Part shown: piece after piece, positions 1 to 64,000 of the stretch
Layout of the letters: the number at the start of each line of letters is the position of its first letter
How positions within the stretch are numbered: position 1 is the stretch's first letter
Assembly: GCA_965285935.1 (NCBI GenBank)
Contig: OZ260662.1
Location: forward strand, 107,818,001-107,882,000
Source: Ophelia neglecta
Lineage: Eukaryota
Direction: 5' to 3'
Length of the DNA stretch: 64,000 nt
The notes under the pieces: model-generated
What the model was told of the DNA's origin: nothing
What the model saw: the letters and a program-made list of their open reading frames with translations, nothing else
The model's database searches: none
Made by a program: the position numbers and the translations under genes

Positions 1-400
1 AACTGCCAATACTAACCAAGCCTACTTTCCCTCCAAAACTTTTAAAACAAAGGAAAAATATAGCTTTCCAATTGGTCCTAAGAAAATCAATAAAATACAA
101 CTACCTTATAAGGCAGTAGCCAATATACAAGGAGTGAACTCTGACCTATAACCCCTATGTACTGACCGGCATATATATTTTAGCCTCCTGCATTAACATA
201 GGCTTGGTAGCACGGTTCAGTGAACCCAGCTGATTCAGGACAACTAACTACAACCTTCAATACTGTAAACCTTACATAATGCACTGGTACACTTACATTC
301 TCAATTTTACAATCATATCAACATTTATAGGGACTCATAACACATACTTCACAATTATACACATACATACACATTTATATGGAATTACACACATGTTACA
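1..400 (-). repeat. 3' LTR (partial)
   Basis: Direct repeat of 7082-7481, ending GTTACA at 400 next to the PPT. Confidence 0.95.
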
Positions 401-412
401 TCCTTCCCCACA
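401..412 (-). promoter_or_regulatory. Polypurine tract (PPT)
   Basis: Minus strand reads TGTGGGGAAGGA immediately before the LTR start TGTAAC. Confidence 0.85.
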
Positions 413-557
413 ATGCTGAAATGTCACATTGACTCTACAAGGCAATCTGACATTGCCTGATAAACAAAAAATTATACTATTAATATATATAATGCATAAG
501 CAAATATGTGTGCTCTAGGACTTGACTAGCACGATTCACTTCGAATATGTCGAATGA

Positions 558-3500
558 CTAGACCCAAACGGTACCAACTGGCTGCTCGGTCTGTACTGCT
601 AAGTTAACGACATATGTTCCATCACGTAGATGGGCAGGTGCTCTTTTTGTTCGAGCAGAACGACGAACAATAGGGACCTCAGGACTGGTAACTAGTACTG
701 ATCCACTAGCAGATGGGCTTGTGGGGCGTACTTGGGGTACATGCAAATCGGGGGTTGCAGAAGTGTTATTGGCCAGTAGATCATCACCGACAATCCCGCC
801 CTCATTGCTCATTTCATTTACATCCTGGAGAGTGTCTGTGTCTAGATTACTGCCTTCACCTCTAGTTTCATCGGCGTCAGGGAGATTGCTGTTTTCCTCT
901 GGTTGTGGGTAACTGATCGTACTGGTCACAGGTTGATCTGTCAGAACTACTGCAATCTCTTGGTCAGATTCATCGCTTGAGTCATTGGCTTCGCCATCTT
1001 CACTCCTCTCCCCTCTGTGTCGAGAAGGTTTGGTGCATGCATTAACATGCTGAGGCGCCTTCTTCGGCGTAGCTGTATGATCTGAATTGATCAGATCAGT
1101 TTGCTGAAATATTTGGCCTATGGGCAATAAATTGTTCCTGTGAAGAGTGCGTATTTTGCCTTTTGGGTCATCCTCTTGGCGAACCTTAAACACTGGGATG
1201 TCAGAGTTGGGCTGCTCTAACACTATGTACACTGGCTCCTCCCAGTGGTCTGCTAGCTTATGTCTGCCTTCAAATGCCAGCTTCTTTACCAAGACTCTGT
1301 CTCCTGGCTCCACTACTGCTCCTCTCAGTCTACTATCATAGCTCTGTTTCTGCTTCCCACGTGCCTTGTCTGCACTCTGAGTAGCCAATCTGTATGATTC
1401 CGCCATTCTTTCCTTTAGATTGGTGACGTACTGACCATATGACTCGTGACCTGGCTCCCCGATTCCAAGAGAAACATCAATAGGAAGTTGGGGTTTCCTC
1501 CCAAACATCAGGAAATATGGAGTGTATCCCGTACTCTCGTGGCGAGTGCAATTGTAAGCGTGAACAAGCCAGTCTATATGTGCCTTCCAATTTGCCTTTT
1601 GTTCAGGGTGTAAAGTGCCTAACATGTTCATAAGAGTCCTGTTCATCCTCTCTGTCATCCCATTTCCAGAGGGATGGTATGGAGTGGTTCGGGACTTATC
1701 CATGCCAGTCATATGACAGAGTTCTCTTAATATTTGGCTTTCAAAGCATCCTCCCTGGTCTGAGTGGAGTCTTTTTGGAAATCCAAAGTAGGTGACAAAA
1801 TGATGGAGGAGGGCATCAGCTGTGGTTCTTGCAGTTTGATTCTTGGTGGGTATGGCCATAGCGTATCGAGTGAAATGGTCGGTGATGACCAATACGTTTG
1901 TGAAACCACCTTTGGAATTTTCGAGAGACAAATAATCCAATGACACAAGTTCCAATGGCTGAGTTGTCTTTATGCTCACTAATGGTGCCCTCTGAGTTGT
2001 TGGAGTCTTCCTGCGTAAGCAGCGATCACAACCCTTGACCCATCTTCTGACAGATTCATGCATTCCTGGCCAAAAGAATCGTTCTCTAATTAACTGTAGA
2101 GTCCTATCTGGTCCTGGGTGGCCCATCCCACCATGAAGAGACTCCAATACTTGTCTGTGCAGGCTGGGTGGAAGTACAGCTTATAAAATGTCCTTCCTTG
2201 GATATTTCAGTCTTTCGGCATAATACCCCGCGTCTCATGACGAGTCTTGGCTGCTCGCGAACAAAAGGCCTGACCAACTCTGATGGTATCGGGCCACGAT
2301 ACTTGGTCTGTACAAGACGGATGACTTCACTTAGAGCTGGATCCTCTCGCTGAGCTCTCCTTAAGTGTCGTGTCTCGGCTACCTGGTCATTTTCTACACC
2401 TGTCAATACATCACTTGACATGCAAAGAGTTTCCACCAGATTCCCTTGATTATTGTGTTGACTATAGCAGATAGTTGCCACAGACTCGGCGCTGATCAGA
2501 GAGGGTTCTTCAATGTTGTGTGGTAAACGTGATAATGTGTCGGCATCAACGTTTTTCAACCCTGGTCGGTATTTGATAGAAAATTTGTAGTTGGCAAGAG
2601 CTGCGATCCAGCGGTGGCCTGTCGCATCTAGCTTGGCTGAAGTTAGGACGTACGTCAACGGGTTGTTGTCTGAGAATACTGTAAATTCCGGTGCTCCCCA
2701 CAAGAATTGACTGAACTTCTCGGTGATGGCCCATTTCAGAGACAGAAACTCTAGTTTATAGGCTGGGTAGTTTTTCTCAGAATTCTTGAGGCCGCGACTG
2801 GCAAATGCAATGGGTTTAAGCACACCATTGTGTTCCTGGTAAAGGACAGCCCCTAGTCCTCCAATGCTCGCGTCTATATTCAGGTGATATCGCTGGGAAG
2901 TAGAAGGATAGGCCAGTACTGGTGGTGATGTCAGGGCATCCTTTAGACTCTGAAAATATTTCTCCTCTTCATCGCCCCATTTCCATACTTTGGGCTTGAT
3001 AATAACCTTCCTGCCCTTTTTTCTCCTCTCTCCCCCTCTCAGCTCATTCAAGGGGCGGGCTTTGGTAGAAAAGTTTGGGATGAAGGACCTATAGTAACCA
3101 GCGAAACTGGAAACTGTGATACTTCCTTGACTGATTTGGGAGTCGGCCATTCCTTGATCCTAGTTACTTTGTCAGGGTCAGTTTCAACGCCGTCAGGGGT
3201 CATGATGTGGCCCACAAATCTGATACGCCGTTTTAGGAAAGAACATTTCTTTGGAGACAACTTTAATCCACACTCTTCAATACGTTGGAAAACTTTTCCT
3301 ATATTTGCCAAATGTTCCTCAAAGGTTCTGCTAAAGATGATAATATCATCTAAATAGATCACGCAGATCTTGTGATTCAAGTCTCCAAGCATGTCCTCCA
3401 TCATTCTTTGGTAGGTTGCAGGTGCGTTAGTAAGCCCAAAGGGCATCCGATTCCATTCAAAGAAGCCAAGAGGTCCTGCTGTGAAAGCGGTGTAAGGTTT

Positions 3501-5057
3501 GTCCTCTTCATTGATATTGATCTGGTGATAACCTGGTTTCATGTCAAGTACACTAAAGAATTTAGCGCCATCCAAACAATATAGGATGTCTTCTAGTCGA
3601 GGGAGTGCGTACGAGTCTTGTACTGTCCTCTGATTCAGTTGCCGATAGTCAATGCATAGTCTTAAATCGCCATTCTTGCGACGAGCGATAACCATATTTG
3701 AAGCCCAAGGACTACGTGAATGACGAATCAGGCCAGTGCCGAGTAAATTGTTCAAGTGGTCTCTAACCTCATCATAACAAGCTGGGGGTATCCGACGATA
3801 TGGCTGCTTAAAAGGTTGCTGATTGTTCAGGTTAATGTCCATCTCCACAGTTGGGTGGCAACCAACATCTGTATCACTGTGGGAGAAAATGTGGGCCCAC
3901 GACTTTAAAAAATCCTTAAGTTCAGAAAACTCCTCCTCGGAGCAAGCGGCATCTTCAGGATCAAAGTTCAAATTCAGACCCGAAGGTAAGTCAGCATTAG
4001 CTCCAAGGCTAGAGGGAATATCCTTCGAAGTATCAGGTAAGTCGACCGGTGGTAGTATAGATACCGGTTGTAGTTCACATAATACAGCTCTTGGCGGGAT
4101 AACCAAAGTTTGAAGTGAATGGTTGGCAATACGAACTGGGACTGGCATCTGACGTCCAGGTGAGTACTGTATAACTCCAGGCACTATCTCAGTAGTCTTC
4201 GGTAGGATCGTCTTGGAGGTGGGTAGTAGCATAGCAGTACACTTTTGGTGTGGTACGTTGTCAGTAGTATAGCCTTGTATGGTGATGGTTTTGTTGGGAG
4301 GTACCACTATGGACTGGTCCTCTGCACTCGTAACTATGGCGAGTCTACCAGTACGGTTTACCTGGCGTTCTTGAATTGACATGCATCTAAAGGCCAAATA
4401 CCATGGGTCAGATAGTGGTGCCCGCTGAAGGAACTGTACGCCATACTTCTCACGGATGTCGGCCTGAGCTGCCTTGAGGAAGTTGGTACCTAGATTGACG
4501 GGGACTTTAGAACTGAAAGCAGTTTCACTAGTGACAAGCAAAAGACATGGTTTCCCCGGACTATCTGTGATACCAGAAACATTCAACACAACCTCAACCA
4601 CACCAATGTAATGTAATAGTATACCACTGGCCGTTTCAACTTCAAGTATTGTATCTAGTGACTGCAATTTAACACCTCTAGGCTCTAATTGGTCTCTAAA
4701 GAATGATTCGCTTACTGTAGAAACACCAGACCCAGTGTCTAGTAAAGCATTGGCAACAACATTAGATATAACAGGGCGGCAACGGGCACTGGTATCTTTC
4801 ATTTCAATTTCATCATTACCCACATGCAAATTCATAAAATCAGTTTCAACATGGTTATCATATTTCATAGATTTCTCGTTATCATCAGACATATTGACAT
4901 TCAACAAATCATATTTACATTCATCTATATCAAGCTTTTCATTAAATACAAAAATCACAGGAGTAATATTGGTTTCTCCGAAAAGCTTCGGGACTTCCTT
5001 CTCGGGACTTCGGCCTACCGACGTCCCCCGGTAGAGGTAGGCCCTCTCTGGTTTAAA
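558..5057 (-). pseudogene. pol: Gypsy pol (aspartic protease, RT, RNase H, integrase) with two frameshifts (about 3112 and 2180)
   Basis: Protease LLDTGS; RT LCIDYRQLN and YLDD; RNase H IDAS and SDNNPL; integrase HHCC, DDE motifs (SLDY, SDQG, TERMN) and a GPY/F-like region. Spread over ORFs 3048-5078, 2104-3150 and 558-2147. Confidence 0.95.
4990..5057 (-). promoter_or_regulatory. -1 programmed ribosomal frameshift signal (slippery heptamer plus stem/pseudoknot)
   Basis: T TTA AAC (5057-5051) is in the gag frame and the -1 frame is the pol ORF. After a 7-nt spacer comes an 8-bp stem GGCCTACC/GGTAGGCC; loop GGGAC can pair with a downstream GTCCC. Confidence 0.8.
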
Positions 5058-6033
5058 TGGTCGGTGATGACGGTACACTGGTACTGGGTGTGGCCAAAGT
5101 TACCACATCGCCAACATTGAAGGGGTGGTCGTTGTCTTGGTCGATGGGGTCCACCCGGATGAGGAGGCTGAATACCCTGGATAGCAGCAGGAGAAGGTGC
5201 ATTACCATAGCCAGCAGTATATGTGGACGAACCACTTGGCATAAGTGGGTTCTTGTAGGCAGGGCCAGGTAAGGGCAAGTTACCATATACAGGTCCAGGC
5301 ATGGGCACGTTACCGAAGGGGTTAGCTGGAGAAGGTAGGTAGTCAGACAGGTTCACATGCGGGAAGTTTACTGTAGTCACCGAGTGTAGGCCATCATTTT
5401 GTTTAGGGTGGGTGTCTGAAATGGGCTTCATCAGGCGGGACACTTGCTGTTGAAGATTAGTGACCTGGCTCCTCAGCGCCTTAAGTTCAGAGTCTGGTGT
5501 GGTTGAATGAGCCACAGAAGTAGTCTGGGCCTGGATGATACTTTTACTCGTCTTGGAAAGTTGAGACTTCCCCATCTCAGTCTCCAGTTGCCTCAAAGCG
5601 ATGCGCAATTCATCGAAGTCATTGATGGCGTCGAACTTAAACCTCGATTTTTCGAGCCCAAAATTTGGATCGAAGCATCTCATCTAGGGTAGTCTCACTG
5701 AATGAGGCTTTGTCCTTGGCTTGTAAAAGCATGTCTTCTAAACGCCCACTCCACTGAACAACGTTTTCATGTTCACGTTGATTGGCTTGGTAGAATTCAG
5801 ACAATATCTCCTCACTACTCTCAACTGCTCCATATAAGTTGTCAAGACGATCAAGTAATTGACCATCAAGATTGACCATCAGTCTCAACTTTGACCTCAG
5901 GCTGATGTGCAGCTGCAAAGTCTGTCATTATCTTGGCCATATCATCTGGAGAATCACCTTTAGGCCCTAGGCCTAAAGCCGCAAAAGCTCTACCAAACGC
6001 TTGTAGATCTTCCGTTGAAAATGGTTGAGACAT
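5015..6033 (-). pseudogene. gag: Gypsy gag with internal lesions
   Basis: ATG at 6033 (MSQPFSTEDLQAFGRAFAALG), capsid-like segment LLDRLDNLYG...WSGRLEDML, zinc knuckle CWRCGNFGHTQYQC. Frame breaks near 5870 and 5660. Confidence 0.88.
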
Positions 6034-6117
6034 TCTAACTTTTGGTCAAATAATAAATAGTCCAGGATTAATTAGACATCTGAATCAAATTGACATCCTT
6101 CAAAAAAAAGAACAAAA

Positions 6118-6137
6118 AAATCTCACTGGGGGCTCCA
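6118..6137 (-). promoter_or_regulatory. Primer binding site, probably for tRNA-Thr
   Basis: TGGAGCCCCCAGTGAGATTT starts 1 nt after the 5' LTR. Its complement ...AAATCTCACTGGGGGCT-CCA resembles eukaryotic tRNA-Thr(UGU) 3' ends (U discriminator). Confidence 0.75.
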
Positions 6138-6138
6138 T

Positions 6139-7481
6139 TGTAACCTAGGGGGTTTGTGAGTTCTAATATTTAAACACAAGTCCCGTTGAAGTGTACAAGT
6201 TTATTCCTTTATTATAAATCCTCACACACGTAGCTATCGCTAAGCTTTCACTAAGATATCGCTAAGGTATCACTAAGCACCTGTAAATAAGTGAAATAGG
6301 CAATAATCAGCTATGGTCACACTCACACTTGATAACATAATAAACTTCATTTCATAGCGAGAATATATATACGATTTCACACATGACATTTATGCCGTGC
6401 TTAAATATTTCAGTCATACGCGATATTAAAGAACACTAAGCTAATTGAACTTTCATACTTATTAACCATTTACACAGAAGGTGATCACCATCATTTATAC
6501 ACACTAACATACACACTACAATCTACTAACATACATTGGCTCACATACTGACTATATTATAGCTATATACTACATCCACACAGATAGCTGCATGAGCATC
6601 AAAGGGTTAATGTAACTAGTGTTATACCTTGGGTAAAGGTGCTCTGGGTGAGGCGGCAGGACAGAAGGCCAGGCTGCTTACATTTACTTGGAGGCATCAA
6701 CAACTATAATGAATGATAAGTAATCTATCAAGTACTGTAAACTCTTAAATTAGGTTCACAATTAAGCACTAGTCAGTTTTGAGGAACCAGCAATATACAA
6801 GGGATTCCTATACACACTTCAGTGCTGTACTGCACCTTTAGATTGGCCTAATACCTACATCTTCTTTCAGGAATTCATAGAAAAGCTATTCCTGTACAAA
6901 AGTCATAATAAATTCACTGTTCAATATACAGAACCGTGGATTGACAAAACTACAATATATACTCATAACACAGGACCACAAAGGAAACAATTTTCTTTGA
7001 CAAACCTAATTTTGGAACTATAAATCCTGACACAAAATGTCCTATCTCAAAGTGGTCCTCTCTCTACCAATTCTCCAGGCCAACTGCCAATACTAACCAA
7101 GCCTACTTTCCCTCCAAAACTTTTAAAACAAAGGAAAAATATAGCTTTCCAATTGGTCCTAAGAAAATCAATAAAATACAACTACCTTATAAGGCAGTAG
7201 CCAATATACAAGGAGTGAACTCTGACCTATAACCCCTATGTACTGACCGGCATATATATTTTAGCCTCCTGCATTAACATAGGCTTGGTAGCACGGTTCA
7301 GTGAACCCAGCTGATTCAGGACAACTAACTACAACCTTCAATACTGTAAACCTTACATAATGCACTGGCACACTTACATTCTCAATTTTACAATCATATC
7401 AACATTTATAGGGACTCATAACACATACTTCACAATTATACACATACATACACATTTATATGGAATTACAAACATGTTACA
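6139..7481 (-). repeat. 5' LTR, 1343 bp
   Basis: TGTAAC...GTTACA termini, adjacent to the PBS; minus-strand AATAAA near 6200. Confidence 0.95.
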
Positions 7482-8755
7482 CATATATCAGATAAGAATA
7501 TAATAAAAGGTTCAACCTTTACCTCTCTAATGTGTTGTACTCAGTATCGTATGGGATACCACCCCTTTGATCAGTTTCATGCATGTTCCCATTATTGAAG
7601 ACCACATTGATAGCCAGATTTAAAAAAAAGTTTTCTAAAAAAACATATTTGTTCATTGATTAGTTTATCTTGGTTATTAAAATGACTTTATTTCATAGCT
7701 GTCAATAATTTTCAATTAAACGTGAACGTCTGTTACAAATTAATCAATAGCCCGATAACTGGCCGATAGCCCGGCCGATGAATGTCCACACTGGTCTACC
7801 AACTGACATGATTTTTCACCCTCCACATGGGTCTAGCGACTAATTCTACACTGATCTAATGACTGATCCTTCTTCATACGGAAGACCTATATGCATATTT
7901 AAAATAGAGGAAGTTTTTTTTTGTCGTGTTGAAGAATGCCACGTTCTTATTTAATGCAATAAACCCAGGTCATTATTATTAGTTTAAAACAACTATGTGT
8001 GGATTTGCTATAGGTATTAGTTATAAAGATCATTCTAAATTAACAGATCATCTATAACGGCACTATTTCAAATATTGTTCTTTGTTATTTTCTACGGGCA
8101 ATTTCCTTGCTACTCGCACGTGTTCTTTCTCCAAAGGCCGTACTGGATTTTATATTGACCGGGTATTTTGTGCACTTAGGATGGTTTTTTTTTTACACGG
8201 GCAGTATGGGTGATTTATTTTAAACCCGTGCGATCTTTGTAGGTATAAATGTCGTTAATTTTTGCGAATACGTGCATTTTGTAGACTTTTTCATACGAAG
8301 CAAGGCAAACTTGGGCAACTATTAGTGTCTTTTAGAGGAGAATTGGCTCCTATGTTAGTACTTTTTTGTGACAAGTGGCACCCTCCAAGGACGCGTCCAA
8401 TCTCCAGGGTTATTTAATATCTTTACATATATCATTGACATTTTCGCTTAGTTAGATAGTGTTGAAACTTGTGCTCCCCGACTTCAGCCTCTGCTGGATA
8501 CCTGTGATTCATATGCCTTAACATGAAATTAAGTTTGGCAAACAAGTGGATTCTAATCTGCACAAAAATAAAAATATCTTCTGAAATTCCCGTTGGGGAT
8601 GGGATTTGGTCAACATGGTCTCACACATAGGACTTTGATTTTATTCTTTGATGAATTATGTGTTTATAGTGCCATAATCTCTCGGCCAATTGCAAAGCGA
8701 CAACTTTAGACTCGAAAATTCAAGATTACCTCATTGACTTTGATTGCTACCACAG

Positions 8756-10307
8756 CCAGGGCCCAAATACATACCTAGAGAGTGATTATGAACGCTTTGG
8801 ATTGGAGCTGACCCTACCTGGGACAACCATTGTATCTACGGACAACGAAGGAATCATGGTTTCATGTAAGGTATTATATTGACACCGTCACATATCTTTA
8901 GCATTCGTTCATGTAACCAGTAGAATCGATGTCAGTAAATTTATAGATAAGCCGCAAATAACATAACGGCTATGGAATTATGGGTTTTAGATGACAATAT
9001 TTTAAAATTGTTATTCGCCGTCTGCCTGTATAGTTTAATAAACACATGGCACTCATCACGTGATATCAATGTCAAACGGTTGAGGTAAAAGGTACGGTAA
9101 TAAGTGTTTTTCCAGGCAAGCCTACTGACATGACAACATTTTACCCCCTAAACATCATGATACATTCATCGGCTACCACCACTGCTTGGGAAGTATACAG
9201 CTCTCTCTATGGTGTCGCTGATTTGCATTCGATATTTCCTGTTTGATTTGTGCTTTTGGTGATATGAATAACTTCTGGCGCAAATCACATTGCTTAGGGG
9301 TCCAAACGGATTCGAATTCACGACCTACGAGAGAACGAGGCGCACTTGGAGGCAGTTCCCCCACCCGTTCTCGAAGTTTTTAACGCACTGTGCGGACAAA
9401 GACGTCGCAGGATCTTTTAGAGCGATTTCAGGTCAGTTCTACCTTCAAACATTGCGGACCTCCATATTTCGGGATTACCCAAGTGGTCCTCTTTGGCTTG
9501 ACATCATATATCATATCCTGTCTGTATTGATTATGCGGTCCTAGTTGTGGTCCTCTAATTTATCGCCATTGGGCATAAGTCGTCAGTAATTTGCATTTCC
9601 AAGCTGGGAATTCCCACTAATATTGATATACAGGAAAAACAAAAAGTAAGGCACCAGGAAGTTTATTATGTGATAACGCCGCACAACAATGACTATTTTA
9701 TAAGTGTATAAAATTACATCGCAATTATCAACTGCTGATTTTACGTAAATGATCTTTATACATTAAAGTCCATAGATACTATATTATGTAATTGTAGAGG
9801 ATTTTAAGCGAACATATATCATAAATGACCATGTATTCCGACCCTGTCGGCACAAACTGTGTAAAGAGTGTTGTGCTATTGCAACGAGTTAATCGATTTA
9901 TTATTATTTACTAATTCATAAAATAGAATCGGTGAAAATATTATATCTCGACACTGTGAAACGTATATATAGCAAAAATATGCTCACGTTATGTTTTCGT
10001 TACCTAAAACAGTCTTTTAATAGTATACTCTGCCACAACGTTCACGACACACTGATTTACGATACGGCAAGTGTCTGTGTTGGGGTTATTAGTGTAGTGT
10101 TAGTCGCTGGAGGGGTTACAGATGGGGGATACAAAATACAATGATCCTTTTTATGAGACTGCACTAGATTATGTCCTTTATCTCGGTTTCAGAACCAATT
10201 GGTGCGGTTTCGGTGCAAGCACTAACCCAAACACTCCCTCTTCTGGCAGTTTTTCCTGGCCGGGCGGTGGCAGCACTTTGAATCTTTGTAGGATTGAAGT
10301 GAAATAA
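8756..10307 (+). pseudogene. Putative degenerate multi-exon gene of unknown family (exons about 8760-8865, 9298-9431, 10024-10307)
   Basis: Three GC-richer blocks with AG/GT boundaries and compatible phases (GPNTYLESDYERF.., GPNGFEFTTYERTRR.., ..GDTKYNDPFYETALD..CRIEVK*). The third block has in-frame stops. Confidence 0.3.
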
Positions 10308-12084
10308 AGGAAGAGTTCTTGACGGGCGAGAGATTCTCAAAGGCATGACCGACGTCATGAAAAAAGAATGAGATAAATACAATCCAGTACCACACTATTT
10401 GTATTGTTCGTGTTTGACATGAAGTCAATTTCAAATCCTTAATCGGCCAAATTACCCGTCATTACTTTCCAAAAATGACATTGACAAATAAACAACGTAA
10501 AGAGAATATAACACCCAAATATTTCACAACATAAGGGCACCCAAGCCACCGTCCAACAAAATCGTTAACAATAACTCATGAAAAACAAATTGAACTAAAC
10601 TGTACCCAGTCTAAATGGTATAATTTTCTCCCTTCCAATCACCTGACCTTGGTGGTCAAGAAAGCGACAGGGGCGAACTTTTCTGGATCAGACCACACAT
10701 CTGGGTCATGGTGTACAGCCCAGATATTGATGATCACCTTATTAAACCAGGCAAAAAGATTATAAATATTTGGAACAAATAAACACATTAACGATCGGAA
10801 GTCTTTCTTACGAAAATACTTTTCACAAAATTTTAATAGATCTTTTTTCCTTATACTATAAATATTAGTATTAAAATATGCTCAGCCAACGGCTACCACA
10901 TGGAGTTTATGGACAGCAAAAAATTATTCTTACCACAGTGCCTTTTTCTAAGTAGAACCCCTGTAACTCAGTGTCAGCTGACAACCGGTGAGGAAGAGCG
11001 GCGGATCCTACTGAAGACTTCCTTAATGTCTCCAAAAGTGTCGCTTCTACATAATTCAACGAGGCTCGCTCTGACCACGAAGGTGACCCACCCTGGCCTT
11101 AGACATCGTCGATTGCACCCTGGACTCGACGCTGCTCATCCGGGTTATTGGCCATGTATTTCAGAGCCCAACGCAAAGTTGTCGAAGTCGTTTCACTACC
11201 GGCGGCGAAAAAGTCCAAAACAATAAACTATAGTGCTTCGGGATCCAAGGCGTCCCCCATTTTATATTTGTAAGCTGATATAAAGTCGCTGTCGTTCACA
11301 TATTGGTCACGTGATCCGGAATGCTCAAGGAGTTCTTCTTTGATGAATTGAGTCGCGACAAGATAATTACGCACTGCGGCTCGAATTGCTCGCCTGTTCC
11401 AAGGGAGACAGCGTATCAGAGGCAGAAACTCGACCAGCGTTAGTTCTCCAAATTCCCTCAGCATTTCTCGGACAGCTGTCAGGGCGGTTCTAAATCGGGT
11501 GTCTTTATAGCTAAACCTCTTATTCAGCAACACAGAACATATGATATTCGATACGGACACATACAACAGCTCTCCCGGACAAAATGGTTTAGCGTTTTCT
11601 TTGTTGAAAGCTTCCAGCAGCTCAGTCACTTCGAACAAGATTCTCTCTTCCAAGACGTTTTTCCCAAAACCTAGTTCACGCAAAATGGCCAGAGACACCT
11701 GCTTATTGCGGATGAAAGTCTCGTCAAAATGGGCGTCTATAAACCCTATTGTAAATAATCAATAAGTTTTTGTGGAACCGGCGATTTATTGGCTCTGATT
11801 TTGCATGCAAATGCATGGGATGATTGCCAAAACACAACTATAGACAGACTTGGGTAGTGAGGAATATATTGACCGTTATTCTGAAAAATAAAGCTCGAAA
11901 ACTTGTGTGCAAAATAATGTTATTCCTTTCATTGTGTATAACCGAATATTTGATAGGGCATGCCTGAGCTGAGGTTCTTACCTTTTTGAATGGGGTTTCG
12001 CTCATAAGCAGTGACGTATGTCGGTCTGTCAGCAAATAGTACTGCCTGTCTGACAAGCGCATCATGGATACTACTATAATCATT

Positions 12085-14493
12085 CAGCGACCCTGCAAAG
12101 AAGCGGTAGCTGATATACGCCTCACTTGGGTCCATCTGTATGTTTGTTCGGAATCCTCTCCGGCACTATCCTGGTCGCAATTCTGAAGCGATTGCCTTCA
12201 AACTTTCAGGGATCGTGTATGCTCCTTATCTCCCACCTCAGTTCGTAGATGGTGATATTCGGCCTGGGGGGTCGGAAGTTATCGCCGAAAAGATCGTAAA
12301 TCGGCCCGCAAACGCGTGAGCGGCGGTCGTGGGGTCGCCAAATCGCGAAGGTGCGTCGCACAGCCGAATCGCCGGTACCGAACTGTCAGATTTTAAAAAG
12401 TTACAAACTCGGGTAATTCATCCGTAATTTCGTCCGTTTGGTGCTCAGAAGCTTAGTTTTCGAGATACAGGCCAAATCTCGTTTCAAGTCTCGTGTCCCA
12501 TATCTCGCTTAATAATGGAGCTAGAGACTTTTTTTAAATTGTTTCTTTGGGCTCTGCTTTCGAATGCTCATAAAAAATTCGATGCATGCGCAAAGTGCGG
12601 AGATTGATATTTCGACTTTTTGCAACTTTTCCAAAAAACATTTTTTTTTCGAAACACGCCAAAACAAAAACCCCTTCTTTTAGAGTGGGTCACACTGATT
12701 CTAAAACCGTAACGACCTTGAAAATCGGTCGATTATTTCGAGGTCAAATCGGACATTGAAAATTTCGCCGTTTTGGCGAAATCAGTCGGCACAATTACAG
12801 GTCGTAATTTTTGCCCGAACACCTCCAATTTTCAGATAGTGTGTGAGGTCGGGCTCTTCATAGGTGTGTAGTTTTTTGTGATTGTGCCTACCGGAAGTCG
12901 CGAGTTATCGACGAAAAAGCGTTTTCGAGGGTCTGGAAGGCGCCAAATTGCGATGAGGCGTCGCACAGCAAAATCGCCGGCGATATTTTGTCAGGCTTAA
13001 AAAAGTTAAAAACACATTAGCGTTGTGGCAAAATAACGTCCGTTTTGCGCTCAGAAGCTTAGTTTTCGAGATATGGTCCAAATCTCGTTTCAAATCTCGT
13101 GGCCCATATCTCGCTTAATAATAGAGCAAGAGAATTTTTTTTAAACTGATTCTTTCGGGCTCTGCTTTTGAATGCTTATCAAAAATTTGATGCGCATGCG
13201 CAAAGTGCGGAGATTGATATTTCAACTTTTTGCTACTTTTTCCTAAAAACTTCTTTTTCGAATCTCGCCAAAACAAAAATGGCTTCTTTTAGAGTAGCTT
13301 ATACTGATTCCAAAAGCGTTACGACCTTGAAAATCGGTCGATTATTTCGAGGTCAAATCGGCCACTGAAAATCGGCGAAATTGGCCCTTTTGCATGGAAT
13401 CACAGCTTTTAAACCATAATTCATAACTCTTGATCCATTGGACCTACAAACACAAGACTGGCACTAAAAGGTAGCCAGTGACAACGCGCAAGTTCCAATC
13501 GCTGTATGTTATATGGTTTAAGCTTACTTTTCGAGATGTCGCCGTAAACCCGGTTCAAGTCTCGTTTTGCTCTTATTGCGACCGACGCATGAACTACTTG
13601 CGCCAATCGCTGTATGTTATATGGTTTAAGCTTACTTTTCGAGATGTCGCCGTAAACCCGGTTCAAGTCTCGTTTTGCTCTTATTGCGACCGACGCATGA
13701 ACTACTTGCGCCATTTTGTAGAGAAAGACAAGCTCTAATTTTTGCATCCGTTTTGGCTGCGATTGGTTTTTATTTTCATGCCAATACGCGTGCGCAACGA
13801 AAAAACCTTGTTTTTCGGGTGCTTTAGAATGGCCTATGTTCTAGATGCTTTGCTAGCGCCACCTTGCGGTCACACACTCAACTGATGGTCCCGCCCTATA
13901 GCTTTTTTCTTCCTCTAACTGGTTAGGTCATTTATTTATCTCTAAAGGCCCATTTTCTTGTTTTTCCAATTTTTCAAGCCTACCCCCCTTTGTCTATACG
14001 CTTCTGAGACGTTGACAAGAGAATGGCATCTTTTCAGACATCTGTATCTCGCATATTTTTGGAGCTACAGCGTGCAACTTTTGCAAGATGTCTTGTGGTT
14101 ATACAAACATGGCGCCGGAAGAAAAATCACAGATTTTTGATTGGACGCTCCGTTTTCGAGATATACGTCATTTCCTGCTTTGGTCGACGTTAACTGTATC
14201 TCAGGAACTATTTGTCGCTGCGACTTCCGGCAAAAAATAAAATGGTCGCCTAGAAAGCCCTAGTGACATATATCATCATTGACCCGTTGCGCATGCGCCA
14301 TTGCACAAAACTAAGCACAGTTTGAAGTGAGTCATTTTAAAGTTTGCGATTCACGGTTTGGACCATAGTTTAGCCAAAAATGCTCGTAGTATCACCATTC
14401 GAACGTCATTTTGTAGCTTACAGTTTCCTTCTTCGATTGTTTTCGGGAGCTGATACCGTGCGCGTACGCGCTCCCGTCACTCACTTTACCTTG
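12085..14493 (-). mobile_element. Non-autonomous Helentron-associated (HINE-like) element with internal tandem repeats
   Basis: Minus strand starts AAACAAG with subterminal TATCAGCTCCCG. It ends with ACAAACATACAGA, TATCAGCTACCG and an imperfect 3' hairpin (..GGGTCGCTG). Flanked by T-runs with no TSD. Internal about 625-bp related units (12276 vs 12902). Confidence 0.65.
13495..13713. repeat. Perfect 108-bp tandem duplication
   Basis: The unit CCAATCGCTGTATG...GAACTACTTGCG starts at 13495 and again at 13603. Confidence 0.95.
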
Positions 14494-14574
14494 TTTTGAT
14501 ACAGGTTGTATGAAGGGTGAATAATAACGCGTACCCTATGCCTCCTGTGGGACAGTCTACTGAAGAGAAGATGC

Positions 14575-14730
14575 AAACACGGGAGGGGATACCCAGCAGC
14601 TAAAACCATATCATTAATGTATAATAGTCCATTATTGGGTGCGAATCACCAGGAACCAGCAGCCACAGGTTCACACATACAACTATACATCAATTGCCAG
14701 CTCCCAAACAGTAAATAAACTTATAATGCC
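14575..14730 (+). repeat. Dispersed repeat, copy 1 of 3 (also about 34185-34330 and 47625-47720); possibly an old SINE
   Basis: Shared GGAACCAGC(A/T)GCCACAG core; copies 1 and 2 also share CCAGCTCCC(A/G)AACAGTA(A/C)ATAAAC. Confidence 0.6.
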
Positions 14731-16492
14731 TGCGTGCATAAAGCGTATTACCAGTAGCCCGATGAAAGTTCATTAGTTATTAATGACTTTAGTAATCATT
14801 AGAACTATCTATGAAGTTTTTGGTTTTACTTTGCATTTGAAAAGATGGAAAAGAGAAGATCCAAGTAGTTCATAAATTTAGGTTTGCGTTCACAGTGGAC
14901 ATTCTTGTAATATACGACAATCAACGATTGACGATGATTAGCTGGCCTCACACATAATGTCCTGTGCAATACGTTATGCGATTTCAATGAATTCTCCAAT
15001 AACCGAACTTGCACCTAGGGCTTAGACTTGTCATATTTGCACACCATAGCAACGGATTCCTAATAGAATCATATTTTTATTAGAATCTATGCTTTGGACT
15101 TCCCGACCATAAAGATTCATAAATCTAAAAAATAGTGCATTGCACATTTATGGAACAAGGAATTGAGTAACGTGGACCTGCAGCCGACGGTTCTACATGA
15201 TGTCAGAAAGAATAGCTTGATTATACTGGATTAATAAATATGCTTTGTCTGCCTAAATTTCCATTCCTGTTTTATTTATATTTTATATTTTGCGTTTCGT
15301 TGGTTCTAATTTTCGTTCTAATTAGATAAGTGGCATTTAGTGTGAAAACGGCAGTGGAAAGTAGTATATGGCGGAGGAGCGTGATGGAAAGCGGCCATTT
15401 AATGGGGTAGAAACTGACGTCAGAATTTGTTTCGTATTACATATTGTGATGTTTAATGTGTCAGTTGGCCTCAAAGAACTTCCGGGAGCCGATAGAAAGC
15501 CTAGTTAAGACGTAAATGTTTAACGTTTCGCAATTGATGCAGACAGATGCGGGGCTCTCGGTGAGATACACCGAAAGACAAATTCCCTCTCGGCTCCACC
15601 ACCAATACTTATTTCAACATCGATAAGGAAACACACTCGTGCCTTGTGCTATCTATCTTCTTGTCTAACCGCATGCTCTATGGAATAATCAAACATTATT
15701 CGACTATCTATTTATTAACTTTTTAATTATTTAGCAAACACAAACGTTATTACTAAATCGAGAATGTGTTTATAAAAAAATGGCCTTAGCATAATGAAAC
15801 AAACGAAAAAGTAGCACTCTCTTAAATTCCTAAAACTAGTTTTCTACACACACAACATAACCCTACTCGTCTATAAATAATGAACACTCCCTACTTTAAT
15901 GATGTGGCTGTGAACTTGACCAATAAAATATTCTAACAGGAGTGTTAGGGAGGTTAGCAAAATGTGATTTGGGGGGGGGGGGGGGGTCAGCGCTAATACT
16001 TGATAAGTCTGTGCCACCCCTCCGCCTTGATAAGGTATAAATGAAGGTCCCTTAAAGGCCGCGTACCTGTGTTCGGGTATTCCCCAGCAAGGCGTAAATA
16101 GGCATTTGGGATTGCACCTTCAGCGCATTGCATACATACCGGTATCATATTCGGTTTTGGAGAAAATCAAACTTACAGCCTTATTTGTTATCGACGGTGG
16201 TTGACAATTCCTCAAGTCCAGAAGATAGGCAAGCGTCATTACTGTTCGACGAACAAGAATCTTAGCACGGTTTGATATTTGACTAGGCCTAACGTCCAAT
16301 TAGTGCTTGATTATCATAAGGTAAGTTATCTGATTACGGATCATGGTTCATATTTTAGAGCATTGTACTGCAACACTGCGCCTAGCCGAAGTGTCATACA
16401 ATATTGCCGCGTTTTACCTGCCTTATCATGTCACTTATCTATTGGTATATGGATATGAACATACATCGTCCAAACTCTAATGGCTCTAAATA

Positions 16493-16696
16493 CAGTGGCG
16501 GATTCAGGGGGGGGGGGGTGGGGGTGGCAGGGGGCCCGGCCCCCTCTTGTGCCAAAATGTGGGCCTGGACCCGCGCCTATTTCTGGACCCATGCAAGGTT
16601 CTTTCAGAGGTTTTGTAACGGGACAATCTAGACATTTGCTTTGTCAGCCTTGGAAAATTTTGTCCCCCTCTTCCTGAAATCCTGGTTTCGCCCCTG
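16493..16696 (+). mobile_element. MITE (CAGTGGCGGA...TCGCCCCTG family), copy 1
   Basis: Imperfect TIRs; homologous in inverted orientation to 31783-31981. Confidence 0.75.
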
Positions 16697-16841
16697 GAAT
16701 ACTAACACATTTATTCAATAAAAAACGAAAAATTTAATTTAGCATACATGGGGTACCCTGCTGCATAACTAACACAGCTGTGAACGAGTTAAGCATAAAA
16801 AATAACAGGCGTGAGAAATATTAAGGCTTGGCGTAAAAGTA

Positions 16842-16958
16842 CAGTGAAACCTGTCTAATCAGGTCGGGCAAGGGACTGGAAAAAATGACCACATTATGCA
16901 GGTGACCTTAATAGGCAGGTCAGTTAACCCAGGCATAAATGGTGAAAAAGTTTCACTG
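16842..16958. mobile_element. Short Tc1/mariner-like MITE relic
   Basis: TA|CAGTGAAAC...GTTTCACTG terminal inverted repeat. Confidence 0.45.
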
Positions 16959-18733
16959 CCTTACCACAGGGTGCATTTTGAGGCACATAAATTCAATAAT
17001 ATACCAGAAATATCCAGTTTTAAGTACCAAATAATCAATTCTAAGTTAAAACAGAAAGCCGGACAGACTGGTCCCAAATTCAATAAAACCCAATACTGTC
17101 CGTTCCTTTTAGAACCTTCTGGTAAACAAAATACATTTAATCCTTAAAATGAGATAAAAGACCATAGAACTTTACAATTTCGAGGCTGTTACTGCAATTT
17201 TCTGATGTAAGCAGGAGATCTGCACAGGCCTTAGTACAATTTAGGATTACATTACTAAGTAGTAATTAGGTTAAAAAACCCTACTATATTCGGAAATAAT
17301 CATATCCATTAATGGCACTTGTATAATGGAATTTGTAAGGAAACCGCCCAACAAAATACAATGTATTTGTGTAATTCAGTGTATTTAAGTAACATTTGAT
17401 TTGGGTCCGGTCATATAATTGATATTAACTTGTCTTTCCCATAAAGCATACGATAATAAATAAGCGTATAAGCTAGTGAGCAAAATAGCAAACCTTATTT
17501 ATTTCCTTTAAAGAGTTAAAGGCTTAATGTCGGGTTGTTTCCTTCAGGCTGATACAATGGCGTCAAATACATCAAGTCCATCCATCGACTGGCAAGTTGG
17601 AATGTCATCGTCACAGGCCAACGGCTACATGCTAGAAAAACAGCTCCGGTGTGACGTCTATTTTGAGGTTACCGGTGGAAAGAAATCGGTGAAAAAGATG
17701 GGGGCTCATTCATATGTTCTAGTCTCCAGAAGTCCCGTCTTTGAGGCTATGTTTAGCGATAGATAGACTTTAGATGCGGAAAAACCAATAAAGATTTCAG
17801 ACGTCCCGGGGAATGCCTTCTACGAATTCTTGAGGTAACATATTTAACTGAGTTGACACTTTCGTATATTGAGTTACTAAGTAATTCTTTTCCAGTTTAT
17901 CTTCTCCTCATTTAGGGATGAAGACGATTATCGAATTTGAATTTAGCTAGTTTATTATTGGTACCCCTTTACCTTCCCAACCCACTAAGAAGGCACATGG
18001 GAAGAACTTAACAATAACTCTAATTTTGAGTGCATTTTCAATGTCAATTTACTAAAACATGATATTTCTGCTGTTAAGTTAGAAGCTAGCACCTAAAAGT
18101 ACATAATGAGCCTATAAAAGGGCACATTTTGTGCATCTGATCTTTTTCCAATGTTTTCCATAGGAGTATGCTTTAAAGATTAAGACACTGCAAAAAAAAT
18201 CAGCCTTTTAGCAAACATGGCATTAGGGAATCGAATAAGCCACTTACTCAATAATATTTCACTGATATTAATTTCTGCCATACTGTTCGTTTTCTGAGGC
18301 TGAATCAGAACATTTTTTAATATTTCTTTCGGAAGTATTCACTATAGACACATTCTAACTCAAATTGATCCTTTGTGTGTAATTTGTCATTTTGCAAGAG
18401 ACTGTACTCAAGGTAGAAGGTTAAAGGTCATCTAAAGGCCTACTGTAGATTGCCTCTCTAATATGGCCCCACTCTTAGTGAATAGTTGACGCTCTGTTTG
18501 GGTCGTCTTATGATAATGTTTCAATGTCATGATTATGTTATGTCCTATTTGATTTGAGTTGTCCTTAATGTAGGCCTCGCAAATTAATCCGCTGCATTCG
18601 CAGCATGATTATTATGTAAAACTGGGCGGATATTTTCAGTTTTCAATTCTATTTCTTCTATCTTTGAAGGTTATTTTGCATAACCATTTAAAATTATTAT
18701 TTCCTGCTTGAGGCTCATAGTTTACGTCAAGAC

Positions 18734-18977
18734 GGCATACTGGAAAACCTGATACGAGATACGAAGGAAATACGAGATACACAGATACGAAAAATTAAGA
18801 TTGAGTTAGATTATGACAGGGTTAGGGGTAGGGTTAAGCTAGCAACCTAACTAAATCATAACTTACTTAACCCTTCAACCTAACCCTAACCTAGTCCATA
18901 TGGCTACGTTTTAAACACCTCGCATCTCGTATCTGCGTCTCGTATCTGGTATTTCGTATCAGCTTTTCCAGTATGCC
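18734..18977. mobile_element. Mutator-like MITE with telomere-like TTAGGG/CCCTAA core
   Basis: TIRs GGCATACTGGAAAA.CTGATACG; 9-bp TSD CGTCAAGAC at 18725-18733 and 18978-18986. Confidence 0.8.
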
Positions 18978-19885
18978 CGTCAAGACGGACAAGAATCGGT
19001 ATTTGAAGCATTTTTGTCAAATAAATTTTTCATGCAACGAAAGTTATACGTCAAGATTTAATTGGCGTAATAAATATGAATACATATCAAAGCGATACCT
19101 AATATTTCAAAGGAACAGTCGTCGCTTTTTTTTAAAGCATTGATTTAAGAAACAACATATTTAGAAAACAACAAAGGCTTTGGTTTATAACTAGTATTGT
19201 AGTAACCCCTATTGCTTTAGTTCATTGATTAAGTTGATATAAGGGTGAAATGCGCAAACATTATATTCTTTACATGCTTTTTGATCCATAGAATATGAAT
19301 TTAAAAGATAAAGGCAGTGGTGACCAGGAAAATTTATTGCCCCCAATGAGGTCCCTAAATATTATCAAATACTTTAATATAAGTATGCAGGGAAAACTTT
19401 GTTATGCAAATGGTCTGTCAGCATTGGGAATCTCATTCAAATTTTGTGATCACAGTTGGCAACATGGTTGTTCAGGTATAATTCATCTCAAAGAGCACTA
19501 AATGTCATTTTGCTATCCGCGCAATGTTGTCAGATGGTAGAATTTGCGTAATAAAAACGGCTGCCTAAAAGCCCTGGGTAACCTCATGAGAGATCACGTT
19601 TGAACTGTACACAAGCCAGAGTTTCAAAGACGGACAAACAGAACCAAAAATTCAAGAAGTGAAAGTAAACCGTAAAAAAAGATTAGTCGAATCCCGCATT
19701 TATATCCTTATCTTAAATTGTCACCTCTTTTGGGCCACATACCTAGACATGATATTTTCAAATGTATGTTTAAGTTTGTTATAACACAATAGTAGTGGGA
19801 TGAGGTACAATGCAAAGTAAATGATGGCCATAGATCACATTAACATAATCCAATATGGGCGCCTTCGTAAATGTGGATGTTGCTG

Positions 19886-20117
19886 CTTTGAAAGAATATT
19901 TAGTGGTAGTGAAAGCTACAGTTGAAACAAAATATGATAGAAATAATAAACATGTAAATACAATTTGAAAACTGGTTTCTTTTATTTTTTTTCTTGTTTG
20001 CTTTGAAAGAATATTTAGTGGTAGTGAAAGCTACAGTTGAAACAATATATGATAGAAATAATAAACATGTAAATACAATTTGAAAACTGGTTTCTTTTAT
20101 TTTTTTTCTTGTTTGCT
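19886..20117. repeat. About 115-bp tandem duplication in the BTB gene intron
   Basis: GCTTTGAAAGAATATTTAGTGG...TTCTTGTTTG occurs twice. Confidence 0.9.
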
Positions 20118-21763
20118 ACCGCAAAAAAGACGGTCAAAATTAACTACTCACATTAATATGTGTTTACTCTTTTTCTTTGGTAGGTTTGCTTATACCGATA
20201 GCTGTCATATAGGACCAAGCACCGCCTTTCCTTTGATTTACCTTGGGAACAAATACATGATCCCCCAGTTAGTTGAGCAATGTACTCAGTACACAGAGAA
20301 GAGTATCTCCACCAAGAACGCCTGCACCCTCTACCAGAACAGTTTGGTCTATCAGTCAGAAACTCAGGAAAAACGGTGCAGGGAATTCATCGTTTGTAAT
20401 TCAGATTTAGTTCTGAAGAGTGATGACATTGTAAATCTTAGTTACAATGCTCTGAAATCCATCGTCAGTAGCGATGTTCTTATTGGTACCAGTGAAGCCC
20501 AGGTTGACGTAACTTGTATCCGTTGGGCCAAACATCGGTGCAGGACACAGAGCATTCCAGAATCAGATGGAAATATACGAGCTGCGTTGGGAGACATTAT
20601 ATATGAGATCCGTCTTCCAACCATGGACGCCAAAGAGTTGGCGGACACTCTTCGTAACTCTGACATCGTAACAAGTGCCGAAAAGGGGAACATTTACACA
20701 TATATTTTTACAAGACAAATGCAGCAACTTCAACCTTTCCCCTGTAAACTAAGGACCTATGACTATAAACGAATAGCCCTGATTCCCGAAGCACTGCCAG
20801 AATATGAATTTGCCGCTTATCTGCCCCCGGACATAGATTATCATCAAAGCTACGATCGCTGGCGCTTTTGCGATGAACATGTACTACCAGTGGTCAACCA
20901 AAACATAATGGATGCAATTCAATTTGAAACAGATAAAGATGTCAGTCTATGTGGAACTACCGTCCGTAATTTTTCGAATGTGTTGATGAGTGGTATATTG
21001 TGCATAGAAGGCCCCTGTACATCTCTCTCTCAGCCGGTCAGTGTTGGGCCAGGGAACCCCGGGGAGCCTTGCGGATCCCCGGTTTGTGTGATGTTTACTG
21101 CACCATTACTTATTAAGGCAAGGCAAAAATACACAATGAAGATAGATTGGGAATTAAAGAATCATGAAGCACGTAGATGGCACCATGGTTTTAAGCAAAG
21201 TAGAAATGGGAGACATGTAGCAAACGTAGACGGTTTTACCTTTACATTTACAAATGTCCAGATGAATTCCAACAACACCAACATAAATTGCGGTCAGTTT
21301 GATCAATTATTGTTTCTCGTGTAATTGCTCATTTAAAATCAGATATGATAAATACACACAAAGATAAACAAATAGCTGCATATGACAAAGATAGACGCTT
21401 ATATTGTTTTTCATTAATACATCCATTTAAAAATGCCTCAAATTTGGCGAATTTCGTGCCCAAGTTTCAGAATGATAACCCAACTGCGCATGTTATATTC
21501 TTTTGAAAGTGTTGTACAATACAAGCTGGAATACAATTGTTTTACTTTGATTTATATGTGTAACGGGCTGATGGCTGAATAAAATGCATATATACATATA
21601 TAAGTCCTCTGCCTGTGTGACACCTAGGACCTCCTCAATCTTTTATGTTTTTTAACGTTGAAGCGTTTGACATTAGGAAGAGGAAGATCCCCCACTTTGA
21701 TATCGTGTATAAATATATTTATTTGCGTTTTCCGCAGGGATTGGGAAATTACCAAAACTAATA

Positions 21764-22137
21764 NNNNNNNNNNNNNNNNNNNNNNNNNNNNNNNNNNNNN
21801 NNNNNNNNNNNNNNNNNNNNNNNNNNNNNNNNNNNNNNNNNNNNNNNNNNNNNNNNNNNNNNNNNNNNNNNNNNNNNNNNNNNNNNNNNNNNNNNNNNNN
21901 NNNNNNNNNNNNNNNNNNNNNNNNNNNNNNNNNNNNNNNNNNNNNNNNNNNNNNNNNNNNNNNNNNNNNNNNNNNNNNNNNNNNNNNNNNNNNNNNNNNN
22001 NNNNNNNNNNNNNNNNNNNNNNNNNNNNNNNNNNNNNNNNNNNNNNNNNNNNNNNNNNNNNNNNNNNNNNNNNNNNNNNNNNNNNNNNNNNNNNNNNNNN
22101 NNNNNNNNNNNNNNNNNNNNNNNNNNNNNNNNNNNNN
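21764..22137. other. Assembly gap
   Basis: Run of N. Confidence 0.99.
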
Positions 22138-22399
22138 ATGTTTGAGGTTCAGTTTCAGGTATGTTTGACCAGCGGTATCTGCATAGAAAGATGTACGCAA
22201 TATGATTAATTGCACGAAATGGCATCATTAGTCGGAACTGTACTCAAATCACCGCTAACCAGCAATATTCATGGTGTGGCACTTTTCAATTATCTGATTA
22301 TTATAAATGAACCTATGCTCAGTTTCCTTAGTATTTTACTTTCTGTAAAACTTTCCTTTTGTTTATATTAATCAATATTCCCCATATTGTACACCATAC

Positions 22400-23800
22400 T
22401 TCAAGGTATTTTAACGTTTTTTGCAGACTCTTAGCTGATTCTGACAACAGAACAATATTATCTGCTTAAAATGATATAGAGAGTATGTATGAACACCTAC
22501 ATTTAAAGCATTGATTTCGCGAACAAGGACATTTAAATATAAAATAAACAATGTTGGAGAGAGTACATATCCCTGTCGAACTCCAGATGAAATCATAAAC
22601 CAGTTTGTTACATGATTATTGATTTTAATTCAAAATATAGAGAATTTTGATACATAGCCTTGACAGCATTGTAAAGTTTACAATCAATGTTATTAATTTC
22701 CTTCTAACGAATCACGATCTACCAAGTCAAATGCCTCTGCATATCAACAAAACAGGCATAAATAGACTTAAATTCTGAAAGTTAACGTCTTATCAATAAT
22801 GAACATACATAGCCAAGATCTAAACAAGATCAACCATTCTTAAGAAAATTCACCAATCTACGATTTATAATAGAAGCGTTTACATTTCCTACACAGGATA
22901 GGAGACTAATACCTCGGTAGTTTATGGTACACGGAGATTTGGCTGCGATCTGTCGTATTGGTGTTATAGTTGATTTAAGCCAAGTGGAAGGTACAATAGC
23001 GTTAATAAATATACATTAAAATAGAGACACACCAGGAGTTTTTAAAGCCTTATATGGAACAAATGCACAAATTCTCATATAGGAGATCCATCCGAGGTTG
23101 GTTAGTTATTTAGTTTTCACTGCAATCTATCATTTCAATCATTGCAAGACTTTATAAAATCAGCTGGGATGTCATTGAGGAAGTATTTTTTCTGAATAGC
23201 GCCACTGATGCCCTGACTGTTGTCCGAAGGAGCAACAAGGAATGTCTCACTAGTCATAGCTGAAGACGTGGAGTATTGGATTAAAACCAGCATGGAATTA
23301 TCAGGGGCCTTATACCTCATAGAAATCAATGGGAACAAATGATACATATTCAAGAGGGTTAAAACAGGGTACACTTGTAGATCTAAAGGAATAAATATAT
23401 AGTCTACAAGAGATTTACCTTTTGTTTTGATACAGGTTTTTGGATAGCATGGTTTTAAAGTTAAATTCGATGAGACCATCATTGTGGCATTTAGACTCTA
23501 TAAAGACTTTGCCAAATTTCTTGTAGTCCTGCAGCTTGGATTTGCCTCTGAGCTCACTAGATTTTTGTTTTACCCTGTCCACAAGTGAGGAAAATTGTTC
23601 AGCATTGTCCATTTTTACAGTTCACAAGTAGAACTGGGAACTTATACAAAACGTTGATGAAAGGTCAGCATATAACACACAGGCCAGAAACCACTCATGC
23701 ATTTACAAATACACGAATTACCATCCTAAGAGCGTACAGTGGGGTTATCCAAAGCCGGGTACTGGCCTCCAATGCATCAGTAAATCAGAGAAATGAAGAT
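22400..23800 (-). mobile_element. Degraded LINE (RT/EN remnants)
   Basis: GVRQGYVLSPTLF motif, YRGISLL-like and VDYI motifs, many stops. Confidence 0.7.
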
Positions 23801-24881
23801 ACATGAAGTCAATTTTTTCTAATATGGAGTGCCTACTATAATCTTAATTAATTTAATTGCGTAAAAAAATAATTCATTCAATCAATCAATTCGCAAAAGA
23901 AATGTGTCTGAAGATAGATATTCTGCGGTAAAATAGACATGAACGCCAGAAAATTTACTTTCATTTTAATTTTTCTTTCTCGGCTGTTTTTGAGGTCTTT
24001 TTGCCCATGCACTTCTTTTTCCCATGCGTTTCTATTTGCATATGTTCTAACAAAATTTACAAATATAAATTACAGAACTAGTATTTTCGTGTAAGAAACT
24101 CATTTAGCAATTTATTTTTCTATCAACAAAGAGAGATATGGTATACTGATATTGCTGCCACGCCAATCGGATATACTTAAATGACATTGCACGGTCCACC
24201 TGTGGTATTGCTAATAACGGGTTGTTTCTAGTACTATTGTATCAGTCAGATATACATAATAAATATCGCATCGCCCTTCCGTACAGTATGGTATATTACA
24301 ATATTCACTAAGGTAAACACATGAGGAGAGTTTGTACACTACGCGATGTGGGCGCATAGCGGCGAACGGCGAAAAATGTAAAAAAAAAACGTTTGTTTGG
24401 ATATTAGATATTTACCTGAGTAGTAAATAATTGAGAAGTAGGAAAAATACAACCTTTTTTTTTGTTATTCAAGCTAGAAGTTAGTGCCTCCTTTGAGGAA
24501 GCTAATGTTACCCCTACCAGCATGGTAGTAGTACAAGTACAAATACAGATTAGAACTTTTGTTAAAGTTCAACCAATTAAAATTAAACGATCGTGAACCA
24601 CGCATAATATCCTATGCAGATACTGCTTACCATGTTCATTTCTAAATTATTCCCTTCTGTGACACCCCTGGCAAACAAATGATAAGTTTATCCCTTACTT
24701 CCTTCCCGAAAACTTCCCCTCCTTCCCTCCCTCCCTCCCTCCCTCCAGTCCGTCTATGCAATTAATAGGTACCGTGACTTGCTTTAAGAAAGGTTGGTGT
24801 ACACGCACGTCCAGTATTGCCCAAAATCAAAACTTTTATAGAGTTTAGGTGGTATTATTATAGAAATTACTGTAGACGTAA

Positions 24882-25097
24882 CCGCCAAAGCATGGCCGAG
24901 TAGTTAGGGCGTCCGCCTCGCAAGTGGTAGATCGGGGTTCAAATCACACGATCGCGTCAAACACAAGACGTAAAAATAAGTACTGATAACTCCCCTGCCA
25001 GGTGCCCGGCATTTCCAGGCTAGTATCAGGGCTGACCTACCCGGGGTCAGTACAATGTTATAGGGTGATAAAACCCCAAATATCCAACCAACCAACC
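24882..25097 (+). mobile_element. tRNA-derived SINE (MetaSINE/MESC-like core), internally deleted
   Basis: A-box TGGCCGAGTAGTT, B-box GGTTCAAATC, core CCGGGGTCAGTACAATGT, (CCAA)n tail, TSD GTAGA(C/T)GTAA. Homologous to 30545-31087. Confidence 0.8.
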
Positions 25098-25449
25098 GTA
25101 GATGTAATAATGTAAGTAGTATGATTATGTATGAACCATATATATATGGCTTAAGCAAAGTAGTTACAAAGTATACACGTTCAGGGATGCTAGACTCAGG
25201 AGTGATATTATAGCCTGTTATCAATTAGCACTTACCAAGGACGACCAGGGATAACCTAGCATATAGTCAATATGATCTGGGGTGTTGACATATCATGAAG
25301 CCGATCTACATAATTTTATATTTAATTGATGATATGATTCCTTTTTGTTTCCGAGGTCCCGGGCAACACAACGGCAGAGTGTCATATCAAAACTTTTAAT
25401 TAGGAGGGTGCATCACAAAACTTGACGGATCCATACAGTTTGGTATAGA

Positions 25450-26110
25450 CAGCAGCACCAAAACCGACGACCGGACGGCTGACTCCGACCCACCAAGCCA
25501 CTGATGCTTGTTCAGTGTAATACGACCCGTCTTTGTATGATCCAATTCTAAGGATAGTGATCTACATACGTGCCTGGCTATTTGACACTTTTGCACTAGT
25601 CTTGCTCTGCGGGAAAACCATTAGAGACACCGAAATTATAAAACCCTAAGGACTCCAACTGACACATGAAGGTACTTGGACCTTGATTTAGTACTTGCCT
25701 TACTGTCCTGATTTGGCCCTGCCATGCGCTTTCCAAATACGAGGCAGCAGGTGGATTTAGTGCCCCGCATATCTCCATTTGTCGAAAAAAGTTCATTCTG
25801 TTCTTTACTAATTCTGACATGAGGCATATAAAACACTTGTAGACCAGTCGCTTTAATGCTACGCCTATTTTAACATTCCGAAAATTTCGACGAGTACATG
25901 TTTCATTCCCGAATGATATGTGACCTCATGGTAGTGGTGAACGATGACATTAAAGTACCCATTGATGTTTTGTATCTTCAGGTAACACAACATTACCCAG
26001 AAGACCGCCAAAAAGAAACATGCCAACTCCAGTCAAGATGTATTGATTAATTCTTTGAAAAAGTCTCGGACAGTTCCCTTTTCTGCCCAGTAATAAGTAA
26101 AATCGAATTA
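25450..26110 (-). mobile_element. BEL/Pao LTR retrotransposon integrase remnant
   Basis: NPPAASYLESAWQGQIRTVRQVL..TFMCQLES resembles the BEL/Pao integrase motif NPPxASHxGGxWERxIRTVR. Confidence 0.6.
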
Positions 26111-26754
26111 AGCTTTGTTTGACTACATGACCAAGTCATTGTTATGTATGCATAAGTATTTACACATAGCTCCATAAAGACAAATTGCCTGAAGTTATCA
26201 AGGAATGGTATGCAGTTCATGGTATCTGAATGTTAACTTGCAATAATACTGTTTATTAATAAATGTTTTCATTTCTCTAAGATACTTCAAGCATATCTTG
26301 ACTAGTTCCATAAGAAGTTCTTAGGTGCATATTCAAAGACCTATAGATATAGTAAAACACAAAATATTTCCCATTATTAAGCATACAAAATAATTCAAAT
26401 ACTTTTACAGAATTGACTTTTATTCGTAGTTAAAACATCTACAAAAAGGAAAAAAATTAGAGGTCAAAAACAATCTTATCCTGCTAATAAAAGCTTTTCC
26501 TAGTTTGCAGACAGACAATAAATGTGTTGTCAAATATTAGATCCCAAATATTGCATCTGTATAGGGAAAAAATCCCTATTTACCTATCAGGAATTCAATA
26601 ACCGCCATAATCAGAATGTATGCTAAACTAACATTTATTGAAATTACCACGCATATATTAAGTCCGACGATGTAATAAAAAGTTGCCTAGTTGTCTAAAT
26701 TAGTGACCCCTTTAAAGTGTAAGAACGTGTTTACTTCACTTTCATGGATCAACA

Positions 26755-29700
26755 TTACTTTGTGATAGATATATGTACAAATATGTTTCCCAACTTAGTA
26801 GATTTTGACTTTGACTTTGTATCAAATCCGCCATGCTCGAGGATTTCTAGAATTTTCTCGGTACCCGCGCAGCATCCCAATGCGTCACTTCCAGGAATAT
26901 TGGCACTGGCACTATAACAGTAGTATAGATCATAAGTATGGTTTATCTGTGCCATGCTATCTCCAACGTGCTTTCTAGGATCGGGATTTACGTCAGCTTC
27001 AACGATACTTAAAAGTCCGCCTGCTTTTAACACCCTGAATATTTCTAAGGTCGCCTTGCTGAGTTTAGGGAAATGGTGAAAGCAATTCATCAAGACAATA
27101 AGGTCAAACTGCTCTGACCAATCAGAAGGCAGGGATAGAGCGTTTCCTACTAGAAAGGTGACATTGCTCAAACCTATGCTGGTGGCAGTGTCCGCGGCCT
27201 CTTTAATTATATCAGGGGATAGGTCTAACCCCGTAAACACACTCTTTGGGTAGCGAGCAGCCAACCAGTGGAGTTGGGTTCCCCGGCTGCATCCAATATC
27301 CAAAACAGTCAATCCAGACACTAAAAAATGAATAGTGCATTAAAGAACGGGAACTATGGATGGAGTCGTAGTGCCGTGAGACCATGAAAAGTAGTAGTCC
27401 GAGAATCTCTGACGTTAAATGGCTAATGGATATGTTCGATTGATGTAGGCCATTTAACGAAAGAGGCTTTCTGCACTATTAACACGTAGAAGTTTGGTTT
27501 TGGGATAGGTGCCTTATGTTAGGGAACGTTTGCTAAGTAAATCCTGTCTTGAGAACTATAAATATCAAACTCGGTCAAATGATAGATGGTTTATGAATTG
27601 ATTAGATCAATGAAACTCATAACCAGATGTGGATGTTTTAGAAAAAGGATTGTTATAATTCTCACGTAAATTCGCAGGAAAGTTAAAATCAATTTTAGAG
27701 GAAACAAAGCTTGTTATTTCCAATGTTTTCCTAATACAGTATAGAGTTAGAAAGCTCATTGGCTGATGGTTTTGTAATAAGGCAGTATTTTTATACATTT
27801 GTCAAGACATTTGTTTTCTAATTGTTATAAAGGCCAAAATGGGGAGTTGAGCCAAAGAAACCAATATAACTCTAAATCTTTCGGAATTACGGTAATGTGA
27901 AGTCTCTTGGGACATTAACAAGCTTTGGCAGCCATGTTTACAGACGACATTGGAGTGAAATTCACACAGCCGTTGGAAAATTGCGCACTACAATTTCTAT
28001 GATGACGGATATTCTTAGAAAAATGTAAATTTCAGAAGCATATATATTAAAGAACAGAACGGCAGGTGCAGAATAGGAGGCACACGCAACATTGAACTGT
28101 AAAAAAAAAACATCAGTCAAAGTGCCGGTAGCAACTACTGTCAAATTTCTACGTGTTTTTTGAAGCCTGTGGTCTCTGACTATATTGGCCCTACATGTAG
28201 GAACATAGGCAGAGATTTTCGGATTAGAAATGTAGGAACTATGGATGGCGGCCTCGCGCATAACTTTTGTCTCAAATATCTCTTTCTGCCATTTTGTCTG
28301 TTGTGCCAAATGGGTTAAATATGGCCAATTGGTATTTAATGCTGTATTGTTGTATACAACTGTGTTTTCATTGTTGTTTTTTATCACTTAGTCAAATTAG
28401 ATATGTAGGCTATATATTATAATCGTTTTGTTTTTAAAGGTGCAAGATAATCAAATACCTTTATGAGGGCTCCCATTGTATGTGTTAACTATCTACCATA
28501 TCCGGCGTAAGGGGGGGGGGGGGGGTCAAAAGGTATAACCGGCGCCTGGCGCCAACAATTACAAATCAACCGTCATCAGGAACAATAAATTTTACCAGAA
28601 TATCAATTTGAAGCCAATATATGCTACCTAGTTTTTCATGAAGTCCTTCTATTTGAGCAATCTTTTCCGGAAGTAATTCGTCCATAGCAGCCGGCCTCGC
28701 CTGCGTCTCCCATGTGTGAAACCAACTGGCTAGGTCATCGTCGTTTAGGCCTGTAACATTGATAATTTTGTTGTTGAAACATTACTTCAAGGTGTTATTA
28801 CAAAACATTAGAAATAAAAACTGTTAAATCATACCATACAAACACATTAAAAAATGTAACGCAATGTCTGGTTGACGTATTAATAATACCTGCTTAATCT
28901 TCAATCTACCGCTTTTTCTTAAAACCAAACCCGCACTTACAGATATTCTCTTACATTAGTTAGGTTTTTTCTTTTAAAACTATACTAGCAAGCACGGTAA
29001 TGATAAACTATAAAAGCGCCGGAACCCTCCGAAGAATGCGAAAACCCTTGGAAAGAGTTTAGATTTTTGGTCGAATTGCGTCAGGATTAATGTTAAATTT
29101 TGTTAGAGAAAATTCCTGAGCGCACCTGATATCGTTTTAGTACGAATTAAAGCAAACTGTACTTTTATCGATGTCTAACTGTGATACAGCCGCGGCCATG
29201 ACACCTGGACATGGCACGCCCTCTGGTAGCGGTGTCACTTACGCTCACTGTTGGTAATCTTAGATGTTTGGCAGCGAGTGCTGCCCTCTGTCATGGCCGC
29301 GGCCTTATCCGAGCAAACATACCCGAGTAAGCATACCCGAGAAAGCATAGTCATTTAGTCCACCTTGCCCCATCCAACCGCGTGATTTTTCAATTCAAAT
29401 TATTTGCCATATTAATATATAATACGAACACTGTTAATTTNNNNNNNNNNNNNNNNNNNNNNNNNNNNNNNNNNNNNNNNNNNNNNNNNNNNNNNNNNNN
29501 NNNNNNNNNNNNNNNNNNNNNNNNNNNNNNNNNNNNNNNNNNNNNNNNNNNNNNNNNNNNNNNNNNNNNNNNNNNNNNNNCTGTTTCTCTCTGTCCCATT
29601 CCGCATCCAAGTTTCCCTGGCCATATTTTGATGGGGACAATTCAAATTAGGGGAGAAGCACTACCTAGCGGACCATCAAGCGTGAAAACGTCCATCAGTT

Positions 29701-31397
29701 TGTCATGGCTGGATAACAAACTGGGAAGTAGACTCGAGTAGACCACCATTTCACATTGGACACCGGCCCAATGGTCAACAGGCAGATTGAACAGGCTAAC
29801 AGTCTCGTCTGCGTTCACTATGCCCCCTGCCGTCATCCACCGTAACCACTTCTCTACATATCTGCAGACAAAATAAATAGCAGAGGCGGTTCAATAGTAT
29901 TCTGAAGATAAATAGGGAAAAACATTAGCGGATTTAAAGTGAAACTAGATTTACATGTAATTGTCGTGGCCATATTTATAGCGAGGAAGGTTTCATTGTG
30001 CCACTGGCAACACTTCGTAAGGCAACAGACAAATAGACCAGCGCATGCCTTTCTGGCTATAATGTAAACTAATCAACAAAAACACATTATACGTACTAAA
30101 TGGAATACAGAGAGGGAACGGTGAAAATTCTAGGAAATTTTCTGCATGTTTTTATAATATTTTGCACACAACACCACATCGATATCGAGAACTATATTCA
30201 CGCCTTACTAGTGGCAGTTTTGGGATGAACATATATGTAACTTATGTGCATTTTAATTGTTACTTTTATTCAACCTGTTATACCAAGTAATTACAATAAA
30301 CCTATTTGACATTTATCATTGCACAACCATTGAAAACCCTACAAAATTCAGACACTAGGGATCAACCTTTTAGTTTCATCGTGATTCGCAAGGGCACGGG
30401 ATCAGGGACCAATAGGGATACCAGGTTTACTACTTAGGTGGTGGGGCTATTTTAGACACTCGGGATCAACCTTCAGTTTCACCGTGATGAGCATGTTCAC
30501 GGGATCAGAGAGTATCAGCCTTTTTCGTCCATACCTCAGTATGGCCGTTTGGTTTTCAACACTTTTATGGTCATATCGTCACAGTGCATACCTGTGACAG
30601 TGGGCTCAATGCCTTCATAAGAAGGCAGCCTCACTGGAGTACCTGTCGTAGATACCAGACAGGGAACCCCACCCAGTCACATTATACTGACACCGTACAC
30701 ACCAGACAAGGAACCCACCCAGTCACATTATACTGACACCGTACACACCAGACAGGGAACCCCTACCCAGTCACATTATACTGACACCGTACACACCAGA
30801 CGAGGAACCCCACCCAGTCACATTATACTGACACCGTACACACCAGACAGGGAACCACACCCAGTCACATTATACTGACACCGTATACACCAGACAGGGA
30901 ACCCCACCCAGTCACATTATACTGACACCGGGTTGACCAGTCCTGATACTACCACTGAAATACCGGGCGCCTGGCAGGGAGCTACCAGTTCCACATTTTA
31001 ACGTCTTTTGTTTGACGCAATTGAGAATTGAACACTAATCTACACGTGCGAGGCGGACACCCTAACCACTCGGTCACGCTTTGGTAGTTCCGTGCTCAGT
31101 ATATCAACTGGTCCGTACTTAGGGATCAAAGAACGAGTCTCTTTAATTTTCTGTGTGTAGGAATTTAGCATTCACAAAAAGTAGGCAGAAAAAGGCGCCC
31201 CTGACAAAAACAGTCACTTACCCTGGTTTACATCCAGCCAGCGAGGCTATATCCTCCGCAGTGGCTGGCTTTCCGAGATCTATCATGATCTTAATCAGCC
31301 CCAGTGTGTGGCCTATCCCTAGCCCGATGGCCAAGTGTCCAGCTCCAACGACAGCCTCCATTCGGCTACGGAATTCTTCAGATTTTGAGGCTGCCAT
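26755..31397 (-). CDS. Rv2258c-like class I SAM-dependent methyltransferase, 353 aa; exons 31397-31222, 29861-29665, 28750-28628, 27320-26755
   Basis: All introns are GT-AG and phase-compatible; 1062 nt open from ATG to TAA. N-terminal winged-helix-like GHTLGL..TAEDIASLAG..YVEKWL; motif I VLDIGCSRG; GLDLS; FDLI..CFHH; VLKAGG. Confidence 0.9.
29189..29303. mobile_element. 115-bp mini-MITE
   Basis: Perfect 15-bp inverted repeat GCCGCGGCCATGACA / TGTCATGGCCGCGGC. Confidence 0.6.
29441..29580. other. Assembly gap
   Basis: Run of N. Confidence 0.99.
30545..31087 (-). mobile_element. tRNA-derived MetaSINE-like SINE with tandemly amplified core
   Basis: Head matches the 24882 copy; core CCGGTGTCAGTATAATGTGACTGGGTGG; six 46-48-bp units at 30654-30930. 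Confidence 0.82.
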
Positions 31398-31782
31398 ATT
31401 TACAGATTTCTCTGAAATACTAACGTTATTTACGTGAGGTGGGTCGACCTATAAACCTATGTGTTCAGTAGACAAAAATATTGGTTCCTGGAGCTGACGA
31501 CTATCAGCGGAATACTTCATATGTATGTTTACTAGGCCGCACGAAGGCGTTGGCCTATATCTGCCGTCTTCAACTGGGCCAGCTATCGTTCCGGCAGCCT
31601 GGGCGAGAGCCTGATTCTAGATGAGTAACGAAGAAAACCTACTTGTGTAGTCACGTGTTTTCATTGAAATGTAGACAGATGTGTAGACTTAAGAGAAGTA
31701 GGCCCATAAAAACACTAAACAATTATAGTGTCTAGTGTAGAGCATGCATGCCTAGACTAGTAGGTGACATGCGCAGACGGGG

Positions 31783-31981
31783 CAGTGGCGGATCCAGGAT
31801 TTTAGGTAGGGGGGGGGGGGGTTCAAAGTTGACAAGGCCAATGTCTGGATTGTCCCTGGTACCAAACCTCTGAAACCAGCTTGCGTAGGTACGGAAATAG
31901 GGCCTGGTCTGGGCCAACTTTTTGGCAAAAGGGGGTGGGGGCCGCGCCCCCTTGCCCCCCCCCCCCCTAAATCCGCCACCG
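31783..31981 (-). mobile_element. MITE, copy 2 of the 16493 family
   Basis: CAGTGGCGGATCC...ATCCGCCACCG termini; internal homology to 16493-16696. Confidence 0.75.
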
Positions 31982-32820
31982 CGGAGGAAAAATCAGATTA
32001 AACTGTACTTGTATGGCTGCTAACACGCTTTGCTATTAACAATCAAACCCCTCGAAAATGCCTGTATTTTATAGACTAAAATGATTCACATGACAGCGCA
32101 GTTTATTTTGTTTGCATATCACCATGGAACAGATATATATCGCCGGCTGCAGCTTTAACCTGAGGGTATTCGGCTTATACCGGTGACAGGGGCTCGAGGG
32201 GCAGGGGTAACTGGCTTGTAGAAAGGCCCTTTGACCTCGGACATTTAATAGGCATTAAACACATTTCTGGAAGCAAAATACCGGGGAAATTTGAGTATTC
32301 AAATACTTACTCAAATTCATTAGAGGAATCAGTCTATGTCTTTGTATTCGAATACATTGAAATATATTCGCATCATGAATACATTCATGGATACATGTGA
32401 AATAAATCGTTCATAAGAAGAGAACATATTGAATGTGAGGTGATGCAATCCATTTAAATTAAGAATAAAGTTTTCTATAATTTCAACACAAATTGTCCAT
32501 GAAAATTAACACTGACATAAAATTGGAAGTTCATTATAAACTAACATGATACAACCGAATTTGTTTATTTGCACTTCAAGTTTGAGGAATGTTTGTAAAA
32601 ATGTGTATTTTTAATAGACCTTATTAATGATAATTTGTATAAATTCTTATTAATTAATTAAGGTATTAATAGAAATTTTCCGGCCTAACATCATTGGCCT
32701 GGATATGTGTACTTGTAACTTGTATAACCTTATACTAGTAAATAGTTTTAACCTTAGGCAGGTGAACCTAGAATAGTGTAATCGGGGGTGGTAAAATACA
32801 TAAATGTTTGGACAAGGTAT

Positions 32821-33183
32821 TGTCACGTGTCCAGCCGGTCCCCTCGACATAGTGGAGTGGCCCTTGCCGGGTACCTGATAGATGCCCATGGAGACTTTTA
32901 CAATGTTATGTCCTCAGTGACCAACGGCTCCTGAAAAAGGCGAGCTAACGAGTTATCATATAAAATCATTTCAAAGACCCGCGTGGCAAATGTCTTAGAA
33001 GTACGCTGGTGATAGGTGTCCCCATCTGGCGGCAGGGCTTTCAGACCATCGGTGTGTATTGACGCTGACTGGACATAATGTGAATTCTTTTGTTATTCGG
33101 ACATTGGATATAAGTTTATGAGTGTCATTAACATATCTTTCGATATGAAACACTTGGGTATCTGACAGCCGCGCAGAAGACAC

Positions 33184-33219
<36 letters not shown>

Positions 33220-33405
33220 TACGAAAGAGAAGCCAGAGTAGAACCAGAGCAGTCAAGAAGTCGAGTCGTATTCTCTCAGCACGGCCCGTATAATCCCAGA
33301 GCCAAGATTTCTGTTTTTGTTTAGGACTCCGGCGTCAGATACTCAACACCGTTACTGAATAAATTATTAACACAAATTTTACCTGTGTTAAGTAGCTTTG
33401 TTACA
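32821..33405 (+). mobile_element. Probable orphan LTR
   Basis: TGTCAC...GTTACA ends, internal (AG)n, AATAAA about 45 nt before the end; no TSD recognised. Confidence 0.4.
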
Positions 33406-36400
33406 TGTTTAGTAGATGAGCCTGAAACAAAGACTTAATAATTAGATTGCAAATTAACTATGGGTGTGATGCCCAGGGTGAGACAGCTGGGTGAGATGGC
33501 AGCTAGAGGACAATTTAATTGAATTAAGAAAAGTATCGGCCACCAGGAGCCTTCCCTACCCTGCTCCTGTCTCCTCAGCAGTCGGATGTGATGATCAGTC
33601 TATAAAACAAACTGCAATTAGCTCTAGAGAGAAACCATAAGGCTACACAGGTCCCATTAATTTTACATCTTCTTGAGGTCGGACAAGTAAGCAAAGATGC
33701 TCTGATTGACTAAGTTGTGTGCAATTGTAATACTGTTCTTTAGTACTGCCTCTGGCCAATTCTCCCAACTTAATGGACAATTTAAACGTTCTGGTCAGTT
33801 GCATAGCAGCAGTACACCGATCATACGATCTAATGCCCACGAAAGCGAGATCCCTGTGTCCAGGTGCATTCTTTGATGTGATACATTCCAGATCTCCTTG
33901 TGAGTTCTTGGAAACCAAACCTGCAAAAACAAAAAAAAGCAATTAAAAATCAGTCAATATGAATGGAAAGTTAACTTGGGTCTTCATTTTAAGCTTTGAT
34001 GAAGATAGCCAATGTAGGTGTATTATCAATACAAATAGTTTATATAAAAGAGAGGTTGTACACACATACATACGGTCGTTTTTGATTGCGGCAATGGAGT
34101 TAAACTATGGGAATAAACACGAATGATACAAGAGAGCTGATAGGGAGTGGTCGACGTGCGAGGTCGAGGTGCGAGGTTAAAACAACGGGAGTGGATACCT
34201 GGCAGTAAATGCAAAATTATAGGTCAAGAATGTCCTTTAAATCGGTGCGACATAACTAGGAACCAGCTGCCACAGAACCCAACACATCACTGAATCGATC
34301 CCCAGCTCCCGAACAGTACATAAACAGCACATTTAAAGTTTATAAACATGCAACAAAATAAAACATTCCCAAACAAAAGTTGATATTATTTACAATGGGA
34401 AGTAGTAAATTGTTTTCCACGATGCGAGTCAGATCACAAAACGGACGAGTCAGAGGTCAAAGTAGTATAGAGATGTAATATGCCCAATATATGCTTTGAT
34501 GGGGTTACCTTTCTCACAACATGTTGCGTCTTAGAAACTATGGACGAAAGATTCATCAGAAATAAGTATCAAGGTATGGGGTGCGGATGCATTCTCTTAT
34601 GGGCACGAACTAAGTTATAAAATCGAATCTCGAACTTGCTTAGATATTGAAATAATAAATAATATCTATATAATAGCATAAGTGGTCTGCATAATACAAT
34701 TCCCATTAGGGGGTATGCATAAAGGTTAGTTTGTTGGTTGTTTGGGGTTTTACGTGGGGAAAGGACACCTTTAAATGGTTATATATTCACTCTCGTCTTT
34801 ACACATTTGTAAGAAGACTTTCTAAATATGTTTGTAATAGCAGTTGCAATTGACTGCAGATCCTGGCTGGTGGTGTGGTCATCATGTATACATGAGGAGT
34901 AAAATGGCTGTTAATCAACATCAAAAAGACCACAAGTGTTTTTTTTTCTAAAATAAAGGTTCTTTTCTAAAGTGGGGCATGTATACAAAGAAAATATGCA
35001 TGCCTGGTTATTAGAGCATGTGTGGCCCTTTCCCCGCGTGTGATTTGAAGTTTACAGCTCGCGTATTTTTCGTAGCTCGTATTCGTATTCGATGCTCCTT
35101 TTTTTGCGTGTGTAAAGAGTAACACGTGTGGTATTTGGAGCACGCGTAGCAAACTGGCATCAATTGCACAGTTAGCCCGTTATAATCAAGCAACACAAAC
35201 AACATAACAATGAAATGGAGCTCGACCCGTGATAATATCGACCCGAGAAAACTATTAACCCCATTTGACCTGTCTCTACACCCCTCTTACCATAGTCCTT
35301 GCCTTATCCATCACACTCTTATCATATAATCCCGATACTATTCCTTAACTCTTTGGATCGCCATCGTTGGCTTTTGATTCAAAGCGGAAGCGCGGAGCCT
35401 TGCGGAGGCACATTTTGAAATTAAAACAGAGAACTAGACCTACTAAACTAACCATTCCCCTACCATGGCCTCCGCGGTGGCATAGCTTCCGCATCTCCGC
35501 GTTTCCATCATATTATGATTGAAATGACTTAGTTATACGAAACTTTTCTATTAGAACCCAGCTGGAACTATGGCAGATCTCCATCTGGTTTATGGTAGAT
35601 ACCAAGGTTTATAGTGCTCAATAGGGCATTGAGACGTATATTTAGCCAATCACACGAGAATGCCCGTAGTTATGATTGATGTTTTTTTCATATAAAAGAT
35701 ATATCATTGAAGTATTATCACCGAAAGCCTGCTTGCTCATGTTTGTATACGGTTCGTGTACCATACATGGACAGCCTGTCAGTGCCCTGGTATAGGTAAA
35801 TCGATTATTAACTACACGTGAAAACATGTACACGAGATGTATGGGTTTGAAGATGGGTTCAAAGGAGAGGATTGAAAGATTCGTCGAAAAGTCCTCTATG
35901 AAATTCATTTATGTCGTCTGTCCTGTTATTATCACGAAATGCGGGCCAGTACTTGGGCAGCCAGCAGTCGTCCATGGAAGAAGGAGCTGGATAAACAGTG
36001 CTGCTTGGCTAACCCAGACCTATTTCATAAACTATGTTTATCTGCAGTTGACTTAATATATTCTCACCATATGTATTAAAAAGGTATTAAGAACTTATAA
36101 TATCCTAATAAAATCCTTATAATTTTAATTAGCATACTTAAAATCCCTGCAGAAGTTGTCCGCACTGCAAATGGCTACAAAATACATTTTGGTACACCTA
36201 AGTTTCTTTGCACGGGAAGTGGATTTTGACCCACTTAAACCTTCTTTCACTTAATGTATTGTTTATGTATTCTCATGTACTATGTTCACATAATACGTTT
36301 CTGTTTTTTTTTCGCAAATCAGATAGCAAAGCCATGTCAATAGGCCACTTTAGTTATACTGAAATATAACCATTAGATTGCTGTTTTCACCACGCTAGTA

Positions 36401-39370
36401 TAAGGAAGCGACTGTGTACTGCCAAGCGAATTCGCCATAGGGCATGCTGATTCCGGAACAAGAGGTAGGGCTGTTAATTAGTATTCAGGAGAAACAGTAC
36501 AGCTTGTAGTTTTTCCAGCTACGGTTCATTTCATTTTTTCTCACGATATGGGCAAAAAATACGTGTTTCAAATTGAGCTTGGAGGATGTTATAACTAACT
36601 GTGTACATATGTGCGCTTAGGTTACCAGTGTTTTCGATACATCAAAACACAAAATGTCGTTAAGTCCGACTTTCCAATAGCCGCGAGTGTCTGCCATGGC
36701 AGGCTCTGGCAGGGTTTTGCTAGGGCGCAAATTGTAATTTTGGATAAGGGTTTTGGTTTGAAAAGCGTGGAAGCGCCCATTTTTGAGCAGTTTAAATAAA
36801 GGGGCATAACATAATATGCAGACCACACACCAGAAACTAAATTCCACCACCCACCCCATCAACTCTACTGCCAAAGTGCAAATGACGATAAGGCTTTCAG
36901 GTTAAAATCAATAACAGCTAGGATTAATGTATTGTAAAGTATTGTCAAGTGGCCTTTCCGTTGACAGGATACTTAAGTAGGCGTTATTAAAGCTAGTTGT
37001 CTGTACAAAGTCGGATCGAGGTGGCTGACATCGCCCGGCTGACGCATGGGGCACTCGTTAGTATATAATTCTAAGTTAGCCAGTTGACAATAGTTTTCAC
37101 CCGTACATTTGTGCGGTATTGTTTTTATTGAAGCATTAGCACTTAAAATTTAGATTTTTGCATCAAAAAGATTTTGCATCTGATATGACGGTAAAAACCG
37201 AAGTAATTCATTACGACCCCTTGGCCAGCAATGTCGTTGACATTAAGCTAGCTCTAGTGCCGCCTACTTAGATTAGACAATTATATCCACAAAAATAAAT
37301 CACGTTTATTTCAAGTACTATATTTAACAACTGAGTCATGATTTCAGAAATTAGATAGTGATAGTGATAACTGACAAAGTCAAAAGCCTTGAAAGAGTAA
37401 AATGTAGGACGAGGGCAAGGAAACGAGGGCCCGGTTATTGTAAACGGTTTTAAAACTCAACTAGGATCAATATCAGGATTGAGGTACGTTGGAATGATAT
37501 TAACTAGGTTTCAGGAAGCTTGGCTTGGTTTTTAACCTAGCCATATTGAATTAATCCTTTTCAATAAGTAAGTTATATAAACACTCAGTAACCAGGTCAC
37601 AACAATATTAAGTTCATAGTAGCCAAACTAAGCTCCCATTTTCGCGGTCTGTATAAAACGGGGACATTATCAGCAAGTAGGATTGCATACATTATATATA
37701 TGTAATCGGGGATGGGATGGGAATGTAGGTGATAGGCTAAGCATTACCCAGTTAGAATCAGCGACTTGGCGACCTAGCCATCAACTCCTACCTGAACACC
37801 TTAAAGGAGGGGCTAGTTAAACTGTTGCCAGACGAATGACATAGTTTTGGATGTTATTAACTTTCACTTTGCCCACTATATGGGCTGCCATTCGTGGTGA
37901 GCTACACCTGTCATACTTTATACAGAATATTTTTACTTGCAACACATTAACATTTTTAATAAACGCCCATTTATCTTTTCCTACTTGAAAGACACGAAGC
38001 AAAAAATCGGCAGCAAGGCTCGGGCAAGTCCTGGGGTTAATTTCAAGGGCAGGGAAAGGTTAGGGGCAGGTTTATATAGGACTTGTGTAGTGTCACAATC
38101 CCGGAATTTACCTCCGCCAGGCCCTGTGCCTCCGCTTTTAATTAAAGGCCCGCACACCTGGCGCCGTGCACGAGTTTCAAGATTAAACGAGCAGGTATAT
38201 TGATAAACATGGATATTGACATACATGAAGTGGGTAAACAATAGTATCTGTCTACTACTTGAAAGTCATGTATATAGGACTCTACCATGGCCAAATTAAA
38301 GAGACCATTGAATGTAAATAGGCCTACATGCTTTTGAAAGTCTAAGCCAAGATATTGTTTTGATGCTTCTTGGCAGAAAGTTATGCAAGGGAGTTATCCA
38401 TGTATCTATCAAATATATCAGAAATGACGTTTACTAGCATTCTAAATGCTTCATCGTAACAAAAACTGTTCAATATCACAAACTTCATAGCTTTTTGCAT
38501 TTACCTTGAACAATCAGATATAACATTGACCTTGAACCATTTTGACAATATCCCTATTGAATGCCAGATGCCTGATTTCTTACGAATTGATACATACATA
38601 ATGTTTTTTCTATGATTCATATCAATAGTTTCGCCTATTGTTGTCTGAGTAAAAGCTTCATATAATGAGTCCACTGGTCACACGTTAGCAGAAACCTTCT
38701 TCTTGAAATTGCTATGAATGCTGATTGCTGAACACATAATAGCTCTGAATAAACCTTGGCTATTAAGGTTTGCAGCATACTTGCCTGCCATATAAAAATG
38801 TTATATACTCGTGCGTTATTGTTGGCGTAAAACCTCATTTTGAGAAGAAAGAAAGATAGGTATGTAAAATATATGACACATTTTTCTGGTGACCTTTACT
38901 GTAGTTAATGACCTTGACACCGAATTATAATAAACAACCACTATTGGATAAATGGTGGTCGTTTGCACATACAACTTCTTAAATAAAGCTAGGTTCTATC
39001 GCAGCCAAATGATTCAGCTATATCGAATGAACTGAAATTGTAAATATGCTGTCCACTTAAATAGAAATCATGCATGTGATTATCTCTTAACGTGTCCTTT
39101 ATACAAGACACTTTATTTCGAGGGAGCGTTTTAATGCTAGACGTAACAGAACAACATCCCTGAAAACAACTAATATTGGCAACGTGTTTCTCAACAATAA
39201 TTAATATTATGCATTTTATCAGCTTGAATACTGGAAAACTGAATAATTGCTCCCGAATACTGGAAAACTGAATAATGATCCTCATTTCATATCAGACATA
39301 TGTAATACTATATTGAGGAAATCTGACCTGTCGGAACATTTTCTAGGCACCAACTACTGAGAATTACGGC

Positions 39371-39457
39371 ATGTTGGAATTCATTATGGCCATTGCGGTG
39401 GCAGTTGTTGTAATGTCACTAGCATGGTGGTTCAAAACCAATGAAGCTAGACGTTCG
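39371..39457 (+). other. Orphan first-exon candidate encoding a signal anchor (MLEFIMAIAVAVVVMSLAWWFKTNEARRS)
   Basis: GGCATG start, hydrophobic stretch followed by basic residues, perfect donor G|GTGAGT; no downstream exon identified. Confidence 0.35.
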
Positions 39458-39649
39458 GTGAGTATCATAAATTTAATTGGTTATAAATTATATACGAAAA
39501 TATGTTCTAGTGAATGAAGTTTAATAAATGGAGATTTCTTATCAAATATATACTCGTAGGCACATGAAGTATGTTGAAGAGTCGAAATAATGTGGCATTT
39601 GATTTGGCTTTTTTTCTCAATGCAAAGTCACTGAGAGATAATATTCTGA

Positions 39650-42560
39650 TAAACCCCTCCCTCAGGGTGACACATACTGAGACGCCCACAGGGATAAAAC
39701 TGGGTTGGAAAAAACTGAAAACTGATGAAATACTAAATACTTACAGCTTATCAGTGTCCCGAGAACTGCAGTACGCCCTACCTGTGATCAGTGACTTAAA
39801 GACTGAAAACTGCATAGAACTATCGGCCAATAAAATCATGAATATCTTGACCACCTCGGCTGAGAATACAATCCCCACAGTCGGATTCAAAAGATGGATA
39901 AAACCATATTGGAACACCGACCTAAATGGGAAAAAAAAGCTCAACTGGCCGCCAGACAAGCCTGGGTAGCTGCAGGGAGGCCAAGAAACGCCGATAATGA
40001 AATATTCCTGCGGTACAAAACATACAAGACTCAATATAGAAAAGAGCGGAGGAAAGCCATACACGAGGAAGATGACAAGGCACAGGAAGAAATCATCTCT
40101 TCTGGGGAAATCAACCAAGACTATTACTGGCGCCTTGTGAAAAGAAAGCTGAAACCTGGTTGCGAGTTAAAAGTGCAACTCATTGAAGATGATAGCGGCC
40201 GACTACTGACTGACATCAATGAAATACGCCAAGAGTGGCGAAGCTATTTCATTAAACTCACTAGCCCAAATGAAGATGTCAGCTATCAAAGCGATTTTAA
40301 GACCATAGTTGATGGGCAAGTTGGCAAATACCTACATTCTTCCCAACTAGACGGAGACACCATACTCAACTTGCCAATCTCTATGGAAGAAATCGCCTAT
40401 ATGTCTTGTCGCATGAAGCTAGGGAAAGCCGGCGGAGTCGACGGATTAACTGCCGAGCACATTAAATATGGTGGCGACCGTCTCTTTGAGGCTTTGACTC
40501 TCCTGTTCAACGCTATCGTGCTCTTGGAATACATCCCACCCTGTTTTAAAAAAGCCATCGAGGTCCCAGTATTCAAAGGTGGCTCCAAAGACTCTAAGAA
40601 GAAAGACAGTTATAGAAAGATAAGCCTGCTGCCAGTCATCAGTAAACTCTTTGAAGGGATTATGAAGCAGAGGATCGAGGCATGGACGAAAAATAGCGGA
40701 CTGATAAATGATCAGCAGGGTGCGGCCCTAGAACACTGCTCCAGCAAACACCCTGCCTTACTTCTCAGGCAGACCGTTTACGAACTGTTAAGCAATGATC
40801 AGACTGTTTATGTAACACTCCTGGACTGCCGTAAAGCTTTCGATAGCGTCTGGATAAATGGGTTACTCTATAAGCTTTACTCCATTGGAATAAGAGGTAA
40901 ATCACTTCGACTTCTCAAGAATTGGTTCACCAATTTTATGTGTGCAGTTAGAATCGGTAACGACCTCTCGGCGTGGTTTGAGTCTCACCAAGGACTCCAT
41001 CAAGGCGGCCTATTGTCCATGCTATTGTTTATACTGTACTTTAACGACTTATTGAACGACCTATCAACAAGCAGAAAGGGTGCGATCATCTACGGGTTAG
41101 ACTCCTCCTGCCCAAGCTTCGCGGATGATGTAACTCTGGTGGCCACCGATCCCACTTACATGCAGGCTATGTTAGACACTGCACATACTTACGGTACAAA
41201 GTGGCGAATGGATTATAATGTAGCAAAATGCGAGACTTTGGTTTTCGGCCGTAACCAATCAAAAACACCGACTTACCTTGTGGGATCAGGCACAATACCC
41301 CTCACAGATAAGACTACACACTTAGGAACCCCTCTGGCTATATCTCGGAGAGCAATGCTACAGCTGCTCCAGGGAAGAACGGAGAAAGCCAGTAGAACTC
41401 TTCATTCCCTTCTAGGAAGTAGCACAACACATGGAGTTTTTAACTCACGTACCTTGTCTAAGTTGTACTGGTCAGTTGTGATCCCTGGTTTCCTGTACGG
41501 AATCGAACTCTTGGGCTTGTCATCTCACGAAATTAGTGTATTAGAAAAAGAGCATCGAACGATGGCTAAGTTGATACAAAACCTCTCACCTAGAACTTGT
41601 AACTCGGCAGTCCTCGCTTCCTTAGGGTGGCGAACAGTGGAGTCATATCTGGACTTACAGAGGCTCACATCTCTACGTGACTTGATGAGCCTCGACCCAA
41701 GAAATAGGTACAGAACACTGACCATTAGAGCTCTCACCAATTACTTTATAGATGGAATATTACCTCGAGATAGTCCCCTCGGTGTGTTCGTTCAATCTTA
41801 CGAAAAGTATGACCAACTAGACACCCTACGATCTTGGTTGAGATATGGTGCGACCCCCCCCAGAAATCAATGGAAGGCGCACTCAAGGAATATTACGCTA
41901 TCCGCTCTTGAAAACACTTGGCGGATTGAGTGTGAAATGTCCCCAACCCTGACTGTTTTCCGTCAACTGATGCCTAGATATGCCCCGTTTGAATGGTGGA
42001 AATATGCGTCAAGTATGAAAGCTGTACGAGGTACTCAGTCAATCCTAAAACTGGCCACAGAGACCTCCGCCTTATATTCACATGCTGGTAAATTTGTGAA
42101 CATAAACGGAAACTGGTGCCCTTTGTGTTTCAGTCCTGGGGACAACCTCAACCATTTCCTTACCCAGTGCGACGCTCTGACAGACATGCGAAACCCCCTA
42201 TACGCAAAACTAAACCCCAACCTATTGCAAACGAGGCCCAAGGTGATCATTGCATAACTCTGTTATCCTGTCAATCGTACACCCCTGAATCAAGGACGGC
42301 TGTGTTAGAATGCATAAATGATATGTACTATCAATATATATTAAGATCACGTACACGGAATGATATATAGTGGTTATCGAAATTAAATGTACATAAAATC
42401 GTAGTCTTACGAATTGCTGAAACCTCATAATAATATCGTATTTATGAACAATTGTTTGCTAATCTATTCTTCAATGTATTATACCTCTTAAACTTTAATG
42501 TATGTACTTTATCATCAAATTGTAACTCTTCGGAGAGCGGAGGATAAATAAAGTATATAT
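39650..42560 (+). mobile_element. 5'-truncated LINE A (RTEX-like) with long open ORF2 (RT plus C-terminal CCHC)
   Basis: 787-aa ORF with KAGGVDG, YRKISLL, LDCRKAFDSV, HQGGLLS, FADD and CPLC..HFLTQC. Frameshift at the A-run near 39935; 3' stem-loop plus AATAAA. Confidence 0.92.
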
Positions 42561-43096
42561 AACAGAGGTCAGTATACCATGATTGACCACATATGTGTCC
42601 CAGAGCAGTTGATACCGGATATTAGTTGTTGTTAGGTAATGTTAGATACTTTGAATACATCAGATCACTTACCTGTATACTGTAAAGTCACATGTCACCT
42701 TCCCAGGCATACCTGTGCATACAGAATCAACCTAAATTGGGGTAAAATTAATAAATTAGCCTATACCCAAGCTTTGGATAATAAACTTTTGACACACCAA
42801 CTCGGAGAAACGAACCTACCTGAAAAGAATATTGACGAACTGGCAAACATCCTTAGCGATGCTCTGATAAAAGCGTCGGATTGTGCTGTTCCGAAGTACG
42901 CTGTAAAGTCGTATCAGAACGACTACTGGGATGACGAGCTAGAATTGGCTCACAAACTTCAGCTACAAAAACGCACAGTGTGGGTTAAAGAAGGTAAACC
43001 CAGAGGTCCGGAATATGAGTCTTATAGGGAATACAAGTCGGCAAAAACGAAATTTCGAATAAAACAATATGCCAAGTCTAACAGCCGTTGGAGGTA

Positions 43097-45166
43097 CAGT
43101 TATGCTCGCGACAGGCCGGTCCGATATTTGCCGTCCTGACAAATTTCAGAGCCTCCGTTTGAGATTGCACACTAAAGGTGCGCTCGTAGCAATCTACAAT
43201 GGCGTTGAACCTTCTTTTCTGGGGGGAGATGGAAGGGCGACCTCTGCCCATCACATTACAGTCTGCAGCCCGCTCGGCACAGGAGTACATGGAGCGGGCC
43301 AGCTGCGACACGAAGACCCGGGCCGTGCAGTGATCCAAGATGAGCTTCCTCACTAGATCCGGATCTGCCTCGTAGTTTGGCTGAAGGACGTCCTGTTCAT
43401 TTACACATCGTGCGTCCTCGGGCTGTACAGGTCTGGGGGGCTGATGGGCGGCCTGGGCCGGCGCAGGGGGCTGGACGTGGGGAAGTGCCTCAGGCTATCC
43501 CCCCTGTACCGGCAGTGGTTGGGGGGGAACCTCGATGACGCGTTCTGTTAAATATACATTGTATTTCTAGTTAAAAGTACAGTGGTCCCCCGTTTTGACA
43601 TGTTTATGATACCAATATATTTAAAGTGTTCTTTGGTCTTCCCTTAAGGTTAATCACTTGAGGGGCCTAGTGGCTTTTCTGCGTTCTAGGAAACAATATA
43701 TAGACTTAAAAACTTACCACTCGGGCAGAGTATCCGTGCTGAAAATGTTTCCTCTTTATGGTCCACCTCTACCACTGCATCCTTCTTGATAAACTCTCTC
43801 GCACTCGTAATCTTCTTGATGTCAACTACTGAGGTGGTGTCATCACTGTCACAGTAAACGAGGGCGCACGCCAACTATGGAAAGTCGCTAGTGAAGGTAG
43901 GTAATATTTTCGTACTTAACTTATTACACCTTTGGTCTTAATTGTCTAGGCTTATATATTGATCACATCCCCAAGGTAATACTTTATAAAATTTCTTACG
44001 CGAAATTACTGGATTGGAACTTTACATTTTTAATTAACATTGGTCAAACCTATGGTATTTCACATTAATAGTCGGTTAAGTTAAACACGCAAACATTTGC
44101 CTCTTATTGCGTAATGCCTGTATTGTTCTGCTGTATCGACCATACACAAGCTGTGTACTAGTGAATGTGCGTCTTTGTTTACTGAAATTCAGTTTGAACG
44201 CCCAGTTGTGAACCGGCATTGTTCTCTGTTTGTTTAGTTAACAAGTTTGCGGCTATTCCAAGGCGTCGGATATCTTTGATGTGGATGTGAAGATTGAATC
44301 ATCTAGTGAACATGAAGTAGGCTTAGATAAGCCTCGCTGGCAATAAGTGATGCGCCGCTACTGCTCGAAACAATATTTTTGTCACTCTGTTGAACCTTGT
44401 TTTGCTTTTTCAGGTGCTGCCGAAAGTTTGTGAGGCAAACGGAGGCTATACTGGGTGCTAAATGGCCCTCTTGGATGAATAAAGCATATATATTACGAGC
44501 TACGAACATTGTTTTGTCCATTCCCATACACTTACAATAAAGCATTTAACGGGCTACGAGCATTGTTATGTATATTCCCATAGGCCTACATCTTCCCTAT
44601 TTTGCTCCGTACTTTGTTAAAATAGTAATTACATAAGTTGAAAGTCTGGTATCACTAAAAAAATTTTACTACATAATAATGATACGATTGTGAAAATAAG
44701 TTAAATTGTTTCTAAACCGCTTATGGTATTCCGATATATTGGAACTCGGGCGAACACAGTGTTGAAAGCCGTTAAAGTTGAGACTAGCCAAATAAGCCGC
44801 GTCATAGATTATTGGTGCTCTATTAACATGAAACAATAAATACTTGCATATATCGGGTGAATATGCATACTAGCACTAGTCGCGCTACTTTCAGCCTAAT
44901 TTTACTTCACATTCGACCGTATTCAGACCAAGGACAAGAGGGACTATTTTATGTTCTCACTGATACATGTACATGTATGTAGCAGTGAAGCGTCATTTAC
45001 CGTCGATGTTGCAATAATTTTGCGGTGCACTTAGGACACGACCGCAATAATATTGCGGTTATGTCGACCAGGTATACGACATTATTGCAACATTATTGAG
45101 ACCTCCATGCGACATTATTGCGACCTCATGTTGCAATATCGGACCAGCCTGTCGCGAGCATAACTG
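43097..45166. mobile_element. Non-autonomous TIR DNA transposon with TA target duplication carrying a spliced BEN-domain gene
   Basis: About 32-bp TIRs CAGTTATGCTCGCGACAGGC(C/T)GGTCCGATATT, TA on both sides, subterminal ATTATTGC repeats at 45005-45140. Confidence 0.9.
43130..43874 (-). pseudogene. Transposon cargo gene: small N-terminal domain exon (43874-43718) plus Pro-rich linker and BEN-like domain exon (43544-about 43130), truncated at the TIR
   Basis: GT-AG intron 43717-43545. FVSQLARSMYSCAERAADCNVMGRGRPSISPQKRRFNAIVD fits the BEN consensus. One frame disruption near 43500. Confidence 0.65.
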
Positions 45167-47481
45167 TATGTTCGTAGAAATCGTAAGACCCCAGAGTCTC
45201 TACACCTAATCAAAAACGGGGATGCTACCTACCGTACACCTGTGGAACTGCGGGATTTTTGGGGAGAACATTTCAACCAGCTTCTCAATGAACAACACTG
45301 TGAATCGTGACTGCTGTCAGAGGCTTTCCCAATGGTAAAGCACCGGGGTGGGACAATATTCGTTACGAACATCTGAAATACGCAAGTCCGATCTGTGTAC
45401 GGATGCTATGCCATCTGTTCAACGAAATGACTTCTGCTGTATACATCCCTAAGGCCATCAAGCTTGGAGTGATTATTCCCAGGTACAAAGGTAAAAACAA
45501 ACAGAAAACAGACAAGAATTCTTATAGAGGTATCACGCTATTACCAACAATTATAAAATTGTACGAAAAGCTGATATGGACCAGATGGCAACCACTCCTC
45601 CATGACATACAATTTCCATGCAAATTACAGCACTCGAAAAAGGAATCCAGCAATATAATGTTGTCATTTTCTGTTCAAGAATCCATTCACCACTTTATAG
45701 AAAGGGGAAGCAAGGTCTATGTGGCCCTGCTGGACTCTGAAAAGGCGTTCGATCGTGTCTGCTGGGATGGCCTTCTTCTGAAGCTCTTCCGGTTAGGTGT
45801 CACCGGTAAACTTTGGCATCTGATCCGAATGACCCTAGTTGAATCCACAATGTCTGTACTGGTCAGCGGCTCGATGTCAAACGAGTTTCCAATATCTCGT
45901 AGTATTAAACAGGGAGGCATGCTCTCCATGTTTTTGTACTCTGTATCCTACATGGACATACACGAGCACGTTGGAAGTAACGGAGATAGTCGTAGATGGC
46001 ATAGACGTGGGCTCACCTACCTTAGCAGACAATACCGCCCTGATGTCCCCAACCGTCTCAGGGTTGCAGCGAATGCTGGACTCCGCTGCTTTGTACTCAA
46101 GAATGTGGCGCCAACGCTTCTCTGTAGCTAAAAGCAGAGTATTAGTATTTGGTGAGAAGAAAATCAGTAATGCCAAGAACATGGAACTGCGCCAGTGGAA
46201 GCTCTACTCGGAGAATCTGGAAGAGGTCACACACGAGACCCACGTGGGTATTACCTTCTGCTCGTACTTATCGTCTTCTCTGAGAACAACGGAGGCGTGT
46301 AAAAAAGCGAGGAGACAAATGGCAGGCATGGCTGCAGTGGGCATAAACCCACATGCCTGAACCCACTCACATCGGCCGGCCTCTGGACTAAAATTGGCAT
46401 TCCCTCCTTTCTCCATGGAGCCGAACTGTGGAATGACCTATCTCCACAGGAACTGCAAGACTTGGAACGAACTCAAAAGTTCATCGCGAAAAGCATACAG
46501 GGCTTCCCATTGAGAATGCATGACGAAATGGCGAGGGGTATGCTTGGGTGGATGTCTATTCAAAGCATAATTGAGAATAGGAAATTGATGCTTTTAAATA
46601 AATTTTGTAACTTGTCAGAAAACCACTTGGCAAAAGATGTATTTAACCTTAGATTGCGATCATACTTGGAGAGATCACGTAAAGGTTTGAAAGTCAATGG
46701 TTTTGTTCCTGATATTTTTAATGTATGTAAGAAATATGAATTGTCGGAATACTTACATGTATACTGTGATGCTGGTAGTTTTCCATCGAAATCCGAGTGA
46801 AAATTGATAATAAATGAGGGAATCTGTGCTTTAGAAACACATCAGTGGGCTTTTTTGATGTCAAACAAACCCGGGTGTCACGTACTATGCTTATGGGGAA
46901 GAGTTGTCTCCAACTGTTCTGTACCAGTTTTCTAGACGGAATATAGAGTTACAGAACGGCGTAATTAACCTACTGTGGCTCTTCTTTTTATACAACAACA
47001 GTATAAAAGTATCATATGCTCTGTGTAAATCTGAGGTACTATGTCCATTTAGTCATTTGTTTTGTAAAGGTGGTTGTGCTTTGTTAGCAGACGTGCGTCA
47101 CCTATTTTGGACAGAGCTGTGTAACTCAATTAATGTGGATACTTATGTAAAGTTGGATCACTTGGTGGATATAGGTCTGATTGTTACTCTTTTAGGCAGT
47201 GAAAGTTGCATTGTTATGGATAAATCTGATCTGGATACTATATTGAAACAAGTGTGTATATTCTATGGGCCTTTCTGTAAATCAATGTACACATATAGTT
47301 ATGTGAACCCATCGGAGCGTACCTACATTGATTGAATCGCCGATGTAGGCATCGGTATTATTGTTGTATATATATTTCACCCTCTACATAACTATGCTTG
47401 TTAACATTGTTTGAATTACTGTATTGAATGTAATGCTCTCATTGAGTTGAGGATAATAAAACAATCAATCAATCAATCAAT

Positions 47482-47620
47482 ATACTGGCGCACGAGTGTG
47501 CGTATATAGTGTATATATGTATGTAATTATTTCTTATGTTCTCTTGTTTGTATCTCCCTTGTATTTTGCTCTCCAGAAAATGGAGGAAAATAAACAAATA
47601 ATAAAAAAATAAATAATAAA
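47482..47620 (+). mobile_element. 3' tail of a third LINE
   Basis: CTCC-AGAAAAT-GGAG hairpin, GAAAATAAA and A-rich tail, similar to the ends of LINEs A and B. Confidence 0.6.
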
Positions 47621-48379
47621 GCCAAATTACTAATCTACCATAGTCCATAAATAGGTATCAGGAACCAGCAGCCACAGCCCAACACCCTTCAATACATCAA
47701 TATCCATCTCCATCTCCAAATCTGTAATTAATCTTGTAAAGCAAATTAAAATTTCGTTGCTCTCACTTTGCTGTATGATGCGGTAAATTAAATTACCATG
47801 CTCAGTGGTGAGGATGTGCAAAAGCCTCTGATAGATTTTTGTCATTATGCAGCAGATGTCCAATGATAGTGGTCATTCCCAATATCTCTTCGCTCTTGGC
47901 CACGTGAGAGTTTATAGGGCTGGAAAAACCGCGATGGGTCCCGACTAATGTTTTTTTCGGTTACGAATGCTGAAATCATAAAAGCTTTTCTAATTGACTC
48001 CAACGTTACCACTTCCGAAATAGGGCGTAGTGACTCGACAATTCAACGAGGAGGGACACTTTTTAAATCTTTAGGATAATTCTTTCTTTTGGGATTGCCT
48101 TATTTTGGCGAGTTTCGATTTAAAAAGGGGAGCGGCAAACTTTAAAGGCGAGGGGCGAGTTGAGAAAAATGCAAGAGTTATACGGATGTTTCCAAACATC
48201 TGTCAAAACCGGCAAATTTAATTTGAAGTAACACTCTTAAAAACTATTTAAACATCCACTACAAACGAAATAAAAATTCAGCAATTGAATGTCCTATTAT
48301 GAATGTTTTGAATGTTATGCAAGATACTACTTCGTATGCACTTTTTGCTTGAAAGTATTTTATTGAATATTTTTACATT

Positions 48380-49950
48380 CAAAGAGATTCATATACATAC
48401 ATACATTCAAAACACATTGATCCTTCCCCTTTGGAGCTTAGCTGCCTTATTATATTTTTTACTTCATAAAAGAACCCGTGAATACATCACTACCAACAAA
48501 GGCAAAACTTTTATGTTAGCTCGTACGTCACATGGGAACAGCAAACAAACAGCTTTGAAGAGCACATTCGTAATGGAATGCATGAAAGCAAAGATAGCGA
48601 GTTGACGCAACGATGCTTGCTTTTGGCCGGGGCAAAAACATCTTTTCATGATACCGGCTCTCATAAAACACGAATGTAAACAATACATAATGCCTTTCAA
48701 TGATATATATTGTTTCCATTTCATAAATAACATAGAATCACAAGGTGTAGGTATTCACTATGCATAAAAGCAACTACAAGTGAACATAGTAAAACACTTA
48801 AATAACTCTGGACAGAAGTATAGAAACATCTGACGTAGAGCAAAAACAAAAAAGTGAATAGATAAACCCTACAGCAATACAAACTTGCAAGGCTGACGAG
48901 TTAACTAGAATACAAGCATCTCAAAGTAATAAATTAGCGTAATAATACCGCCAGACTAAGATTGGCTGATTGGTTGGGTATCAGTCAGTTTAAAAGTATG
49001 AAATACTAATGCCGCGAGCTTCTTTAACACATGTCCAATTTTTCGTGGATACAAGTTTATTTAACTTAAGCATATTTGGGCGGACCCGATAATACAATGG
49101 TAAATATGTAGATCATAGCGAACTTAATTTAGTGCAGTCAAGGGGGAAATGAAATTAATCTTCAAGGACTTCCCACAGAGAACACTTCTGGTCATTGTCT
49201 CCACTATTAATCTATAGTTAAACGTTCGAAACCTAGAAAAAGCAATTGCATATATATGTACCCCAACCATTTCCAAATGGCGAGAATAAACCAGAGAGTT
49301 GTGAAAGAGAAAATAAGCTGACCCACTAGTTTGGTTCAACAGGGAAGAGTGCCAGTCTTGAATGTAAAGGTTGGAGACCCTATGACAAAACATGGCTGTA
49401 AAAGCCTATGGATTGCCTATCCCCTGCGAAACCAGAGGCCTCCAAACCTCGGAGAAAGTAATAAATTCATAACATGGCCCATTGAATTCAGCCTTTTGCA
49501 AGGAAGTAAAAGTCAGTATTTGTGCTTTATTTTCAATTTTTATGTCAATCTGTGTAAGTCTTAGTAATGCAGTATTGCAATTCGTTTACCTTGTTGTTGT
49601 ATTGTTGGAATGGTTGCCTGCATGTATCACAAAAAAATGCAGTGCGTACGATATTCAGACTTTAATTCAAGACATTATATAACCATATGTATAGAAATTA
49701 CTAGTCATGAGTGTTCAATAAATTTTACAATGCCCTCATCATATTAATATGTATGTCATATATATCTCAGCACTATAACATGGATTTTGCAATTCATTAG
49801 AAGATCGAAGTTGGACCCATTGACTTTAAAGAACATAAAGTTGTCACAGTCAAATGGCATAGTATACTAAACATGGCTCTTATATCGGCTGGACGAAAAG
49901 TACGCAGATTGTGAAAAGAATAATATGACTAATTCAATGTTCAAAATGTA
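48380..49950 (-). mobile_element. Highly degraded LINE C-terminal remnant(s)
   Basis: Residual coding similarity (IQDWHS.., FSRFRT.NYRLIVE..) with many stops. Confidence 0.5.
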
Positions 49951-51099
49951 ACTGTAAAAATAATCGCAATAATTTCAATTCAAAAAGTGTTTATTTATTC
50001 CTGATTGGTACATATATACATTTAAAACATCAACACAATATACGTGAAATAGCAGAAGCAAAGGGCAGTGGACTCTTAGGCAGGAGAATGAGTTCACCAA
50101 TAAAATACAATAATAACATACATAAGTGTGTCCAAAGCAGTGCAAATGGTTCAAATATAAATTCAATTAGTATTATTTAAATCAACATTTAAACAAATAG
50201 GCCTAGTGATTGAGCTTCATAAAACAATTGTTCATAAAGAGAGAAACAGTGAAATGGCATTTTATTAAATATAGTTCTTTATCTTATTCTCATAATTTGA
50301 AAGACAACACTAACATTCAACTCTAAATGATAATAAATTCCATAATATTACACCTTTAACTTTTATTGTATTTGAAAATGCCGACGTTTTGACATAGGGA
50401 CATGGACTTGCGAGGCCTGCCTAGTATTAGTATACATGTCAATGTCCTTATTTCTAGTAAAAAATCATTGAACATTTTAGGTAGTTGCTGATGCTTAATT
50501 TAAACATAAGTATGGCCATCGAATAGAAATTTAATTCTTTTTAACTTGCTGTACGTTAAGTTACTAAAACAAGGTGATAATATTATGAAGAAGAATATAG
50601 ATTTTTCACAACCCGTTTTTGCATTTTGAAATTTTGCAACAAAAGATAGGTACATGCGGCGCACTAAACTTCAATACAATAGTGTATGTATGGATAAACG
50701 GAAGATTAACATAATGTTACAAGAGTCGATATATTAAGAGTTTTAGTAGCTTAATACAAAACACCTATACCAATGGAGATTTTTGGTCTTAGCACAGAAA
50801 TATGATCTGACAATTTTAGTTGTTTATCTTTTATGATGCCTAAATTGTTTATGTTACTAAACTGGTCGAGAGATATGCCTGCAAGAACCACATTAGGGTC
50901 TAATAATTACAACATGTTCCTTCCTACGCATAACAGTAATGAAAAAAGTTTGTTTTCTTAACATAGAATGCTTATTTGCATGTAACCTCACCAGTAACTT
51001 GGCTTGTTCCTCATTCATTGTTTGTATTAGCTGATTAATATTTTGCCATTAATAAAAACATATGTATCACCAGCAAAAAAATTGGAAAAAAACGCAACT

Positions 51100-51640
51100 G
51101 AGGGGTTAGTGATGTCGTTAACATATATTAAAATAACAGTGTTCCTAGTTGTAACCTCTGTGGCACTTCACAATTAAAAACCATCTTTTGATGATTTAAT
51201 CAATAAAAATAAAAATAATGCTGTCAATAAGATAAATAGCTCTGACACTAACTTAATGCTGAACCCCCATACCATATGTATAAAGCTTATCGAGAAATTT
51301 GTTATGATTCACAGTATCAAACGCCTTATTGAAGTCTTCAAATACACCTAATACACATGCATCATTGTGCAAAGAATTCAATATTTCATTTATTAATTCA
51401 ACGAGGGCAGTATTTGTACAATATTTTCGCATAAGCCAAATTATGGATAATATACTCTTTCATGATTATTTATATATTCCATAAGTCTTGTGTAAATTAG
51501 CTTCTCCGGTACTTTAGAGAATACAAACAGAATAGGAATAGGCTTATTACTAAGAATCATTTTATTGTCGCTTTAATGAAGAGGAATGACACTTACAATC
51601 TTTAATCCATCAGGAAAAACCTCCCTGTTCCAGTAATACA
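51100..51640 (-). mobile_element. Degraded L2/Crack-type LINE RT fragment
   Basis: GVFEDFNKAFDTVNH-like and PIPILFVFSKVPEKL motifs. Confidence 0.6.
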
Positions 51641-51650
51641 TTATGTGTGT

Positions 51651-51853
51651 CTTGTAAAAAGTGACTTTAGTTTATACATTCCTCGTATCTTGTCACAAAA
51701 CTTGTAAAAGCCTCAGCTCAGTATGTATATATATATACGTGGCTTGTAAAAAGTGACTTTAGTTTATACATTCCTCGTATCTTGTCACAAAACTTGTAAA
51801 AGCCTCAGCTCAGTATGTATATATATATACATGGCTTGTAAAAAGTGACTTTC
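51651..51853. repeat. 92-bp tandem repeat (2.2 copies)
   Basis: CTTGTAAAAAGTGACTTT starts at 51651, 51743 and 51835. Confidence 0.9.
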
Positions 51854-52050
51854 GTAAATACAGACTGAAATGAATTATAAAGGGTATCTGCTCTCAAAGA
51901 CACATACATGAGTGTCAGCAGCTAAGATGATATATCGTTTCAAGCACATACTGTACTGTTATTTTCAAAGTATATGATGTACCTTTTATATAACAAACAT
52001 CATTTTTTACAGTCTCAACTCTACATTTATACGTGGTTTGAAACAAGTTA

Positions 52051-55000
52051 TCACAATCTAACCCGATCACCGAACTCCTTCATCATTTGTTTCTTCATAC
52101 CACCCGACAGCCTATTAAACATCAAACTGCAACGACAAAAAAGTAAGTTAGAGTAAGCTGTCATTAAATATATATATATAATTAGAACTAGCTGGAAAAG
52201 GTTTTCTATCGAGTGTTGCTGTCGCCCATCACCAGCAAACCCAAAGTAAAATATAACACTACTTAGGCTTGAGGATTGCGGAAATTTATATTTAGTTGTG
52301 TAGTTCGCTGATAGATTTAGATTTCAGCTAAATTATCAGGAGGTAGTTCAGCTAAATACACATAGGAAGTTGTAAGGTCCTCACTCCAGTTTTATAAGTC
52401 ATATATAAGACTGGTTATCATTTGGAGCAAAACATCGACGTCATGACGCTTTATAACTATGGCTCATTACTGCGAACGTTTATGTAATGGCAAAATGAAA
52501 GACCTTATAACAGGGTGTTGTTATATTTCTTTTAATCTGCTTTATATTTGTTCGGCATTGTAAGCAAGTGCCGAGTGATTGGTGAACTTTATAATAAATA
52601 CTGATTTCATCACTTTTTCAGTTGGTGTTTCAAGGATGCTGTATCATCTAATTCCTACTGATTTTTTGTACGGTTATATTGCAACCTAATTTAGACAATT
52701 TTGGGAGTCTTTCCAAAGAGTCATCACTGCAACACGGAACTGTCGACGAAGAGTCAACATATTGAATCACCTCTAATCACTCCTTCGTGGAAAGGCACTG
52801 TCATTTAAGCAATAGCGCCGAGTTTATTAATGTACGATGATACTTTGACATTTCTTCAGCTTTGGTGATATGAAGACCACTATCAATGCACGCTTTATGG
52901 GACTGATGGACTATCAGTGGCCGACAGCGAAACGAAATTTCCCAGACAGCTACTTGATACCTTAGAGATACATTTTCTTCATCAGGATGTTTCCCATGAC
53001 ATATTTGTAGTTTTCATTTCTTGAAAACTACATGAAGAAGTCCTCATTCAGGAGGCAAGATATTCCGATTCAAACTCATTTGATAGCTGTTTGACGTCTG
53101 AGGAGGATAACTGATTTTGAAAGCTCATGTTGAAAGAGGAATTTAAAAATTGGATAAACTATACTCACATAGATGAGCAAACTTTTTGCGGATTTAGCTG
53201 ATAGTTATGCATTGACGCAAAAAAAAAATGTTTCCCCCCATTACAGATTCAATTGTAAACGGTCTGGCCAAAAGGGAGCATCAAATCGCTCATATGGTAC
53301 AGATAATTCCATGCTTGAACATAGAAACCAAAGATAAGGTAAGGCAATAATACTGATATGAATGCCCAACTTCATTTCTTCTAAGTATACTAAGTATACA
53401 CCTGCCTGTGCATACTTTAAATGGAATGCCATCATACTTCAGTGTGCTTTAAGTGGGAGAAAGCGGAAGGGAGGAAGGTTTCTCCTACTGCATTTGCTTC
53501 CTCAGTTTTTACCCAAGGGTCTGTGTCTCCAGTCCTTGTATAAGCTACAGTAGATTGGCAAATTAATGTTGTTATTAAAGAGGACGTTAAGCCTATTTAT
53601 TCTCAAAGATTTGTTTCACATCAGGTATTGAGTAAAACCAACATCCCCTTGGGATATGAAGAGATACAGATGCTCCTCAATCTGTATTGTTAAAGGGCGT
53701 ATTGTCACTCCCTGAGAGATCACCAACAGGTGCAAGCGTAATGATTCAAGATGTACGTTGTGGTTTTATAGATGTCCCTCTTCATACAACGTGTCTCAAG
53801 TCAGACTCAAATCAGTTTCTTGTACAGAAAGTGTAGTGAGGCTACTTTACCTGTGGTGGATTCCACCCTTTTCCTAGGCGATGACCTGGCAGGTGAAAAC
53901 GTCTTACCCATACCACATAAGACAGAATCATCAAGTGCTTGAGTTAATACACATCTGATAGAGCAGAACATAACCGACCTATTCGCAGATTGTGCTGTCA
54001 CTGGGGCCAAGGCCAGGCGTAAGCCTGTAGGGTTATCCGACGATGAACAGTTTATTATCTATTACTTATTTTATTTACCTAGCGCTTTCCAAAGTTGAAG
54101 GCGCTTTACAAAAAGAATACTGAGTAAAATATAATGACAAGCTTAAAGACTGTGATTTAAATAACGATAAATAATAAAATCTGACAACTTAAATAAAAAC
54201 TTCAGTGAATTATTAAAGAACCAGCTTCAATAAAAGAAAGCAGTGCGCTGGCACTGAACTAGTTAAAAGCATTATTCATAATCATAAAATACCTGCAAAA
54301 GATCGGCAATGTATAATGGTGCCAAGCTGTGCATGTTATTTAAAGTACCTTCTATTCTATACGCTTGCTTATTTGTATTTAGTGAAGCTGCTTCAGCGCT
54401 GGAATAAATGGGCTTGCCGTGGCGTATGAGCTATCAATCTAACTGCATGGTTCTGTAGTTACTGCAGATGCTGGACTGAGTTATGCCAGTTAAAGGCAGA
54501 TAACCATGATCCAACCGGCACACCACCAACACCTGGTCAATCGGTCCTCGGTCAAGAGCAACTAATATGTCTGATTATCCGCAATTGATAATGGCATTAT
54601 TTCACGTGTGCCTACAACTGGGTTTCCATGTGTTTCCTTGTTGTATCCAAGGATTTTCATAGGCGAGGGAGGCAAAATCTGGTCCTGAACCGAAAAAGGC
54701 ATTTTCAATTTGACTCTTCTTTTGTTCAGATGATAAGAGGATAATTTTTCTTATTTTCTTCATTCAATTTCAATATGTAAGCTTCCATTCAACCCTGTAC
54801 ATCGGAAATAAACTCCTGAATTGGTTACAAGGAGAAGCAAGGAGATCCAAACTTGACTTCAACACAATGTATATTTGTGTATCATAAGCATAGTTGTGAT
54901 ATTCCATATCGTATCCTTTAACGGAATTAGTCACAGGTTTGCAGTATATAAAAGTGTTACTGTGGCCCTAGTAGAGAGCCTTGAGGGACTGCAAATTCGA

Positions 55001-58000
55001 GGGTTAATTCACTAGATTCAGTTCCGCCAACTGTAACAAGGGCTAAGAGCCTCTACATTGGGAATCGGAAATGTGCTGTGACCGAACTTTGTTTAAGCCC
55101 TATACCCCTGAATGTGGCCACAAAACAAGTGCCTTTTTAATCTTTTCGCTTGGCCTTGGTGAAAGTGCTCGCCTTTCGCCCATGTCATCGATGCCGGTGG
55201 CCTCAAGTCTGTCCAACTCAAACCATCAAACTCATCCTGTGTAAGAATTATTGAAATAATGTCCGATAAATGCCCGCCTTTCTTTGTCAGATAACACTAT
55301 GCTTAAGTCAAATTGAGCATGTAATTGTCGTCAGAGGAAAACTTTTGAATTCGACGAAGACGCCATATTTGTTTTCTTGTGGCATTTAAATTTCCCCCGC
55401 CAAATCAAAAACCTCGCTTCCCGGCGTACTATATTTAAATATGTTGATGAGAAGCATAAAGGTCCGGGATGTTGAAAATGGGGATTCCCCCACACGCTGT
55501 GTTTGGTTAGTTACAATATCAGAGCCTGGATGTTTTAAGGTCACGGCCTCTGCTGCGATCTGCCGCGGTGGAATTCATTTCTGCGGACAGTTACAGCGCT
55601 TAATTGCGGTATTGCCATGGTTTTCTCATAATTTTTATTGACATTGTATTACAGCCATGTACGTGAAAGCCTACACAAATCACATGACAAAAACATTGGC
55701 ACCTACGCACAGCTGACATGCAGCTTAATCACGAAACCACGGCCTCCAAACTGGCCTCGGTGCTACTGACTCACCAATCCCATGCAGCCGGACTTTCTCT
55801 GGATACATGGCGATTTCGCAGCAGGGGGCCCAAATGTTAAACTCATTTCTCCAAGAATATGACCGGGTATATTAGCAAATGACCATTGCATGTGTTGTAT
55901 AATGCTGTGAACTGGCGGCTTTGAACCCTTTACACCACAATGTGGCTACAAGATAAGTGCCATAATCAATTTTAACTGCCGCTCAGATCCAGGTGACGTC
56001 ACGATTTGTAAATTTTTCGGGCATAGTAAAGGGAATCGGTTCCCTCCTCCCAAAAACATGATTGCCCTGGGATAAGTACGGAGCTAGTCACCTCAGGACA
56101 GCTCCCTTAATACCATATTACTGGTCAAGCCTACTCACCATAATCGAGTGATCTAGCATGTCAAGCGCTGCTGAGAGCTCGCATGATCAATACAGCAAAA
56201 CACTCCTTATCTGATGCCATTTTGGTATCGGAATGGACTTCAACAAGAGCAGCCTCAGTAAAATGTTTAGCACGATAGGCTGATTGAAGTGTGTGATTGA
56301 AGACAGCTTTCTCTGATATGACTATCCACCCACTTGACCATCACCCTCTCCAGTATCTTCGAAATGTACGGCAAATTAGACACTGATCTTCAGAACTTTC
56401 TTATCCAGATCAGGTTTCTTCAGAAAGTGTCGTACTATTTCTCTTTTGAAAGACGCAAGGATATGACTGGATGACACAGACTTGTTCACAATTTTTGCCA
56501 CCATAGATGTAAGCACATCTACATAATCCTTCACTAACAAAGAAATAATAGGTTTAGCCTCATATGACTTAATGACTGCCTTAAGGGTCATTTCTCTTGT
56601 CTCGGAAGCAACCTCCAACTTTGACAACGGTTGACCATCAAACACTGCCCTTAAATCAATTGACGAAGAGTAACTGTTTTGACAGCTTCACATTTGCAAA
56701 TGGTCGAAAGGGCTATTACTTTTATACAGAAACAAATCTTATCTTATCAAATCTTAACTTATTAGCGAATTCCACAGCTGAATAGTAATAAGGGAGTATA
56801 ACTTAACCTTTGTAACCAGTGATGCGTTTCGCTATCTTGAATATACTTACATAGGCCTGCTTAGTTTTATTTAGTAGGCTATTGGCCATTTCACATACAC
56901 GTTTATAATTCTGAATTTCAACTTCAACTTTTGACTTCCTAAAAGCCCTTTCACTTTTCCTACTGCCCCGCTTTGTATGGTGAAGCTCATCTGTTTACCA
57001 GGGGGTTATGGGGCCTTACACTGAAGCTCATCTGAGTACATGAGGCTTTATGGCTTGCTGTGGGGTCATATTTGTACCAGGGGCTTTGTGGCCTTACCGT
57101 GATGTCATCTGTGTAGCAGGGGGTATCGGGCCAAACAGGGAAGTTCATCTGTGTACCAGGGGCTTTGTGGCCTCACCGTGATGTCATCTGTGTACCAGGG
57201 GGTATCGGACCAAACAGGGAAGCTCATCTGTGTACCAGGGTCTATGATGCCTTAGAGTGAAGTTCATCTGTGTGTAAGGAGTAACGTGGCCTTACAGTAA
57301 AGCCAATCTGTGTACCAAAGGTTATGTGGCCTTACAGAGACGCACATCTGTCTACCAAGGCTATGTGGACTTACAATGAAACTCATCTGTGTACCAAGGG
57401 CTATTCGGCCTTCATGTGAAGTTCATCTTTAAACCACGGACCGTTTTAGTGAAGCTAACGTGTGGTCTAAGGGCTTTACAAGCAAACAGAGAAGTTATTA
57501 TGTGTACCAAGGGCTATGTGGCCTTACAGTGAAACTCATCTATGTACAAGGGGCTATGTGGCCTTACAGTGAAGGTCATATGTATTCCAGGGGCAGTATG
57601 GCCTTACAGTGTGGCTCATCTGTGTACCAGGGCCTATGTTGCCTTACAGTGAAGCTCACCTGCGTACCAGGAGCTATGTGGCTTTTGATTAAAAGCCGGA
57701 GCGCGAATTACGAAATGAGAGCAGAGCACTAGACCAATTAAATTGTTCTAAACCCTTTCCTAACCTTGAAATTAACCCTCAGCCCTAACCCCAGCCTTGA
57801 AGACGATTTTTTGGTTACTGTCACTCTGAACTACTCATGACCTCCGAGTCAGCGTAGCTTCCACACGTCCCCGTTTAATAGCCGTTTTAACACGATCACG
57901 ATCTCGAGATATATTTAGATTTTAATAAAATAAAAACAAACGTAAAACTGGTGCATCTCATCTGTAAGAGAGATTCACCATTGTCCAGTTGCCACAGTGA

Positions 58001-61000
58001 TATTGGCAAGTGGACACCCGATACACATATTTAAATTTAAAAATGTTCTACATAGAAATAATATGTTTTAAGTTGGATAACATACTTATTGCTCAAGGGC
58101 GGAAATGACCCTGGCTAGGGATCAGGTAAAGGGCATCATTGTTTTATGAATGCGATGTTGAATAAAGCTGGGACATTAATTGTTGGGACCTATGTGTCCC
58201 AGATTTGTACAAATTCATCGTTACCTATGAATGATGCTGCTATTCATGCAGCTTGAAAACAGCATACTTAAAAATGCATTAATACCTTTTCTTATTTATA
58301 CAATTATCACTTGTGCATTATTTTTGTAAAAACCTGGCCAGCAACCAAAATTTGGGTGCATAATTGATTGAGACCTAAATGGTTTTACTGAACACCTTGG
58401 TCTATGGCCAGCTATTCTTTAAATCCAGGGCCGGTGGGAGTAGTATAGGCAGTGGGGTCAGGGGTGGTACATCTTAGAGGAGATTCTGATATAATTGAAT
58501 CATGCCAGGAGTGCACTGGAGCAGTTATTGCTTCCGGTGTAGCCGTTTTGATATATTTGTGAACTATTTACAGTGCTTATGACTACTGCCACAGTGTTCA
58601 CCATCAGTTTGGGACACCTGGTGTCAAGTCTTGTTATCACCATTTTTGTTTGTACAACTGCATTGTTCTCTGAGGTTTCCGTGAGGTGTTGTTCTGCTCA
58701 TTATGTTATTTCCTGTATGTAATGTCTGTTCCTTTATTCTGCTATCTTATTATCAGTGAATAATTTACTGTTTATTGATATATTGTGTTTGCTGGATGTG
58801 ATCTTTTAAGGCCGCGGGTTTACTTCAAAGTCAATTCAATTTAATTTAATGTAATTTATCAGTTATTCATACTCTTGGTTCTTTAAATATTGTTGATTAC
58901 AATTTGACCTTTCATTTTTCATTTTTCATTTTCAATTTAAATTTTCTTAAGGGTGGCCATTTGATAGCGATCAATTCTGATCTTAAAATGGTCTCCCTGA
59001 CCTATTATTAAACTATTTGATTACCTATGATTTGTACACATTAAGTTATTATTCACTTTTTTTCTACTTTTTCATAGAAAGTTTGTACATTATTTTGTTT
59101 TTTTTTTGGTCAAAATAAAATAGTCTGAGTCTGAGTCTGAGTCTATTAGCCAATCAGAATCTCTCAAAATAGCCCTCAAAACACGACTGCCTTATTACTG
59201 TAATGCCTTAAATTTTAGGGGACAATATATGCTATGCCGCTGATTCAAGACTTTTCCATTGTGCTAATGGCTAACAAATCGTGTTAAGACCTATATGAAA
59301 AGACCGATTGGACTGATGAGTATAATAGATGGGTGCGACCGCACAATACTCTGTTATCGAGTGAACACAGTTGTTATTATAGGCCAGGATGTACCTAGAT
59401 ACATGCACCACGTTTGTTGCCTTAAAAAAACTGCAACTGGCTCGGGACTCTGAGGACACCATTCTCTTAAGCTCAGGCTTAGACATTAACATCGCCGCTA
59501 TTTTGCCAGCTGTTGTTCATGAGTCCGGGATAATTATTCATTCAATTTCGATCTCCAGCCGTTGTTATACACATAAGGTGTGAATGAGGCTGAAGTCCCC
59601 AAATTTTGGGAATTTACAATTTGTGCATATAATAAATTATAATTACTGCTTATAATTTGGCATTGATGAATGCTGAATGGCTGAAGAAAAGAAAGAATGT
59701 GTAAGGAATAACTATTCCTCGTCTCAATATGTCGCTTGCCCGATGGCCTTGAATGACAAGATATGAGTTTATTGTCACGGCATCTTACGTCGGTAATTGA
59801 CGCATCACACCATAACACATAATTGGCTACATTCAGGGTACCCCAAATTATTACTATAATTCTTTTATTTGTCATTCGACTTAACATCAAATACTTTTCT
59901 CTAGCTGTCATAAATGTAAATGAAAATGCAATCTATTTTGGTCTCAATAACTAATTATTCTTTATCTAGGCTATTCACTGCAACAATGGCGCAACATCAA
60001 ATTATGAATCACTAAATATGGCCGGTTGTCGTCGAGGCCACGGACGATTTTAGTTGCTTCGGGTCTAGTGGATTGACGGGAATTTGTTACATGAAAATGT
60101 GTGGCGGGTTTTAAATGGCTTTGGCCGGCTAGCGAGAAAAAGAATAAACTAAATTAAAACAACAGTTTTATGTTGCAGATCCGCATTTCGCTTATCGCTC
60201 ACGTTTGAACATGATCCGGGCCAGGGAACAGGTGAATTCAGGCCCTCAGACCCATATAGATTGGTTATATTTGGATCGTATTAGCCTTGTGGCTATGTGG
60301 CTGTCCACTTCTATGTAAGGAGTAATCATGGAAATTTCGTCTTTAGGCTGGCGGAAAAACCGAGACCTAGTCGAGGTTTTTTCTATTCAACTCGCCAAAG
60401 TGGCAATCTTTATATTTTTGAATCACCCCTACCAAACCCTATCCCCGACCTTTACCGAAGATGCTGGAGCTCTATGATAACGCCACAATATCATCTGCCT
60501 AAGATACCGGCGATCTAAGACACCACCTTAACACTTCTTTCCAGGATACCGATGCGCTGCAGCACCCGCAATACCAGATAATGAGTATGTGTGCGAGTAA
60601 AGGCATCAGGGGAAAAAAGGCCTCCCCGTTTACACGCCCCGTTACAAGACAGCGCTCCGCGGCGCAAACCATCCAGGGATAACTATTATTAACAATTTCC
60701 AGTAAGAGATTAAATTTTTACAAGAAGTCGTTGGGAAAAGGATAGGAAATAATAGACATGCTAATTACAAATGATTCTTAGTGAATACAGTAAACATGTT
60801 GGTATACTCACTACAGTGCCTTCAGAGAGGAGTTCGTCCTCAGGGCGGTGGACAATGTGCCCGCCCCGGCATCGGTTATCTTGTTCGATCCCAGACTGTA
60901 AAATAAATAATAATCTATTAGTGATATTAACTTTAATTGTCAAAATTATAAAAGTAAAACCAAGAAAGGAAGATTGGTAATTTTATGAAATGTACTGTAC

Positions 61001-62857
61001 CTGTTTACGATTTGTGTGAAATAACAAAAGATTTTTGATAGCACAGTATATCAACCGTCTTCACGACTATCATGTGCTATTGATCAAAATTAGAAAGGGC
61101 GATTGGTAAAGAGTTGTCATGAGAATTTGCCATGACAACACATAGCCGGACCATGCATGAGCAGATCAGTTAGCTGTAATGTATGTTTTCAATGCAGATT
61201 TTCATGCTGCTATATTAAAGTACAATACACCTAGTCGATTCCATACGGTCAATATTTATGACTGGAGGGGCTGGGGCAATTGATCGAGGGAGAGAGACAA
61301 GGGAAATTTTGTTCAGGCAGTTGCGTGTGTTTATATGTCCTTCACCGGCGCTAGAATATTTAAATTTTATAATGCCGTGGTCACCTTTCACCTTAACGGG
61401 AGATTAATATAATTTCAGAATAGCGGAGGGGAGAGAATCCAGCTGGCCTCAATGAAAATATAATATATTCCTTACATGTTAAAATAAAGTCTCCAATATA
61501 CTCCCTTGACCAAATCTCTTCATTTTGGCCGTGTGCTTCCAAAACAAATATTTCACTTTAATCGTCTGAGACCCGAGAATGGCAAATTCCCCGCAATGCC
61601 ACGGCCAGAACTTAGCAAACATGTATCTCCCTATTTAATCTAATAAACCCGGTGAGCCTTTCGAAGTTATCATTGTACTAGTATTCATCAGTAATATTAA
61701 AGTTGTGATTAACAGAACAGAATACAGAGATTCAGAATATATGAATATGAGAGCAAAGTAACGGGGGGGGGGGGGGGGGGGGGTTCGGATACCCAGATCT
61801 GTGGAGACGGGGCAGGGGGCCTCTTATCCCATCATGGAAGTTGTAGGCAGGAGGCCTCTTATCTCATCACGATTAGTTGTAGAAATGGTCTCTTTATCCA
61901 ATCAAGGGAGTTATATGCTGGGGGACCCTTGTCCCATCATGGGAGTTGTAGGCAGGCGATCTCAAGGGGTGTGCATCAGGGAACAAGATTGGGTAGGCGT
62001 TATAAATTGTAAGGTGAAATGTGGGTAGTCAAGGTAAAGGATTAGATTGGTTGAGTTAGAGAGTGGGGAGAAGGGCCAGGGGGAGGGAAATGGGGAGGCG
62101 GGATGTACATGTACGGGGAGATTCATCAAAACTACTGAGACCTACAGCTTGTTCCAATTGAGCCCCCCCCACCTCCCCCAACTTTGTGTGCCGTTACACC
62201 CTCCTCTCCCAGTAGCTAGCAACGTGTCAACATTTCTTCCCCTCTCAGCCCTAGGGTAGGCACTCTCGTTATATAATCTAGCGACTATTTATCCTGCTAC
62301 TGGGGACAGACGGAGATGGGGGGGGGGGGGGTTGGCATACAAGGTTAAGGCAGGACTGGCAGGTGATGTCATGCGACGCTTATAATTCCACGCATGAAGT
62401 AGATTTATTCCGCGCTCAGTGTAGAGGCTGCAGTTTAAATCAGCACAGTAAGCCGCGTAAGCCAAATTACTCAGTGCCAAAAGTTGCTTGCTACGCGGAA
62501 TTATGCGTTGAGTGATATATCCGACTTTACCCGGGTTAAATGGGGTAATTTCCAAACACGCCCCAGGACCTCATTAGGCAACTTGCTCAAGTTCAAAACG
62601 TCAAATGTATCACCAGAAAGCTGTTCATTGTTGTCCACACTAGACAAATGTTGTCAGGGTAGTTAGGTTCAGATAAATTTTACCAATCAGGCTAAATTAT
62701 TAATCTGAGTTAATGAAAAATTAATTCCGAGTGTTAGTTTTTTTAAGAACAACAGGTATAAACATCTACTTACCTCAGTGTCTCCAGACTCTTATTGATG
62801 ACGAGGGCGTGTGCGATGTTCTCAACACCTTGGTCAGTAATCCCGCAGTGCCACAGC
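52051..62857 (-). CDS. 3' part of an NLR-like (RI-type LRR) gene; exons 62857-62774, 60895-60812 and probable terminal exon 52126-52051
   Basis: Two 84-bp phase-2 exons (LWHCGITDQGVENIAHALVINKSLETL; LGSNKITDAGAGTLSTALRTNSSLKAL) with canonical splice sites. The phase-2 terminal exon LMFNRLSGGMKKQMMKEFGDRVRL* follows a CTAAC branch point and polypyrimidine tract. Confidence 0.8.
53740..54030 (+). mobile_element. Gypsy protease-region relic
   Basis: GFIDVPLHT..LKSD, LFLGDDLAGENV (cf. LLGNDLAGGKV) and CAVT motifs. Confidence 0.6.
54050..56650 (-). mobile_element. Old fragmented L2/CR1-type LINE (RT about 56100-56650; 3' part about 54050-54530)
   Basis: LKKPDLD..SNLPYISKILER, QSAYRAKH.TEAAL and LSAALD motifs. 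Confidence 0.65.
56980..57685. repeat. About 40-bp minisatellite, about 17 degenerate units
   Basis: Consensus GAAGCTCATCTGTGTACCAGGGGCTATGTGGCCTTACAGT. Confidence 0.9.
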
Positions 62858-64000
62858 CTGTGATTGAAAACACGAGAGAATGACTGGACATGTGACGATG
62901 TTAAAATGAATTTTCACGAACAAGTCATCTGCCCTCTGTAACCTTTCTGGTGACTAGAGTAGTACCAAGCCAACTCATTAATCTAGAACCCTCTATCAAA
63001 TCTGCCCGAAAACATCAGGAACCCCCTGCTGCAGGCCCACATACACCAATCTCCAATTCCACAATAGTAAATAGACTTTTTTAAATGGAATAATATGACA
63101 TAATATAAAAAATTATAATAATTGATATCACTTGCTAGAAGAAGTAGATCAAGGATAAGTTTACTTCACTCAACGGGTGGAAAAGCAGTCAGCTGGGAAA
63201 TAAAGTGACAGTGAATATAGTAAGGCCGGTACAATACTCTCACTCCCGTAGCCATAGGCCGAACAAAGCTGAACAAAGCCTGTATAAAACCAATTATCTC
63301 CCTCTCTTAGGAAGGGTCATTGCCCATGTGCCTTCCCCTGCCCCATAGCCTGGGGGAGGGGCAGACCATAGCCAACCGAGTCCATTCTACTCCCCCCTAT
63401 GCCAAGCAGGTCCATTGCCCCCCCCCCTCCCCCCCCCCCCCCCGTTGCCAAGCAGGTCCATTGCCCCCCCCCCCCCTTATCCATAGACAGGGCGGTCCAG
63501 AGTCGAATGTTGATGTGTGGTTTCTATTCAACTGGCAGATCACAATTGAGGAAGTGGGCTGCACCCGAGAACGGTTCTTACCAACATGTGTGCGCCTCGC
63601 GGAGCGTCGTTGTACGGTACATGCGAAACGCAAAGGCCTTGCGGGCATCTCACAATTGCGGGCAATTTCAAAAAGATATAGAGAACCCATTATGGATTAT
63701 ACATATCTATGGTATTATCAATGCACTAGGTGTCATATTGTCAATAAACAAACATGAAAGAGTTTCGGCACAGACGTATTTCCGGAACCCCCCTTGGCGA
63801 TTCTTAGGCCTAGATAAAGAATGCGGATAGGGTGGACAGGTTACATAAGCCTAGTTACGTAAGTGGGTGAAGGAGAGTATAGGCCTGGAAGCATACCGGG
63901 TTATCGACTGGTCGTAGATTACTATCTGAACTTAGGTGGGGTTGTATGGTATAGATAGGCCTAAACTCTGAGATCACCCTAAAGCTCCCCTTCAGGCCTA

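What the first reader, a model, noticed from the sequence alone, without database searches (positions are those of the whole stretch)
43097..45166. TA-targeting TIR transposon carrying a spliced BEN-domain gene
Seen: about 32-bp TIRs starting CAGTT, a TA duplication, and exact restoration of the host LINE frame on removal, so the boundaries are well defined. The right end has clustered direct and inverted ATTATTGC subterminal repeats. There is no transposase; instead a minus-strand intron-containing gene encodes a small beta-rich N-terminal domain (ALVYCDSDDTTSVVDIKKI..VEVDHKEETFSARIL), a Pro-rich linker and a BEN-like domain that runs into the left TIR. Established: BEN domains bind DNA and act in chromatin regulation, and occur in viruses and as transposon accessory proteins. 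Subterminal repeats with an accessory DNA-binding ORF are CACTA/CMC traits, whereas CAG ends with TA are Tc1/mariner-like. Inference: a deletion derivative of a poorly described two-component family in which the BEN protein may bind the ATTATTGC repeats or counter silencing.
Basis: partly seen in the sequence, partly recalled or inferred. Interest (0 to 1): 0.72.

Follow-up and report, generated by a model that had tools for sequence, protein, structure and literature searches.

The report
Two-gene Tc1 transposons with BEN helper
This is a dead, heavily deleted copy of a cut-and-paste jumping gene whose relatives in the same genome, unlike ordinary one-gene members of their group, carry a second conserved gene for a predicted DNA- and chromatin-binding protein that likely helps the transposon stay active against host silencing.

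Summary
The ends are real: 32-bp TIRs, TA at 57 of 59 family termini, and empty sites in sister LINE copies. The element is not CACTA/CMC-like. It is a remnant, with four deletions, of a roughly 7-kb Tc1-type element whose intron-bearing transposase is DD34E. The 'spliced gene' is a deletion chimera with no start codon and no end of the BEN recognition helix. The real finding is the parent. Eight families in this genome, with different TIRs and 42-89% transposase identity, carry the same head-to-head second gene: Tudor-like lobe, coiled coil, BEN-like domain. Both genes are open in three families, the second gene is under purifying selection, and the two trees agree. Pfam BEN misses it, but the five best fold matches are all BEN domains. 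A further family carries a canonical Pfam BEN gene tail-to-tail. Best mechanism (inferred, about 45%): a trans-acting chromatin helper against silencing. No DNA binding or expression was shown, and no other species was confirmed. My paper searches found no such element; Repbase could not be checked. The scan noted two-gene pogo/mariner elements before on other DNA, with a different (HIRAN-like) helper.

The parts
43095..43096 (.). Left TA of the target-site duplication
   Evidence: single TA in 8 of 9 readable empty LINE copies
43097..43128 (+). Left TIR, 32 bp, starts CAGTT; joined directly to the helper gene because about 1.46 kb of the left arm, with its repeat array, is deleted
43130..43543 (-). 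Remnant of the helper gene's last exon: Pro-rich linker and BEN-like domain, lacking the coiled coil and the last 16 residues (including D102, N105, R109 of the predicted recognition helix)
   Evidence: 97% identical to L049; fold from the complete domain
43718..43864 (-). Remnant of helper exon 1: Tudor-like four-strand lobe, first nine codons and start codon lost, GT donor kept
   Evidence: fold of the family alignment
43865..43896 (+). 3' end of Tc1 transposase exon 2 with GT donor
43955..43975 (+). 3' end of transposase exon 4 with GT donor
44414..44461 (+). Whole last exon (5) of the transposase, 15 codons and stop
   Evidence: same exon in L039 and L101
45005..45134 (.). Right subterminal array of short direct and inverted GCAATA/TATTGC-type repeats
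45135..45166 (-). Right TIR, 32 bp
45167..45168 (.). Right TA of the target-site duplication
42636..43096 (+). Host LINE ORF2, part left of the insertion; 57-bp deletion after 43088 relative to sister copies
45169..46800 (+). Host LINE ORF2, part right of the insertion (reverse transcriptase, frameshifted)
   Evidence: RVT_1 E=9e-12; ORFs

Best explanation
The window holds a dead, four-times-deleted copy of a Tc1-type DD34E transposon whose family carries a second, conserved, head-to-head gene predicted to encode a Tudor-like lobe, a coiled coil and a BEN-fold domain, which likely acts in trans as a chromatin helper that keeps the element's ends and promoter open against host silencing. Shown: TA targeting, TIRs, DD34E transposase, the second gene in eight families, purifying selection on it, matching trees, and spread of copies that lack both genes. 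Predicted: splicing of both genes, the two folds, the coiled coil. Inferred: the transposase alone does the cutting and joining, as it keeps its own HTH domains; the helper oligomerises through the coiled coil, binds short GC-core repeats at both ends or in the shared promoter through the BEN helix, and contacts chromatin through the Tudor-like lobe. The left arm of the window copy was probably lost after insertion. Odds: identity and conserved second gene about 0.93; anti-silencing role about 0.45.
For: Family: 64 TIR matches, 0 for the reversed control; TA at 57 of 59 distinct termini. L049 holds both genes; L039 holds an open 346-aa DD34E transposase with four GT-AG introns. Both genes open by predicted splicing in L101 (346+465 aa), L111 (348+397 aa), L115 (342+429 aa). 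DD34E in 8 of 8 families; DDE_3 and HTH_Tnp_Tc3_2 above Pfam cut-offs in L121 and L124. BEN part, F1-F4 pairs: pN 0.20-0.29, pS 0.72-0.85. Trees share the nesting F5,(F6,(F7,F8)); Spearman 0.93. Fold: top five of 48,161 chains are BEN domains, Z 8.1-9.0, rmsd 2.7-4.0, 83-93 aligned, next 5.8; atlas BEN clusters 0.95, 203 of 256 features. N-terminal lobe: ARID4B Tudor Z 9.0, rmsd 1.5, 55 aligned, next non-Tudor 4.4. D, N, R at i, i+3, i+7 of the last helix invariant in 23 of 23 sequences, the spacing of NACC1's base-reading D462/T465/R469 (PMC11472053). One deletion removing the helper and half the transposase is shared by 7 of 21 two-ended copies. End arrays above all 60 shuffles in 10 of 10 families. 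Precedent for a transposon anti-silencing protein with family-specific repeats: VANC (PMC5735166 abstract).
Against: No Pfam BEN hit for F1-F8 or for 32 outside homologues. Foldseek gave no E<=0.001 for either domain, and Z under about 13 can be generic for helical domains. The models rest on 9 and 6 sequences. End arrays are not specific: 4 of 5 unrelated inverted-repeat elements have them too. No aromatic residue is invariant in the Tudor-like lobe, so methyl-lysine reading is unsupported. Copies with a transposase and no helper exist (L039, L140). In 14 of 20 loci around distant transposase hits no helper piece was seen within 9.9 kb. BEN-solo proteins are also known as repressors. The gene pair was seen in one genome only.
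Confidence: 0.5

Rival explanations
1. The helper is part of the transposition machine: oligomers bind the arrays at both ends and pair them or load the transposase, as the second proteins of Harbinger and En/Spm are held to do (roles recalled).
For: Arrays at both ends in 10 of 10 families; 20 of 21 two-ended copies keep at least 228 bp on the left and all keep at least 459 bp on the right; coiled coil plus DNA-binding fold; co-divergence.
Against: The transposase keeps its own HTH domains; the related ISY100 transposase works alone (PMC2170065, abstract start); arrays occur in unrelated elements.
Confidence: 0.2
2. The helper is a self-brake: a BEN repressor that binds the shared divergent promoter or the ends and limits transposase output, sparing the host.
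For: Head-to-head layout with about 0.4-1.1 kb between start codons in L101, L111, L115 suits shared control; Drosophila BEN-solo proteins act in repression and insulation (10.1101/593830, abstract start); derivatives that keep the BEN exon and lack the transposase exist (L041, L112).
Against: F10 has the BEN gene tail-to-tail with no shared promoter; most amplified F1 derivatives lost the BEN exon (1 of 20 other two-ended copies keeps it whole).
Confidence: 0.2
3. The gene is captured host cargo with no role for the element.
For: BEN-plus-coiled-coil proteins are ordinary host factors (PMC11472053); 3 of 17 stand-alone hits could not be tied to an element by flanking DNA.
Against: Purifying selection on both domains across families with saturated synonymous sites; same layout and phase-1 first intron across families; matching trees; 14 of 17 stand-alone hits lie in element DNA.
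Confidence: 0.05
4. The element belongs to CACTA/EnSpm/CMC.
For: Subterminal repeats and a second DNA-binding gene.
Against: The parent encodes DDE_3 DD34E with Tc3-type HTH; ends read CAGT, not CACTA; target is TA at 57 of 59 ends.
Confidence: 0.01

Closest known systems
Tc1 family (DD34E) of IS630/Tc1/mariner (PMC7325037; passages and part 1 of 4 of Results read)
   Same: TA target, TIRs of about 20-36 bp, 342-348 aa transposase with HTH domains and DD34E.
   Different: That paper describes Tc1 as one ORF and about 1.3 kb. These elements reach 5-7 kb, have a second conserved gene, up to four transposase introns, and repeat arrays at both ends.
TLEWI, Tc1-like elements with introns (10.1101/656579; parts 1-2 of 4 read)
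   Same: Tc1-like transposase split by spliceosomal introns.
   Different: TLEWI are DD36E, mostly lack TIRs and TSDs, and no second gene is described in the parts read; these are DD34E with near-perfect TIRs, and two families are intronless.
TBE and Tec of ciliates (passage in PMC7325037)
   Same: DD34E Tc1/mariner-type elements with extra ORFs.
   Different: Three ORFs (zinc-finger protein, recombinase), TIRs of about 80 or 700 bp, ciliate hosts; no BEN or Tudor-like gene named.
VANC of VANDAL Mutator elements (PMC5735166 abstract; PMC6446971 passages)
   Same: Transposon-encoded accessory protein with family-specific short repeats; model for the proposed role.
   Different: Other superfamily, plants, unrelated protein; anti-silencing is proven there and only inferred here.
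BEN-domain host factors BANP, BEND3, BEND6, NACC1, Bsg25A (PMC11472053 passages)
   Same: Predicted fold, C-terminal position behind a coiled coil, D/N/R spacing in the last helix.
   Different: 6-14% identity, below Pfam detection, joined to a Tudor-like lobe, and carried inside a mobile element.
Hybrid Tudor lobe HTD-2 of ARID4A/ARID4B/KDM4 (PMC8038949 passages)
   Same: Four-strand lobe; the match covers ARID4B 29-84, and HTD-2 is 35-86.
   Different: Stand-alone lobe, no invariant aromatic residues; ligand unknown.
L31 elements (DD37E); a two-ORF subgroup is recalled, not found in the library
   Same: If the recollection is right, ITm elements of marine invertebrates with a second ORF.
   Different: DD37E, a separate minor family; I could not compare the second ORF.

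Membership tests
Tc1 (DD34E) | TA target-site duplication | tested here: met
   57 of 59 termini; 8 of 9 readable empty sites
Tc1 (DD34E) | Short TIRs of about 30 bp | tested here: met
   32 bp in the window; 19-36 bp in nine families
Tc1 (DD34E) | DD34E catalytic triad | tested here: met
   8 of 8 families; L039 whole frame; depends on predicted splicing in six, not in the two intronless families
Tc1 (DD34E) | N-terminal HTH DNA-binding domains | tested here: met
   HTH_Tnp_Tc3_2 46.7 and 42.2 bits over a 31.5 cut-off in L121, L124; F1 exon 1 only below cut-off
Tc1 (DD34E) | Single ORF, about 1.3 kb | tested here: not met
   Two genes, full elements 5.3-7 kb; hence a variant, not an ordinary member
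Tc1 (DD34E) | Placement inside the Tc1 clade on a tree with reference transposases | not tested
   Only an eight-family internal tree was built; nearest named proteins are 'Tcb2 transposase' at 37-43%
TLEWI | Introns in the transposase gene | tested here: met
   2-4 predicted introns in F1-F6; none in F7, F8
TLEWI | DD36E triad | tested here: not met
   Spacer is 34
TLEWI | Lack of TIRs and TSDs | tested here: not met
CACTA/EnSpm/CMC | CACTA-type termini (abstract start of PMC1636069) | tested here: not met
   All ten families start CAGT
CACTA/EnSpm/CMC | CMC-type transposase | tested here: not met
   DDE_3 / Tc3-type HTH instead
TBE/Tec | Three ORFs with zinc-finger or recombinase gene, TIRs of 80 or 700 bp | tested here: not met
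   Two genes, short TIRs
BEN domain | Pfam PF10523 above cut-off | tested here: not met
   0 of 9 aligned members, 0 of 2 F7/F8 pieces, 0 of 32 outside homologues; met only by the F10 gene, 31.9 over 23.2 bits
BEN domain | Helical BEN fold with long C-terminal helix | tested here: met
   Model pLDDT 78; five best matches all BEN, Z 8.1-9.0 against 5.8 next; Foldseek not significant but highest TM scores are BEN
BEN domain | Base-reading residues in helix 5 | tested here: inconclusive
   Invariant D/N/R with NACC1's spacing; residue-level register not shown by the aligner
BEN domain | Sequence-specific DNA binding | not testable with these tools
   Needs EMSA, SELEX or ChIP
Hybrid Tudor HTD-2 | Four-strand lobe fold | tested here: met
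   pLDDT 83; Z 9.0, 7.6, 7.4 for ARID4B, RBBP1, JMJD2C, next 4.4
Hybrid Tudor HTD-2 | Aromatic box for methyl-lysine | tested here: inconclusive
   No invariant aromatic in 6 sequences; cage positions not mapped on the model

The most novel reading that the evidence does not exclude
A clade of animal Tc1 transposons encodes its own sequence-specific chromatin factor (Tudor-like lobe, coiled coil, BEN) that shields the element from silencing, an animal counterpart of plant VANC, gained or rearranged at least twice; such elements may also be a mobile reservoir from which host BEN genes arose.
Probability: 0.35. Interest if true: 0.85.

Novelty: new variant of a known kind. Interest (0 to 1): 0.67.

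Why it matters
Tc1 elements are the textbook one-gene transposons and the basis of gene-transfer tools. A clade that keeps a second, selected gene built from chromatin-type domains suggests a counter-defence or control layer not described for them in the papers I could search. Three families have both genes open and near-identical copies (98.7% and 99.5% in two pairs), so the role can be tested directly with and without the helper. It also ties BEN domains, known from host regulators and DNA viruses, to a defined transposon lineage.

Tried and rejected
Pfam scans of the window pieces and homologues: no BEN hit. Sequence search of solved structures with the BEN alignment: three chance hits, E 0.28-0.4. 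First protein search with the last exon: nothing. Foldseek for both domains: no E<=0.001. Atlas search with the N-terminal exon: unnamed clusters only, recognition below the mark. Metagenome scan for gene context in other organisms: 26 pattern matches, none confirmed; viral contigs were not scanned. Sequencing runs: no RNA holder listed; this says nothing on expression. Contigs of three runs of one sample showed the empty LINE site and loose ends at the window's deletion points; not independent support. Complex prediction of F7 transposase with the coiled-coil/BEN piece: no verdict, score 0.02. My first L049 gene model failed on coordinates and one exon was mis-set, corrected. The idea that end arrays mark BEN-bearing elements was tested and weakened. 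The two founding BEN papers (2008 description, 2023 structural survey) were not held; they, and supplements of any paper (none read), may mention transposon links.

Full report
Observation. The element spans 43097-45166. Its TIRs are 32 bp with one mismatch, and TA flanks both. Removing it with one TA gives an open LINE frame. Of 11 other LINE copies, 9 could be read across the site; 8 have one TA and one has TT. The same comparison shows a 57-bp in-frame deletion in the window's LINE, 8 bp left of the target. The repeats at the right end are present. Neither coding piece hits Pfam.

The family. A search of the own genome gave 86 DNA matches and 64 TIR matches against 0 for the control. Of 40 stretches fetched, 20 held both TIRs (2.7-8.3 kb); two longer copies were fetched in halves and not counted. 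TA precedes 57 of 59 distinct termini. The last 400 bp of 21 copies are 98.2% identical on average. The copy with most interior, L049 (about 6.7 kb, right TIR lost), holds an intron-bearing transposase and, head to head, a multi-exon second gene. In L049 the transposase has one stop and the second gene a frameshift. L039 holds an open 346-residue DD34E transposase with four GT-AG introns between both TIRs, and no second gene. This family is F1.

The window copy. Against L049 it has four deletions. The left arm is gone after base 33. The middle of the second gene is gone, with its acceptor and coiled coil. The shared promoter, both start codons and most of the transposase are gone. Three transposase remnants stay on the plus strand. 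The BEN-like frame ends in the TIR and lacks the last 16 residues. The window is the only one of 21 two-ended copies with under 228 bp of left end, so that loss probably came after insertion (inference). One other deletion is shared by 7 of 21 copies at different places, which shows that copies without either gene were moved in trans.

The second gene is conserved. Its last exon gave 68 matches in the genome. I fetched 20 diverged loci: 8 have Tc1 transposase exons head to head within 9.9 kb and 12 do not. Of 17 stand-alone hits tested later, 14 align to element DNA, and 3 could not be tied to an element. From the other side, 20 loci around distant transposase hits (of 103 matches) gave 3 with the BEN-like domain head to head, 1 with only the N-terminal exon, 1 with a convergent BEN, 1 with a decayed BEN-like piece downstream, and 14 with none. 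In all, eight families with different TIRs (F1-F8) carry the pair; F3 and F7 are known from partial copies, and F9 only without transposase. Both genes are open by predicted splicing in L101, L111 and L115, with a phase-1 first intron in the second gene at codon 58-62. F7 and F8 have intronless transposases and the same second-gene plan. All eight have DD34E. Between F1-F4, the BEN part has pN 0.20-0.29 and pS 0.72-0.85, the N-terminal exon pN/pS 0.17-0.26 (F1, F2, F4), transposase exons 0.06-0.15; synonymous sites are saturated, so dN/dS could mostly not be computed, and one distant pair had an interval that includes 1. The two trees share the nesting of F5, F6 and F7+F8; the order inside F1-F4 is unresolved. 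This shows shared descent of the pair, not interaction. A tenth family (L154, 6966 bp, TA-flanked, 26 TIR matches) has a Tc1-type transposase and a tail-to-tail gene ending in a BEN domain above the Pfam cut-off.

What the protein is. Pfam BEN misses F1-F8 and 32 outside homologues. The atlas ranks BEN clusters first (0.95; BEN on 20-33% of members). A model from 9 sequences has pLDDT 78. Foldseek found nothing significant, though its best TM scores are BEN domains. The wide search ranked five BEN domains first, Z 8.1-9.0, ahead of 5.8; the tool warns that such Z can be generic for helical domains, but the agreement of five rows and the gap support BEN. D, N and R in the last helix are invariant in 23 sequences and spaced like NACC1's base-reading residues (PMC11472053, passages). 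The N-terminal exon models as four strands (pLDDT 83) and matches the HTD-2 lobe of ARID4B, RBBP1 and JMJD2C. That lobe binds methyl-lysine in JMJD2 and does not in ARID4A (PMC8038949, passages); no aromatic residue is invariant here. A coiled coil before the BEN part is suggested by weak hits to coiled-coil families only. Outside homologues at 29-48% identity exist, without names or context, so the pairing is shown in one genome only.

How it likely works. The transposase has its own HTH domains and a full triad, so it probably cuts and joins alone. The second protein is built from chromatin-type parts and is selected while riding in the element. I put about 45% on a trans-acting helper that keeps ends and promoter open against silencing, by analogy with VANC (abstract), 20% on end pairing, 20% on a self-brake, 5% on cargo. 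All ten families have end arrays above shuffles, but so do 4 of 5 unrelated inverted-repeat elements, and the helix residues stay fixed while motifs differ. The arrays therefore do not prove BEN binding.

What is known. PMC7325037 (passages, part 1 of 4 of Results) describes Tc1 as single-ORF and about 1.3 kb, with extra ORFs in TBE and Tec. TLEWI (parts 1-2 of 4) are DD36E and lack TIRs. Ten searches of the library (listings and abstract starts only) showed no Tc1/mariner element with a BEN gene; one search listed all 19 papers holding both 'BEN domain' and 'transposase'. Term look-ups in PMC6431247, PMC12730594, PMC9587614, PMC10294476, PMC10789644 and PMC6446971 (passages) added none. Subscription papers, Repbase and Dfam were not available; a two-ORF L31 subgroup is recalled only. 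Earlier scan notes hold two-gene pogo/mariner elements with a HIRAN-like helper in other genomes and no look-alike of this sequence.

Verdict. The window copy is a dead remnant. Its parent clade is a new variant of Tc1-type DD34E elements with a conserved Tudor-like/coiled-coil/BEN gene. Interest 0.67.

Noticed in passing
L154:2190-9155 (G000:C3:2024789-2031754); copies L129, L153: TA-flanked 7-kb element with a Tc1-type DD34E transposase and a tail-to-tail gene with a Cys/His-rich exon, beta-rich exons, a likely coiled coil and a canonical Pfam BEN domain; 26 TIR matches in the genome.
   Followed up: partly
window 43088-43089: The host LINE copy has a 57-bp in-frame deletion 8 bp left of the TA target relative to 9 sister copies.
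   Followed up: yes
window 39864-42257 (+): A second, different LINE ORF2 fragment, 797 aa open, RVT_1 E=2.6e-26, just upstream of the interrupted LINE.
   Followed up: no
L039 (G000:C5:98103137-98107747) and L140: Copies with both TIRs and transposase exons but no helper gene; the L039 transposase is fully open.
   Followed up: partly
L044 (G000:C8:510301-517808): F1 copy with an internal tandem duplication of about 2.9 kb inside a 14.6-kb TIR pair.
   Followed up: no
L031, L059, L060: Another multi-kilobase repeat is nested inside several F1 copies; not classified.
   Followed up: no
L122:2737-5538, L136:6665-7422, L169:1554-2655, L165:1026-3991: Other inverted-repeat elements beginning TACAG or TACAC, with their own end repeat arrays, nested in or beside these loci; used only as controls.
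   Followed up: partly
L162:6599-6799, L158:6200-6501, L132:2562-2795: BEN-like hits that could not be tied to an element by flanking DNA; decayed copies or possible stand-alone genes.
   Followed up: partly
window 44490-44590: Two copies of a 47-nt direct repeat (79%) just after the transposase stop codon.
   Followed up: no
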